64,000 nucleotides of DNA, taken from positions 520,531 to 584,530 of the forward strand of contig NW_005434634.1 in the NCBI RefSeq assembly GCF_000315625.1, in the 5' to 3' direction. A model generated the notes under the pieces. That model saw only the letters and a list, made by a program, of their open reading frames with translations. It searched no databases and was not told the origin of the DNA. Source of the DNA: Guillardia theta CCMP2712. Its lineage: Eukaryota > Protista > Cryptophyta. This document shows, one piece after another, positions 1-64,000 of the stretch. How positions within the stretch are numbered: the first letter of the stretch is position 1; every line of letters begins with the position of its first letter. The position numbers were made by a program, and so were the translations under genes.

Positions 1-3000
1 ATCAGAAATAAAAGACAAACTTCATATTTTACCAGTGGCAGTGTGAGATTACAGGCGCCATTGCAGCCGTTGACACCCATACTAATCATTGATGGGCCCT
101 CGTTTATTAGCTCATGTGATATTCTTGTACTCGACGCGAGGATGTCTCAGGGGGGGGGGGGGAGAAATCTGAATTTTCAATGGGGAATCATTCCAGGTGG
201 AGATATTGAACAATTGTTAATGGCATCTATACAGGAGCAGAACATAAACGTCCTATGCCCTGATTGGGTCGATCCGTTGTCTAAGAGCATCTGTCAAGCA
301 CCTATCCTACAACTTGATCCGAAAATAATGGCTGACGGTGGTGAATATACCTTTTTGCTTACTGCCACAAATTTTTTCGATCAAATATCAACAGTACAGC
401 ACAGAGTCACCAAGGTGCCCAATGATGGAATGCCAATACTTTCGATCCAAGGTGAATCCACCCTCAGTGTAAACCCAGACGAAGACAATACAATCCGTTT
501 ATCTGTACAGTCATCAAGCTGCGGCAGCAATAATCTATCCTTTGCATGGACTCTTGTTTCTGCTTCAGGTATAGTTCTGCTCAAGAATATAGATCTGAAT
601 CAAAGGAGACTTTTCATCCCCAAGAATTCTCTTCAAGGAGGATCACAGTACACATTTATGGCGGAACTGAGCAGTCACCAATTCAATGAAACTATGACTA
701 CAAATACAACAATTCTGATAATCACGTCCGAGATATCTGCGATTGCTGCCATTTCTGGTGGAAGTCGTACATCATCTGTTGCAGATTTGAGCACTTTTTC
801 TCTACAACTATTTGGAAACATAGCCTACGAATCAGTTTCAAGAATTGAATGGTATTGCGAGCCATCACCGTGCTTCTTAGATGTCTACAACAGTATTTCT
901 GTAGATGGACGAACATTTGCAATAGCACCCTTTTCGATTCTACCAGGCTTGTACAGACTGATTGCAGCCGTGACAATGCAGCAGGGAAGTATCTCGGTGC
1001 GTTTCTCCGCTGCTGCTAATGTCTTTGTGATCCCTTCAAGTCTGTCTGCCGTTTCCATATTCTCATCGGCCATGAAATTCAACTCCAAGCAAACCGTGAA
1101 TCTGATTGGCTCCCCTCAGAGCTACATTGACAAGACATTAAATTACGAATGGTTTCAGTCTCGTGGAGGACAGAATTTGCTTAGTGACAAAATCACAAGT
1201 ATTTCAAGCAGATTTTCGGATACACTTGGTTTTGCCAAAAATGCCTTGATGGAGGGTATGCAATATCGATACCGGCTCGAAGTTTGGAATCAAAATGGAT
1301 TTGGATTTGCTGAGATCGACATTGCTGTAAGCAAGGCGCCCTCAGGAGGAACTTTTGAAGTGAATCCATCGAAAGGGTTTGCTGTTGATACTAATTTTGA
1401 ATTAAGTGTGTCGCGTTGGACAGACTCTCCAGAGAATCTGCCGTTGTCATATCTTTTCAGCTATGTGTTAGATGTTGAAGATAGCACAAGTACAGCCGTC
1501 CCTTTCATCTACACCGACAAACCTTTTCAAAATGTGAGGATTCCGAATACAAACAAAGCAGTGCGCAATTCTTCCTTGATAGTACAGATTTTTAATATGG
1601 CTCATAGCGGAACAACTATCAACAGAACAGTCGAACTGAAAACGCCTCTAGATCCTTTTAGTTCAGCTGCAACCCTCCGCTCCCTGATTGAAATTTCTTC
1701 ATTGGCTCAAGATTTTGATAGCTTGATCATTCTGTCTTCGTGCTTAAGCAGTTTGCTAGAGACTTCATTAAGTCCTACGAGAAGAGACCAATCTACATTT
1801 TTCTGTCCAAACGATGGGACAAGTTGTGATAATGACGAGATCAGGAGCTTTCTCTTCCAGAAGGTGAAATCTTCATTGCAATACATCAAACCTGTTGCAG
1901 ACGAAATATCTATGCTTGCCAATTCGATTCAGAAAACGACCACTGCTCGGATGAATCGTACAAGTCAGATGCTGAGTTTATTGCTAACACAACAAGTCAT
2001 TCAAGTTGGAGTCGAGCAAACTTCTCTTGGTCAGTTTGGTACGGATGCAGTGATTGAGACCTTCAGTCAGCTCCTACTAGCAAACAACTACACCGTTGAT
2101 TTTGCTTCGATGAATCAAAGCGAGCGAACAGCACAAGCCATTTCAGGCTCATTGGATCTTATTCTGAATTATACCTCATCTCAAATGTTTGTCGGGCAAA
2201 TCCCTACGCGATCAATCGGAAGTCATCTGCAGTTTTTCGTCGCAAAAACCAGAGGTATAAATGCAACGTGGTCATTAAACGTTTTGTCAAATCAAAATCT
2301 CGCTTCAGGCGCGTTGAATACTTTGATTACGATCCCGAGTGACATAGTGGACAATGCGACTGCAGATTTGCTAGCAAGCGTGGACACTAGATTCGTGCAA
2401 TGGGGCAGTAATCCACATCCAACACTGGAATTATCCCTCGGAAGCAACGTCCTTGGAGTAAAACTGGCACTCACTTTTGCGGATCAAAGCTCCGTTGAGC
2501 AAAAAAGCATAAAAGAACCGATTCAGATCGTTTTCGCAAAGACAATAGGCGAGCGGACTTTTGATATCTTCGATCGTTGTAGATATTGGGACGCTCAAGG
2601 TCAAGTGTACTCAAGAACTGGAACCATTGCAAGCAATACAACGCAAGGCTCTGTAGCTTGTCAAGTATACCATATGACGGATTTTTCTTCAGTATTGCTC
2701 AGAGACATTGCAAGTCTCGATAAGATCTTGAACATCGAAAATCCGAATCCTTTCGTGAGGTGGACTCCTGATCGGACAGTTGCTGTCGTTACTTTGCTGG
2801 TGTTGTACGTTATCTATGCAATTTCATGCTATATTGGGCGAAGAATAGACAAAGCATCCTTGAGAATCCTTTCCTCGAAATTGCAGGAGAAGACCGCAGA
2901 TCCAAGGTATTCCATGCACCGTACCATGGAAGAGTTTAATCGCGCAAGAGATTATGTGATGATCAAGTCCATCTTAAAGCAAAGAATGGCAACAAGATAC

Positions 3001-4581
3001 AGATCATGGAAAATTCAAACTCTGCAACTTTTGAAGACTGAGCACGTGTTAGGGGGAATTTTCTTTCGACCTGTTTACAGCTCTTTCACGAGACCCCGAC
3101 GAATCACTTCGCTATTTGTTATGTTCTTTGGAAACCTCGCATTAAACATCCTATTTCTTGGTCAGGGTGCCTTTGATACAACATCGCGTGTGAGTGCAGG
3201 AATCGTCTCTGCCCTAATCGTCCTACCCATTGCAATTGTTTTTGTGTCAGCATTTAAATCAATCGATAGCGACGACACATGGCAGATGCATCGAAGGCGT
3301 CGAGTGCGTCGAGTGCAGGAATCAGTTGTGCTAAAAGAAGTAGGTAGAATGCTTGATGGCGTTGAAGACACATCCACAGCGGCACCGGATGTCAAAGGAT
3401 TGGAGGACCCTTCATCTGTGGCTCCTCCATTGCCCACGAGTGTACGTCCGGAGTTCATACGAAAGGCTTCAAGATCCAGTGGCTCACCGTCAACCCAGCC
3501 AGGCGCCCCTGAAGATGTACAGGTGAAACAGCAGCAAAAGGGAAAAGCTACCACGAGCGAGCGCTTCTTTCGCCGTAACTTGCAAGCGATCACTCCTGAA
3601 CTCATAGCGGGGACATCTGCAGAACTAAGCCACCTTCCCGAGTCCGACCAGGGAAAAATTCAGCATCGACCACAAAATGCTGGAAATGATTCGGCCCCTA
3701 ACCCTCCTCCTCCTCCAAAGGGGCAAAACCCACGGCCAGCCTTCGGGCGGGCCCAACGACCATCAAGCAATCAACCAATCATTATGAGCGTCAGGCCGTC
3801 TCCCCGTCAAACATTCAGACCTGTCAAGATGTCAAATGCTCTGGAATCCAACAAGAGCAGGAATGCTCTAGCACTACCAGGGCTGCAGTCTGAGAATCGG
3901 CAGTCAGCGAGTAATCAAAAATTCCCTTCCATTCCCGCCCCTCCTCCTCGAACACTTGCAGGCTCGCGGAATAGGCCATCGTTGACATCCAACAGGAGCA
4001 TCTCGACAAGAAACCTTCCTCGGCGCTTGTTCCCTCTCAATTCAGCAGTGAGGATGGGAGTACGAGGAGAATCCTCAAACCTTTCAAACCTAAAAAGAGG
4101 TGGCAACGTGAGGATGACAGGCTCCAGGAGGAATCAAATCCCTTCCTCGGAGACGCTTCCACTACCAACCGATGCCTATGGGCCTCTAAGCCCAATCGAA
4201 GAGGGTGATGAAGAGCGACGTGAAACAGCAACTTTACCAACTCGTGTCAAACCAGCACGACTGCTTGCACAACGGAGGCTAGATTGGTTGCGAAAACAAC
4301 TCCTGGACAAATCGCAGGCTCGTGTCAACGACCTTCAGCTTTTGCTACCACCGAAATTCTCTGTAGCAGTTTACATTCTGGCGATGTTATGGATGCTGCT
4401 GTGCTCGTACTTCATTGTCATCCATGGGATTCGATTCTCACCCCAAATGGAGGAGGCTTGGCTGGTCGCTTTTGTCGTCTCAGTAATCCAAGATATCCTC
4501 ATACAACAGGTATTGGTCATCGTTTTCAAATCTACTTTCCAGAAAGTTCTGCTTCCAGCAGCTCTGAAGAACGTCGTTTAA
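1..4581 (+). CDS. Polycystin-1-like protein (REJ domain, GPS motif, 5 TM segments); 5' end probably lies outside the window
   Basis: 1512-aa ORF. REJ-like repeats (LDARMS..GG..LNFQW; PSGGTFEVNPSKGFAVDTNF..WTD..LPLSYLFSY). GPS CRYWD...CQVYHM|TDFS at about 2578-2690. TM1, then a PKD1-type EHVLGGIFFRPVYSSFTRPRRITSLFVMFFGNLALNILF TM2 motif, TM3, a Pro/Arg-rich loop, TM4-TM5 and the stop. Confidence 0.85.
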   Translation: MRNKRQTSYFTSGSVRLQAPLQPLTPILIIDGPSFISSCDILVLDARMSQGGGGRNLNFQWGIIPGGDIEQLLMASIQEQNINVLCPDWVDPLSKSICQAPILQLDPKIMADGGEYTFLLTATNFFDQISTVQHRVTKVPNDGMPILSIQGESTLSVNPDEDNTIRLSVQSSSCGSNNLSFAWTLVSASGIVLLKNIDLNQRRLFIPKNSLQGGSQYTFMAELSSHQFNETMTTNTTILIITSEISAIAAISGGSRTSSVADLSTFSLQLFGNIAYESVSRIEWYCEPSPCFLDVYNSISVDGRTFAIAPFSILPGLYRLIAAVTMQQGSISVRFSAAANVFVIPSSLSAVSIFSSAMKFNSKQTVNLIGSPQSYIDKTLNYEWFQSRGGQNLLSDKITSISSRFSDTLGFAKNALMEGMQYRYRLEVWNQNGFGFAEIDIAVSKAPSGGTFEVNPSKGFAVDTNFELSVSRWTDSPENLPLSYLFSYVLDVEDSTSTAVPFIYTDKPFQNVRIPNTNKAVRNSSLIVQIFNMAHSGTTINRTVELKTPLDPFSSAATLRSLIEISSLAQDFDSLIILSSCLSSLLETSLSPTRRDQSTFFCPNDGTSCDNDEIRSFLFQKVKSSLQYIKPVADEISMLANSIQKTTTARMNRTSQMLSLLLTQQVIQVGVEQTSLGQFGTDAVIETFSQLLLANNYTVDFASMNQSERTAQAISGSLDLILNYTSSQMFVGQIPTRSIGSHLQFFVAKTRGINATWSLNVLSNQNLASGALNTLITIPSDIVDNATADLLASVDTRFVQWGSNPHPTLELSLGSNVLGVKLALTFADQSSVEQKSIKEPIQIVFAKTIGERTFDIFDRCRYWDAQGQVYSRTGTIASNTTQGSVACQVYHMTDFSSVLLRDIASLDKILNIENPNPFVRWTPDRTVAVVTLLVLYVIYAISCYIGRRIDKASLRILSSKLQEKTADPRYSMHRTMEEFNRARDYVMIKSILKQRMATRYRSWKIQTLQLLKTEHVLGGIFFRPVYSSFTRPRRITSLFVMFFGNLALNILFLGQGAFDTTSRVSAGIVSALIVLPIAIVFVSAFKSIDSDDTWQMHRRRRVRRVQESVVLKEVGRMLDGVEDTSTAAPDVKGLEDPSSVAPPLPTSVRPEFIRKASRSSGSPSTQPGAPEDVQVKQQQKGKATTSERFFRRNLQAITPELIAGTSAELSHLPESDQGKIQHRPQNAGNDSAPNPPPPPKGQNPRPAFGRAQRPSSNQPIIMSVRPSPRQTFRPVKMSNALESNKSRNALALPGLQSENRQSASNQKFPSIPAPPPRTLAGSRNRPSLTSNRSISTRNLPRRLFPLNSAVRMGVRGESSNLSNLKRGGNVRMTGSRRNQIPSSETLPLPTDAYGPLSPIEEGDEERRETATLPTRVKPARLLAQRRLDWLRKQLLDKSQARVNDLQLLLPPKFSVAVYILAMLWMLLCSYFIVIHGIRFSPQMEEAWLVAFVVSVIQDILIQQVLVIVFKSTFQKVLLPAALKNVV

Positions 4582-4737
4582 GTGATCGAGTCAGATTGAG
4601 CTAGTCGCAACACGCAAGGTGATGTTTTCCTGTCAACTTGCAGTGAGGCCTCCCTAAACTTAGCCTAAGAGAGATCAGTAGCTTTATTTCAACTAAGTAA
4701 AATCAATAATTCTGTAATACTAAAAGATGATGGACTG

Positions 4738-5988
4738 CTAAACAGGTGCTACAAAGGTCCTGATGTTCCACATCATGTGGACAGCAATAGGGACGATCAG
4801 ATTCCCAGTTCGGAAGTAGAGGAGAGACCACAGGTAACCCATCAGATAAAGATGTGCAAAGGCGCGCGGATTCATATGATTCAAGGCAAACACCAAGCTT
4901 GCCAAGTCTGTAGCAGTTGACAACGGCATCATGTGACTGAATGATTGCAACAAGTAGCCGCGGTACAAAATCTCTTCCCATATCGGACCTGTGAAGCAAG
5001 GCCCGATGCCTCCAACCACTCGAGCAATGAGGTCATCTCCTTCTGGTCGTTTCAACTTGTCCACAACGGTCTCTGTCGCGCTCTCCGGAAGCGATTGCAT
5101 CATATCATAGAAATTCCTCAAAATAGGAAGATTGAGAGACGAGAGAAATGTTCCCATGAGAAGCCCGAACGACGAAACAAAGCACGTGATCAAGTAGCCT
5201 ACAATTATGCTAACAAATGTGATGTGATTGGGTCTTTCGATTCGGAACCAATCCTTCGACGAGAAGAAGTTCTTCGTCCTGTTCTGGAGGATGAGACTTC
5301 CAGTGAAGACCCAGAACAAGTGCGAGAGGAGCACTTGCAGGGCACGTGAGAACCCGATGGTTATCGGCACATCCAAGATAGAAAGAGCACAGAGAAGGAT
5401 GTCAATGAACTGACTCAGATACGAAGAGCTCAGGTAGGCCATGCCCAAAAGGATGTAGGTCTCCGTGGTGTGGGATTTGCTTTGCGACGTGGCTGTGCTC
5501 GGCAACTTATCTTCATCAGTAACTGAGAGAGCAAGGTTTGCAACACCCTTATCAGATCTCCGAGATCCATAAAGAACTAAACCTAGCAGTGTGATGCCCC
5601 CAACGATCACTTCGCCAGACACACTTGGTCCCTTGGGTCCGAGGGGAGAAAATGAGCTTGGAGACACAAATTTCACATGTAGAGCAAACGCTATGATTGC
5701 ACCCAACGCTGCACCGAGAGTCTTTAGTGACACTGGAAAAACTGCTGAGGATCGCTTGCCATCACTGCTAGCTCGGATCTTAGTCCTGATGCTCTGCACG
5801 ATTCTATGACCAACCCACGGACGCATGTATGTCTGAGATCTTGGGTGCAGAGGCATGGAGGCAAGCCGTGATCGGCTGTTGACCCTTGTTATGAATTGAG
5901 GGGAGAAAGCATCGATAATCCCCCAGCAGGCTGCCACCAGCAGCATCCCCAGCTTCCTCCTCCATTGCCGACGACGGCCTCCGTGCAT
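4738..5988 (-). CDS. CPBP/Abi (CAAX protease-like) intramembrane glutamic endopeptidase with bipartite plastid-type presequence
   Basis: Motifs EEILYRG, FALNH and HMMWN; several TM helices. N-terminus MLLVAACWGIIDA|FSPQ followed by an Arg/Ser-rich transit-like region. Start uncertain. Confidence 0.85.
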   Translation of the reverse strand: MHGGRRRQWRRKLGMLLVAACWGIIDAFSPQFITRVNSRSRLASMPLHPRSQTYMRPWVGHRIVQSIRTKIRASSDGKRSSAVFPVSLKTLGAALGAIIAFALHVKFVSPSSFSPLGPKGPSVSGEVIVGGITLLGLVLYGSRRSDKGVANLALSVTDEDKLPSTATSQSKSHTTETYILLGMAYLSSSYLSQFIDILLCALSILDVPITIGFSRALQVLLSHLFWVFTGSLILQNRTKNFFSSKDWFRIERPNHITFVSIIVGYLITCFVSSFGLLMGTFLSSLNLPILRNFYDMMQSLPESATETVVDKLKRPEGDDLIARVVGGIGPCFTGPIWEEILYRGYLLQSFSHMMPLSTATDLASLVFALNHMNPRAFAHLYLMGYLWSLLYFRTGNLIVPIAVHMMWNIRTFVAPV

Positions 5989-6885
5989 TGTCCCGACAAA
6001 TTCGAGTGTGAACCGGTAAACTGGGTGACCACCGGCTGCCGGAGGCTGCGCCGCTCCAGGCCGGGCTGCCAAACAGAAGATTTCGGATCATCGCGCAAGT
6101 TATGGCACCCAGGCCTTTCTTCCCTTCACTGCAGGTACGGATGGTCTTCTTCATGCTGACGCTGAAGAAGATTTTCTTTCATACAGGGCTGTTTGATGTG
6201 CAGCTAGAGAGTGAACCGAGGCTCATAACCGACGGAGCACAAGTTTGTTAGAATGGTACTGTGCCAAAGTAATGCAGACATCCGATATCGACCTCAGCTG
6301 CAACAAGACAGTTTTTGCTCAAGACTGAGTTTGATGCACATGAAACATAGAAGGGCTCCTCTTCGACACAAGCTTTACATTGCCGCCTCGAAAACAGTGA
6401 CTCGCCACGTACCGTACTACTGAGGGTACGGTCACCGACGCCGGTCGTCTTCAAGAGAGTTCTGTTAACTCGGAGACACGGCTGGCATGCGATCCATCAC
6501 TTTACTGTTGCCCAAACAGGCTGTCATCAATGATGCCTGCCAGATTCCCGGTGAACGGACATTTGTGCCGCGGCCTCGGACCAAGTTCAGTGAGTATGTA
6601 GTAGTTTATTGACTGAAAAAGAAAGGCAAACCCGCCTCAATAAAATACTGCCAGCATGCACGTAGTCACTGAGTAGTAGCACTGAGTAGGTCTCGTAGAA
6701 GGAGAATGATTCTCTTTTGATTGACTGAAGGCTTCGGACTTTTGACTTTTTTTTCCCCTTCTGACGGCCATCAAGACCAAGAGCCGGTGGGCAAGGAGTG
6801 AGAGGGGAGCGGAGGAAGGTAAGAGAGGAGAGGAGGGAGTCAGTGATGCCCATTACTCAATTTTCAGCTTAGCGGGCAGGAAGTC

Positions 6886-9516
6886 ATGGCATCGAAGATA
6901 GAAAGGATAGAGGATAATGTCTCAGAGGTAATGATACTTCGACTGTGTGTTATGCATGATGTTGAGTCAACAGTCCGGAGATCCATCTGCATTTCTGAAC
7001 AAACGCTGCAATGTACGGAAGGTTTACAATGTTGTCAAAGCAAAGCTTCATGCTCGAAAACTAGGAGCATCGGTATGTGGAGGCATAGCATCGAAACTGA
7101 TGCTTCCTGACTTCGTTCAGTTTATGCGGTATGGATGCTTTTTAGCAATCTACATAGCAGTGGTTCTGGATCAGAAAAATGCGACAGTCAAGCAATCCCT
7201 GGATAATGCGTTCGACACATACTTTGTGAAAGGTTTTCAGGAATTCTGTGTATTGATTTCAAGTTGACACGAATGATCAAGCAACTTTCCGAGATCCATC
7301 TTCTCTCGAATTTAAAGGATGGTATGACATCGTCACCATTGACGATTTCTGGAATTGGTTAGAACACATTTGTAATGATTTCATGGATGACCTGGTGAAT
7401 GTAGGCACCAATATCTTCTTATTCCTCGCTTGATCATCGAAGACAATTACGATTATGGCTCTCCGCCACTTCTTCCAGAACAGGCTAGTAGAATGGATGC
7501 TGGGGAGAAATTTTTTGTATGACAGAATATCAAAAACACAGAAGTACAAAATCTTAATGCATAACAAAATTACTGGTGGATTCACGATGATGCAAAGAAG
7601 AGCCGACACTCGGTAAAACTTTGAATTTCAGATAAGTGAATAACTCATGTCTCGACTAGGACGTGTCCGATCTTACGCAAGTATCTTGAATTCATGCCAC
7701 ACTGCACCTATGAGTTATATGCCAGCGGCACTGTGGGCAAAGTCAATCGGTAAATACCTGGATTGCATAGCGCATGATTGAAAAGTGTGTGTGTAGGTCA
7801 ACATTCATTGGCGCGAGGGGCGAAGTATTTCGATACGACGAAAGGCCTGCTGTTTTCCCTTATCAGGACTTTGGGTACTTTGAAACCTTTCCGAGGAATC
7901 AGAGTCTCGCTCTACAGAGGCTGCTCGAGTTGAAGGTAGTTGCTGTTCTGTGACAATTGCTTCTGACCGATTCCTCCATTCAGTCACAGAGATGGATTGA
8001 CGCTCAGACAAAATATTATCGATTGGATTTCGTATCTTTGAATACCAACGTGGGGCTATTCACGTATGTGAAGCTAGTTGCAAGATTCAGCAACACAGGA
8101 TCGATTCTTCTTAGTCATGATATTTCAAATCTTCCGGCGTCAACATACCGAACCTCTCGTCAAAAACTGAGGTATTGCTCGATGGTATGCCACCGACATG
8201 ACTTATGGTTGCAGGTTTGCCGGTGAAATCATCCTGATTCTTTTATGGTCATTGTACGTCCTACACGAAATAAAGGTGATTAGGGAGAGGTCAAGAGAAA
8301 AGGACAGTCTGGCGAATGCCTTGTATCAAAGTGCAAAGCGGCTATCAACTCTGCAGCTCTTGATCTTTGCCTGTATTATAGCAATGTGGGCCACAATTGT
8401 GCGAGAGCTCGAATCTAAGTACTCCAACCTGATCATCACAAGCCACGCCATTACCACCAAGAACCCGCCGAATCAACCTCCAGACTTTTTTTATGTCATT
8501 GCTCTGGTGGATGCCTATTTCATCTTGAACGGCATCAATATGCTCTTGTCTTTCTTTCGATGTATCGAGTACTTGGAATTCAATTATTCTCTTTCTCGAT
8601 TGACGGAAACATTCAAGTTCATGAGGAAAACTTTGCCGCAATTCCTTTTGATCTTCTGCATAGTTGTCCTTTCTTTTATGCTAATGAGTCATCTCATGTT
8701 TGGATCGAAGTTGGCGATGTTCTCATCTTTTGGATCGGCACTGTCAGGAATCTTCTCAGTGTTGATTGGTGACATCAATTACTTTCAGCTCATGGACGCG
8801 GACTCGGTGGCAGCGCCCATCTTCTTCTATCCGCTTCTGTTTGTGATGATCTTCGTGGTTTTGAATCTCGTGATTGCAATTATCATCGATGCTCATGTGG
8901 CGATGACGGCTGAGAAGGATGTTGCTCTCCGCTCATGGATGAAAGATGTTGTCGACTTGCCCCTTACCACGCAGCTCTGGGATGGTGTCCTTCATTACCT
9001 GGAGCCGATTCGCTTCCTGTTGCCACATGCTCTGTCCGCTAGGTACGATCGAGTGAGCAAGGAGAACATCATCGACGCCTTCAACGTCTTGGAAGGGATT
9101 GAACTTCCCAGTCATGACAAATCACAAGTCAACCTCGAACGTATCTCTCTCATGGACTTGCGGCTGCTTCTTCGGGATCGCAACATCACCGAGCAGAGGC
9201 TGGCTTCGATCTTCGAGCATTATGGAGCATGGGCTGAGGAGGAGGAGCCGGTGGATACTGAGGTGACTTGTTCAAGATTTCTTCCGACACTGATAGAACT
9301 TTTCAGAAACTTGCAGATACTGACAAATTGGCGTATGCTGAGTTGCTACAAGAGGCCACGAGTGGTGCGTGTTGTTCGCTTGCGATTCAGTTCATGACGT
9401 TTCCAGCAGAGATCGAGAAGCTGTTGTCAGAGATCCAAGCCTCCATGCAGTTTTCTCAAGACCTGCAGAAGGAGGCTGAAGAGCAGCTGGACTTGCTTAT
9501 TGACGCTCACATCTGA
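6886..9516 (+). CDS. PKD2: Polycystin-2-like (TRPP) cation channel, multi-exon
   Basis: Spliced exons give S1, a TOP domain (DDFWNWL; NKITGGFTMMQRR; RWIDAQTKYYRLDFVSLNTNVGLF), S2-S6, pore SVLIGDINY, PIFFYPLLFVMIFVVLNLVIAIIIDAH and a C-terminal coiled coil. Confidence 0.88.
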
Positions 9517-9633
9517 GAGGTGCTAGGGATGTACTATGAGGAGGAGGAGCGAGGGCGGACAGAGAAGGGAGGGGCTTGCCAAGGGGGAGGCAGGAAGGCA
9601 TAGACATTGTAGATTTAATTGCAGAAGGAAATT

Positions 9634-12600
9634 TTATTTGAGGGACTGGCGGCTCTTCAAGACGCTCTTGACCTCGTCCCATTCCTGCAAGAAGTTGAGA
9701 GGACCAAAGGAATGAGGACCCTTGCCTTGGAGGGAGCTATCCTCTCGTACATCCCCAGCTCCTCCGGCATCTCCCCGAACTCCCTTGGCCTCTGTCCGTT
9801 GAGAATCTAGAGGAAGTCAGCGCCAGCTCCCCTCCCCTCCTCTCCCTCGCACAGCTGCGATGTCGCCCGATAGTTCCTTGTCGACATGCCACCTTCCCCT
9901 TGAGCGTTCGGTCATTCTCCTCTTCAGCATCCTGCATGTTCTCACAACCCCCGGAGCTTCCCTAACTCTCTCACGTGGCCATGACTTCTCGATCAAAGGC
10001 AGGAGCAGCTGCAACCTTGAGAGTATCGCGGACGAGAGCATCTTTGACCTACGAAAGCGTTGGTGACGAACAGCAGAGGAGAGGGAGAGGGGGGGGAAGC
10101 ACCTTGAAATCAAGATCGTTGTCTCGCGACAAGCTTGGCGACGCGTTCACCTCAATCAGCCAAGGACGTAGATCTGGGAAGCATGAACAAGCGGAGAAGA
10201 AGGACAGAAGGAAGGAAGAGGAGAAGGCCAGGAGGATGAGAAGGAGGAGCACCCGAGTCTATCAGAATGTCGAACCCGAAGAGCTCGAAGGCGTTGGGGT
10301 GCTGGGGGATGCGGTCTTGTACGCAGAAGAGCGTCTTGAGGACCACCAGCGCTACCCGCCCCCACAGGCTCTTCCAGTCGATCCCAAGTGCTCTCAGCCG
10401 CCGCTGAAGCTGCTCAAGAGAAATCTAAAGAGAATTTAGCGTCCTCCTCACTCACTCGTGGAGCAAACCTTGGAGCCCCCGGATGCATACCCGTCCGACC
10501 TTAAGTTTCGCTGCTGGAGCTCGTTGACATTGTGGCGGTTGATGGAGCTGAGGAAGGAGAGAAGAGATGAGAAGAAGGTCGGAGAGACGACCAGAGGACG
10601 AGGAGGCGCCAGCAGATGAGGAGGAGGTTGGGAGGAGCAAGCATCTCCTGTCACCTATTTGTCAAGTGAATGAAGCGGTTTGCGATGTCTCCGGCATCGA
10701 GGCTGCAAGGAGTCATTAGGAACGGTCGTGGTCTGAAGGAGCAGCTGCGAACCTGTACCGTTCGGAGCTGAAGCGAGCGAAGCCCTCCTGGTACAAAAAC
10801 GCCTCGAGGGGGTTCATGCTGGTGACGAGGACGTAGAGGCGAAGGTCGAACTTGTAGCCCTCGAGGAGGAGAGGACGCTCGATGTAGGCCTGCACGATGA
10901 CGCACTCGGTGTAGGAGACGGCAGCGATGTCGTTGAACACGAAGATGCCACGACCTCGCGAGGACCCCGCAGGCTTCATGATCCACAAATTCTTCGAGGT
11001 CGGGAGGTCTGCTTTCCTCGCAAACTCCGTACAGAACTGAACGTACTCACCAGGAAGCGTGAAGGTGAGCTGTGAGTGAAATATGTAAGAAGTGAAAAGC
11101 GAGGAGCACACAGCGGAGAATGAGCAGGGAGAGCAAAACAAGCAGCGGAAGAGCAAAGCAAGCAGCGGAAGAGCAAAGCAAGCAGCGGAAGAGCAGCAGA
11201 CGTACAGGAGTTATGTCGAAGTACTCTCCGACTTTCCCCGGAATGTTTCGATACCTTGCAACGTTGCGTTTGAGATTATCCTGTGAAGTGTGAGGGGAAA
11301 AGTATGCTCGTACTCAAACCTTTCGAGTCAGATGCTTCGCTTCTGGGAAATGATTCACTCGCTGCCAGATGTTGAGGTCTGACCACTGAATCTGCAGCAC
11401 ACGTTTGAATCCTACACGATCACATGCCTTCCTCACTTTCGGCTTGCTCCACGTCCACAGCAGGTTCCAGCAGGAAGAGTTCTTCTGCTCGAGCAGAGTT
11501 AGACAAGCTGAGAAGTGGGACGGAAGGGATGGTACGTGCGAAGCAGGCATCTCCGTCCAGTCAGCTGAATCATCTCGAAGGCTCAAGAATGCTTCAGACA
11601 CGATGGAAGCGACCTGACGGGACACTCAGGAGGCGAAACGATACGGGGGCAGCTACTTCTGGTCGGTTCTGTACGACTCTGAAGAGAAGCTGGGCGGAGC
11701 TCCTCTCCTTCTGGTACGCCGACGCTCTGCCTCCTGGTCACCTCCTCGAGAAAACGTTTCAGCAGCACCTGTCCGAGCAAGCTTGAAGCGCGTCGTCCAG
11801 CTCCTTGTCTCCCATGTTGATCTTCACCTCATTCTTGCCGTGCAAGTCAATTTCCTCGACCTCGCCTCTCCTCCTACTCGTACCTTCCGCCATCGCCCGA
11901 AGGTTGCCTTGAGCGATTCCCACTCCTTGATGAACTTCTCCGCTACCTCCGCAAACCTCTTCCTCTTCATGTCAGCCTCTCTACTTGTGAATGCTCAGCA
12001 CCTGAGGATTTTCTTTTTCTCCAAGATGATGAAACGTGAAAATCTGCTCCACGGACTTGAACTGTGATGAGTAGAGAGTAGCAGGAACTTCTGGGAGCTT
12101 CTGGCAGACAGTTTCCTTGCTCAAGGTCATCTCCTCTTCCCTGCTCGGGTCTTGGGAAGTAACAGGAGGCTCCAAGTCAAGAGCTTGACTTTGGGGTCCA
12201 ACACTTGACGACTGTGTTTCTGTCGTACCTGATTGCTGCACAATCTCATTCGATGCTGCAGCCCCCAGCGGCTCAGCCTCATCATCATCACTTTCAAGTC
12301 CATCGGAGAAGGCAATGAGTTCGAGCTCATGCAATTTTCGCCTCCTGTCCCACAAGGAGTTAGGGAATTCATCTCGTCTCTCCAGCCTCTCACGTCTCCT
12401 CGTTGAGATTCTTCTGCCAGCCATCCGACGACGTCGCAAGCTCCTCTGCCTGGTCTCTGAGAGAAGGATCGTAGAAGTCTTTCTCATCCTCGTCCAGTCT
12501 GGCATGTGCCGGTTGGATCCATGGCTCTGGTGATGTCCGTTGTTCCCCTAAGAGCAAGAGGTCAAAAATCGCTGCGACAAGACAAACGAGCACAACCGAC

Positions 12601-14480
12601 TGAGTCCTCAGCATCCTCAACTTCGCGCTCGTCACGACGGCGAGGAGGAGAGGGCGACGAGAAAGTCAACCCCTCAAGATCTGAATACCTGTCACTTCTT
12701 TCTTCTACCTCTTGCTCCTCCTGTGCCTCCTCGTGGCGGTTATATTGCTGTTGCTGTTGCTGTTGCTGTTGCTGATGGTGCTGTGCTTCCTCGTATAAAG
12801 CATGTTCAGGCTCTTGTGCTAGAGTATGTCCTTCTTCTGTTTGTTTGCTTCCTGTCTGTCGTTTCCTCATCTCTGCCGTGTAAGACGACATTTCTGCAGT
12901 AGAGACAGCATCGGCAACCAACTCCCCGTCTTCGTCCTCATCCTGTTCCTCTTTCTCGTCCTCGTCCCCGCCGTCGCCGTCGCCCTCGTCCCAGCCTTCG
13001 TCCTCGCCATTCTCATTCTGCTGCTGATTAGTTAGGTAAAGTTCTGGGGCGTCCTGCTCTTCTGTGCTTTGAGCAGATTCTGATTCTGTCGCTTCGCTTC
13101 CCGACCCAAAAACGTTCGAGAGCAGTTTCTTTCTCTCTACACAATTCCCTGTTCCACCTTTTTGCGCTTCTCTGCTTTCCTGCTTCTTGTTTCCCTCCTT
13201 CCCACAATTGTCTACATTCAACAGATTCCCGTCATTTTCCGCGCTAAATGTGAACTCTTCTTGTCCTGATGTCGTATCCTCCGAAGTAGGATGATCAAGC
13301 AAGCCTCTGTTCACTTCGTCTCGGCAATCTCTTGACTCGTTCACATCAGAATTCTTCCTGGCTCCTTTCTCCGCTTGGAGGACATTCTTCACTCGCCGAC
13401 CTTGTTTGGAAGTAATGTCGTTAGTTTGACTTTGATGCAATTCTATGCTCGATTTGAAAGATGCTGAGCTAATTACGGAAAGCCGCTCTTTCTGGTTGGA
13501 CTTGGTAGTTTCCTCGGAAACGTTTTGCTTCTCCACTTGTTTTCTCTTGTGCTCTGCTATCCTCTGAAGAATCTTCTTCTTTTGCTCTTTGTGCAGCTCC
13601 AACTGCTGTTTTTCTTGTTGCTCCTTTTCAAGTTTCTTTGCTTGTTTCTCCTGCTGTTTCTTTTCTTTGTCTGCTCGGGCATCGGCTTCCTTCTCATCCT
13701 GTCGTTTGCTTTTTGTCTTGGTGCGGTTCGATACTCCCGACGTCATGAAGCAAACTTCAACCTTCCCTCCCCCTCCCAGAGAGAATGCCTGAGATGGAGG
13801 GGGCTTCGGCCGCGGAATCCATGGGCGATCACGAGATATCTGACTTCCGCGAGAGGTCTTGACCTGCAAACTTTCCTTCCCCACTGCGTTTCCGTCCCGT
13901 GAGTTTGATGATTCAGATGATGAGCGAGCTCGCTTCAGTTCTGCTCCTCCAGATGATGTTTTGGGTTGGATGGGAATCTTAGAAGAGAAAGCAGGTGCCT
14001 GATTGACTGAAGCACTCCGTGTGGAGCTAGCGAGAGGTTTGATAGGGTCAGACGTTATAGGCAGGGGTCTAGGTTGGTCTGGTTGCTGGGAGGGAGGAGG
14101 AATCGCCTCCAACTTGATCAGACGTCCTTCAGCACGTTCCTACAAGAGCGTGCGTCATTGGCCATCGAGCTGTCAAACTCCATCTTACCTTCAGTTCTAG
14201 ATTCAGAAACATGATAAGCTTGTCTGCATTGTCTGGTGCATATCCTTGCGATTTGGCCTGCATGTAAGTTGTCAAGAAGATTTTCTGTCTCAGTCTCTAG
14301 TTGATGTTACATGTTGAAGCATCAGGAGCCTGCCCTTGATACCCTCCGTGGTCATCGCAAAGACTTCTTCCATCTCGAACTGCAGAGCAGCTGCCACCTG
14401 CAATGGTCTCAGAATCCTGGAAAGAGAGCGGAACAGCAAAGGACCTGCTCGGTGAAGAGGCTTGTGATTTCCCTCTGCAT
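9634..14480 (-). CDS. Tubulin-tyrosine-ligase-like polyglutamylase (TTLL2-like) with a long charged N-terminal region, multi-exon
   Basis: QRVNHFPEAKHLTRK, WIMKPAGSSRGRGI, VQAYIERPLLLEGYKFDLRLYVLVTS, HLTN, FELFGFDILID, WLIEVNASPSL; C-terminal ILNGQRPREFGEMPEELGMYERIAPS. Joining the upstream exons (12.0-14.5 kb) through GT-AG introns is plausible but less certain. Confidence 0.85.
11141..11196 (+). repeat. Intronic 20-nt tandem repeat (agcagcggaagagcaaagca, about 3 copies)
   Basis: Read directly from the sequence. Confidence 0.85.
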
Positions 14481-14905
14481 CTTATGTGTTGTTGAACTGG
14501 ATGCAACGCTCTTCTCCTGCGAACTTCTGACTTCTCAGCTGGCCAATGCTTCTGTGCCGTGGACGGTAGTTTTCATATCCATCTCTTGCAACGCCAGTCA
14601 AAGCTCTCCGCCCTCTTCATTTTCCCTCATCTTCCACTTGTTCCTCCTTGTCGGCCTCTATCATGTCAGTTGCAGCGGTGTGCTGCTTCAGCAGGACCAT
14701 CCCAGTCCCTCCGCTTCCACCACAGATTCAACTCCCATGGCGTTCCCCCGATCGATTTGATTCGAATCAATCATTGCCATATGAACAGTTGAACCGAAAA
14801 AAGTCACCAAATTCGATTTCAATCGGTTCAAACAATTTTGAATCTCCAATTCCCGCCATGCAGAATTTTGTATCCCCTCTCTTCTGCCCCTTATGGTAAT
14901 CCCTT

Positions 14906-15005
14906 CCTCCCCTCCTTCCTTCAACTAGCTCCTCCTCTCCCTGCCATACCTCCCTACCTCCCCTCCTTCCTTCAACTAGCTCCTCCTCTCCCTGCCATAC
15001 CTCCC
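14906..15005 (+). repeat. Two-copy tandem duplication (about 50 nt) in the divergent TTLL/PIBF1 intergenic region
   Basis: cctcccctccttccttcaactagctcctcctctccctgccatacctccc occurs twice. Confidence 0.85.
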
Positions 15006-15147
15006 TCTCACAGATTCTTCAAACTACATCCCCGATGGCTCCCTGCGATTGATCTCAGACAAGGTTAATCGGGTGTAGCGGTCTACGACAAGTTTCGTCT
15101 TCAGTGAATAGTATTGCCTTGTTGTCTCAATCAATCAAAGAATCAGC

Positions 15148-17516
15148 ATGGCAGCCAAGAGCGATGTAGAAAAGCTGCTTGAGGAGGTTCAGATCACTTC
15201 CAAGTCTTGGCTGGGTGATGAGTTGATCAGCGCACTCAGCTCAGAAGATCTTGAAGGCTTGGACGACGAATGGGCAGACGGTCAAGATTCAGACCTGGAT
15301 GATATCAGCTCGTTGACCTTCTCTGATATATCATTAGCCAAGCCTTCAAGAGCAGCAAAAGCAGACGACGATTATAGGCATCTGACTTCCAAATCAGATT
15401 CAAAGAAAGGAGACAAAGACGAGATCATCAAATTGAGGGCACAACTGGAAGAGCTGCGAAATCAAAACGAAATTCTAGAATTTAAACTGAATCATGCGCA
15501 TCGCAGACGAGAAGACGATATTAATCAGGTTCGCGAAAAACAACTAAAGCCCGCATTAGAGACGATCTCGCAGCTTGAAAGGATGCGCGACAAATGGAAA
15601 GAAGATGAGAAGATTCGAAAGGAGGACTTTCTACATGCTCTTGAGATCTCGCAAAGAGATTACCAGGAAATTCAATCTGTCCCACCAGAAAATCGTGATT
15701 TGAAGCAAGAAGTAGCATTGCACGTTTGGGAGCGAATAGCTGAAGTTCAGAAAGGAAGGACTGCGGCAAGAAGAGAAGCCGATGCTTTACGTGAATCTCT
15801 GAACTTAGCCAATGCTGAATTGCGAGACGTCCATGGAAGGTGGGAAGAATCCGAGAAGATTGCAAACGCAAGATATGTAGAATACAGTCAGAACTTGAAG
15901 ACTTGGCAGGAAAAATGTTCAAACCTTCAGCGTAATCTGGATGCCCTAAATGAAGCCATAACCTTGCATGAAGAGAGAAGTCGAAGATGTGACGAAGCAG
16001 AGGCTCGAGAGAAGAGAACAGCACAGGAATTGAACAATGCTGCAATCCGGGTTGGAGAGCTGGAAGCCGTCATAGCAACTTTGCAGAACGAAATGAAGAA
16101 TGTCATGGAAGACTCTCAGGAAAAAACGCGCGTTTCGAGCATCCTTCAATTGGACAAAGACTACTTGCAGAAAGAAAACGCGGATCTCTTGTCCAGATGT
16201 CAGAAAGCAGAGGAAAAATTGGAGAAGAAAGCTTTCAAAGTGAAGGAGCTTCAACGAAGCAAGGAGCAGCTGGAATTACAGATGAGAGAACAACAGATCT
16301 TGACAGTAACAAGCAATGAGGAAAGAATCCAGTCACAGATCGCAGCCCTGCAAGAACGTGCTCAGCAGGAGATTGGAGAGATAAAGAAGAACACAGCCGA
16401 GTTTTATGAGAGACAAAATCAAGCCCTCCTCGATGCCAAGGAGGAAGCTTTGTCTGAACTTGAAAGACTTCGCAAGAGGTTATCCGATGTTGAGAAGGCC
16501 AAAGAGCTTGCTGTCCGAGAGCACCTGGAGTTAGTCTCGACCTTCGAGTCAAGAGTAGGAGAAGCTCGAAGCCAGGCAAAAATCAAGGCAGCAGAACTTG
16601 AAAGAGCACACATTGCTCAGGAAGACGCTCAGGCTCTGATCCGACAGCTTAGACTCGAAGCTGAAATGTATCGCGAGAAAGTTGAGCTGCTGAGAACTGA
16701 GCTGAGCTCGCTGCAGACGTCCTCTGCCACTAGAATCACAGAACTGGAGGCGCAAGTTACAAACAATGACGCGAAGTTAAAATTGTTTGAATCCATCGAG
16801 AGTGACTTGGTAACCATGACAGACGACATGAAAGGCACTCTTTCGTATCCGGAATACGTGCTGCAGTCTGACTCCCGTGCTCTCGGAAAGATTTCTTCCT
16901 ACGATCACTCGAGAAGAATCGCTCAAGCAATGTCGCTCGCGCGGAAGGTGATGGAGCAGCAAAAGGAGATCGCGGGCCTCAAGCAGACCATCGACGAGCA
17001 GGAGTCTCACATTGCGAGGATCTCAGCTGAGCTCAGTCAAACGAGCTCGTTGCTGTCCAAGTCCCCGCAGCCTCAGGATGTGCTTATCCAGGCCATCTGC
17101 GCCCGGGACGAGGAGCTCAAAGTCCTGCGGGCGGACATGAAGAGGATCAAGAGCGTGCATAACCTGTTGAAAGAGGAGCGAGACGCTCTGAGCTCGCAGT
17201 GCGAGCAGCTCAAGTCAGACTTGAACAAGTTGTCTCGCGTCAAGAAAGCGTCAGAAGATGTTCAAGCAGCGATCGGTCAACTGCAGTTCCAGCAAGAGGT
17301 GATGAGATTGTTTGATGTGATGCTCGTGACAAGCTGTCTCCAGCTCAACATGCAGAGGATCCAAGAGATTCGAAAGGTTGAAACGAAATCGTCAGGTGAC
17401 ATTCCTAGATAATCTACTCTGTCATGATGTGGTGACCGAATGAGCTAGATTCAATAAGACTAAAGGAGAATCAACCTCACGCCATCTGGTTTACTAAGCT
17501 CAAGAACAGGAAATAG
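15148..17516 (+). CDS. PIBF1: Coiled-coil centriolar protein PIBF1/CEP90 homologue
   Basis: About 770-aa coiled coil with PIBF1-like motifs LQLDKDYL, EFYERQNQALLDAKE, RRIAQAMSLARKV and QPQDVLIQAICARDEEL. Two short 3' introns lead to ...WFTKLKNRK*. Confidence 0.7.
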
Positions 17517-17606
17517 TAGAAAAAATCACAGGGAAGTAGAAACATATTTCAAATAGTTTTGCAATCCATGTCAATGATTGAATGTAAATGAAGGAAAACT
17601 TTCGGA

Positions 17607-19660
17607 TCAGGTTCCCGCGCTCAACAAGTTACGTTTCCTGGACAAAGCTGCATGCTTAGACACCAGAGACTTAAAGGCTGGTAGCTCCGTCTTCCCTCGC
17701 TCCTTGAGCGATTGGATGCCATCCTCACACTGCCTCAGCGCGACATCGATGGCGTCAAGAGCAGAAGCCACGGACAACTTGTCCATCCTCGTCTGGTTGG
17801 TTATGTTCTGACAGTGCTCTCCGAACCGCAGCGCCTCGATAGTCTCGTCCCCATGGCTGTCTTCCAGCGTGCCAGTGACGAGAACGTACGTTCGGCTAGA
17901 GCCTCCAAGAGCGCCCTTGAGCAGCATGGTCAGCCGAGACTCGAGGAAGGGAACGTGACTGCGCTCCTCGTTGAGGGCCTTGATGCACTTCTTGAGCACG
18001 AGCAGACCGCTGTTGATGGACGCTGCTTCTCTCTTCGCGCTCCCCTCCACCTTGGACTTACTGATGTGCTCGCACCCTGCAAGATCTGCGAGGACGAGCT
18101 GCGAGCGGATGATGAGCTGCTCTGTCCTGTCGACCCCAGCTGAATCCTTGCTCCTGTTCTGCTGGAGGTTGACGACTAGGATTGTGTGAGCTCTACTCGA
18201 TCGCTCGTTCATGGCCGTAGCTCTGTATCGCTTGTTCTCCTCTCCTCGTCGAAAGACTTCCAGCAAATCTCGACGAGATGCTACTGTAGTTTCAGCGGCT
18301 CCATGAAGTTCAAATCCAGAGGAAGAGGTTCGGAGATTGACTTTCTTGCCGTCCACAAGGTCGGTGACGACCTCCTGATAGACCTGCACGTACTGCACTG
18401 AGATCGCAAGCGCTGACAACTTCTCTCGTGCCATCTTCTCTCTCGCGTCCAGCAGCTCCCACATGCTCCGCACGACGATTCCGAGCTTCGAGCTGGTGCC
18501 TTCAAGCTCGTCCATCCACTGTGGGGGACCGAAGAGCGAGAAAGTCTTGCCGCTTCCTGTCTGCCCGTACGCCAGCACACAGGAGTTGAATCCGTTGAGC
18601 GATGAAATCACCGCGTTCCTAGCGAAGTTGGAGTACACATCCTCCTGCCCGACCTGTGCGTCCATGACGTTGGAGAAGCGAAACGAGCGGACGCCAACCC
18701 CCGGGATGTATGCAGCTACGCTCGACTTATCGACCGAGAGAACTTTTGACCTGCCGAACATCCGTCGCTGCCCCTCGTTCTCATCAGCCGCTTGGGAGCC
18801 ATCTGGGCCTCGCTTCTGTCCGCCTTCGCCCGCACGTGCCTGACTGGGATGGGCTGAATCGATGTGCATACGATGTACCTCAGCCTCTTCTGGTCTTACC
18901 TCGCCAGCAGAGCCTTGACTGTAAGAGCTCGTCCTGTCGTCTTGTTGAACACTCAAGTGGGACACGTTGGTTCTCGCATCAGATTGTGCTCTGCTGTTGG
19001 CAAAGAAAAGGTTCTTAGCGTCCTGCAGCATCTCCATTAGCTCCGAGGAGATGTCACTTTCATTCCCAAGGAACTTCGATTTGATCTCACTGACTGACAG
19101 CTTAAGCTCTCCCATCGCCTCCTCCCTTGTAATCTTCTGCCCTTTCTTCAGCATCTTGAGACGCTGATGCAACGGCAGAATCAGCCCAGTCTCCTCTTGA
19201 TGTCCGGGTTTGAAGCGAACCGCCACCCGTATCTTGTGGTCGTGAGCAACTGAATCGCAGCTGCTCCACTTGTTCCTTGCGGGAAAGAGGTGATCCCAGA
19301 AGAACGCTCGCCACTCGACCACCAGCCCCTCGGGCACGTAGAGCGCGAGCTCGTTGGATATGATGCGAGAAATGAGGGCCCATCCGTCTTCTCCATCATC
19401 GATCCAGCTTCTGAGCGTCCTTGATACGCATCTGAGCATGACCTGTCGCGAGTGATCAATAGAATCCTGAGTCAACCTTGGAAACCCAAAGCTCCATCCT
19501 AACTTTTAGAAATGCAAGCTCCTCCCTTCACGCGTCTTCCCTCCCCATGTCTGCATCATCACCTCTGCTCTCCTCTCTCCTCCTGCTTACCGCATGTCGC
19601 CATCCCACAGCTGGCAATGTCAAACAAAGCGCTTGCATTGCCGTTGAACCAGCAAGTCAT
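17607..19660 (-). CDS. Kinesin motor protein, atypical (N-terminal extension, large loop-1 insertion)
   Basis: IRVAVRFKP, P-loop AYGQTGSGKT, switch I NERSSRAH, switch II DLAGCE, HVPFLESRLTMLL. Start inferred at 19660 through three tiny introns. Confidence 0.9.
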
Positions 19661-19850
19661 GATTCAAACTTCTCCTCTAGAAATTCAAATCATAGAGCAA
19701 GATTTGCATCAGGAGTGAAATGACAAAGTACCTAGCAGGCGCAATGGGACGAAGGCTCAGGAGCAGTTCCTCGAGGCGTGAGGGGAGGAGGTAAGAGGAG
19801 CAGGTTTGAGAGGAGGGAGTAGGAAGCACACTAAGAGGACGAGCTCTCCA

Positions 19851-20882
19851 ATGCGCTCTCGCCATGCTGTCGCCTTTTCTCTTCTGGCAGCGATCTTGAC
19901 GCATGCCGGGGTTCCAGGATCGCGCGGGCGCATCCCAGGACGAAGGATGGCATGTTGGCAGATGCTGAGATTGAGGGGACATGGAGGCGAGTTTGATTAC
20001 TTGCCGGATGAAGGTCTCTTCATGAGTACTGAGGAGGAGGAGCCCCGGCCGCGAGAAGAAGGAGCGCCGATCACAAGCCTCCCGGAAGCTATCCTCACCC
20101 GAGCTGAGTTAGAGCAAGTCAAGTACTGGAAGAGGGTCGAACGGTCCATGGAGGCTGAAGAGCAGGATAGCGCCAATGACACCATACCGTATCCCGTTGA
20201 GAAACTATTCGTAAGCAGCAACACTACGGACACTTCTTGGCGAGCCATGGAACTCATGAAGGAGTGTACCATGAACGCAGTGCAAGGCAACGCCGAGATG
20301 TCAGACGGATTTCTCGTGTTTCAAGACATGTTCGAAGTGGGAGAACAGTTGGGACTGTCGTTTTTCCATCAATTCTTGAGGTTTGTCATTGCGCTCGCCA
20401 GAGATGGCAAGGCTGAGACTGCGGACGGGGAGAGGGTGTTCGAGTTCATTGTAAATCAGGGGATTCGTCCTACAAAAGAAACTTACATCCTCGTGATGAA
20501 TGTCATATGTGAGGGAGCTAAACAGGACCCACAGCGAGGATATCTTTCGGAAGGATATCGATGGTATGCAAAATTCCGGAAAGACGGGTTTGAAAGTGAC
20601 GAGGAAGTAAGAGAGGCGTATTTTGAGGTCTACGAGGCGCAGAGCCCCAACGTCTATGACGTGGATTTCTATCGAGATAACTGGTGCGTGCTCTATAGTG
20701 CTGAAGACCGCCTGTGGCAAGGAATTCCTGAATTCGGGATAGAACCGCACGGTTCCTACATTGATTTGATCCCTGAAGAAGATTTATGTAACAGTACTAT
20801 ACAAGAGATTTTCAAGGGAGAAGACAACGAGACATCTTCAGACATCAACATGACTGAGAGCGAATATTCGAGTTCTTTCTAG
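19851..20882 (+). CDS. Signal-peptide-bearing protein with degenerate PPR-like repeats and an LRLRGHGG motif
   Basis: MRSRHAVAFSLLAAILTHA signal; MLRLRGHGG; PPR-like GERVFEFIVNQGIRPTKETYILVMNVICE. Confidence 0.6.
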   Translation: MRSRHAVAFSLLAAILTHAGVPGSRGRIPGRRMACWQMLRLRGHGGEFDYLPDEGLFMSTEEEEPRPREEGAPITSLPEAILTRAELEQVKYWKRVERSMEAEEQDSANDTIPYPVEKLFVSSNTTDTSWRAMELMKECTMNAVQGNAEMSDGFLVFQDMFEVGEQLGLSFFHQFLRFVIALARDGKAETADGERVFEFIVNQGIRPTKETYILVMNVICEGAKQDPQRGYLSEGYRWYAKFRKDGFESDEEVREAYFEVYEAQSPNVYDVDFYRDNWCVLYSAEDRLWQGIPEFGIEPHGSYIDLIPEEDLCNSTIQEIFKGEDNETSSDINMTESEYSSSF

Positions 20883-21759
20883 CTGAGGATGCCGATCCAC
20901 TCGGTTGGGAATCTTCCTCGTCGGGTGCCTCCTCATCGCTTGCATCGGACTGAGTTGACGAGTCTGGTTGGTGCCATGCAGCCTCAGCAGCGACATCTTC
21001 GACTACAGACAACCTGGAAGGAACAAGACGTGAGGTCCTGACTATCTTACATGCAACAGCATACCGCACGAGGCTTTCGAAACCGAGGGGAAGAATGGGG
21101 ATGGAAGCAAGGAAATCCGCAAGAGCAATCGGATCAAAGAAGCGTGCAATCTTGTCGCAGACGTCTTCAAGATTCTCCCAGTGCGTTAAGATTCTTTTCT
21201 TGACATGGTGCAGATCTCCTTCGAAGTAGATGAGACATTGTTCCAAGTCTTTCTCGAGGTCCTCGTCGAGGTCCGAGGGGGCAGGCGGTTTCGACGTTGG
21301 AGGCCCAGATTCGAGAAGCTTGTAATTTACCCTGTATTCAATAAGTTTATATCTGTCCTGTTTGATCTTGTACTCGATCTCAATCCTGTTCCCATGATTT
21401 GTTGCATGAACGCGTGCCGCAAGCGTCATTCTCTTCGGCTTGCATTCCCATGCAACACATTGAAGCTCTGACATCAACTTCCTACCCAGCTCCACAGAAG
21501 TCCTGCTCTTTTGGCACTCTTACTTCGGGTCACACTGAAGACAGAAAGCTCAACGTACCAGAGAAACATCGTCGGAGTTCCACCTCAGAGAAGTTGCTTT
21601 CAGTAAATTCTGGAATCGGGTTGGGTCTGACTGGAAGGGATACGTTGATAATCTAAGTCTGTTTGTGTTTGAAGCATTGGAGACAACGAGGGATGAAGAG
21701 AGTAGGAGAGCTCGTAAGATCATACAGCAAACTGCATGCTTTACCAGCCTCCTCGCCAT
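20845..21759 (-). CDS. Hypothetical protein with N-terminal signal peptide (probably 2 exons)
   Basis: Exon 1 MARRLVKHAVCCMILRALLLSSSLVVSNA..., then a GT-AG intron near 21.5 kb into a 216-aa coding-like ORF. Confidence 0.55.
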
Positions 21760-21871
21760 CGCTATCTGACCGGTCACATCGATATGAGCATTCCTGTGCT
21801 TGGTTTTTTAAAATCTGTAAAAGATAGAAAATCTCTTGTAAAACAGAAGGCAATGGCGTGAGGTGGGGAGG

Positions 21872-24800
21872 ATGCGAGCGGTCGGGATGGAGCTGCTTGT
21901 CACTCTCCTCTTGAGCTTCATCCTCGCACATCCTGCAGCAAGTCAGACGCTCTCATGCACCAAGAAGATGAAGCTCCGCGACATCATCGCCACTTCAGAC
22001 CTACTCGAAGCCTCCGACAGCCTCGGGGAACTCGTCAAGTGCTTGAAGATCGCGGTAGCCAAGGACAAGACATCCTCTCAGCTATGGCGGCGGTTGTCCT
22101 CTGCTGTCGTGAGATACGATGCTGTCGAGGCCTTGCGGCTCATCGAGGATGGTCTGGCTGCTGTCGAGCAGGCGAACGCCCCGGGCTCGGTTGGCCTGTG
22201 GGCCATGAAGGCAGAATTCCTTGACAAGCTCGGATCGGACGAGCAAGCAGAGGCAGCATACAAGGAGACCAGAGCGTTGCTTCCACAGTCAGACCTGACA
22301 TGCTACAATCTTGGCTTCTTCTACATGACCAGGAACAGGTATGATGAGGTAAGTGTTGTGGTGCCAAGTGATCGACAGAACCTAAGATGATCCTAGGCTC
22401 TTGCCGCCTTTCTTGAGGCTGCGAAGCTCAACCCAAGATCGGGACGGAATGCTGAGGCTGTTGGAGCAGTCTACTTCGGCAACGGGATGGAGGAGGAGGC
22501 GCTTCCATGGATGAGAAAAGCTGTCGAGCTCTCACCCGATGAACCCAATGCGAGGATGAACCTTGCGAATGCGCTGGGGAAATTAGAGAAGTCAAACGAG
22601 GCTGTGCAAGCATACATGAATGTGCGACTTTAGGTTTAGCTCTCTCAGATTGATCCTTCTTGAAGGTGTTGAGGTTGGATCCCACCAACGAGGACGCCGC
22701 CTGCAAGTACGCTTATTTCAGTATCCAGGTACGACGACTTTGATTTCTGTGCGGAAAGATGAAACTTCAGGCTGAAGGTTTGCAATTGGAAAGACTATAA
22801 CAACTACATCAAGACGATCAAAACCATCGTCAAGAATTCAATTCGTCAAGGACGGAAATCAAGTTTGACTCCTTTCAACGGCTTGATCATGCCGATCAGC
22901 ATCAGCGATCAACTGCTTCTCGCTAGAAGCTACGCGTCAGCCTCTAGAGCTCAACAGCTTCCTCCTCCTTCCCGCTTTCATCGACGGTCTCTTGCACCTC
23001 CAATGGCTGGAGCTGACATGCGGCAGAGATCGCGTCCGAGTCGGCTACCTGTCTGCTGACTTCCGCAACCACCCCATGGGCAGAGAGCTGTCTGCCCTGC
23101 TGCCTCTGCATAATCGATCAGGAATGAGAATGCGCATTGTTTTGCGCTCTCCTTGACCCTGCCATCCAGATTTCGTCTTCATTTGTTACGCTCAGAACCC
23201 CCCGCACGCAGTTCACGACGGGAAGTACCGGAAGATGGTGAGGAGGACGAGGACGAGGAGGACGAGGACGAGGACTCACTCGTGCTGACCGTGACTGCCA
23301 AGTTCGTCGACTCGTCGGAGGCGCTGAGAGAGATCAACCCGCTGTCGGACGAGGAGGCAGCAAAGATGGTGGGAGCACAAGAGTTCGCCCTCCCATGGAA
23401 GTGACAGTTCGCCTTAGATCCGAGACGACCAAATCGACATCCTCGTTGACTTGATGGGATACACGCACGGGGCGCGGGAGGGGTTGCTTGCAATGAAACC
23501 AGGTGCTCCTCTGCCTTGGCTCCTGCTCTTCCTCCACAAGCTTCGCTCCTCCTTTGCTTCTCCAACCCAGAATGTCCGTCCTTCCGTGATGACATGGAGC
23601 AGGGCGCGTGCAACTCGGCTTCAAGGGCTACATGAGCACGACAGGAGGAGATTTTCTATCCCACCTGGTCTCTGATGCAGTTAGTGTACCTCCTGAGCTT
23701 GCTGTCTTTTACTCCGGTCAGTTGTTGTTGAGAAGGAAACCCATGACGCTTCCTAGAGAAACAGCTGCAGCTCGGAATGCTTTTCTCGTCCTCCACTCAT
23801 GCTATCAATCACCCGGAGATGCTGTCCTCCAGTCTGATCTCGTGAGCCTCTCCTTGCACCCTCCTGCAAGTTGCTCCAGTCACACCACAAGGACAGCCGT
23901 AAGGAAGCTGGTCTACCCGACAAGATGTTTATCTTCGCATGCTTCAACACGCTCTACAAGGTATATCCTTCCTTTTTTCTCCCTTTCCTCTCTCTCCTCT
24001 AGCTCATCACTCGTTGATCTTGAGCAGATAACTCCAACACTCTTCCTTGCATGGCTCAAGATCCTCAAGAACGTCCCCAAGAGGTTTCAGATCCCCAGCC
24101 CATTTGCAGTTGACAGCTCGCAGTGTCCTCTGGTTGCTCGAAGAACCGGCAGACGCGAAGGCACACTTATGCAACTTTGCACGCGAAAGAGGAGGTTGAA
24201 GGAGGAGGCGCTGGTGGTGATGGTGGTGGTGGTGGTGGTGGAGGAGGACGAGGAAGAAGAGGAGGACGAGGACTCATCAGTGACTCTCTCCTACTCAAGT
24301 TGATTGCAAGCGCCTGATCTTCACCAAGAAAGTTCCCCTTGAGAAACATCTGCAGGTGTGCCAGTAGTCTGCTAGGTAGCGGGAGCAGAGATTGTGACAA
24401 TCTGTCAGGTGAAGGCGAACGCAGACTTGTTTCTCGACACACCCATGTACAACGCTCACTCAACAGCCGCCGACGCCTTATGGGCAGGGTGAACCACTTC
24501 GTTGCCTCCCCCCCCTCCCCCCCCTCCCCACCCCCCCCTCAGATGTAGTTGCTGTCTGCCTGCCGTGTATCTCTGCTCCTGGACTCGAACTCACTTCCTC
24601 CTGCGCGCCTGTGACGCACTCATGACAGCGTTCCCGTCCTCACGCTTGCGCGAGAGAAGATGGCCGCACGAGTGGGAGCCTCACTTGCTCTCAGCCTGCA
24701 CATGCCTGAAGTACCCTAGTGTCCTCCCCTGCCGCTCTGATTCTTCACCAGCTCATCGTCAGGAACATGGAGGAGTATGTGAGCGTAGCGACCTTGCTGG

Positions 24801-25032
24801 CTAGGAGGAGGCGGAAACTGCAAAGAATCAGAGAGAAGCTTCTCAGGATGCGGAAGGATAACAAGGTCCTGGCATGCGCGGGAGGAAGTGACAGGAGGTG
24901 AGATAGCAGCAGGTCAGGACGTTCGACGTGCAAGGATGGATGGCAAGTTTTGAACGATCACTTCGGATTAGTCTCGACTTACAGTCGCTTTCTCTTCACT
25001 CACATTTCCACATCATCGCGTACTCACAGTGA
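21872..25032 (+). CDS. TPR-containing glycosyltransferase family 41 (OGT/SPINDLY-like) with N-terminal signal peptide, multi-exon
   Basis: TPR repeats, then YLSADFRNHPMG, GFKGYMSTTG..SDAVSVPP, FACFNTLYK|ITP, LFLDTPMYNAHSTAADALWAG and LIVRNMEEYV. Confidence 0.85.
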
Positions 25033-25126
25033 AACCTGAATCTACTTGCGGACTGAACAATACGGGCCATCAACCACCTTTTTCTCTGCCGCACACATTT
25101 CCTGAACATCCCCTTCCCTCATCAAC

Positions 25127-26553
25127 TTACATCTTCCGTTCCTTACCCAGTCCAACCATTGCAAGCACAGTTGCAGCAGGCACTGGAGCAACGCTCAAGC
25201 TGTTCTGAATGTTCTCGAGCGTCCTCTCCCATGGCTTGTTCTCTAGGAACGTAGGAAGCTGCCGGCTGAGCAGCTCAAACGACATGAACATGATGGCTGT
25301 GTTGGGCACCACACGCATCAGGTGAGGCCCAAGGCCTGAATAGAGACCCCTCCTGCCTTCCTCGCGAGCGATCAAGGCGATTGATTGAAACATGCTCCTG
25401 TATCTCGTCGAGGCCGCTTCCCTCATACGTGTCCGCACAACCTCATGAGGATACGTTAAGATGGACGCAGCAGCCTTGGAACTCCCAGCGGCCAGCAGGT
25501 ACTGCCAAGTCGTGAGCTCCTCAGAACCTGACGAGCCCTTGAGGTTGGAAGCCTTCATGCTTGCCTTCATCTTCTCGTAGAGGAGGAACTGGACAGCTCC
25601 CTCCGACAATCCCCAGTAAGAAGCAAGAAGACCTCTGTACAAGCCCTTGGGGCCCTCTTCTGCCAAGATCTTCTTTGCCGTGGCAACCATCCCCGTGCCT
25701 TGTAGCTGCATCCTCGTCTTCACCATCCACAGGGGGCAGGTGACTGTGCTGCTCAAGCCTCCCGCTGCCACTGCTGATGCCATGTGAGTGGCCGGTCCGT
25801 CTCCTATCACAGGCTCCAGAGCATTTTTCGTTGCCCCATAAGCCCAGAAGTAGCAGGACCGGGTCGGGATGATTCCAACGAGCGATAGCGAGAGTCCTCG
25901 ATACAGTCCACCTACTCCCTGCTCCTTCAGTATTCTCGCTCCGACTCCGAGAGGATTCAGCCCGAGCCCAGCGTTAGCTCGTGATTGCAAGTTCGTCTTC
26001 ACCACCTCCAGCGGACACGTGATGGCAGATGCTATGGCCCCAGCAACTCCACCAGCGAGGAAGTTGCAGACCCCCTGTACCGAAACCTTAGGCATGCGAA
26101 GTTCGGGGAGCTTCAGCTGGGGAATAGAGACTTGCGGGAAAGACTCGATCGAGTCAGCTAGCTTCCCCATCCCTGGGCTGTGAAATGTTCCAACAAACCC
26201 TCGAGGAGGAACCCTATACTGCTGTCCTTGCTGCAAAGAAGCTCCAGCACTAGCCGAGGCGGCACTCACTAGAGATATTTGAGCTATGAGTATGCAAGCC
26301 GAAGCTCTCAGACGTCCTCCCAAAGATCCCCTTCTACTTCCAGAAGATGCACAATTAGCAGTTTGTGCAGAACTCGAGGCACGAGGCAACAAACTAGAAG
26401 ATCGCGTGGACTGATGGAAGGATGTAGTCGTAGGAGAGGACGAGGAAAGGGAGCCGCACAGATATGCGGAGGAGGAAGATGATGATGACGACGACAAGCA
26501 GCAGCAGTGGCAGGACGAGGAGCAGGATCGCCGCCCTCGACCGGCCGGGTGCA
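25127..26553 (-). CDS. Mitochondrial carrier family protein, Rim2/SLC25A33/36-like, with long N-terminal extension
   Basis: Three carrier signatures PLEVVKTNLQ, PLWMVKTRMQ and PHEVVRTRMR. The Trp in repeat 2 is typical of pyrimidine-nucleotide/folate carriers. Start uncertain. Confidence 0.88.
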
Positions 26554-27872
26554 TGGCGGGGGGCCGGATGGAAGGGTCACGGGGCGGGTGACTGATGGGG
26601 GTGGTGGGGGTACGGGGCGAATTCAAAAGGCGAGGTAGGGGTACTGGTTTGATGAATCGGAAGGGGTAGGGGTAGTGAGATCCAGGAAAAGACTAGAAAG
26701 ACGGGTACTCTGAAGTACTTCTAGGTGTGTAGAACGGGGGGTGGTGATGAAAGAGGGTGGTCATATCTGGCATCAGAAGGGTGGGGTCTACTGAACAGCA
26801 GGGTCATTGAGCAGGTATCGAGGTACGCCCGAAAGAAGGGATGAGAGGGGGTAGGGGTAAGGAGAATGCTTCTGTGTAGGGTAGGGGGGGTAGGCGGAGG
26901 GATCTGGCCTCCGATCGTGCGAACGGGGATCCAGTACGGGTGCGTTCCTTGAGAAAAAGAGGGGTGGATCGTGCGAGGGGTGCAATCAATTAGGAAACGA
27001 TGGGGTGGTAGTATCCAACGGTTTCTGCAACGGAAATTGAAGCGACCAGTGAGCTTTGAGACGGTGAAGAAACTTTGTGAAGGGCGGCAGCCGCGGCCCG
27101 GGCACTGATGAGGATTTACCTTGAAGTAAACCGTTAGTTAGGCCCCGTCGAGCTGGCAAGGCCCCCGGGCCGCCCGGGCCCCCGGTCGCGTTGAGTGGGT
27201 ACGTACCGGCGGCGCGGCAAGTTAGGCCGCAGTACGGTAGCCTTGGGCACTGCATGACTTGAACCGTTCAATTGCCAGCCCAGTCACCGAACGGCGGACC
27301 CACATCCGGGCCCGGCGGTCAAGTCGACTCAGTTGAAGTCATTCAGTAAAAGCCTCGACGTCTGGCAAGGGCCAGTAGTCTGCCGACCGGTGGCACTGGC
27401 TTGAAAGTTCTGGCTACTCGAACGGTGCCGCACGTGCTGCTGCGAGCAGCTTGAGCTGTTTATATGTCTCAGTGCCAACGTCACCCCATCACCCCCTAAA
27501 AGCCTATCTAAACAAGGGGTATATGTCAATACCCACCCGTGTGTGATGAAAGCTTACGCACTAGGGCAGTGGGGGGTAGTCACCAGGGCCCTCTAAACCC
27601 ACTTGCTACACCCCCACCTCCCTCCCCCCTTGCCTCCCACCCCCTAGTCAGGCAAAAAAATACCCCACCGTCTAAGATTTACCTCGAATGTACCCCTCAC
27701 TTTTCCCAGTATGTACCCACCCTTCTGAGCAACTGCACCTTCCCTTACCCCCATGCCTATACTCAAGCACCCACCCTTACAAGCAGCTCTTCCTGCAGGG
27801 GGGAATACCCCCCTACCCAATTATTTGACGACAAACGTACCGGTACTGTAAGGTACCTAACGCGAACCTGAG

Positions 27873-30164
27873 ATGGCGGCCATGGCTCAGAGGAAGCGAA
27901 CGGGAAGCGGGATCAGCTTGCGCCCTCGCCTCCTCCTCTCTGTCCTTCCCTGCCTTTCGCTCCTTCTGCTCTCAGCTGTAGATGCGTTTGTCATTCGGGG
28001 TTCTCTCATTCCGCGCAGGGCAACCGCCTCAAATTGGTGCTCCAACCAAAGGATGCCCTCCCTCCGTACGGCTTCCCGTCCCAACATTCTTCGCATGACA
28101 GCCACAGCTCCGGAAGTTGAGACAAACTATGACGAGGTCACTGTTGACAACATCCGCAACATCGCAATCATCGCTCACGTTGACCATGGCAAGACTACCC
28201 TTGTCGACAAGCTTCTTGAAGCCGCGAAGGAGAACATTGACAACGAAGACGGAGGCGATCGTGCGATGGACAGCATGGACTTGGAGCGCGAGAGAGGGAT
28301 CACCATCATGTCGAAGGTGACATCCATGGCATGGAACGGCGTTAAGCTGAACATCGTCGACACCCCTGGCCACGCTGACTTCGGAGGAGAAGTCGAGCGA
28401 GTGATGTCCATGGTTGACGGAGTCTGTCTTCTCGTCGATGCCACCGAAGGACCGATGGCTCAGACGAAGTTTGTGCTGATGAAGGCGCTTGCCCGCGGTA
28501 TCAAGCCGCTGGTGGTCATCAACAAGGTCGACAGGGACACGTCCAGGGTCGACGAGGTCGAGGGCGAGGTCTTCGACTTGATGTGCAACTTGGGCGCCAC
28601 AGATGAGCAGCTGGACTACACGACTGTGTACGCTTCTGGTAGAAATGGCTGGGCTACTCTGTCGCACCCTGATGGACCTCGTGAGAACATGAACGACCTT
28701 CTCGACACCATCGTCAAGACGGTGCCCAAGCCTTCTGTCTTGGATCGTCCGAGCTTTTCCATGGTTGTCACCATGATCGAGGGAGACTCCTTCCTTGGAA
28801 GGATCTGCACCGGCAGAGTGAGCTCTGGCGTAGTCAAGGTCGGTGACACTGTCCAGTCACTCTCTGCCGACGGCCAGAAGGTTGACACTGGACGTATTAC
28901 CAAGATTCTTGCAAGGAAGGGAACGGGCAAGGTTCAGTTGAACTCAGCGAAGGCTGGAGACATTGTACAAGTTGCTGGTCTGCAGAAAGCAACAGTCGCA
29001 CACACTATCTGCTCGCCAGATGTGGAAGAGCCTTTGCCCTCGGTTGCCATCGATCCTCCCACCCTCGCCATGACCTTCTGTCCCAATGACTCTCCTCTCG
29101 CGGGCAAAGACAAGCTTTCAACCAAGCTCACGTCTCAGATGATTGGAGAGCGTCTCAGGGCGGAGGCAGAGAACAACATTGCCATCCGTGTCGCTCCATC
29201 TGAGGAGAGGTCGGAGGCCTACGACGTTATGGGACGTGGTGAGCTTCAGCTGGGCATTCTAGTCGAGAACATGCGCAGGGAAGGCTTCGAGCTTGGCGTC
29301 TGTCCGCCTCAGGTGCTCTACAAGACCGGGCCCAAGGGTGAAAAGCTGGAGCCAATCGAAGATGTAGTCGTCGAGGTGGACGATGAGTTCTCCGGAGCTG
29401 TCATCAACAAGCTCTCCGAGCGAAAAGCCGTTATGACCGACATGCGTCCAGCTGCAGAATCTGGTCGTACTCGTATCACTCTCGAGTGCCCCACTCGTGG
29501 GCTTCTGGGTTATCGCTCCATCTTCTTCACCGACACCAGAGGAACTGGTGTTATGATGCTGCAGTCAGTTGACTCGATCTGACTGGTTGGTAGGAATCAT
29601 GACCAGGGCCTTCAAGGCCTACGAGCCATACAAGGGTGACTTGGAGAATATTCGCAAGGGAGTTTTGGTCTCGATGAAGACGGGAGTTGCAACTTCCTAC
29701 TCCCTCGGCAAGCTTCAGGTCTGCATTCACCTCCCTTGCCTTAAAGGGATCTGACGATAGCTGCAACTCAGCCCCGAGGAGAGATGTTCATCAACCCTGG
29801 TGTGGAAGTCTACCCAGGGATGATCATTGGGGAGCATTCACGCGATAACGATCTCGAAGTCAACCCAATCGAGGCCAAGCAGGTCTGAAGCTCATCGTTG
29901 GAGTACCAATCGTTGCTTATCGCTTGGCAGTTGACCAATATGCGTGCTGCCGGAGCGGATGAGAAGATTCAGCTCACCCCACCCAGAGATTTCACCCTGG
30001 AGGAGATGATCCCCTACCTTCAACCCGACGAGATGGCTGAGGTTCGCAACGCCTTTCCTTTCCTTTGAGTCCTCAGGTCTGAATCCTTCCTGCAGGTTAC
30101 TCCCTCGACTATCCGCATGAGGAAACAGATTTTGGATCCGAACCTTCGCAAGCGTAAGAAGTAA
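27873..30164 (+). CDS. typA: Translational GTPase TypA/BipA with bipartite presequence, multi-exon
   Basis: [52 protein letters not shown]; spliced C-terminal domain ([40 protein letters not shown]). N-terminus ...LLLSAVDA|FV. Confidence 0.95.
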
Positions 30165-30848
30165 GGAGCGAATTTTCCCGTCCTGCCTTTAGCTTCCTTT
30201 CTAGATTTGTTATCTTTAGCTGTGCTTTAATTGAGTTTTGAGTACCTCTAAATCTCATGTCATCGTTAAATTGCATTTCTTCTTGCAAACATTCGCCCTA
30301 TTGCCATATTTTCTTTCTTTGAGACACGAGTATCTATGTCCTTCAGTCACACCAACTTTTGCAACGTCCCCGTCATCATCAATGTGATTTTCATGGTCCA
30401 AGTGCTCGTTTCCCTCCTCCCTCTTGTCCTCCTCATATTCCTCTTCCTTATATTCCTCCTCATCTCATCATCCTTATCTTCATCATCTCCCTACTCGTCC
30501 TCACATTGCTCATCGTTCTCATCTTTCTCATAGATTCCTCATCTTCTTCTTTCTCATCTTGAATCTCCTTCAGCTTCTCCATTTCCTAATCGTACTCTTC
30601 GTGGCTACCATGAACCGCTACTAACAAGGTGGGGTCCTTTTCAAGTGCAATCATGGGGTCATTTGCAGTAATCGAATCCCACGGGTAACTGGACAGGAAT
30701 TAGAGGGGGTGGTTTGGGGATGGCTGGAGTATAGGGTGAGGTAGTTGGGATTCCATATGAAGGGGTGGGGTGAAAAGGCTAGAGAGCAGGGGTGAAGAAT
30801 AGATGGACTTGTTGGGGGTGGGGTGGAAACCACATTCGAAACGGCGGC

Positions 30849-33067
30849 ATGGAGAATTTGAATCTCAATGTCATGCGGGCGAAGGAAACATGGCAGGTAA
30901 GCTGAAGAGAGAAGAAGAGGCCTGGATGATGATGCAGAGAGATGGATGCAGATGGGAAGAGGAGCGAGACGAGGGAGAAGAAAGGGAGAGGAGGGATTGG
31001 AAAGAGAGAGGAAAGGGAGAGGAGAGGTAATCAAGTAGAAATGAGGACAAGGAGGGAGAGATGGAAGAGAAGAGGAAAGCAAAGATATGAGGTGAGGGGA
31101 TAGACGGAGAGGAGACAACTTCAATACATTCCGATTCATATCATAACCATTTCGGCATAGGAGGACTTGCAAACAGAAAGAGAGTACCTCGCCACCAAGG
31201 AGGAATTTTCCAAGACAAAATTTGTTTATCTTGTATGTCAGCTGTCTTTCCTGTCAGTCGTTTGATTGAGATCAACAGGAGCTAGCTACCAAGAGCGAGT
31301 TTGTGAAGGAAATACTAGCAGGCACAGAAGTCGATGCGGATACAATCGACAAAGCGGAAGAAAACTTGGCAGAGGTATGAGGAAAGAAGGATATTTGGAT
31401 CTCCTTAATGGATGTCTTGCTATTGAACAGTCAAAGTCAAGCTGCAAGAAGATCAAAAACAAATGCAAAGCGATGAAAGATGAAATTAATCAAATACTAG
31501 TCCAGACTCTGCAAAAGCAAAGTGAGCTTGAAGCCAACGCAGCTGAGCTCGAGGTCGCATGGCCTTGCGTTGTTCTTGTTGATCTCACTGGGATGAAACT
31601 CGATAGGCTTTGAAGAACGGGCAGAGAGATGAGGAGAACCAGAGCTTGGAAGAGAAGGAGAAGTTGGAAGCGAAGATTACAGAAAAGCAGGTGGGGATCA
31701 TGCCTCGTAGTAAGCCAGAGCTGACAGCTGTGATAGAGCGTGTTGGCCCAACAGGAGGACGACATGCGGGAGTTGGGGCAGAAGAAGCAAGAGCTCGAGA
31801 TCAGAGGTTGCTTTCAACGTCAATAATGTCTTGATAACGGTCATGTAGTCCGAAACCTCGAGCAAGAAGCGGAATCTCTCGCTGCGGACGTGAAGGTCAA
31901 ATATGGTATGCTTCCCTTGAACAAGATTGTTACATGTTTGTTCTAGCATTCTCCCGTCGACATCCACAACAGCCGAATCGCGTCGTGGTACAACAGTGCG
32001 AACTCGCTGCTCAACTCGTTGAGCGGAGGTAGTCTTGCATGACCTGATCCACCTCTGTCGCTCACCCTTCCCCAGTCAAACAAGTTTCCATGCAAGAAAA
32101 CGCCATCCTCATCGAGTTCGAGGTCCAGGCTTTCCATCGAAGGTTCTCCTTGCTCTTTGGCACATTGCCGTCTGAGGCTCGATCAGCGACAAGAAGCTGT
32201 ACTCCATGACTGTTGTTCTCAACCCTTCTGCGACTCTCGCCTACGAGGTCAGGACTTCTTCCCCCTACATCCCTCCCAGTGTCATGACGTGTTCGTGCAG
32301 CTTCGCCTTGAACCGCCTGACATCGATGCGTCTGACCTAGAGAATGCCTACTTGATCGAGGTTCCTCGCTCCCTCCTGCTGCACCTTCACGCGCTCCTTC
32401 CTTGATTCTCTCAGTTCCCTCCCTCTTTTCCAACCCGGCATCGCTACTTCTTCGACTCATCTTTGTCCCTCCAGTGCCCCGACGGCAATCTTGCCAAGTT
32501 GTTTCAGGTTCGATCCCCGTCCGCTAGTCACCGGACTCACTCAACTACAGGAAGTGAAGAATCGGCTAGCTTGCCGACTCGCTCTGGAGAGCGAACTAGA
32601 CACTCTCCGAAACAAGTTCTCGGTGCTGCCTCTCCCTGCCTCCCGCCAGCATGATGCTCTTGGCAGATTGAGATCGCAGAGGAAGGAAGCCTCCTCGTCG
32701 TCTGCGTTTCTCCTCTCGCCTCTCGGAACCTCGCCAGGTGCCCCCCCCTCCCTCCCCCTTACAGATTCTCTGCATCTCTCCCTCCCTCCTCCCATCCCCC
32801 CCCCCAACTCTCTCTCGATCCTCCCTTCTGCGTCTCTTCTTATCGCTTCCTTCAGGTCTCCGGCGAAGGCTCTCCCCAAGTGGCAGTGTGAGGTACACCA
32901 GCTGCTGGTCCCCCACTCCCCTCACCCTCTCTCAGATAAGCATCGAGGCTGACTATCCTCGGCCGCACATCCTCCCCGAGCTCGTTCAGGTCCAGCAGGC
33001 GGTGACTCACCAACGTCTCACTCGCGCCATCAGGTGCGGTCGGGCGCCTTCGCTTCTCCCGGCATGA
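30849..33067 (+). CDS. Putative Zwint/Sos7/Kre28-family outer-kinetochore protein (coiled coil plus RWD-like C-terminus), many short exons
   Basis: Manual splicing gives MENLNLNVMRAKETWQ|EDLQTEREYLATKEEFSKTKFVYL|ELATKSEFVKEILAG...AEENLAE|SKSSCKKIK, resembling the Sos7 motif (FSKLKFSYLEQETKEKFL). Later exons give WYNSANSLLNSLSG and an RWD-like ISIEADYP. Confidence 0.55.
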
Positions 33068-33298
33068 AGCGTGAGCGCGCCATCATGGAGGTGGTCAACC
33101 GGACGGGCCACAGGTGCCGACAAAATCTGCATGTTCCAACACTCACTTCCCGCAGAACCGTCGCTGCCATGGTCGCCGACGCCTCTGCTAGGTTGGGGCT
33201 CTGAGGCTGCAGCTGATGGAGGCGTGAGCTGTGCTTGTATAAGTGAGATAAGATTAAAGATTGAACTAGAAAGAGTAGGAGAAGAAGTGACGAGAGAA

Positions 33299-35539
33299 TC
33301 AGAGCTGCACATCCGAGGCGATGCGATGGCGCTTGAGGATGGCGGCATGACAGTTTGTTGCCTGTGCAATAGTTAGAGCAGAAATGAAACTATGTCTCAC
33401 AATCGACCTGATCCTTGCGCAAGGCGATGACTCGGTTGTCCTCGAGGACGATGAGGTGAAAGTCTTTGTCACCCTGCGGCAGCCGTTAGTGCAGCAGCAG
33501 CAGGAGCAGAAGCGAGGGGTTGGCACCTTCTCGCCCTCGCGAATGAGTTGGACGAGATGCTTGAGGTTCAACACTTTGACGTCATTGCACATGAGGACCT
33601 GCCATCGACATTTTCACACATCAACCTGCGAGCTCAAGGACATCTTGCCTGCATGTTACAGAGAGCCTCGTACCCTGCGTTTGTGCTGTCCTGCAGCACC
33701 TGGAGGACATTGAGGGAGGGAGTTACGATCTGCTCTTACCTGTGAGAGAATGACGGCCTCCTGGTCCTCGATCTGCTGCTCTCCCATGAGGGCTCGGTCG
33801 CATAGCCGACGAGGACTTGTGTTGTACCTGCGTGCAGTCCAGTCAGGAGCCACTAGAGTCGCAGACATCTGACCAGTCATCGCCATATTCATGCAGGTAA
33901 GGCTGAGACAGCGGAGTGAAGACCAGGCCTGAAAAAAACTTATCTTGATGTAAGGGAGCAGCGAACCGACCTGCGTAGATGAAGTAGCGGGGAAGAAGAT
34001 CGTACTGCTGGATGGGAACCAAATGCTTCAGAGGCTGCGCCTCAACCTTACAATTTCATCCTCAGACATCTTTCAGCACCAAGCCGGACCATACCATTAT
34101 CTTCATCCTCTCTCCATTTCGCAGAATTCCCATTTCTATCTTGTCTCCTGAACAAGACTGAGTAAAGTTGGACATCCTGCAGCCGGGACTGACCTGCAAA
34201 CTTGCGAGAGAGCACATAGTCGAAAGAAATCCTTTCTCGATTGCGAAACACTACAGTCCCATCGTTTCCGACCACTTGGCCGTCAATTTCAAGAATCACG
34301 TCGTGCTCCTTCAACTGCGAGGGGTTAGGATGAGCTGAATCCTTTCACAAGCTCATTCACCTTCTGAGCACTGTCAGTCAGTGGGCGAATCTTGCATATG
34401 AGCACTCCAGTCTCGTTGGTTTTCATGCCGTAAAAGGATCGTAACTGTTGTCCTCTTCACCCAAACTTGCTTGCCGGCACCAACAACGATTCACCTGAGT
34501 GTTTTCCATGGCCTGACAGCTGATGCCGAGGGCAGGGAATCCCTGTAACGAAAACTTAGGATCCTCGAGGAAAAACTGCTGCAAGAGCAGCACCACATAG
34601 ACTCCACTGTTCTTCTCCACATCTCGGAGGAAATGATTGATGATCGGAACCGGGATGATGAAGCCGATGTTTTCAGCTCCCTCCAAGCTCTGGAAAGCAA
34701 CACCTACGACCTAGCGGAAGCGTATGAGAAGCATCACAGACATCAGCAACCTCAGCCTGCTGACCTCATGGTTGATCAATGCCGGCCCTCCGCTGTTTCC
34801 TGGGTTGATCGCTGCATCGATCTGGATGGCTGGAAACCCGCAGGTCAGAGGCATCAAGCAACATGTCCCTTCGAGGATGCACACCTAGCAGTGAGGTCGC
34901 ACCATGCACGTACTGCTGAGGCTCGACTCGTGAGACGACGCCGACGCTCACTGAGATGTTGTCTCCCCCCGTCGGATAGCCGACAACAGCTACTGGGTCT
35001 TGTAGCTCAGGGATGCCTCCGAACGTCAGGGGTCGAGTTCCCTCCCAGAACTCCTCGGAGTCAGTGGTCAGCAGGGCAAGATCGCACTCGTGTCCCACTG
35101 CCACCACCCTCGCAGTGTACTTGGTCGGGTCTCCGTGCTTGCGAATCATGACATGCGCCTGGTCTGCGACGCAATGTGCGTTGGTGATGATCCTTCTCCC
35201 TTCGATTATGAACCCAGACCCGGTGCTCTCCCTCTGCTGCTTGGTCTGCCATGGCATGAACCAGTTCGGACTTGCAGCTACTGTGTAGACTTTGATGATC
35301 GAGTTGAAGGTCATGGAAAGGTCCACCGAATTTCCCCATTTTGAGTGCGGCCATGATAAAGAGCGGACTCCAAGCGCGGTGCGGGAGGCCTTGGAAGGAG
35401 AAGCAGGCAACCTCGATCCAGTAAGAGATCTGGATAGCGAAGCTGCTCTGCTTGCGGGAGGAGCAAGAATCCCCTTCAGAACCAAATTCTCTTTCTTACT
35501 CGAGACTGCACAAGAAAGAAATCTTCGCAGCATCGCCAT
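33299..35539 (-). CDS. Deg/HtrA serine protease, plant DEG10-like, probably mitochondrial, multi-exon
   Basis: Catalytic triad TNAHCV / ECDLAL / [11 protein letters not shown]; PDZ regions ([17 protein letters not shown]). Arg/Ser-rich presequence MAMLRRFLS. Confidence 0.92.
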
Positions 35540-35815
35540 GGTTGATCAGCAGTGAACTTCTTGCGTTCAGTCCAAGGAGAAGGGGAGGGAGGGAGGGAGG
35601 AAGAGGTCGAGGAGGAGGAGGAGGAGGTCGAGAAGTCTCAGGACCCCTACAAACCGAACGTCTGCAGCGGCTGCATCGCCGACAGCATCGCCGAGGAGAA
35701 CCAAAACGGTTGAGCGGGGATGAGGGCTACATGTCAAAACTGATCCGGAATTCCTTCTTGTGACAGAGTCTTCCCGGAGTCGATTCCTCAGCCCTCGTTC
35801 GTCCTCGTTCTCGTT

Positions 35816-35856
<41 letters not shown>

Positions 35857-36001
35857 TCTCGTGCTCGTGCTCGCCCTCGTCTCATTGTTATCCTTCACTT
35901 TGTTAGATGGCCGACGTGCTCTGCCTCTCTCACTCGCTCTTGCTCTTGAACATCAAGTTTAGCTTTCGTTCTACACCTCGATTTTACAACATTAATATTG
36001 T

Positions 36002-37174
36002 TTATTGCAACTCACTGGGAATCTTCCATCGAGTTTCCTTGGTCAAAGTGTTCAAATAATATGATTTTCCTGACCTCCTTGATATCTTTCGAACCCACTC
36101 ACCTTGAACATGATCGTCTGTCTTCTTTTTCGCTTGATCTTCACGCAAAGAATCTTTCGCTCCTTTCCCAGCCTTCATGCTTGGTAAAACAAGGGGAAAG
36201 ATATCATCTCCAGGCTGTTGGAAGCCTTTCTCGTCCTTTCTCACATTTCGTTGAAGTTTTCTTGTCGTTTCACTTGAAAGAAACAGCTTCAATCGTTCGA
36301 CAGCTGATTGTAATACAGTCTTGATTTGATCTGAACCATTCCCTCGCCCTCCGTTTGCTGCTTCCTTACTTTCATCCGTGCCTCGCCTCAGCCTGGACTT
36401 GCAAGTCTGCGGTCGTTGTTGCACTTGACAAGTGGTATCAGCAACGCATGGAAACGAAAAGGAAGAATTACCATCTCGAGAAGTCTTGACAAACCTCTCC
36501 ATCATCGCTTGCTCGTTCGATTTGCTTGAACTTGCCTGGTTTGATTGCCATTGCAGCCTGACGCGACTTCTGTGTCGCAATTTTTGCATCAGGATGGACC
36601 TTTGTCTTTCCATCTCTACATTCATCGCGTCATGGAGGGCAGCACTCTCGCGATCGTGTCTGAGGAAGACACTTTCTTCTTCTAGACCTTCACGGTCATT
36701 CAAGACGTCGCACAAAGAGTGTTGATGATGGCTAACAATCAAGTTCCTCTCCTTCTCCGGAAGGTCTGGGATGTTTCCGAGCGATGTATACAAGGCTGTT
36801 CTCAACTTTGACTTCAACAAGTGTGCCAAGTCCGACGGTATGTAGCTTTCCATCTTCACATCCGGCCTCTTGAAAGTCTGTAGCAACGAGTCCGAGGCTT
36901 TGCAAGCGTGAGATGTGATGGTATCGGCACTTGAAAGTCTTGACTCATTCCAGTTCATTCGCCGTGAAGCCTCAAACTCCCGCTCACTTGACTGGTCCAT
37001 CTTGTACTTGAGATAGAGAGGCATGGCGGAGAAACTCTCCGTTGTCTTCGATGAGCTTGCATACGCCCTGGCACGAAGTCGTTTCCAAACACTTCCTTCT
37101 TCGTAGCCAGAGCTCGCAAATGTCCCACCTGGTACGACATGCAGGAGTGGTGGATCCCCACAACCCGACATCAT
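36002..37174 (-). CDS. Hypothetical protein with C-terminal WW domain
   Basis: 390-aa ORF ending GEWVRKISRRSGKSYYLNTLTKETRWKIP. Confidence 0.7.
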   Translation of the reverse strand: MMSGCGDPPLLHVVPGGTFASSGYEEGSVWKRLRARAYASSSKTTESFSAMPLYLKYKMDQSSEREFEASRRMNWNESRLSSADTITSHACKASDSLLQTFKRPDVKMESYIPSDLAHLLKSKLRTALYTSLGNIPDLPEKERNLIVSHHQHSLCDVLNDREGLEEESVFLRHDRESAALHDAMNVEMERQRSILMQKLRHRSRVRLQWQSNQASSSKSNEQAMMERFVKTSRDGNSSFSFPCVADTTCQVQQRPQTCKSRLRRGTDESKEAANGGRGNGSDQIKTVLQSAVERLKLFLSSETTRKLQRNVRKDEKGFQQPGDDIFPLVLPSMKAGKGAKDSLREDQAKKKTDDHVQGEWVRKISRRSGKSYYLNTLTKETRWKIPSELQ

Positions 37175-37433
37175 ACGATCCTCCTCTTCCCCTCTCTCTC
37201 TCCGCCTTCAAGTCTACCTCGCCCCAACCCTCGACGCCTTGCGGACGTCGCTATCATGCCATAGCCGTTGAAACTGTGAATGACTCTCCTGTACACCCAC
37301 CCCACCTTCTCATATTAAAACTACCCCACCCCTGGCATTCCCTGCACCACCCCCAATCCGTCTATCAAATTCACCCCCATGCTCTGCTTTCGGTTTTTCG
37401 AAATCGGAAATGAAGGGAACTGGCGAAAAGGAG

Positions 37434-37487
37434 TAGAGGCAGGGCAGAGGGCAGAGGGCAGAGGGCAGAGGGCAGAGGGCAGAGGGC
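37434..37487 (+). repeat. 7-nt tandem repeat (agggcag)n
   Basis: Read directly; about 7 copies. Confidence 0.85.
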
Positions 37488-37913
37488 ATGGCAGGGAAGG
37501 ATCTGAGATGTGATGAGGACAGGGGTCACGATGAAGACACAGCGATAGGAAGAGGATGACAAGAAAAATCACGACAACAAAGGAAGATGCTGGACGGGAT
37601 GGTCAAGGTAGGAAAGCATACATAGGCGAGAGGCTGCAGCCGAGGAAATATGGACGGAAAGGGAGTCCCATAGCAATAGGGAGAGAACTATAACGCTCAC
37701 AGAATGTCCATTCTCAAAACCATCTCAGCTCATGAGTGGAAACGGCGAGTGAGAATTCTATTTCACCAATTTCAGGAAACGATCGAACTGGAGGGTAGCA
37801 TGCCTGTTTTCAGGGTCGAAGTTCCATGATTAAGATTATGGCGTGCCCCGTCAAGGATCCGAGAGCGGATATCACCATGACGTTGACGAGATTTGTCAGG
37901 TTTCGCACATTCC

Positions 37914-38525
37914 ATGGCGGATTTTGGGTTGGCCAGCAATGGAACTACGGTCATGTTCTCGTCCTGTGTTGATGATAGATATCCTCCTGAGAACATAATC
38001 GATGGGTAATCTGTTTGAATGTGATCTCATGACTCATCTGACATGTTTCGGTCAAGGAATGACAGCACTTTCTGGATCACAACGGGGCTGTGAGTCTTGT
38101 GCTGCTCCCTGAGGAATCGTTGACACATCGCTTTCAAGATATCCACAGCAATTTATTCTACAATTCGACGGCGATATCAAGATCGACCGTATCAAGACGA
38201 TCACAACGGATGTAAGGAAACTCAAGGTCCTTCCACGTTGTGAGGGGAGCGAGGGACTCAAGTTTCTCCTTGCCAGTTGGAACGATGCACAGAGAAAGCG
38301 CCGACGAGCTTCGAGGAGATTCATCAAGTGGAGTTAGCACACAAGGGAGGAAGAGTTCAAGTCGAGTCGAGTCAGGTGCGCAGCCCTCAGCGACATGCAG
38401 GTGCTGAAGCTCTTGAGCAGATCAGTGGCAGCCCGACTGCATCCTTCTTGCGCGTCACGATTGAGAGCGGGTGGGATGACTTTGCTGCTGTGAGGCGGTT
38501 CACGATAGAAGGGAGCAAGGCTTGA
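37914..38525 (+). CDS. IFT25: Intraflagellar transport protein 25 (HSPB11), multi-exon
   Basis: MADFGLASNGTTV...DDRYPPENIIDG|NDSTFWITTG|.YPQQFIL...ASFLRVTIESGWDDFAAVRR. Confidence 0.9.
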
Positions 38526-38636
38526 CTTGTGCGATAAATGTTTGCCGTCCTGTCTTGTGACTGGCATCTAATGTAGATTTTGTCATTACCTCGAAGCAAT
38601 GTTAGTGAAAATTTCTTGACGTTGGTCAAGTGCGAA

Positions 38637-41043
38637 TCAATAGAGGATGGTAACTGATCGGATGGCGTCAAACCGCTTCAGATCCTTCGGCTCTGCCTTG
38701 TGGAAATTTCTTCGCAAATCCACTCGACGAAGAGACTTGGATGAGGCCACTTGAATGAAGCGCAATGCACCGGCCAAGCTGATGTGTTGACACCTGACTG
38801 CATGACACGTCATCAGCTTCCCGCAGTTGTCGGCGATGGCCTCGAGCTCGTTGTCGCCTATGTTGGTGTGCGAGACGTTGAGAGTCTCGAGGGACATGCT
38901 GAACTCCGAGATGTACTTGAGGCCTCGCGGCGTCAGAGACTCGCACCACGCCAGGTTGAGCACCTTCAGCCCCCCGCACCGGCGCACTAGCATTCGCAGT
39001 CCGATGTCGTCGAGCAGCGAGACGTAGCTCAGGTCCACGTCCTCCAGGCTGGAGCAGTAGGTTGCGATGGTCTGCACGGTCTTGGAGGAGATGTTAGGCA
39101 GCATCATGCACTTGAGACTGATCAGCTGAGGACACTCGGACGCGAGCACCACGAGCGATCGATCAGTCAGCGTCATGTTGCCACTGAGATCCAAGCTGGA
39201 GAGATTTCGAACTCTCCGGATGTTCGAAACTCCTTCATCGCTGATGTTCTCACACCCGGACACGTCCAAGGAAGACAAGAGGGCGAGAGAGTCGATGATG
39301 GCGGCAAGAACCTCGTCGGTGAGGGCTGAGTTGAGGCTCAGGTCCAGGGTCCGCAGCGACTTGGAGAAACTGATGGCTCGGAGTCCTTCTGAGGTGAGCC
39401 CGGAGCACTGCGAGACTCCGAGCTGCCAGAGGTTTTGACAAGCGCTGGTGATCAGAATGATGGCGTCGTCTTTCAACCATGGGCAGCGATTGAGAATCAA
39501 GCTAGTGATCGTGATGTTTCCATGCGCAACGATCGAGAACACTGTCCGGTTCGTCAACTTTGAACAGCCGGCAAAGTTGATGTACTCAAGGCTGTTTTCA
39601 CAAGACCGCATGATCCGATTGGCAGACTCATCTTGTATCCTGGATCAAGCATCAGTGATCTGCACGTTGCAATGGAAGTCCGTTCTTACCGTTCACAGTC
39701 TTCAAACTCCACACACCTGAGTTTGCCTGTGATTGTGTTTGCAAGCAGCTCGAATCCATCCTTGTCAATGTGTTTGCAGCCTGAGAGGTTGACGCTTTGA
39801 GTCTCCTCGAGCGGCGACAGTCGCAAGAAGAAGCTCAAGGCAGAAGAGGTGAGGTGCTGACAGCCCTTGAGGTTCACGTCGGTCCACGTGATGGGCAGGG
39901 AGCAGCACCTCCTCCACGTGCGGCTGACGCACCTCACCGTCTGATAGATGAAAGCAGAGTGCAACGTAGAGAAGAGAGCTGCCAATCCCAGACAGTCCTG
40001 GTCTGACTTGAGCTCTGAGATCCTGCACAGAGGTGTTCGGTTGTCAAACAGTGAGTTGTAAGTCTCCAGCAGGGTGATAGCTAGTCGTTTGTTGCTCGTG
40101 CTGACGGATCTATCCCAGAAGACCTCAGACACTTTCAACGACATACTGTTCTGTGACATGAGGTATGTCGCTCGAGTCTCCCCGCACAGGGCCAACAAGG
40201 CGCTCAGCGACTCATGCAGCATGCTCGCGGAGTGTCTTGCCACAACGAACTCGATCAACTTCGGAACTGCTCCGTTGCCGATGATTCTAGCGCGTAGCTG
40301 AGGGAGACGCAGCAGAGCTTTGCGATCGCTGCCGTACACCCCTCCTTCACCATCAGATAGGGGCTTGTCTCGAGGTAGTCCACCAGCATGTAGATAATCT
40401 TCCCTTCCTGCGCATGCTCTGCGCACTCTCTGTTGGAGATGATCTGTACGAGCGCGCTCAGCGCCCGTTGCCTGACTGAGTGAGAGACTATGTTGAGCAT
40501 CCTCAGCAGATGCAAGATGCAAGTTCGCGATTCAGGAATGGCTGGGATAACCGCCAGCACGGCTGCGCCTGCCCCTCGGACCTCGAGGTCGTCATCCTGA
40601 AGCATTCGCTCTATCTTGAACAGCAGAGCCTTGCATTCTAAAACCTTCTTGCTGTATCCCAGCTCAACCACTGACACAAGAATGTCGCTGCTAAGTATCC
40701 TTGTTGTTGAACACGTCTCTCCCAGCAAGGTCACGAAACGAGTCAGCCCGTTCATGGCTATCAGAGCTTGACACACTTGCTTCGCATCGAAGTCGGACGC
40801 GGAGGACAGCAGGTCAGCAATATCCTTGAGTGCAGCAGTCCTCTTGCTTCCTCCGAAGGTGATCAACTCGAACAGTGAGGAAAGAAAGCCTTCAATCTCA
40901 TCCGCCTTGTTCTCCGCCGCCCGGAGACTCGGCTGCGGGACCAATTGTACGACAGTGTTAAGATTCCAGTTTCCATGAGACGGGCGGAGAGGATGAGGAG
41001 TAGGTCTCCCGATAGACGAGCTCGCCGTCCTCCTCTTGTTCAT
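38637..41043 (-). CDS. Armadillo-repeat + F-box + LRR protein (apparent 1-nt frameshift near 40303)
   Basis: ARM-like helices; F-box-like VRCVSRTWRRCCSLPITWTDVNL; AMN1-type LRRs (LDLSGNMTLTDRSL, LNLAWCESLT). Confidence 0.8.
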
Positions 41044-41838
41044 CCCTACCTTCTCCCGGCCTTGTTCACCTCGTCCTCCCGAGTCCCGGAGTCCTTTCCC
41101 TTCAATGTGCCAGTTCTAGTATCTCGTCCCCGGAGTCCTTTCCCTTGTTCACCTCGTCCTCTTCCTCTTCAATCCAGGGCCTCCTCCTCCACTGCCCCTC
41201 TTCACCTTCTCCTCTTCCTCTTCATCTCCCGGCCCTCCTGCCATGTCGGCGCTCACAGTCAGTCACGGCGCGGGTCTGGCGATGAGTTCGGTTCACGGTT
41301 ACTGACTCAGCCGGCCCTCTTCCCCGCTCTGTCCTCCGTAGGAACGTACCTGTACAGGTACCTGTACCCCACCCAACTTCTTGTTGCACCCCAACTTAAG
41401 AGGCCCCTACCCCATGCTTAATCTGAATTGTCTCGATTGAAGGTGGGGGTACTTATGGTATGTTAGATAACCCCCACCCCTCAAAGCGGGAGGCCGCATC
41501 GGTGTGAGGGATAAAAGAATGAACAGGGGGAGCAGCAGAGGAAGGCAAGTAGCGCAGAGAAGAGGAGAATAGCACAAGATAGGTAGGAGAGGAGAGTAGG
41601 AGGGGAGAGGAGAGTAGATCGAAGATGAGGGCCAGGGTAAGTGTAGCTCAAACAACATGGAAACAAGGGAGTAGGGAACAGGTATGACCTAGTGGCTGTG
41701 ACCTCAGGAAAGGAACGATTGGATTTTCCCTTATGACATGAATGTCGAATGCGGAGAGGCTGAATTGAAACCAGAGCGATGTGTTGATCTTTCCCCGTCG
41801 TCTTACCTCTTGGCTTGTTGCAGGGAGGTTTCACCACT

Positions 41839-44071
41839 ATGCCGCACTTCTTTGGGGCACGAGTAGATGGTGTAATCATGACTGGACTGAGGGCAGGACG
41901 GCAGGGGCTCATTCACTTGTCGCAAGCTCAAGGATGCATCAGCAGGAAACTCTCCACGTCCAAGGGCAGCGATCTCAATGCGATGGGAAGGACAAGCAGC
42001 ATGGACCTGCTGAATCCCATTCCAGTGAAATCAAGAGGCAAGCAGGTCACAACATCTGAGCAGAGGAAAGACTTTCTCCGTGAGGACATTCCCTCGGTGA
42101 AGCGAGTCGTCATCAAAGTGGGCACCTCTGTTCTCACGCGGGACAATGAGTTTGGAGTGTCTTTGACTCGTCTCGCAAGCCTGGTCGAGCAGGTCAGCGC
42201 GCTAGTTCACTCGGGGAAGGAAGTAATCATCGTGACCTCTGGAGCTGTTGGCTTCGGCAAGATGAGGCTTCAAGTTCAGAACGTGCTGTCTCAGACCGTG
42301 AGGAACACTCTCTCCTGGGGAGCAAACGCTTCCCCTCCCTCGTTGGACTCTCGAGCCTGTGCTGCCGCCGGGCAGTCAGGGTTGATGACCCTTTATGACG
42401 CCATGTTTTCCCAGTATGGAGTGTCGATCGCGCAGCTTCTCGTGACGATGTCAGATTTTCAGGTCGATGCTCATCGCGCAAATATGTGCGAGACGATCAA
42501 GGAGCTGATCAAGCTGGGAATCGTCCCAGTCTGCAACGAGAACGACGTCTTCTACAGCAACACGGAGTCACGGGAGTTCATTATGAGCCATCAGAACACG
42601 ACCATAACATCGTTCAATCCGAATTTCAAACAAAACATTGACAACGGTATCGACGACGGTGTTGACCGAGGGGACAAAGTCGTACGTCTTACCGCCAACG
42701 ACTCGCTGTCTGCTCTTCTTGCCGTGGAGCTCGACGCCCAGCTGATGATCGTGCTGAGCAATGTGGATGGGCTATACACAGCTCCTCCAGGTCGCCTGTC
42801 GTCCATGGGAGCCACTCCAAAATTATTGCACACGTTCAACCCCGACGATCCTCAAATGGAGCGACTGGAGTATGGCCGGGACCGGCGAGTCGGACGAGGA
42901 GGCATGGCGGCTAAGGTGGACGCGTCAAAGTTTGCGCTGAACCATGGAGTACACTGCATCCTTGCCAATGGTCATCAGCATGACGTCATCTCCAAGATAT
43001 TCGAGGGCAGGACCATCGGCACCTTGTTCACCCGCGCGGCTGGACGCGACTCGACGCCCTATGTCAAGGGAACGGAGGCGAGGAGCGCTTCTCGGGAGAT
43101 GGCAAAGTTGCCTTCCAGTGTCAGGAAGAAGGTCCTTGAGCAGATCGTCAAGGATATCACGAGGAAGGAAGACGTCATCCTCGCAGCAAACAACGAGGAT
43201 CTGCAAGAGGCGCTGAGAGCCATCAAGTCCGAGGGCGCCGTCGGTTCAGACCACCGACCTGACCAGCTCCCTCTCTCCCTGTCAAAACGCAAGTTAAGGT
43301 CGCTTGTCCAGAAGATCGACCAGATGACGGCGACGGCTGGCAATGTCGTGGGTCGGAATGTGAAGTGGTGTAAGGTGACGGACGGGCTCTATCTTGAGCA
43401 AGAGACTGTTCCCATTGGAGTGGCTCTGTGCGTGTTCGACAAGGCTTGTCCTGACGTCGTTCCCCTCCTGGCAAGTCTCTGCATTGCCTCCGGCAACGCT
43501 GTCATCTTCAAGTCCTCGCGCGAAAGCTTCCACACTACTCAGATCTTCCACTCGATCATCATCTCTGCGCTGAAAGCAAACAATATCTCCGAGAACGCGG
43601 TCATCAACCTGGAAGGACGAGACAACCTCGAGGACTTCTTGGTTCTGCAGGATCAGATCGACATGGTGATCCCGCGAGGATGCAAGCAGCTCATAGAGTA
43701 TGTCAACACGCGCACCAAGATTCCCGTCCTCGGAGACACTGAGGGCCTCTGTCACGTGTACGTTCACAACGACGCAAATCTGGAGGTTGCAGCTCGAGTG
43801 CTGGTGGACTCCAAGTGTGAAGCAAGTTATGCTGGGAGGTATGGAGTGGAAACCATCCTCGTGCACTCCCATTGGATCGAGACTGGCAAGTTCGAGGAGC
43901 TGTTGGAGCCCCTCACCAGCAAAGGAGTCGCTCTCTTCGCCGGCCCTCGCCTCCGCGCTCAGTTCAAGTCTCAGTCTGCCAAGATGCCTCCTGCATGGTC
44001 TTTGAGATGCGAGTATGGATCAAGCGGGTGCGCTGTTGAGGTTGTTGACAGCCTCGAGGAAGCGATCCAGG

Positions 44072-44109
<38 letters not shown>

Positions 44110-44714
44110 ATTTTGACTTGAATGTGTTGCTAGCATGTCAACGATTACGGAAGCCATCACACGGATGTCATCGTTTGCGAGAGCGGTTGATTCCTCCTCC
44201 TCATCCTCCTCCTTCTCTCCTCCTCCTCCTTCTCTCCTCCTTCCCTCTCCCTCCGCTCCTCTCCCTCCAGTCATGAGTTCTTTGTCAGAAATGGACTCGC
44301 GCAAGTTCTCGAGGGAAGTCGATAGCGCCTGTGTCTTCCAGAACTGCAGCACGCGATTCTCAGAGGGATACAGGTCGAGCCTCATCCTCTTCCTTCTGGC
44401 CCTCACCTCTTGTTGTAGCTTTGGGCTTGGAACTGAGGTGGGAGTGACGACCAAGCGAGTGCCCATGCGAGGGCCGATCGGGATTGAGGGGTTGATGACT
44501 TCCAAGTACATCTTGAGGGGCAAGGTAGAATAGAAGAGCTCCTTTCTCTCAAGGCTGATCCTGTTGCTTCAGGGGCATGCAGTCGCGGACATCGCAGACG
44601 GAAAGTCAAAATGGTGAGTGTGGGAGTAGGGAAGAGGGGAGGAGGAGAATCTGATTGTGACTCAGGGTCCACGAGAAGAAATGTGTCACTTGCGGTTTGC
44701 AAGTGCGCGACTAA
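41839..44714 (+). CDS. P5CS: Delta-1-pyrroline-5-carboxylate synthase-like (glutamate 5-kinase + degenerate gamma-glutamyl phosphate reductase), multi-exon
   Basis: [37 protein letters not shown]. Reductase half shows [23 protein letters not shown] and [29 protein letters not shown]. Confidence 0.92.
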
Positions 44715-44768
44715 GCGATGGATTAAGATGTAAGAAGCTCTTAAAGTTCTCACACACTTTCTGAGCCC

Positions 44769-44872
44769 CAACACCTGGAGTGATGGTAGTCAGTGCCCCC
44801 CTCCCTCAACACCTGGACGGTGATGGTAGTCACACGGTGCCCCCCCTCCCTCAACACCTGGATGGTGATGGC
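44769..44872 (+). repeat. Imperfect 3-copy tandem repeat (about 40-45 nt; caacacctgga..gtgatggtagtca..gtgcccccctccct)
   Basis: Read directly, just downstream of the P5CS stop. Confidence 0.8.
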
Positions 44873-45051
44873 TGTCTGCTGCCGCTCGTCGCCATTACGA
44901 GTAAAACAAGACTCAAGACTGGGGAAGGGGAGGGAGGGGGGGCACTGACTACAGGAAGAACCTGAATGAGAAGAACTGTCAGCTATCTGAGGCGAACTTG
45001 CTATTGAATTTGACTAAAACATATTCCGGTCGGTGACAAGACGGTGGCAGG

Positions 45052-47142
45052 ATGAAGCCTCACCTGATGGTGCTCTGGTGGGTGGGGCTGGTGCTGCTGA
45101 CCTCGCTCATCCTCCTCCTCCTCCTTCAGCTCAGAAGGAGCAGGCAGCATACAGCTGTCAGTGACAGGGAGGAGAGACGAAACCGACAAAAGATGTTGAA
45201 GAAAGCAAAGTCAAACCCTGCCGCAGTCACTCCGGCACAAGCTCATGCTGAAGCAGAGAAGGTAGAGGTGGTCCCAAGGAAAGTTAGGAGAAGAAACCTG
45301 GAGGAGAGAGCAAAGGAGGCAGCGAAGCAGAATCCTGATCTCCCGGTATTCGAGGGGAAGGCAGAGGATCCGAGGCTGTCGAAGCCAACCAACAAGGTAC
45401 AGCAGGCAGACGAATTTCTCCAGCAGGTGCGCAGGCTGCCGCCAACTGCAAGGAAGGAGCTGGAGGCATCAGCGAATGTGAGCAAAGCCTGGTGGGGAAA
45501 CCCCTTGCAAGTCTCCGATGAGAACACAACGAGAATCGAGATGAAGGTGAAGGGCAGAGGGGACGGCTGTTCGCACCTCCTCTCCCTGGTGTTGACCATC
45601 CCGCCTCGGTATCCTGCTCAGCCTCCACATGCAGAGCTCTCCTCCTCTGAGGTATCGGAAGCAGCCCTCGCCCACTTGAAGGCATGGTTGACGTCGCGAA
45701 TGAGGCAGTGGGAAGGCAGCGCCATGCTGACAAGAATCTTCGACTTGCTCGAGAGCGACGCAGCTCGGGTTGCGCACGAGTTCGACGTCACGAGCTGGAG
45801 CGCAGCAGAGCAGGAGAGTCTTGAGGCTGCACTGCGAGCCGCTCCTGCTTCCATGGACGCCAACGAAAGGTGGGAGGAGATCGCGCGGCTTGTGCCCGGG
45901 AAGAGCAGGCAGCAGTGCGTCGCACGCTTCAAGTTTGTGCGAGAGAGGCTGAACAAGCAGACCGTCGAGCCTCTGGCTGATGAATGGTTGGATGAACAGG
46001 CTGATGGTAATGAGCATGCTGGAAGAACCCGCCACGCGCGCGATGACCTGATGAACTTGGGCTTCATGGAAGAGGAGCTCGTCGAGGAGGAGGAGGAGGA
46101 GGACACTGACTCTGGAAGTGAAGATGGAGAGGAGGAGTCTGATCTTGATGATGACGAAGAAGATGAGGATGGAGCGAAAATCTTCATAGGGGAGGGAGAG
46201 GAAGGAGCAGCAGGCAGGCATCAAGGCACTCAGATCAGGATCGATCAAGCGCTCTTCCTCGGAACCTCTGTGGCTCAGATTTCTCAAGTTCGTCTCCTTC
46301 TCGCCTGCGAGAGATGTGGGACGCAAGTCGAAGCTTCCTGCGGGCGGCAGAGGGCATGGCAGAGGAGCTGCTCCAAGTGCAAGAGGGAGCTGACCGCTGG
46401 TTTCCGCCCCGACATTCTGCATCCCTCGAACTCGAGCGGAGGGTATCTCGACCTCACAGCATGTCTCGTGCAGCAGCTTCTTCCCATCGACCTCTGGCTT
46501 GCTTGCAGTGCTTGTGGCATGGAGTCTGCCGTCAGGAACGTTCGCTCCTCCACCCGAGCTTCCGTCTCCTGCTGCGGCTGCTTCGCGCAGATGTGCTTCG
46601 GCTTCGGGGGCAGCAGGCTCATCACCGTCTCCTCCACCTCCAGCGTACCTGGAGGAGGAGGAGGGGAGGGCGGGGACGGGAGGAAGAAGCTCAAAGCTGT
46701 GCCGAGGAAGAAGGAGGAGGGGCTGGTGGTGGGAACTCCGCTGCCCAACAAGGGCGCGTGCTCGCACTTCCGGCTGTCGCGGCGATGGCTCTGCTTTCCC
46801 TGCTGCGGTCGCGCGTTTCCCTGTCCTGTCTGCCACGACGAGGCTGTCAAGGGCGAGCACGAGACGATGTGGGCAAGCAGGATGATCTGCGGTAGCTGCA
46901 GCCGCGAGCAGCCAGTCCACAACAAGCAGTGCGAGTGCGGAGCGAAGCCGTGCGGAGGGACGGCGAGGAACTGGCAGGGAGGGGCGGGCCTGCGAGACAG
47001 GAGCAAGCTGGACAAGAAGGACAAGCGACACACAGACGCCCGATGGAGCGAGAAGAAGACGACGAGCAAGAAGAAGGAGCGGGTGGGAGAAGCCGCGAAG
47101 AAGAAGAGGGAAGAACGAAAGGAGGGGAAAGCGAAGGCTTGA
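45052..47142 (+). CDS. N-terminal TM anchor + RWD + SANT/Myb + Zn-ribbons + CHY zinc finger protein
   Basis: RWD LTIPPRYPAQPP; SANT WSAAEQESLEAAL...ERWEEIARLVPGKSRQQCVARFK; CxxC pairs; CHY-type GACSHF..S.RWL.FPCCGRAFPCPVCHD...MICG.CSREQ. Confidence 0.85.
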   Translation: MKPHLMVLWWVGLVLLTSLILLLLLQLRRSRQHTAVSDREERRNRQKMLKKAKSNPAAVTPAQAHAEAEKVEVVPRKVRRRNLEERAKEAAKQNPDLPVFEGKAEDPRLSKPTNKVQQADEFLQQVRRLPPTARKELEASANVSKAWWGNPLQVSDENTTRIEMKVKGRGDGCSHLLSLVLTIPPRYPAQPPHAELSSSEVSEAALAHLKAWLTSRMRQWEGSAMLTRIFDLLESDAARVAHEFDVTSWSAAEQESLEAALRAAPASMDANERWEEIARLVPGKSRQQCVARFKFVRERLNKQTVEPLADEWLDEQADGNEHAGRTRHARDDLMNLGFMEEELVEEEEEEDTDSGSEDGEEESDLDDDEEDEDGAKIFIGEGEEGAAGRHQGTQIRIDQALFLGTSVAQISQVRLLLACERCGTQVEASCGRQRAWQRSCSKCKRELTAGFRPDILHPSNSSGGYLDLTACLVQQLLPIDLWLACSACGMESAVRNVRSSTRASVSCCGCFAQMCFGFGGSRLITVSSTSSVPGGGGGEGGDGRKKLKAVPRKKEEGLVVGTPLPNKGACSHFRLSRRWLCFPCCGRAFPCPVCHDEAVKGEHETMWASRMICGSCSREQPVHNKQCECGAKPCGGTARNWQGGAGLRDRSKLDKKDKRHTDARWSEKKTTSKKKERVGEAAKKKREERKEGKAKA

Positions 47143-47197
47143 AGGGAGGAGGGAGGAGACAGCTTGTCTTGGTTCATCTTCACCCATATCTCGTCCT

Positions 47198-50100
47198 TTA
47201 CATCCTTCCCTGCTCGTCTATTTTGCCCTCCTCTTCTCCTCTCCTTCGCTTCTGCTCTGCCATCTCCGTTTCAACTCCACCAGCCTCCTCATCGCCGTCA
47301 GCTCTTTCCCCAGGTCCTCTGACGCCGACGTGAAGTTGGCGCTCAGCGCAAACCTGCACGCAAGTCAGTCCAGCTGACCCACAACAGCTTCTCTCGTACA
47401 TCTCCCGACGGAGACCTGCTGGGAGGCTGCCGTAGAGCTTCTCGGGGTCACAGGAGGCGACCAGGAGCGAGAGGAGGAGCGCGCTCGTGCGCGAGGCCCT
47501 CCAGCTGCCGATGCCATGCCGCACAAGCTCGTCCTGCTCACTAGATCATTTCCACCACCACCACCTCCTCCTTCCCCTCCCCCCTCTTGCTCCTCTCCTG
47601 CTGTTGTCTCATCACCTGTAGGATAAACTCTACCCGAGTGTAGAGGGTAGTAACCCGGGCAGTGTCCAGCACCTGAAGGAGGGTGAGGCCTGAGGCAGTA
47701 GTAGCTCCTGCTCCTGCTCCTGCTCCTGCTCCTCCATAATCCTTCCTACCCACCATCTTCTGCTCTATCCTTCTCCTCAGCTCTTCCTCACCTGCCACAG
47801 AGTCTCTCGGTGGAGGGGAAGGAGCCCTTCCCCGTGCGCCACGATCCTCTCGTAGCGATGGAGGTGCTGAACGAGATGCCCCCGAGACCTGAGGAGGAGG
47901 ATGAGGAGAGGAACGAAGCTGACAGGAGCTGGTACATCGCAGCAGCGATCAGAGCTGCTAAGACGCCTCCTGGGTCCCTCGCGTGCTGGATGACTGGCGG
48001 AGCCATGCTCTGACACGAGCATCAGAGGGGCGAGATGCAGGGAGAGAAAGAAGACGAAGAAGAAGAAGAAGAAGATGATGATGATGAAGACGTGCAAGAA
48101 GAAGTAGAAGAAGAAGAAGTAGTAGAAGATGCAGGATGAGGAGGAGGAGGAGGAGGAGGAGAAGGAGAAGGAGAAGGAGGAGGAGTAGATGATGATGATG
48201 ATGAGGAGGAGGAGGAGGGTGACGATGAAAACAACGAGGAAGAGACAGCGGCCTACCTCGAGCGCAAGGATAAAGTCCTGCATAGGGAGCAGGTTTCCTC
48301 CTAAATCTCTAACACAGAAGAAGCTCAGCAAGCCCGTCTGCTGCTCTTCTGCTGCTCTCCTGCTCCCATCAAGCCGCATGAGATTGAAGCAGGGTAAGGA
48401 GGAGGGAGGAGGAGGAGGGGAAGGTGGTGGTGGAGGAGAGGGAGGAGGAGAGGGTGGAGGAGAGGGTGGAGGAGGAGGGGAGGAGGAGAAGGAGGAGGAG
48501 AAGGAGGAGGAGAAGGAGGAGGAAGATGAGATGGAGATGTTCTCACTTGACCGTGATGAAACCTCTCTGTTGCCCTGAAGTTGCCCGGTGAAGAGGAGGA
48601 GAGATGCTTCTCCACAACTCCTTGAGCGACATCCAGTACACCCTCTCTCCTCCTCCTCCCTTCCCGACCTCAAGCACCAACGTAATGTCGCGAGCAGCCG
48701 AGTAGGCGCAGAGACACGCGAAGGAGGAGGAGGCGGACTGATCGTCCTCGTGGCACATCAGGGCAATGACACCGACAGGCGCCTCCTCCTCCTCCTCTCT
48801 CACGACTCCACGCTCATCGATGTCGGGCGTCGAGCCAAACACAGAGGAGCGAAGGACTTGGCGAAGCTCCTCCTCCTCCGACTCCTCCGCAAGGTGCACG
48901 CGGACTGACGCTCCTGCTACCTCGCCGAGGTCAGCGAGAAGCTGCAGGCTAGCATCGCTCTCTGCTTGAGGAGGGAGGAGGAGGCGGAGGGAGGAGGCGG
49001 AGTGCCGCTGCCACGGCCCCTTCCACAACCTTCCGCCTTCTAGCTGCACAGCATTGAGAACGAGAGCAAGAGCTGCGAGGTGGCGGAGGTGAGGAGCAGG
49101 AGAAGGAGAAGCAATCTCCAGCACTCTCAGCGTCATCGCTTCCCCCCGCGGGCCAGACGTCTTGAGGATTTTCCTTCCTGTCACAGGCTCACTGCAAGCA
49201 ACTTCCTTTCTCCTCCCTCCACTCCCTCCTCACCCGCTGCCTCCCTCCCCCTCCCTCCCTTCGCCCGTCTCCTCTCTCCTCTCAATCATCACCTTCTTCC
49301 GTACTGAGGCCAACGAGGTGGGAGGGGAGGGGCAGGCGATACATGGCGAGCAAGCTCGGTTCTGCTTCCTCGTCGTCTCTTCGCCAACTGCCGGCGGGAG
49401 GAGACGAGCATCGCGTGCTCTGCTCGAACTTCTGCCGCTCCTGCAGCTGCTCCAGCAGGTCCTGAATCTTCTCCGCCTGCTCCTTCAGCTCCATCCTCCT
49501 CTCTGCCGCGTACTTCTCGAACTTCGCCCTCTGCACCCGCAGATCTCCGAGCTTTCCCTCCCCGAGCTGCTCTTCTTTCTCCCTCTTGAGCTCTGCCAGC
49601 CTGTTGACAATCAGCAGAAAACAGTACGAGGAGGAGGAGGAGGAGGAGGAGGAGGAGGAGGAAATTTGACAGAGAGACGGTAGAAGCACCTGTAGCCGGA
49701 GTAGGTGGCAGCTTTGATGAGATGCTTGAGCTCTTCGCTGCTCATCCCTCCTCCTGCTCTCTCAGCGTCGAGTTTCAGCTGCTGCATCGCATCTTTTTCG
49801 CTTCTGATTCTTTCCTCGAAAGCCTCTCTTCCCTCCCTCTGCGCCTTCACCATCATCTCCAGCTCCTGCAGCTCCTCCGACTTCTCCTCGTCCTGCAGCT
49901 CCTCCGCCTCCTCCTTCACCTCTTCAGGCTCCTCCTTCCAGTCCTCAAGGGCCTCAGTGATAGACTGAAGTTTCTCCGCGATCTCAGCTGCTTCCTCTCT
50001 CCCTCCTCCTTGGCCGCGCCCTTCTCCCTCCAGCTTACTTTCCTCCCCGCTCATTGTTTCTGTCGCTTCCGCTACCGCGTCTGCAGCATGCTGGAGCCGA

Positions 50101-51863
50101 GAGCGGTACATGGTCCAGTACAGCTCTCGCGCACGCTCCTCCTCCGTCTTCCCCTCCTCGCGCTCTTTTCGTATCCTCTGCAACTCTTCTTCGCTGATCA
50201 GGCTTCCCCGCCACAGCTTGCTGATCCCATCGATCAGCGGCTTCGCAAAGTTCTCCTGCCTCTTCATCTTCCCCGTAAAGATCTTCATCCGCTGCGCCAT
50301 GCCCTCCACCCTTCCTTCCCGCCCTCGTGTCCCTTCCTGCACCTCCGAGCTGCCGACCTTTCCTGCCTCCTCCTTGTTCCCTTGCCCCTCTTCTCCCCCC
50401 TCCTTCTTCTGCTCTTCTTGCCTGTCTTGCTCGAGCTCCTGCTGCTGCTGCTGCTGCTCTTGATACACCTCAGGCTCTCTGGCAAACTTGCTCGCAGCTT
50501 GTCTGCTAGGAGGATGCGATGGCGGCAGCCCCCGAGCTCCTCCTCCCTGCCTGTTCACCGACCAGAGGCGCACAGAGCCATCGCGGGAGGAGGAGGCGAA
50601 GAAACTGCCGTCAGGAGGCAGCGCAACGTTGGTGATCATCTTGCCATGCCCGAGCACGACAGCAAGGCACCTCCACTTCCACCTCTCACCCTCCTGCAGC
50701 GGCTGCAGCTGCATCCTGTCTCCTCGCTCCACGGGGCCCCACACCCTCACTGAGTTGTCGCTTCCCCACATCAAGTTTCCCTCCCCCGAGATCAGCAGCT
50801 CTCCTCCATCGCCTCCTCTTGCGTCGAACGCTAGCGTCCTGACCGCTCCCCTGTGGCCAGACAGCGAGCTCACGACCTCCCCGTCCTCCACTCGCCACAG
50901 GCGGATGACGGAGTCGCTCCCCCCCGAGGCGAGGAGGTGACCTGAGGGGCTGAAGGAGCAGCACCAGACCTTGGCTTGCGCTCTGCCTCCCAGCACTCTC
51001 AGCTGCTCTCCGCTCTTGGTGCTCCAGAGGCGCAGGGAGCAGTCGAGGGAGCCGGAGGCCAGGAGGCGATCAGAGGGGTGGAACGAGAGGCAGGTGACCT
51101 CCTTCTCGTGCCCCCGCAGGGTCCGCGAGACTTCACCGTCGGACAGGCGGAAGAACCGGATCAGCTTGTCGGAGGAGGCGGCGGCGATGAAAGTGCCGAG
51201 AGGGTCGAACGAGCAGGCGAGGAAGTTGATCCCTCCCGCTCGCATCACTCGCACGCACTTCCCGTTGCTCACGTCCCACACGCGCAGGGACCCGTCGAAG
51301 GAGGCAGAGACGAGCAGCTCCCCCGACGGCGAGAAGCTCAAGCTGTAAACCCACTCAGAGTGACCGCGAAGAACGCGCAGGCACTCTCCGTCCATCCGCC
51401 ATAGCCTCACGATACGATCTCCTCCTCCACTCGCAAGGAGGGGGACCAGCGGGTGGAACGCACAGCACCAGACCGGAGCCTCATGCTCGTTCAGACTCCG
51501 AACCTCCTCCACCTCGATCGACTCAGGATAACCGCCCGGCAACGAACCAACCGGAGCCTGCGCCCTTGTTCCATACAAGCCATCCCCATGCTGATGGCCA
51601 CATTCCTGCTCCTCTACCCTCCTCTCTTGCTTGGGGGTGCAGGGATACCATGAAACGACCGAGGGAAGACAACGGAAGGCGCTCGGAGGCTCCAGCACGG
51701 TGACCTCGCGGTTCGAGGATGCCAGAAGTTCGTCGCCACCGTAAGATCGAGCGATCAGATTCTCGGCAAGAGCGACTCGCCTCTTCTCGGCTTCAAGAGC
51801 AGCAACAAGCTCTGAGATCCGACGGTTGCTGTCCTCAAGCTCTTGTTCCAGAGATCCCGTCAT
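47198..51863 (-). CDS. WD40-repeat protein with coiled coil and unrecognised C-terminal region, multi-exon
   Basis: Seven GH...WD-type repeats (about 50560-51490), then an E/K coiled coil. Downstream exons (47.2-49.6 kb) join through GT-AG introns; single-gene status is uncertain. Confidence 0.75.
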
Positions 51864-51947
51864 CCTCCCCGGGATCTCGTCTCTTCGCTACTCTTCCACT
51901 TGTGCTGCTGGGAGGCCTTGAGCTCAGCTCGCACACCCTTCACAACC

Positions 51948-51997
51948 TTCCTGCCTCCTGCCTCCTGCCTCCTGCCTCCTGCCTCCTGCCTCCTGCC
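51948..51997 (+). repeat. 7-nt tandem repeat (cctcctg)n
   Basis: Read directly from the sequence. Confidence 0.8.
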
Positions 51998-52658
51998 TTC
52001 AACACCCACAAGTTCCTGCTCTGTCCTCTGGTCCCTCGTCGTCCACTCTCACTCCGTCCTTGCTTCCCCTCCGCTCTCCCCGATTCCTCCTTGTGCTGAC
52101 TCGTCGCCCTCTACCTCATCACCCTCATACCCATCATCACCCTCGTCCCACGTAGCCCTCATCCCCTCATCTCTTACTCATCACCCTCATACCCTCCGGG
52201 ACCCACTGCAAACTGAGCCTGCCTCGGAGATGCCTCAAGGCTGATCTCAAAGATTCAGGTCGGGGCATGTGTATACGAGGGTCTAGGAGGGGGGGTAAAG
52301 GTCACTGATTTCATATGTCTTGATATAATGGATAGAGAAGATCCTCGGACTTGTTGAATCCAGGTCATATGCAAGTGTTGTTCAAGAATGGGGGTAGGGG
52401 TACTTATTTACTACTCAATACCGGTGTGATGCCACATGCAACATTTGGGAATAGGTGGGGTAGGGTCATCGATCTCCCTATCCATTCGGGGTAGTAAAGG
52501 GTGGGGTAGGGTGTAAAAGATTTGCCGTTGAGGCCGCTCGCCTTTTCCTGACCCCCCCCACCTGCTTCTCTCCTCCTCCTCCTCCTCCTCAAGCCCTCTG
52601 CTTCTGCGAGCTCCCTTCTCCTCGCCTCGTCTCATCTCCATCTCAAGATCTTGCAACC

Positions 52659-53026
52659 ATGATCTTCATCAGGCCGGACGATGAGCAATCTACGACAACC
52701 GTTCATGGTAAAGCTCCCATGTACGAGGATAGGGGAGGAGACGCAAAGTCCTTTGCTCGAAGAGGAAACGCCCTGTCGGATGTCACCAACTACCTCCAAC
52801 CAAACTCATCAAAGCAGAACTTTCAGCAGGCAGACATGGCAAAGAAACGGCAGATGACATCAGGAGGGTTAGGACGGATTGATCCGATGCATCAGAGCAT
52901 GAAGCCTGCAGGCAAGCAGTTGCATCATGACGCTTCTCGGCAATCCATGCAGTCATATTATGTTGACCAAGAAAACCAATACAAGACTATGCAGTACCCT
53001 CAACCTCAACAGAAGAAGCTACAGCC

Positions 53027-53065
<39 letters not shown>

Positions 53066-54806
53066 GCAGTCGGTTCGCCTGCAGATCCAGCAAACTTCAG
53101 GCACTAGACAGCAGACCACCTTCCAACCCCCGCAACAGCCACACCATCAGCAACAATTTCAGCGCCATCAGCAGCATCAGCAGCAGCAACAACTACTTCT
53201 ACAGCAGCAGCAAGTACAGCAGCAGCGCCAGTACCAAACGCAGCAGCAGCAGCAGCAGCAGCAGCGTGGACAGCAAGGATCCTTCCAGTTCTTCCCTCTC
53301 TTCAACCGCCAAGTCTACCAGGCCCGAGATCAAGCGCCTGTTCGGAGCCAGCAGGTCCAGGCATACAGTCAGTACCAGTCGAGCGATTACATGGCCGCGC
53401 GATCTGCTGACTTGCAGCGACAAGCCATGAACAGGGGGGCACCAGCACCTGCCGACCTGACTTATCAGATGCTCTACTCTGCCCAAGTCGCCAGCGTGCC
53501 GACGGCTTTTGCTCAGTCTTACATGATACCTCAGAAGAACAGGAAGAAGAAGCGAACTGGAAAGAAGCAGCCTGTTGTTCGGGGTTACAACCCCCTCCTC
53601 AGCCCCCTCACCGAGAACACCCTGGGTGAGTTGTCAACCCCCGCCAGGACGGAGCTGGAGAAGGAGATCTGTGCTAAGTACTCGATCCCTTACATTCCGT
53701 CGCCTCTGGCTGATGCAGATGAGGTCGAAGTTCTGGTCACCCAAGAGAATGCGCGGCCCGGAGATGTGGTGAAGATTGCCAAGGAATTCGCTCGACTTCC
53801 CTTCTTCAGAAAGTACTCAGGACGAACAGGTGGGATGTTTGTAGGTCATGCTGCGGCCTATTGAGGCTGACTAGTTCGTCTGACAGGTCTCTTGTTGCGA
53901 AGCTGCGAAGCTCCTGGAGGGAGCGGGTGGATTGTGAACTTTGGGGAGCATCTTGGAAAGCAGTTTTTCTGCACAGGAGGGGAAGGAAAGATGAATCACC
54001 TGGCGCATTACATCCCTTCCAGAAAAGATTTCATCGACGAGACCCTTACACGAAAGTTCCTCGACGAGTCTTTCAAGGCAACGCAGGAGCAGAGCAGGAA
54101 AGAGAGTGCGGATCACAGGTCGGCGGTCAAGAGGGAGGAAGCAAAGTCTTCGACGGTGTTGCGCGAGAAAACGCAGGACGGAGTTAACGGCCATCATAGC
54201 AAGTCGAAGCGACATGTCGATCAGCTGGAGGCCCCTGGTAGTGAGAGGGACGACGAGCCTGCGCTCGAGTCTGCCCAGAAGATGTCCAAGAATACGCAGG
54301 ATGTTGTAGCTGAGAGTCAGCTGGAAGACAGGAAGAAAAGCTTTTGGATCCCAGAGCTGCAGTCCTTGTACTCTGACATCGACGCTCGAGGTCGAGACAA
54401 GGTTGAAGCCGCAAGTCTTGTCGTGTCTCTTGTCTGATGTTGTCGATCCCAGGCTCACCAGCCTTGTGCTTCCATTGCCGCCAAGAACGAGACTCAAGAA
54501 GCGGGAAACAGCAGTGCCAGTCAGGGGGAGGTAACAAAGAAACCCGATGAAGAGAGGTAGAGCACTGACATGGGGGATGCAGAAGAAGAAGCAATCGACG
54601 AATGTTCTCGGAGCATCCGAATGCAACAAGATTGGTAGCGACAACAGCGCGCAAGGGAATGTTGAAGGACGCCAGCAAGAGCTGGGAAAGGAGGGCGGCA
54701 GGTAAGAAACTTATCCTCCTGCTCCAGCCTTTGATTTCTCTACGTAGCGAGAGAAAGTTGAAGCTGCACAACCCCCTCGATCTCCTCAAGGTAGGCTGAG
54801 GGCCCT

Positions 54807-54844
<38 letters not shown>

Positions 54845-54960
54845 TCTCACTCAGGCTCTTCCTCGTCCTCTCACTCTTCTCCTCATCATCATCTTGATCC
54901 TCATCTTCTGATGTCTGACTCGAGCGGCAGCATGGATCCCCGACGTTCTGGTTGGCTTAA
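52659..54960 (+). CDS. Glutamine-rich hypothetical protein with a small central globular domain, multi-exon
   Basis: Poly-Q tracts, NLS-like KNRKKKRTGKK, and an intron at about 53830-53886 restoring ...YSGRTG|LLLRSCEAPGGSGWIVNFG. 3' exons approximate. Confidence 0.6.
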
Positions 54961-55267
54961 TGATCTGATCTGATCGCCAACACATACTAACAGCTGGAGC
55001 CGAGCTGAACTGACAACTGAGATGAGACTACTAATGTGAGAAAAATTAAATATCTCGCTTCTGGTACACTATGTACATGCACACAACAAAACCTTGCGGC
55101 CCCGGGTCTCTTCCGCCCATCAGTCTCCTCCTCCTCCCGGTCGTCCGACGTCGTCTCGCCGCAGTGAGCGACCGGGCCCGCCGCCGGGTGACTCACTCGC
55201 GGAAGTTTGCCTAAAAAAAGAAGAAACTGTAAAAGAAAACAAAAACTTTTTTTATTTTTCGTGAGGT

Positions 55268-56838
55268 ATGGCGCGAGCAGGGATAGCGGTGATGGTGATG
55301 CTGGTTCACTTGACGGGAGGAGGAGAGACGAGGAGAGGAGGAGGAGGAGGAGGAGGAGACCTGGAGGAGATCAGACTGGCGCATGCTGGTAGCTCCTACC
55401 TGAACCTCCTCGATACAAGAAGGAGATGCGACTCCTCGAGCTTGAAAATGGTTAAAACACTTGGCTTTGCCATGCTGGCTTAGGGCGACTAACTTTCTTG
55501 GCATCTAGTTACGCTTGAGAGGAGGACAAAGAAGAAGATATGAGGGAAGTCAGGGAACCAGGAAGAATGATGACAGGAGGCCAGGCAAGCATGCTCTTCA
55601 GTAAATTTTCAGAATCCGCTCACTATGTTTCAGATTCGTCGCCTAGGATGTTCTTGTTGGTGTCGATGACAGACTCAGCCGACCCTGGTTCATGTTCACA
55701 AAGCAAAACAAGTATCTGACAGTCATGCAACAGAATGCATCGTCAACGATGTGATCAAAGCCTGCGCTGAAGATGTAGAAAGCAACGAAGACGAACCATT
55801 TCCGTCAATTGGTCGCACCGTCAGGTGCTGTGCATATGTGGCAGGTGGCTGATGTGACTGGAACGTGAGCAGGTTGTCGAAGAGATGTACTGGAGTACAT
55901 TCAAAGCGAGCAACGTTCTTGCTGGCTCCACGGAAGGACCCCACCCATCTCCTAGATCTCCTCAAGGTCGTGGACGGAGTAATTCTATTGCACGCAGGTG
56001 AAGTTGACTCCCTCCCTTTTCCCTCTCCTCATCTTCAAGCCCAGGCGTTGAAATGCCTTCTCCCTCCTCCATGACGCACTCGCTCGACGGCTATCGGCTC
56101 CTTCCTGGTGGCCATGGTGCTCTGGCAGTGAACCTTCTGCGAGCTCAAGGGCTACCTGCTATCGTCGCTGCCTCGTACGATGACAAGAACCTGTCGTCGT
56201 CAGTGAACGTCAAGGTTGCCTCAGCTTCTCGTCCTCCTTGTGACCGCAGCATGCAGATTCGGAAGGGGAGGGCGCAGTTTCTATGCGCAGGTACGAAGCA
56301 AGGGCAGTGAGTTATCATGACGATTTCGGCAGAGGGACTGGGCGAGGAGAAGGATTTGAGACCGTTCGACCTGCACGACAAGCAGCAAGTTGAAGGTGTG
56401 AGCGCCTCGTGGGTCTTGTTCGATGACGAGGATGGGGCAGGCATGATCCGCTCTCTCATGAACCGAGAGCCCAAAGGGCCGGCATGGCGGCAACCATACG
56501 CCTACATGATGGCGAGCAATTGCTACTTCTCCTCCTACGTGAACAGCTCAAGTGAGGCCGATGAGATGCTGGAGAATGGGAAGGAGGGGACGAGCGAGAA
56601 GCTCGTGACTACCGTCGTGATCGAAGGATTCCTCCGCTCCCGGCCTCTGAGCGCGGATCAGCTCGTGCACGTGTCAGGAGTTGGAACGTTCAAAGTTCAC
56701 TCGATCTCGCTGACTTCTCCAAGCAAGGAGTTGATCAGCAAGAGGAAGTTCTCACCGACAGAGAAAGTCGGAGAGCAGGAGAGCCGACCAGAGAACGATC
56801 AGGAGGACGAGAGTGAACATGCGAATCTGGATGTCGGT

Positions 56839-56873
<35 letters not shown>

Positions 56874-59648
56874 GGAGGAAGGGGAGCACGGACCAGCTTC
56901 TAAGAGGCTCCGTAAACCAGAATACTTTCAAGATTGGGAAGGTGCCGCAGTTGACGGCATTTCTGAAGCCGAAGAGGTAGGAGACCATAAGGAGGGCAGG
57001 CAGGTCGAAGCAGCCGGTGGAGTGAGAGAGGAAGGGAGCAACGTTTCTGGGATCCAAGAGCGGCTCCAGGAGGTTAAGACGAAGCGACACATTGCAAGCT
57101 TGTTCGTGGGGACGGAGAAAAAGAAGATGCATCCTCATACCGCCTCCTTCCTCGACGAGCGAGACCCTTCCAACCCCCTCAAGATGTTCTCCAACCTTCG
57201 TTCCCTCTCTGCTGCCCAGCAAGCCCTGCCGCTTGATGGCAAAGCTGACGGCGAAGTGAACGGCGTTGCGCTTGTTTCCCATCAAGGCGGCAAGGCTGAA
57301 CGGCGACTGCGAGCGCAGCTGAGAGGAGATGAGTGGGAGTTCCTAAAGGGGCTGGAAGGTAGGGAGAGTCTTTGTACGCGGGAGGGTTCAAGTCTAAGTG
57401 ACAGGACTGGGAGAGAAGATCGACTTGGAGGCAGAGAAGGCTGAGTACCTGAGACTTCGAAGGTGCGGGAGGGATCAGTGAGGGAAGAGGAGGAGGCAGG
57501 AAGCTGGAGAAGGAGGGAGGGAGGGAGGGAGGGAGGGAGGGAGGAAAGGAGGCTGGTTTAATTAGCAGCAGGGAAATTGAAGATCAAATTCTATTTCCGG
57601 ATGAAGTTGACACGCCGCTCAACGTCTCCGTCGTCGACGTGATTCCCCTGCCTCCCTCGTCTGACCTTCTTCATCCCAACCTTCTACCTCGCTTCCTCTA
57701 CCTATGTCCCTTCCTCTGCCTCCCGTCCTCTCTCTCTCTCCCCTCCTCTGACTTTGTGCAGACGTACGGCGACTTCACCCCCCTGCACGATCTTGAGAAA
57801 GCCTCTTGGGACCCAACAGCCAACCTGCCAGCAGAGTATCGGTGAGATCAGCATTCCACATGCCTCATCCTCCTCCTCCTCCTCCTCCTCCTCCTCTCCT
57901 CCTCCTCCTCCTCCTCCTCCTCCTCCTCCTCCTCCTCCTCGCAGTTTTCAACTTCATGATCCTTTCGACTGTCTCGGCCTCATCTCGTCCTCTCGCTCCT
58001 CTATTTTCCCCGTCGCTGGGCCTCATCGACTCATCTCAGTCTCGCAGACGAATCTATCAGTTCAGCAACTTCAAGGTCAGACCGTCTTGCCTGTCGTCGC
58101 GTCTGAGCGACTTCAGGGGATCCAAAAGCGATCGTTGAAGGCCAACGACCAATTCCTCAAGTCAGCCAATGCAGGAGAAGTGGAGGTGATCATCTCGACT
58201 TGACCTCCTCCTCCTCCCTCCACCTTCTCCATCTGCCTGCTTCCTTGATGGTTTCACTTTCTATTCCAGGCCGCTCAGCCAGGGCAACACATCGCCGTCA
58301 AGCTTCTTGGAGTTCCCGAGGGACAGGCAGGAGGAGGAGGAGGAGTTCGGTGGGGCGGGAGAGGGGAGGGAGCAAGGGGAGAGGGGAGGAGGAAGAGGAG
58401 GAGTTGCGAGCCATTCGCTGAGGAAGAATCAGGTCGATGCGATCATGCGGATGCACGTTGAAGGCAAACCAGTGCTATTGTCCTCCGTTCTTCGACATGA
58501 GAACAAGAGGCAAGGAGAGCGGGGAGGAGTGGAGAAGAAAGATGAGAGATGGGGAGAGGAGAGGAGAGGAAGGGAGAGGTGAGAGAAGGGACGATGAGAG
58601 GAGAAGAGAGAAGGGAGGAAGAGAGAGGAGAGGGATGAGAAGGGAAAGGAGAGAAGCGAAGGGAGAGGAGGAGGGATTGCCCTGACACCTATGCAGAGGA
58701 CTGCTGAACATGCAAGTGGACAGACACGCGAGCCTTCCAGAACGAGAGATTGTTGAGAGCGAGGATGTAAGAGAGGAGGAGGAGGAGGAGGACCAGGAGG
58801 AGAGAGAGGCTGAGGGCCTTGTAGGAGCTGGAGTTCCACCTGGGGTTCAGACGAGAATCCGGTCGTCCGATTTTCTCGCATGCTGTCGGCAGCACCAGCA
58901 CGGGACAGTTGAAATTCATTGTGCAGAAATTTCTACTGTACGAGAAAGGTAAGGGAGGAGGAGGAGGAGGAGGATGGACATAACTGGCAGCAGGCAAGGT
59001 CTTTGCTTCCATCTTCGCTCCAACCGTGTTTCCCAACGTTCCTGTCCTGATGTTTCGTCCCAAAGACTCTAGGTGTCCCTTTGCTGCTCGCATCTCCTTC
59101 TGATCTCATCTCATCTCATCTCATCTCATCTCATCTCGTCTCATCTCGTCTCTATCCAGGCTTGTGGGCACGGGCACAACCATTGACATGGATTGCGATC
59201 GGATCCTCTTGAAGAGAATCACCTTGACAGGATATCCCTACAGGCACCTCTTCTTCTCCTCCTCCTCTCTCCTCCTCCTCCTCCTCCTCCTCCCCCTCCT
59301 CCTCCTCCCCCTCCTCTTCCTTCTCTCCCTCCTCTTCTCTTCTCCTCTCCTTATCGTCGTTCAGGATCCACAAGCTCACTGTTGTCGTCCGCTGGATGTT
59401 CTTCTTCGAATCCGACGTTCGCGCCCTGACCGGCTGCAAGCTGGTGAATCTCGAGCTCTCACTTCCCAGCTGACCGCCAGCAGACGAGCAAGTTTGGGCT
59501 CGAGGGGGAGCTGCTGGGGCCTCTGGGAACGCGCGGGCTGATGAAGACCAAGTGGAGCGACAGCGTCTCGTTCAAGGACACAGTCTGCCTGCACCTCTAC
59601 AAGCGAGTCTTCCCTTCCCCCCTCTCTCCCCCCTCCCCTGTCTCTTAG
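55268..59648 (+). CDS. TSR1: Pre-rRNA processing protein TSR1 (Bms1/Tsr1 family), divergent, with N-terminal signal + LRLRGG presequence, multi-exon
   Basis: LDLLKVVD, AQGLP, IEGFLRSRPLSADQLVHVSGVG.F, DEVDTP, WDPTANLPAEY.RIYQFSNF, LRHENK, HLGFRR..RPIFS, DRILLKRITLTGYP, PLGTRGLMK, DTVCLHLYKRVFP. Confidence 0.88.
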
Positions 59649-59998
59649 TCTTCCCCTCCCTTCTCCTTCCCTCTAACTCCCTTCCCTTCTCCGTTTTCGC
59701 TCTCTCTTCCTCCACCACTGCTGTCCCTCCTCCTCTAGTTCTTTTTTCCTTCCTCGCCCTTGGCTTCATAGGTCCAATCCCTCCTCCTCCTCCTCCTCCT
59801 CCTCCTCCTCCTCCTCCTCCTCCTCCTCCGCCTGCCTTCCATCCCCTCAGCCTCATTTTCAACGAGCAGCAAAGAGCAGCGGTTTGTTGTCTTGTCCTTT
59901 CAATCATTTCTGTACAGCTTTCTTCCACCCCTCATATACTCCTTACCCTCCTCCTCCTTCTCCTCCTCTTTCATTACCTCCTCTCCTCTTTGCGCTCA

Positions 59999-62766
<2,768 letters not shown>

Positions 62767-63200
62767 TGCGCCATCACGTGCGATTCGACCCCTCATCCCC
62801 CCTCATATACCCGCAGTCGGGGCGCCCACCTGGGCGCCCTGCGGGGGAGGAACTCCCAATAAAAGGGTTTAGTACCGGTATTTTTGTATGCGGGGCGCCC
62901 GGCCGGGCCAGGGCGCCGGCCAGGGCGCCGGCAGTCTGTGGCGCAGTCGTGCGGCGCAGTCGGGGCCCATGGGGGCTGCCTGGGGGCTCCCGGCCCGGAG
63001 TGACTCCGACTCGGCGAGGCTCGGCTCCAGGCCGATCTTAGAGGGCCATGAAGTACCGGTAGTGGTGGAGCAGACGATCGTTGGCTGTGCCATCGTCGAC
63101 AACTTTAGACAATGTAGAAAGTTAAATTATCACGTGACATCAGTAGATTACACGTGGCCGCGAAGTTGACCCTGACTGTCACACAGGGGGCCCCCAGTTG

Positions 63201-64000
63201 CTATATACCAGTCTCCTGCTCCTCCTCCTCCCGGATGTCACCATCATTATCTTGCAGTACAGCAGCAGGAAACTCTTCTATATCAGAGAATGAAAACATC
63301 TCCGGCAGTCTTGGGTCCTCCTTCCAACTCTCCTCCACTGCGATGCCTGCTGGAGCTTGATCCCTGATGCGGGTCAGCACACCTCGCAGCCTCTCCCCGC
63401 CTGCAAACATGCCGTTCTCCTGGTCCATCATCATCGAGTGCATGTAAGATGCTTCCTGTATCGTCTCGCCTCTTTCCGTCCTCCTACTCATGCACATGCT
63501 CCACCCAGTGGGCAGATCAACCGCGTGCAGCTGTGGCTGGTCAGGAACCATGGTCCTGCAACCATCCACGAGCAGCAGGACAGGAGGCCGTGGATGCTCG
63601 AACCATTTGGTCCAGAGCTTCACAATGTCCCCGAGCGTGACGGCGCCTTCAGGTTCTTCATCGAGGCGATCGAGCCAGGAGGCGTCGAAGTCTTTCAGGA
63701 GGAAGCAGAGCTCGCCTGACTTGCCCTCCTTCAGCACATGCCCCGAGAAGGTCACCAGGATCCAGGACGGGGGAAACTTGGCGATGACCTCCAAGTGTTT
63801 CTCGAGGAGGTAGAGGAGGTCATTCTCAGTCGGGTCTGAGATTTCCACCCCGCGACATCGAGGCATCCGCCTAAGCGCATGGAGGAAGTCATGCGAGTCT
63901 CTGAGGGCTTGAGGGAGCGGAGGGAGCATTTCGTATCCCCCGACCCCGATGCAGAGCGCAAAGACCTCAAGTCGCTCCTGCAGCACAAGGTCGAACTCCT
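63201..64000 (-). CDS. Caspase-family (peptidase C14, clan CD) domain protein, 5' partial
   Basis: ALCIGVGGY..LPPLPQALRD, His in VTFSGH, Cys in LLLVDGCR. Confidence 0.75.
   Translation of the reverse strand, partial: EFDLVLQERLEVFALCIGVGGYEMLPPLPQALRDSHDFLHALRRMPRCRGVEISDPTENDLLYLLEKHLEVIAKFPPSWILVTFSGHVLKEGKSGELCFLLKDFDASWLDRLDEEPEGAVTLGDIVKLWTKWFEHPRPPVLLLVDGCRTMVPDQPQLHAVDLPTGWSMCMSRRTERGETIQEASYMHSMMMDQENGMFAGGERLRGVLTRIRDQAPAGIAVEESWKEDPRLPEMFSFSDIEEFPAAVLQDNDGDIREEEEQETGI

Follow-up and report, generated by a model that had tools for sequence, protein, structure and literature searches.

The question raised by this locus of Guillardia theta CCMP2712 is whether a gene for a polycystin-1-like receptor and a nearby gene for a polycystin channel are the two halves of a polycystin-1 caught before their fusion, or simply two genes that happen to be neighbours. 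In the 64,000-nucleotide stretch analysed here (the window; contig NW_005434634.1, positions 520,531 to 584,530), the interval 43-9516 carries, in this order, a receptor ORF on the plus strand (gene 1), a CPBP protease gene on the minus strand and a PKD2/TRPP-type channel gene on the plus strand (gene 2), and 2.3 kb separate the end of the receptor gene from the channel gene. The first-pass annotation had read this layout as a "split polycystin-1" and a snapshot of the PKD1 fusion. The layout itself was borne out, with every element at the position given for it (Table 1), and each gene is indeed the homologue of one half of animal polycystin-1 (PC1), the two lying on one strand and in the order in which these halves follow each other in the animal fusion. 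The evolutionary reading, in turn, found no support. With a probability of about 80%, the pair is considered here to represent two independent genes of a cryptophyte in the Guillardia/Hanusia clade, gene 1 encoding a channel-less REJ-GPS-5TM receptor and gene 2 an ordinary TRPP channel.

The ORF assigned to gene 1, initially taken for a whole gene, is only its last coding exon; the complete gene is much larger and extends upstream. Its orthologue in Hanusia phi, the transcript protein P0218, is 79% identical across all 1512 aa, has 513 further residues upstream and ends at the identical residue, and a metagenomic relative displays an upstream ORF of 19,861 aa. The coincident stop confirms the end of gene 1 at the mRNA level, the tail beyond TM5 is conserved at the protein level, and genes 1 and 2 are truly unfused. 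The annotated architecture, that is, REJ, GPS and five transmembrane segments with a stop right after the fifth, stood as well, with the GPS as a candidate: REJ passed the Pfam search, and five helices were evident by hydropathy. The GPS (C873..H877-M878-T879) scored with PF01825 at E=0.0038, which corresponds to 18.1 bits versus a cut-off of 22.5 and is sub-threshold when taken alone; its C..C..H-x-T-x-F pattern nevertheless has the invariant C, H and F columns of homologues that pass Pfam GPS. An AF2 model of aa 540-1512 was of low confidence overall (mean pLDDT 53). In this model the GAIN-like region comprises a helical and a beta subdomain, the top Foldseek matches being adhesion-GPCR GAIN domains (E=8e-4 to 0.05), and PC1 chains were also retrieved, which lends weak support.

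Table 1. Features of the receptor-protease-channel interval (window coordinates).
Feature	Position	Strand	Basis or remark
Gene 1, last coding exon, giant REJ-GAIN/GPS-5TM receptor	43..4581	+	ORF; 1512 codons, stop 4579-4581
REJ domain, aa 192-535	616..1647	+	Pfam PF02010, E=7.7e-22
GAIN-like region ending in GPS motif, aa ~845-882	1660..2688	+	putative cleavage H877-M878/T879 at 2671-2679
TM1	2779..2835	+	hydropathy; weak alignment to PC1 TM1
Cytosolic TM1-TM2 loop with conserved helix RARDYVMIK..RYRSW	2836..3102	+	invariant columns in alignment A2
TM2-TM3 hairpin (TM2 3103-3159, TM3 3190-3246)	3103..3246	+	hydropathy, profile A1
Cytosolic TM3-TM4 loop, ~350 aa, Pro/Ser/Arg-rich	3265..4332	+	composition
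TM4-TM5 hairpin (TM4 ~4357-4425, TM5 ~4456-4527)	4357..4527	+	two hydropathy peaks; profile A3
Conserved 17-aa C-terminal tail and stop codon	4528..4581	+	aligns with homologues ending 10-60 aa past TM5
CPBP/Rce1-like intramembrane protease gene, intronless	4684..5993	-	ORF 4738-6072; probable ATG 5988 or 5946
Gene 2, PKD2/TRPP-type channel, 754 aa	6886..9516	+	one open frame, own ATG, 9 exons
Gene 2 exons 1-5	6886-6927, 6974-7232, 7282-7400, 7443-7612, 7660-7749	+	
Gene 2 exons 6-9	7797-7935, 7984-8171, 8215-9262, 9307-9516	+	
TOP/polycystin domain between S1 and S2	7233..8171	+	exons 2-7; exon 2 also carries S1
S2-S6 with pore, and cytosolic tail	8215..9262	+	PKD_channel PF08016 3.5e-19, Ion_trans 2.8e-9
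Poly(A) site of next gene	9599..9601	-	poly-T loose ends in raw RNA reads

The relationship of the membrane part to PC1 emerged from family profiles. A profile spanning the GPS to TM3 (A1) matched human PC1 (6a70_B) with E=7e-12 on the TM2-3 block, before which gene 1 carries the motif EHxLGGIFFRPxxSxFTRPRR, and a profile of TM4-5 (A3) matched PC1 only (E=1.2e-3), in a part of the chain (positions 531-602) that follows the TM2-3 match. A phmmer search of the PDB with the single gene-1 membrane region gave no match, PC1 being reached by the family profiles only; phmmer from gene 1 also reached animal PKDREJ and PKD1L2, in which the channel domain comes after TM5. Judged by these alignments, the homology of gene-1 TM1-5 to PC1 is real and collinear. 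Pfam detected no PLAT in gene 1, and the place that PLAT takes in animal PKD1 proteins is occupied by the conserved helix of the TM1-TM2 loop. The TM3-TM4 loop, variable in length between homologues, is probably disordered, model blocks 58-86 (about aa 1110-1399) having pLDDT values of 32-48.

Gene 2 had been described as a separate TOP plus S1-S6 channel gene with its own ATG, and its continuous frame over nine exons confirms this description. The eight introns are all GT-AG and 42-49 nt long; the transcript protein P0002 of Hanusia phi confirmed the last one, and the first mini-exon and introns 1-7 are predicted. Polycystin_dom (PF20519) was recognized on exon 7 with values of 2e-7 to 7e-7, only the C-terminal part of the TOP domain scoring, as its coding sequence is distributed across six small exons, and the FWNW motif and the cysteines can be read in the translated domain. 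PKD_channel passed its Pfam search. Six hydropathy peaks were found, and the pore has an IGD filter aligned with the LGD of PKD2L1. The best PDB matches were PKD2L1 and PKD2 (1e-16 to 3e-14), and not the degenerate channel half of PC1. By sequence, then, the gene 2 product belongs to the ordinary TRPP/PKD2-type subunits, has a complete pore and is expected to be capable of assembling into homotetrameric cation channels. The C-terminal tail is rich in helix. A word-index search with the channel exon retrieved the near-identical strain and Hanusia only, and the orthologue P0002 constitutes a Hanusia phi record separate from the receptor orthologue P0218.

The assertion that only an antisense CPBP gene intervenes was likewise correct. 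This Rce1-like gene (Pfam PF02517, 9.2e-18) lies tail to tail with gene 1 and head to head with gene 2, the same arrangement is found in the near-identical strain (L019), and it is expressed, as transcript contigs from three runs cover 4684-5993 without gaps. When RNA from four runs was placed on 3700-9650, no reads or contigs fell on gene 1 or gene 2, the coverage corresponding to the CPBP gene and to the downstream minus-strand gene only; the poly(A) site of the latter bounds the 3' end of the channel gene. Because genes 1 and 2 lack RNA coverage, their independence in Guillardia theta is deduced from the stop codon, from transcripts of the sister species and from the comparison with the family. 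Short RNA matches of high depth were also observed at 6114-6163, 6234-6282 and 6302-6340; searches for tRNAs, Rfam families and repeats within this region gave no match for them.

The family comparison explains why a receptor ending after TM5 does not denote a split polycystin-1. A total of 142 homologues of gene 1 were found. Among the 89 matched across TM4-5, 74 stop within 100 aa (median ~10) of the position of the gene-1 C-terminus, and none of these 74 carries a channel domain; ending at this point is, thus, the rule in the family. The short-ending 5TM proteins include transcript-derived sequences from Rigifila and Gefionella, a gene model from Cyanophora, and proteins of Cryptomonas and Rhodomonas, with labels spanning several eukaryotic supergroups. 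Many 5TM-only homologues are metagenomic ORF calls that may have been cut at introns, and the transcript-derived ones agree with them. PLAT was absent from the ten 5TM-only relatives scanned, was present in all fused homologues among the matches, those named being animal, and was found in the fused homologue P0101 and in the fragments P0141 and P0079. Alignments A1-A3 showed the TM2-3 and TM4-5 blocks to be conserved in REJ-GPS-5TM proteins devoid of PLAT and channel, and gene 1 has these same features. As far as these comparisons go, gene 1 is a member of a widespread, mostly protist REJ-GAIN/GPS-5TM family lacking both PLAT and the channel half. The idea of a special split is further weakened by the absence of PLAT from gene 1, the completeness of gene 2 as a PKD2-type channel, the presence of an unrelated expressed gene between them and the lack of a channel gene in the 2.6-5.4 kb downstream of gene-1 relatives at four other loci.

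The opposite possibility, that the locus hides a single 11-TM polycystin-1-type gene, would require a donor in or after TM5 to be spliced over a ~2.4-kb intron hosting the antisense CPBP gene and into exon 2 of the channel. A donor-like CAG/GTATTG at 4509/4510 and the acceptor at 6973/6974 are both in phase 0 and would join in frame, the ORF of the relative P0004 breaks at the equivalent position, and a fusion would agree with the topology. However, protein-level conservation of the residues past 4510 is seen in many homologues, including P0218, which continues through this point to the same stop, and the donor was rejected on these grounds. Furthermore, an intron of that size would stand beside eight introns of just 42-49 nt, the channel gene possesses its own ATG and a pre-S1 region, and the family as a rule ends after TM5, so that this gene structure appears extremely improbable.

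Two independent genes could still encode partners. It has to be considered whether the REJ-5TM protein docks in trans on the neighbouring PKD2-type tetramer to control its gating or its localisation, in the manner of PC1 with PC2, and whether the linkage has been retained so that the two genes are co-regulated, for instance in flagella or gametes. The common strand, the distance of 2.3 kb and the animal-fusion order would suit such a pair, as would the finding that both parts have homologues in the PC1/PC2 system, the occurrence of both orthologues in the Hanusia phi transcriptome and the absence of both genes from three transcript assemblies in which the CPBP gene is represented. However, the neighbourhood does not seem to be maintained in relatives. 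When channel sequences of G. theta, Hanusia and animals were used as tblastn queries on 20 related loci, no channel gene was found; a usable downstream flank of 2.6-5.4 kb was available in four distinct loci of uncertain orthology (L001, L005/L012, L008 and Baffinella L020). Most contigs looked up for eight gene-1 relatives end 0.2-3.5 kb past the gene, and a metagenome scan with alignment A2 yielded five loci, each with 0.3-2.6 kb downstream. In addition, an unrelated expressed gene lies in between, stand-alone 5TM proteins are widespread, and gene 1 lacks a C-terminal coiled coil, the element by which PC1 binds PC2. A functional pair of this kind is regarded as unlikely. The broader proposal that the neighbourhood is not due to chance, the two genes being co-regulated and their products assembling in trans as a polycystin-like sensor, perhaps in flagella or gametes, and that such linked pairs were the raw material for the animal 11-TM PKD1 fusion, with PLAT added later, is considered quite unlikely.

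Under the preferred reading of two independent genes, the locus is an ordinary one, in which a gene of the channel-less polycystin-1-like receptor family has a PKD2-type channel gene as its neighbour. Gene 1 would encode an adhesion-type receptor whose huge adhesive ectodomain responds to ligand binding or to force; the putative H-M/T site of the GPS would permit autoproteolysis and a tethered stalk, and signal transmission might involve the 5-TM bundle together with the long cytosolic loop rich in proline. A partnership of this receptor with a TRPP channel can be envisaged, and the partner may or may not be gene 2; if the two did act together, they would form a natural "unfused" polycystin complex. 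The role of the first five helices of polycystin-1, a kidney-disease protein, is poorly understood, and these helices occur as a receptor module in its own right, with neither PLAT nor channel, in cryptophytes, a glaucophyte, Rigifila and a malawimonad. Protists offer simple organisms in which the function of the isolated 5-TM module could be studied, and the existence of such a module on its own makes the idea of PKD1 as a fusion testable. The family picture fits an origin of animal PKD1 by the joining of a 5-TM receptor with a PKD2-like channel; the locus itself is no evidence for such a fusion.

When compared with the animal polycystin-1 family (PKD1, PKD1L1-3, PKDREJ and sea urchin SpREJ3-6), gene 1 has in common REJ, a GAIN/GPS-like region, TM1-5 and the motif HxxLSxxxRPxxSxFTRxxR before TM2. 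It differs in having no PLAT in the TM1-TM2 loop, no channel-like TM6-11 half and no C-terminal coiled coil, as well as in its disordered TM3-TM4 loop of ~350 aa and its far larger ectodomain. Channel-less REJ proteins described earlier are SpREJ1/2/7-10 of sea urchin, with 0-6 TM (PMC1934368), and Ectocarpus Esi0130_0068, a male-gamete-specific protein with REJ, GPS and 6-7 predicted TM (PMC4700764), which similarly present a REJ-GPS ectodomain on a short multi-pass anchor with no pore. The sea urchin proteins, unlike gene 1, usually keep PLAT. The membrane part of Esi0130_0068 is similar in size to that of gene 1, and the brown-alga protein probably belongs to this 5-TM type. Neither report equated this membrane part with TM1-5 of PC1 or noted its wide spread.

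Gene 2, in turn, resembles TRPP channels (PKD2 and PKD2L1, and PKD2 of Chlamydomonas and Paramecium) in its S1, TOP/polycystin domain, S2-S6 and LGD-aligned filter, and differs from them in its short N-terminus (~60 aa) and in the absence of an EF-hand by Pfam. With respect to the PC1-PC2 (1:3) complex (6A70), genes 1 and 2 together hold homologues of all membrane modules of PC1. In that complex, however, TM6-11 of PC1 itself fills one channel position, and the 5-TM module of gene 1 has no such half; any complex formed by it would therefore need a different docking mode.

The receptor gene at 43-4581 (+), an open reading frame (ORF) of 1512 codons, had been described in the first-pass annotation as a REJ protein with five transmembrane (TM) segments matching TM1-5 of polycystin-1 (PC1) and a stop after TM5, and this description was borne out. 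Pfam recognized the REJ domain (7.7e-22), and the helical plus beta region ends in a GPS-like motif, C873-x3-H877-M878-T879-D-F. The GPS profile PF01825 reached only E=0.0038 against this protein alone; in an alignment with 27 homologues, several of which score above the Pfam cut-off for GPS, the cysteine, histidine and phenylalanine of the motif are invariant columns. Of the five hydrophobic helices (listed in the table), TM3 and TM4 are separated by a loop of about 350 aa, rich in Pro, Ser and Arg, and the stop codon lies 17 codons past TM5.

Coordinates of the receptor helices, the intervening protease gene and the channel exons
Feature	Position	Strand	Basis
TM1	2779-2835	+	hydrophobic helix, receptor gene
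TM2	3103-3159	+	hydrophobic helix, receptor gene
TM3	3190-3246	+	hydrophobic helix, receptor gene
TM4	~4357-4425	+	hydrophobic helix, receptor gene
TM5	~4456-4527	+	hydrophobic helix, receptor gene
CPBP/Rce1-like protease ORF	4738-6072	-	Pfam
Channel exon 1	6886-6927	+	predicted
Channel exon 2	6974-7232	+	predicted
Channel exon 3	7282-7400	+	predicted
Channel exon 4	7443-7612	+	predicted
Channel exon 5	7660-7749	+	predicted
Channel exon 6	7797-7935	+	predicted
Channel exon 7	7984-8171	+	predicted
Channel exon 8	8215-9262	+	3' intron matched by P0002
Channel exon 9	9307-9516	+	5' intron matched by P0002

A PDB search with the single membrane sequence of the receptor gave no matches. phmmer, run exhaustively against 1.84 billion representatives, recovered 142 homologues, including animal PKDREJ and PKD1L2, in which both matched blocks occur in the correct order with a PKD_channel domain downstream of them. 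The profile of the GPS-TM3 block matches human PC1 (6a70_B, E=7e-12) over the pre-TM2 motif and TM2-TM3, and that of the TM4-TM5 block matches PC1 chains only (E=1.2e-3), about 200 residues further downstream on the PC1 chain. The membrane part of the receptor is a homologue of PC1 TM1-5. Its AF2 model is of low confidence (mean pLDDT 53, with 75-92 in the TM helices); adhesion-GPCR GAIN domains come first in a fold search with it, and PC1 chains are also matched locally (2.2-2.8 Å rmsd over ~100 residues).

The window sequence is eukaryotic; its Hanusia phi orthologues are 79-90% identical to the window proteins. That of the receptor (P0218, transcript-derived, 2024 aa) aligns across all 1512 residues and finishes at the same last residue, and the protein truly ends after TM5. 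A donor-like CAG|GTATTG at 4510 was rejected as an intron start because many homologues retain the residues beyond it in their protein sequence. Upstream of the aligned part, P0218 has 513 extra residues with filamin/Ig-type Pfam matches, and a metagenome scaffold (L011 1-15064; GROS21-1 ... scaffold_87) carries a relative of the receptor and, ahead of it in the same orientation, two ORFs (19,861 and 639 residues) that give filamin/Ig-like matches. P0218 and the 19,861-aa ORF together show that ORF 43-4581 is just the 3'-terminal exon of a giant gene; judging from both metagenomic ORFs, proteins longer than 20,000 aa that close with a REJ-5TM part seem to be present in further cryptophyte-like organisms as well.

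TM4-5 is matched in 89 homologues. Of these, 74 have their C-terminus no more than 100 aa from the position corresponding to the receptor's own (median about 10), and none of the 74 contains a channel domain. The named members include Trinity transcripts in Rigifila ramosa and Gefionella okellyi and a gene model in Cyanophora paradoxa, and cryptophyte members from Cryptomonas curvata, Rhodomonas salina, Baffinella frigidus and Hanusia phi. One contig (L014) stops 167 nt beyond the called gene end. The few homologues that carry a channel after TM5, the named ones being animal proteins, have a PLAT domain in all cases checked; Pfam found no PLAT in the window receptor, nor was it present in any of the ten 5TM-only relatives scanned. 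The homologues therefore form two classes, one PLAT-bearing, channel-fused and animal, versus one PLAT-less, channel-less and mostly protist, and the window receptor belongs to the latter. Channel-less REJ proteins as such are already known, as in the sea urchin SpREJ proteins with 0-6 TM (PMC1934368) and the male-gamete-specific Ectocarpus Esi0130_0068, with REJ, GPS and 6-7 predicted TM (PMC4700764). In Baffinella frigidus (MU646499.1; L020 24228-26971), the TM4-TM5 exons of a receptor modelled only partly (REJ/GPS) have been annotated within a separate 284-aa gene downstream, so the public annotation cuts one gene in two.

The separate channel gene proposed downstream on the same strand was likewise recovered. 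Its nine exons join as a single open 754-aa frame through eight GT-AG introns of 42-49 nt, the last of which agrees with the Hanusia transcript protein P0002, the others being deduced from reading frame, splice sites and homology. The product presents S1, the TOP/polycystin domain (PF20519) and S2-S6 (PF08016, 3.5e-19), with a pore whose IGD is aligned to the PKD2L1 filter LGD. The closest solved structures are PKD2L1 and PKD2 (1e-16 to 3e-14), with no PC1 or PKD1L3 chain among the best 60 matches; the protein is accordingly a normal PKD2-type subunit and not a counterpart of the degenerate channel half of PC1. A convergent minus-strand gene that starts further downstream has its poly(A) site at 9599-9601, only ~85 nt from the channel stop, as indicated by poly-T loose ends of RNA reads.

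The antisense CPBP gene is indeed placed between both genes, leaving ~100 nt between its 3' end and the receptor stop and ~900 nt between its 5' end and the channel ATG. Gap-free coverage of 4684-5993 by transcript contigs of three runs shows it to be expressed and intronless. The receptor/CPBP arrangement is identical in a near-identical strain. Between CPBP and the channel, stretches of 30-50 nt (6114-6163, 6234-6282 and 6302-6340) match parts of transcript contigs that are far more abundant (depth 84 to 13,000) and have flanks unlike the window, and raw reads contain a copy without 7 nt at ~6280. Searches of these stretches for tRNAs, Rfam families and local repeats were negative, and they look like fragments of repeated or highly expressed sequence. 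A weak H/ACA snoRNA-like match to SNORA61 in the divergent promoter region (6719-6809, minus strand; 29.8 bits versus a gathering score of 74, E=0.004) is probably due to chance.

The notion of a split polycystin-1 holds in that two unfused genes carry both PC1 halves in order; however, the receptor is a typical member of a channel-less family that is widespread, and the channel a regular PKD2-type one. Readings of the pair as a working unit or as a snapshot of the PKD1 fusion found no support; those 74 homologues likewise end after TM5. Synteny pointed the same way: tblastn detected no channel gene at any of 20 loci around receptor relatives, whether the queries were cryptophyte or animal channels, and the same animal queries do pick up the window channel, down to 4e-11. 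The usable downstream flanks measure 3.4 kb (L001), 2.6 kb (L005/L012 and L008) and 5.4 kb (L020, Baffinella), and in the window the first channel exon begins 2.3 kb past the receptor stop. Because these flanks are short and orthology of the loci is not established, the channel-free loci are moderate evidence against a conserved linkage. At L005/L012, the downstream neighbour shows a faint TruD match. Four RNA runs gave no read and no contig for either gene; the Hanusia transcriptome contains the two orthologues, and three transcript assemblies examined here lack both, a joint pattern (two observations only) compatible with co-regulation. A genuine association of the two neighbours is a minor possibility.

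A ~35-residue helix, RARDYVMIKxILKxRxxxRYxSW, is strongly conserved in the TM1-TM2 cytosolic loop of the receptor family (2836-3102) and is not matched by Pfam; it may serve the family as a cytosolic interaction element of its own. In animal PKD1 proteins this place is occupied by PLAT. The way the family is distributed lends support to the general view of animal PKD1 as a 5-TM REJ receptor joined to a PKD2-like channel, with PLAT gained.
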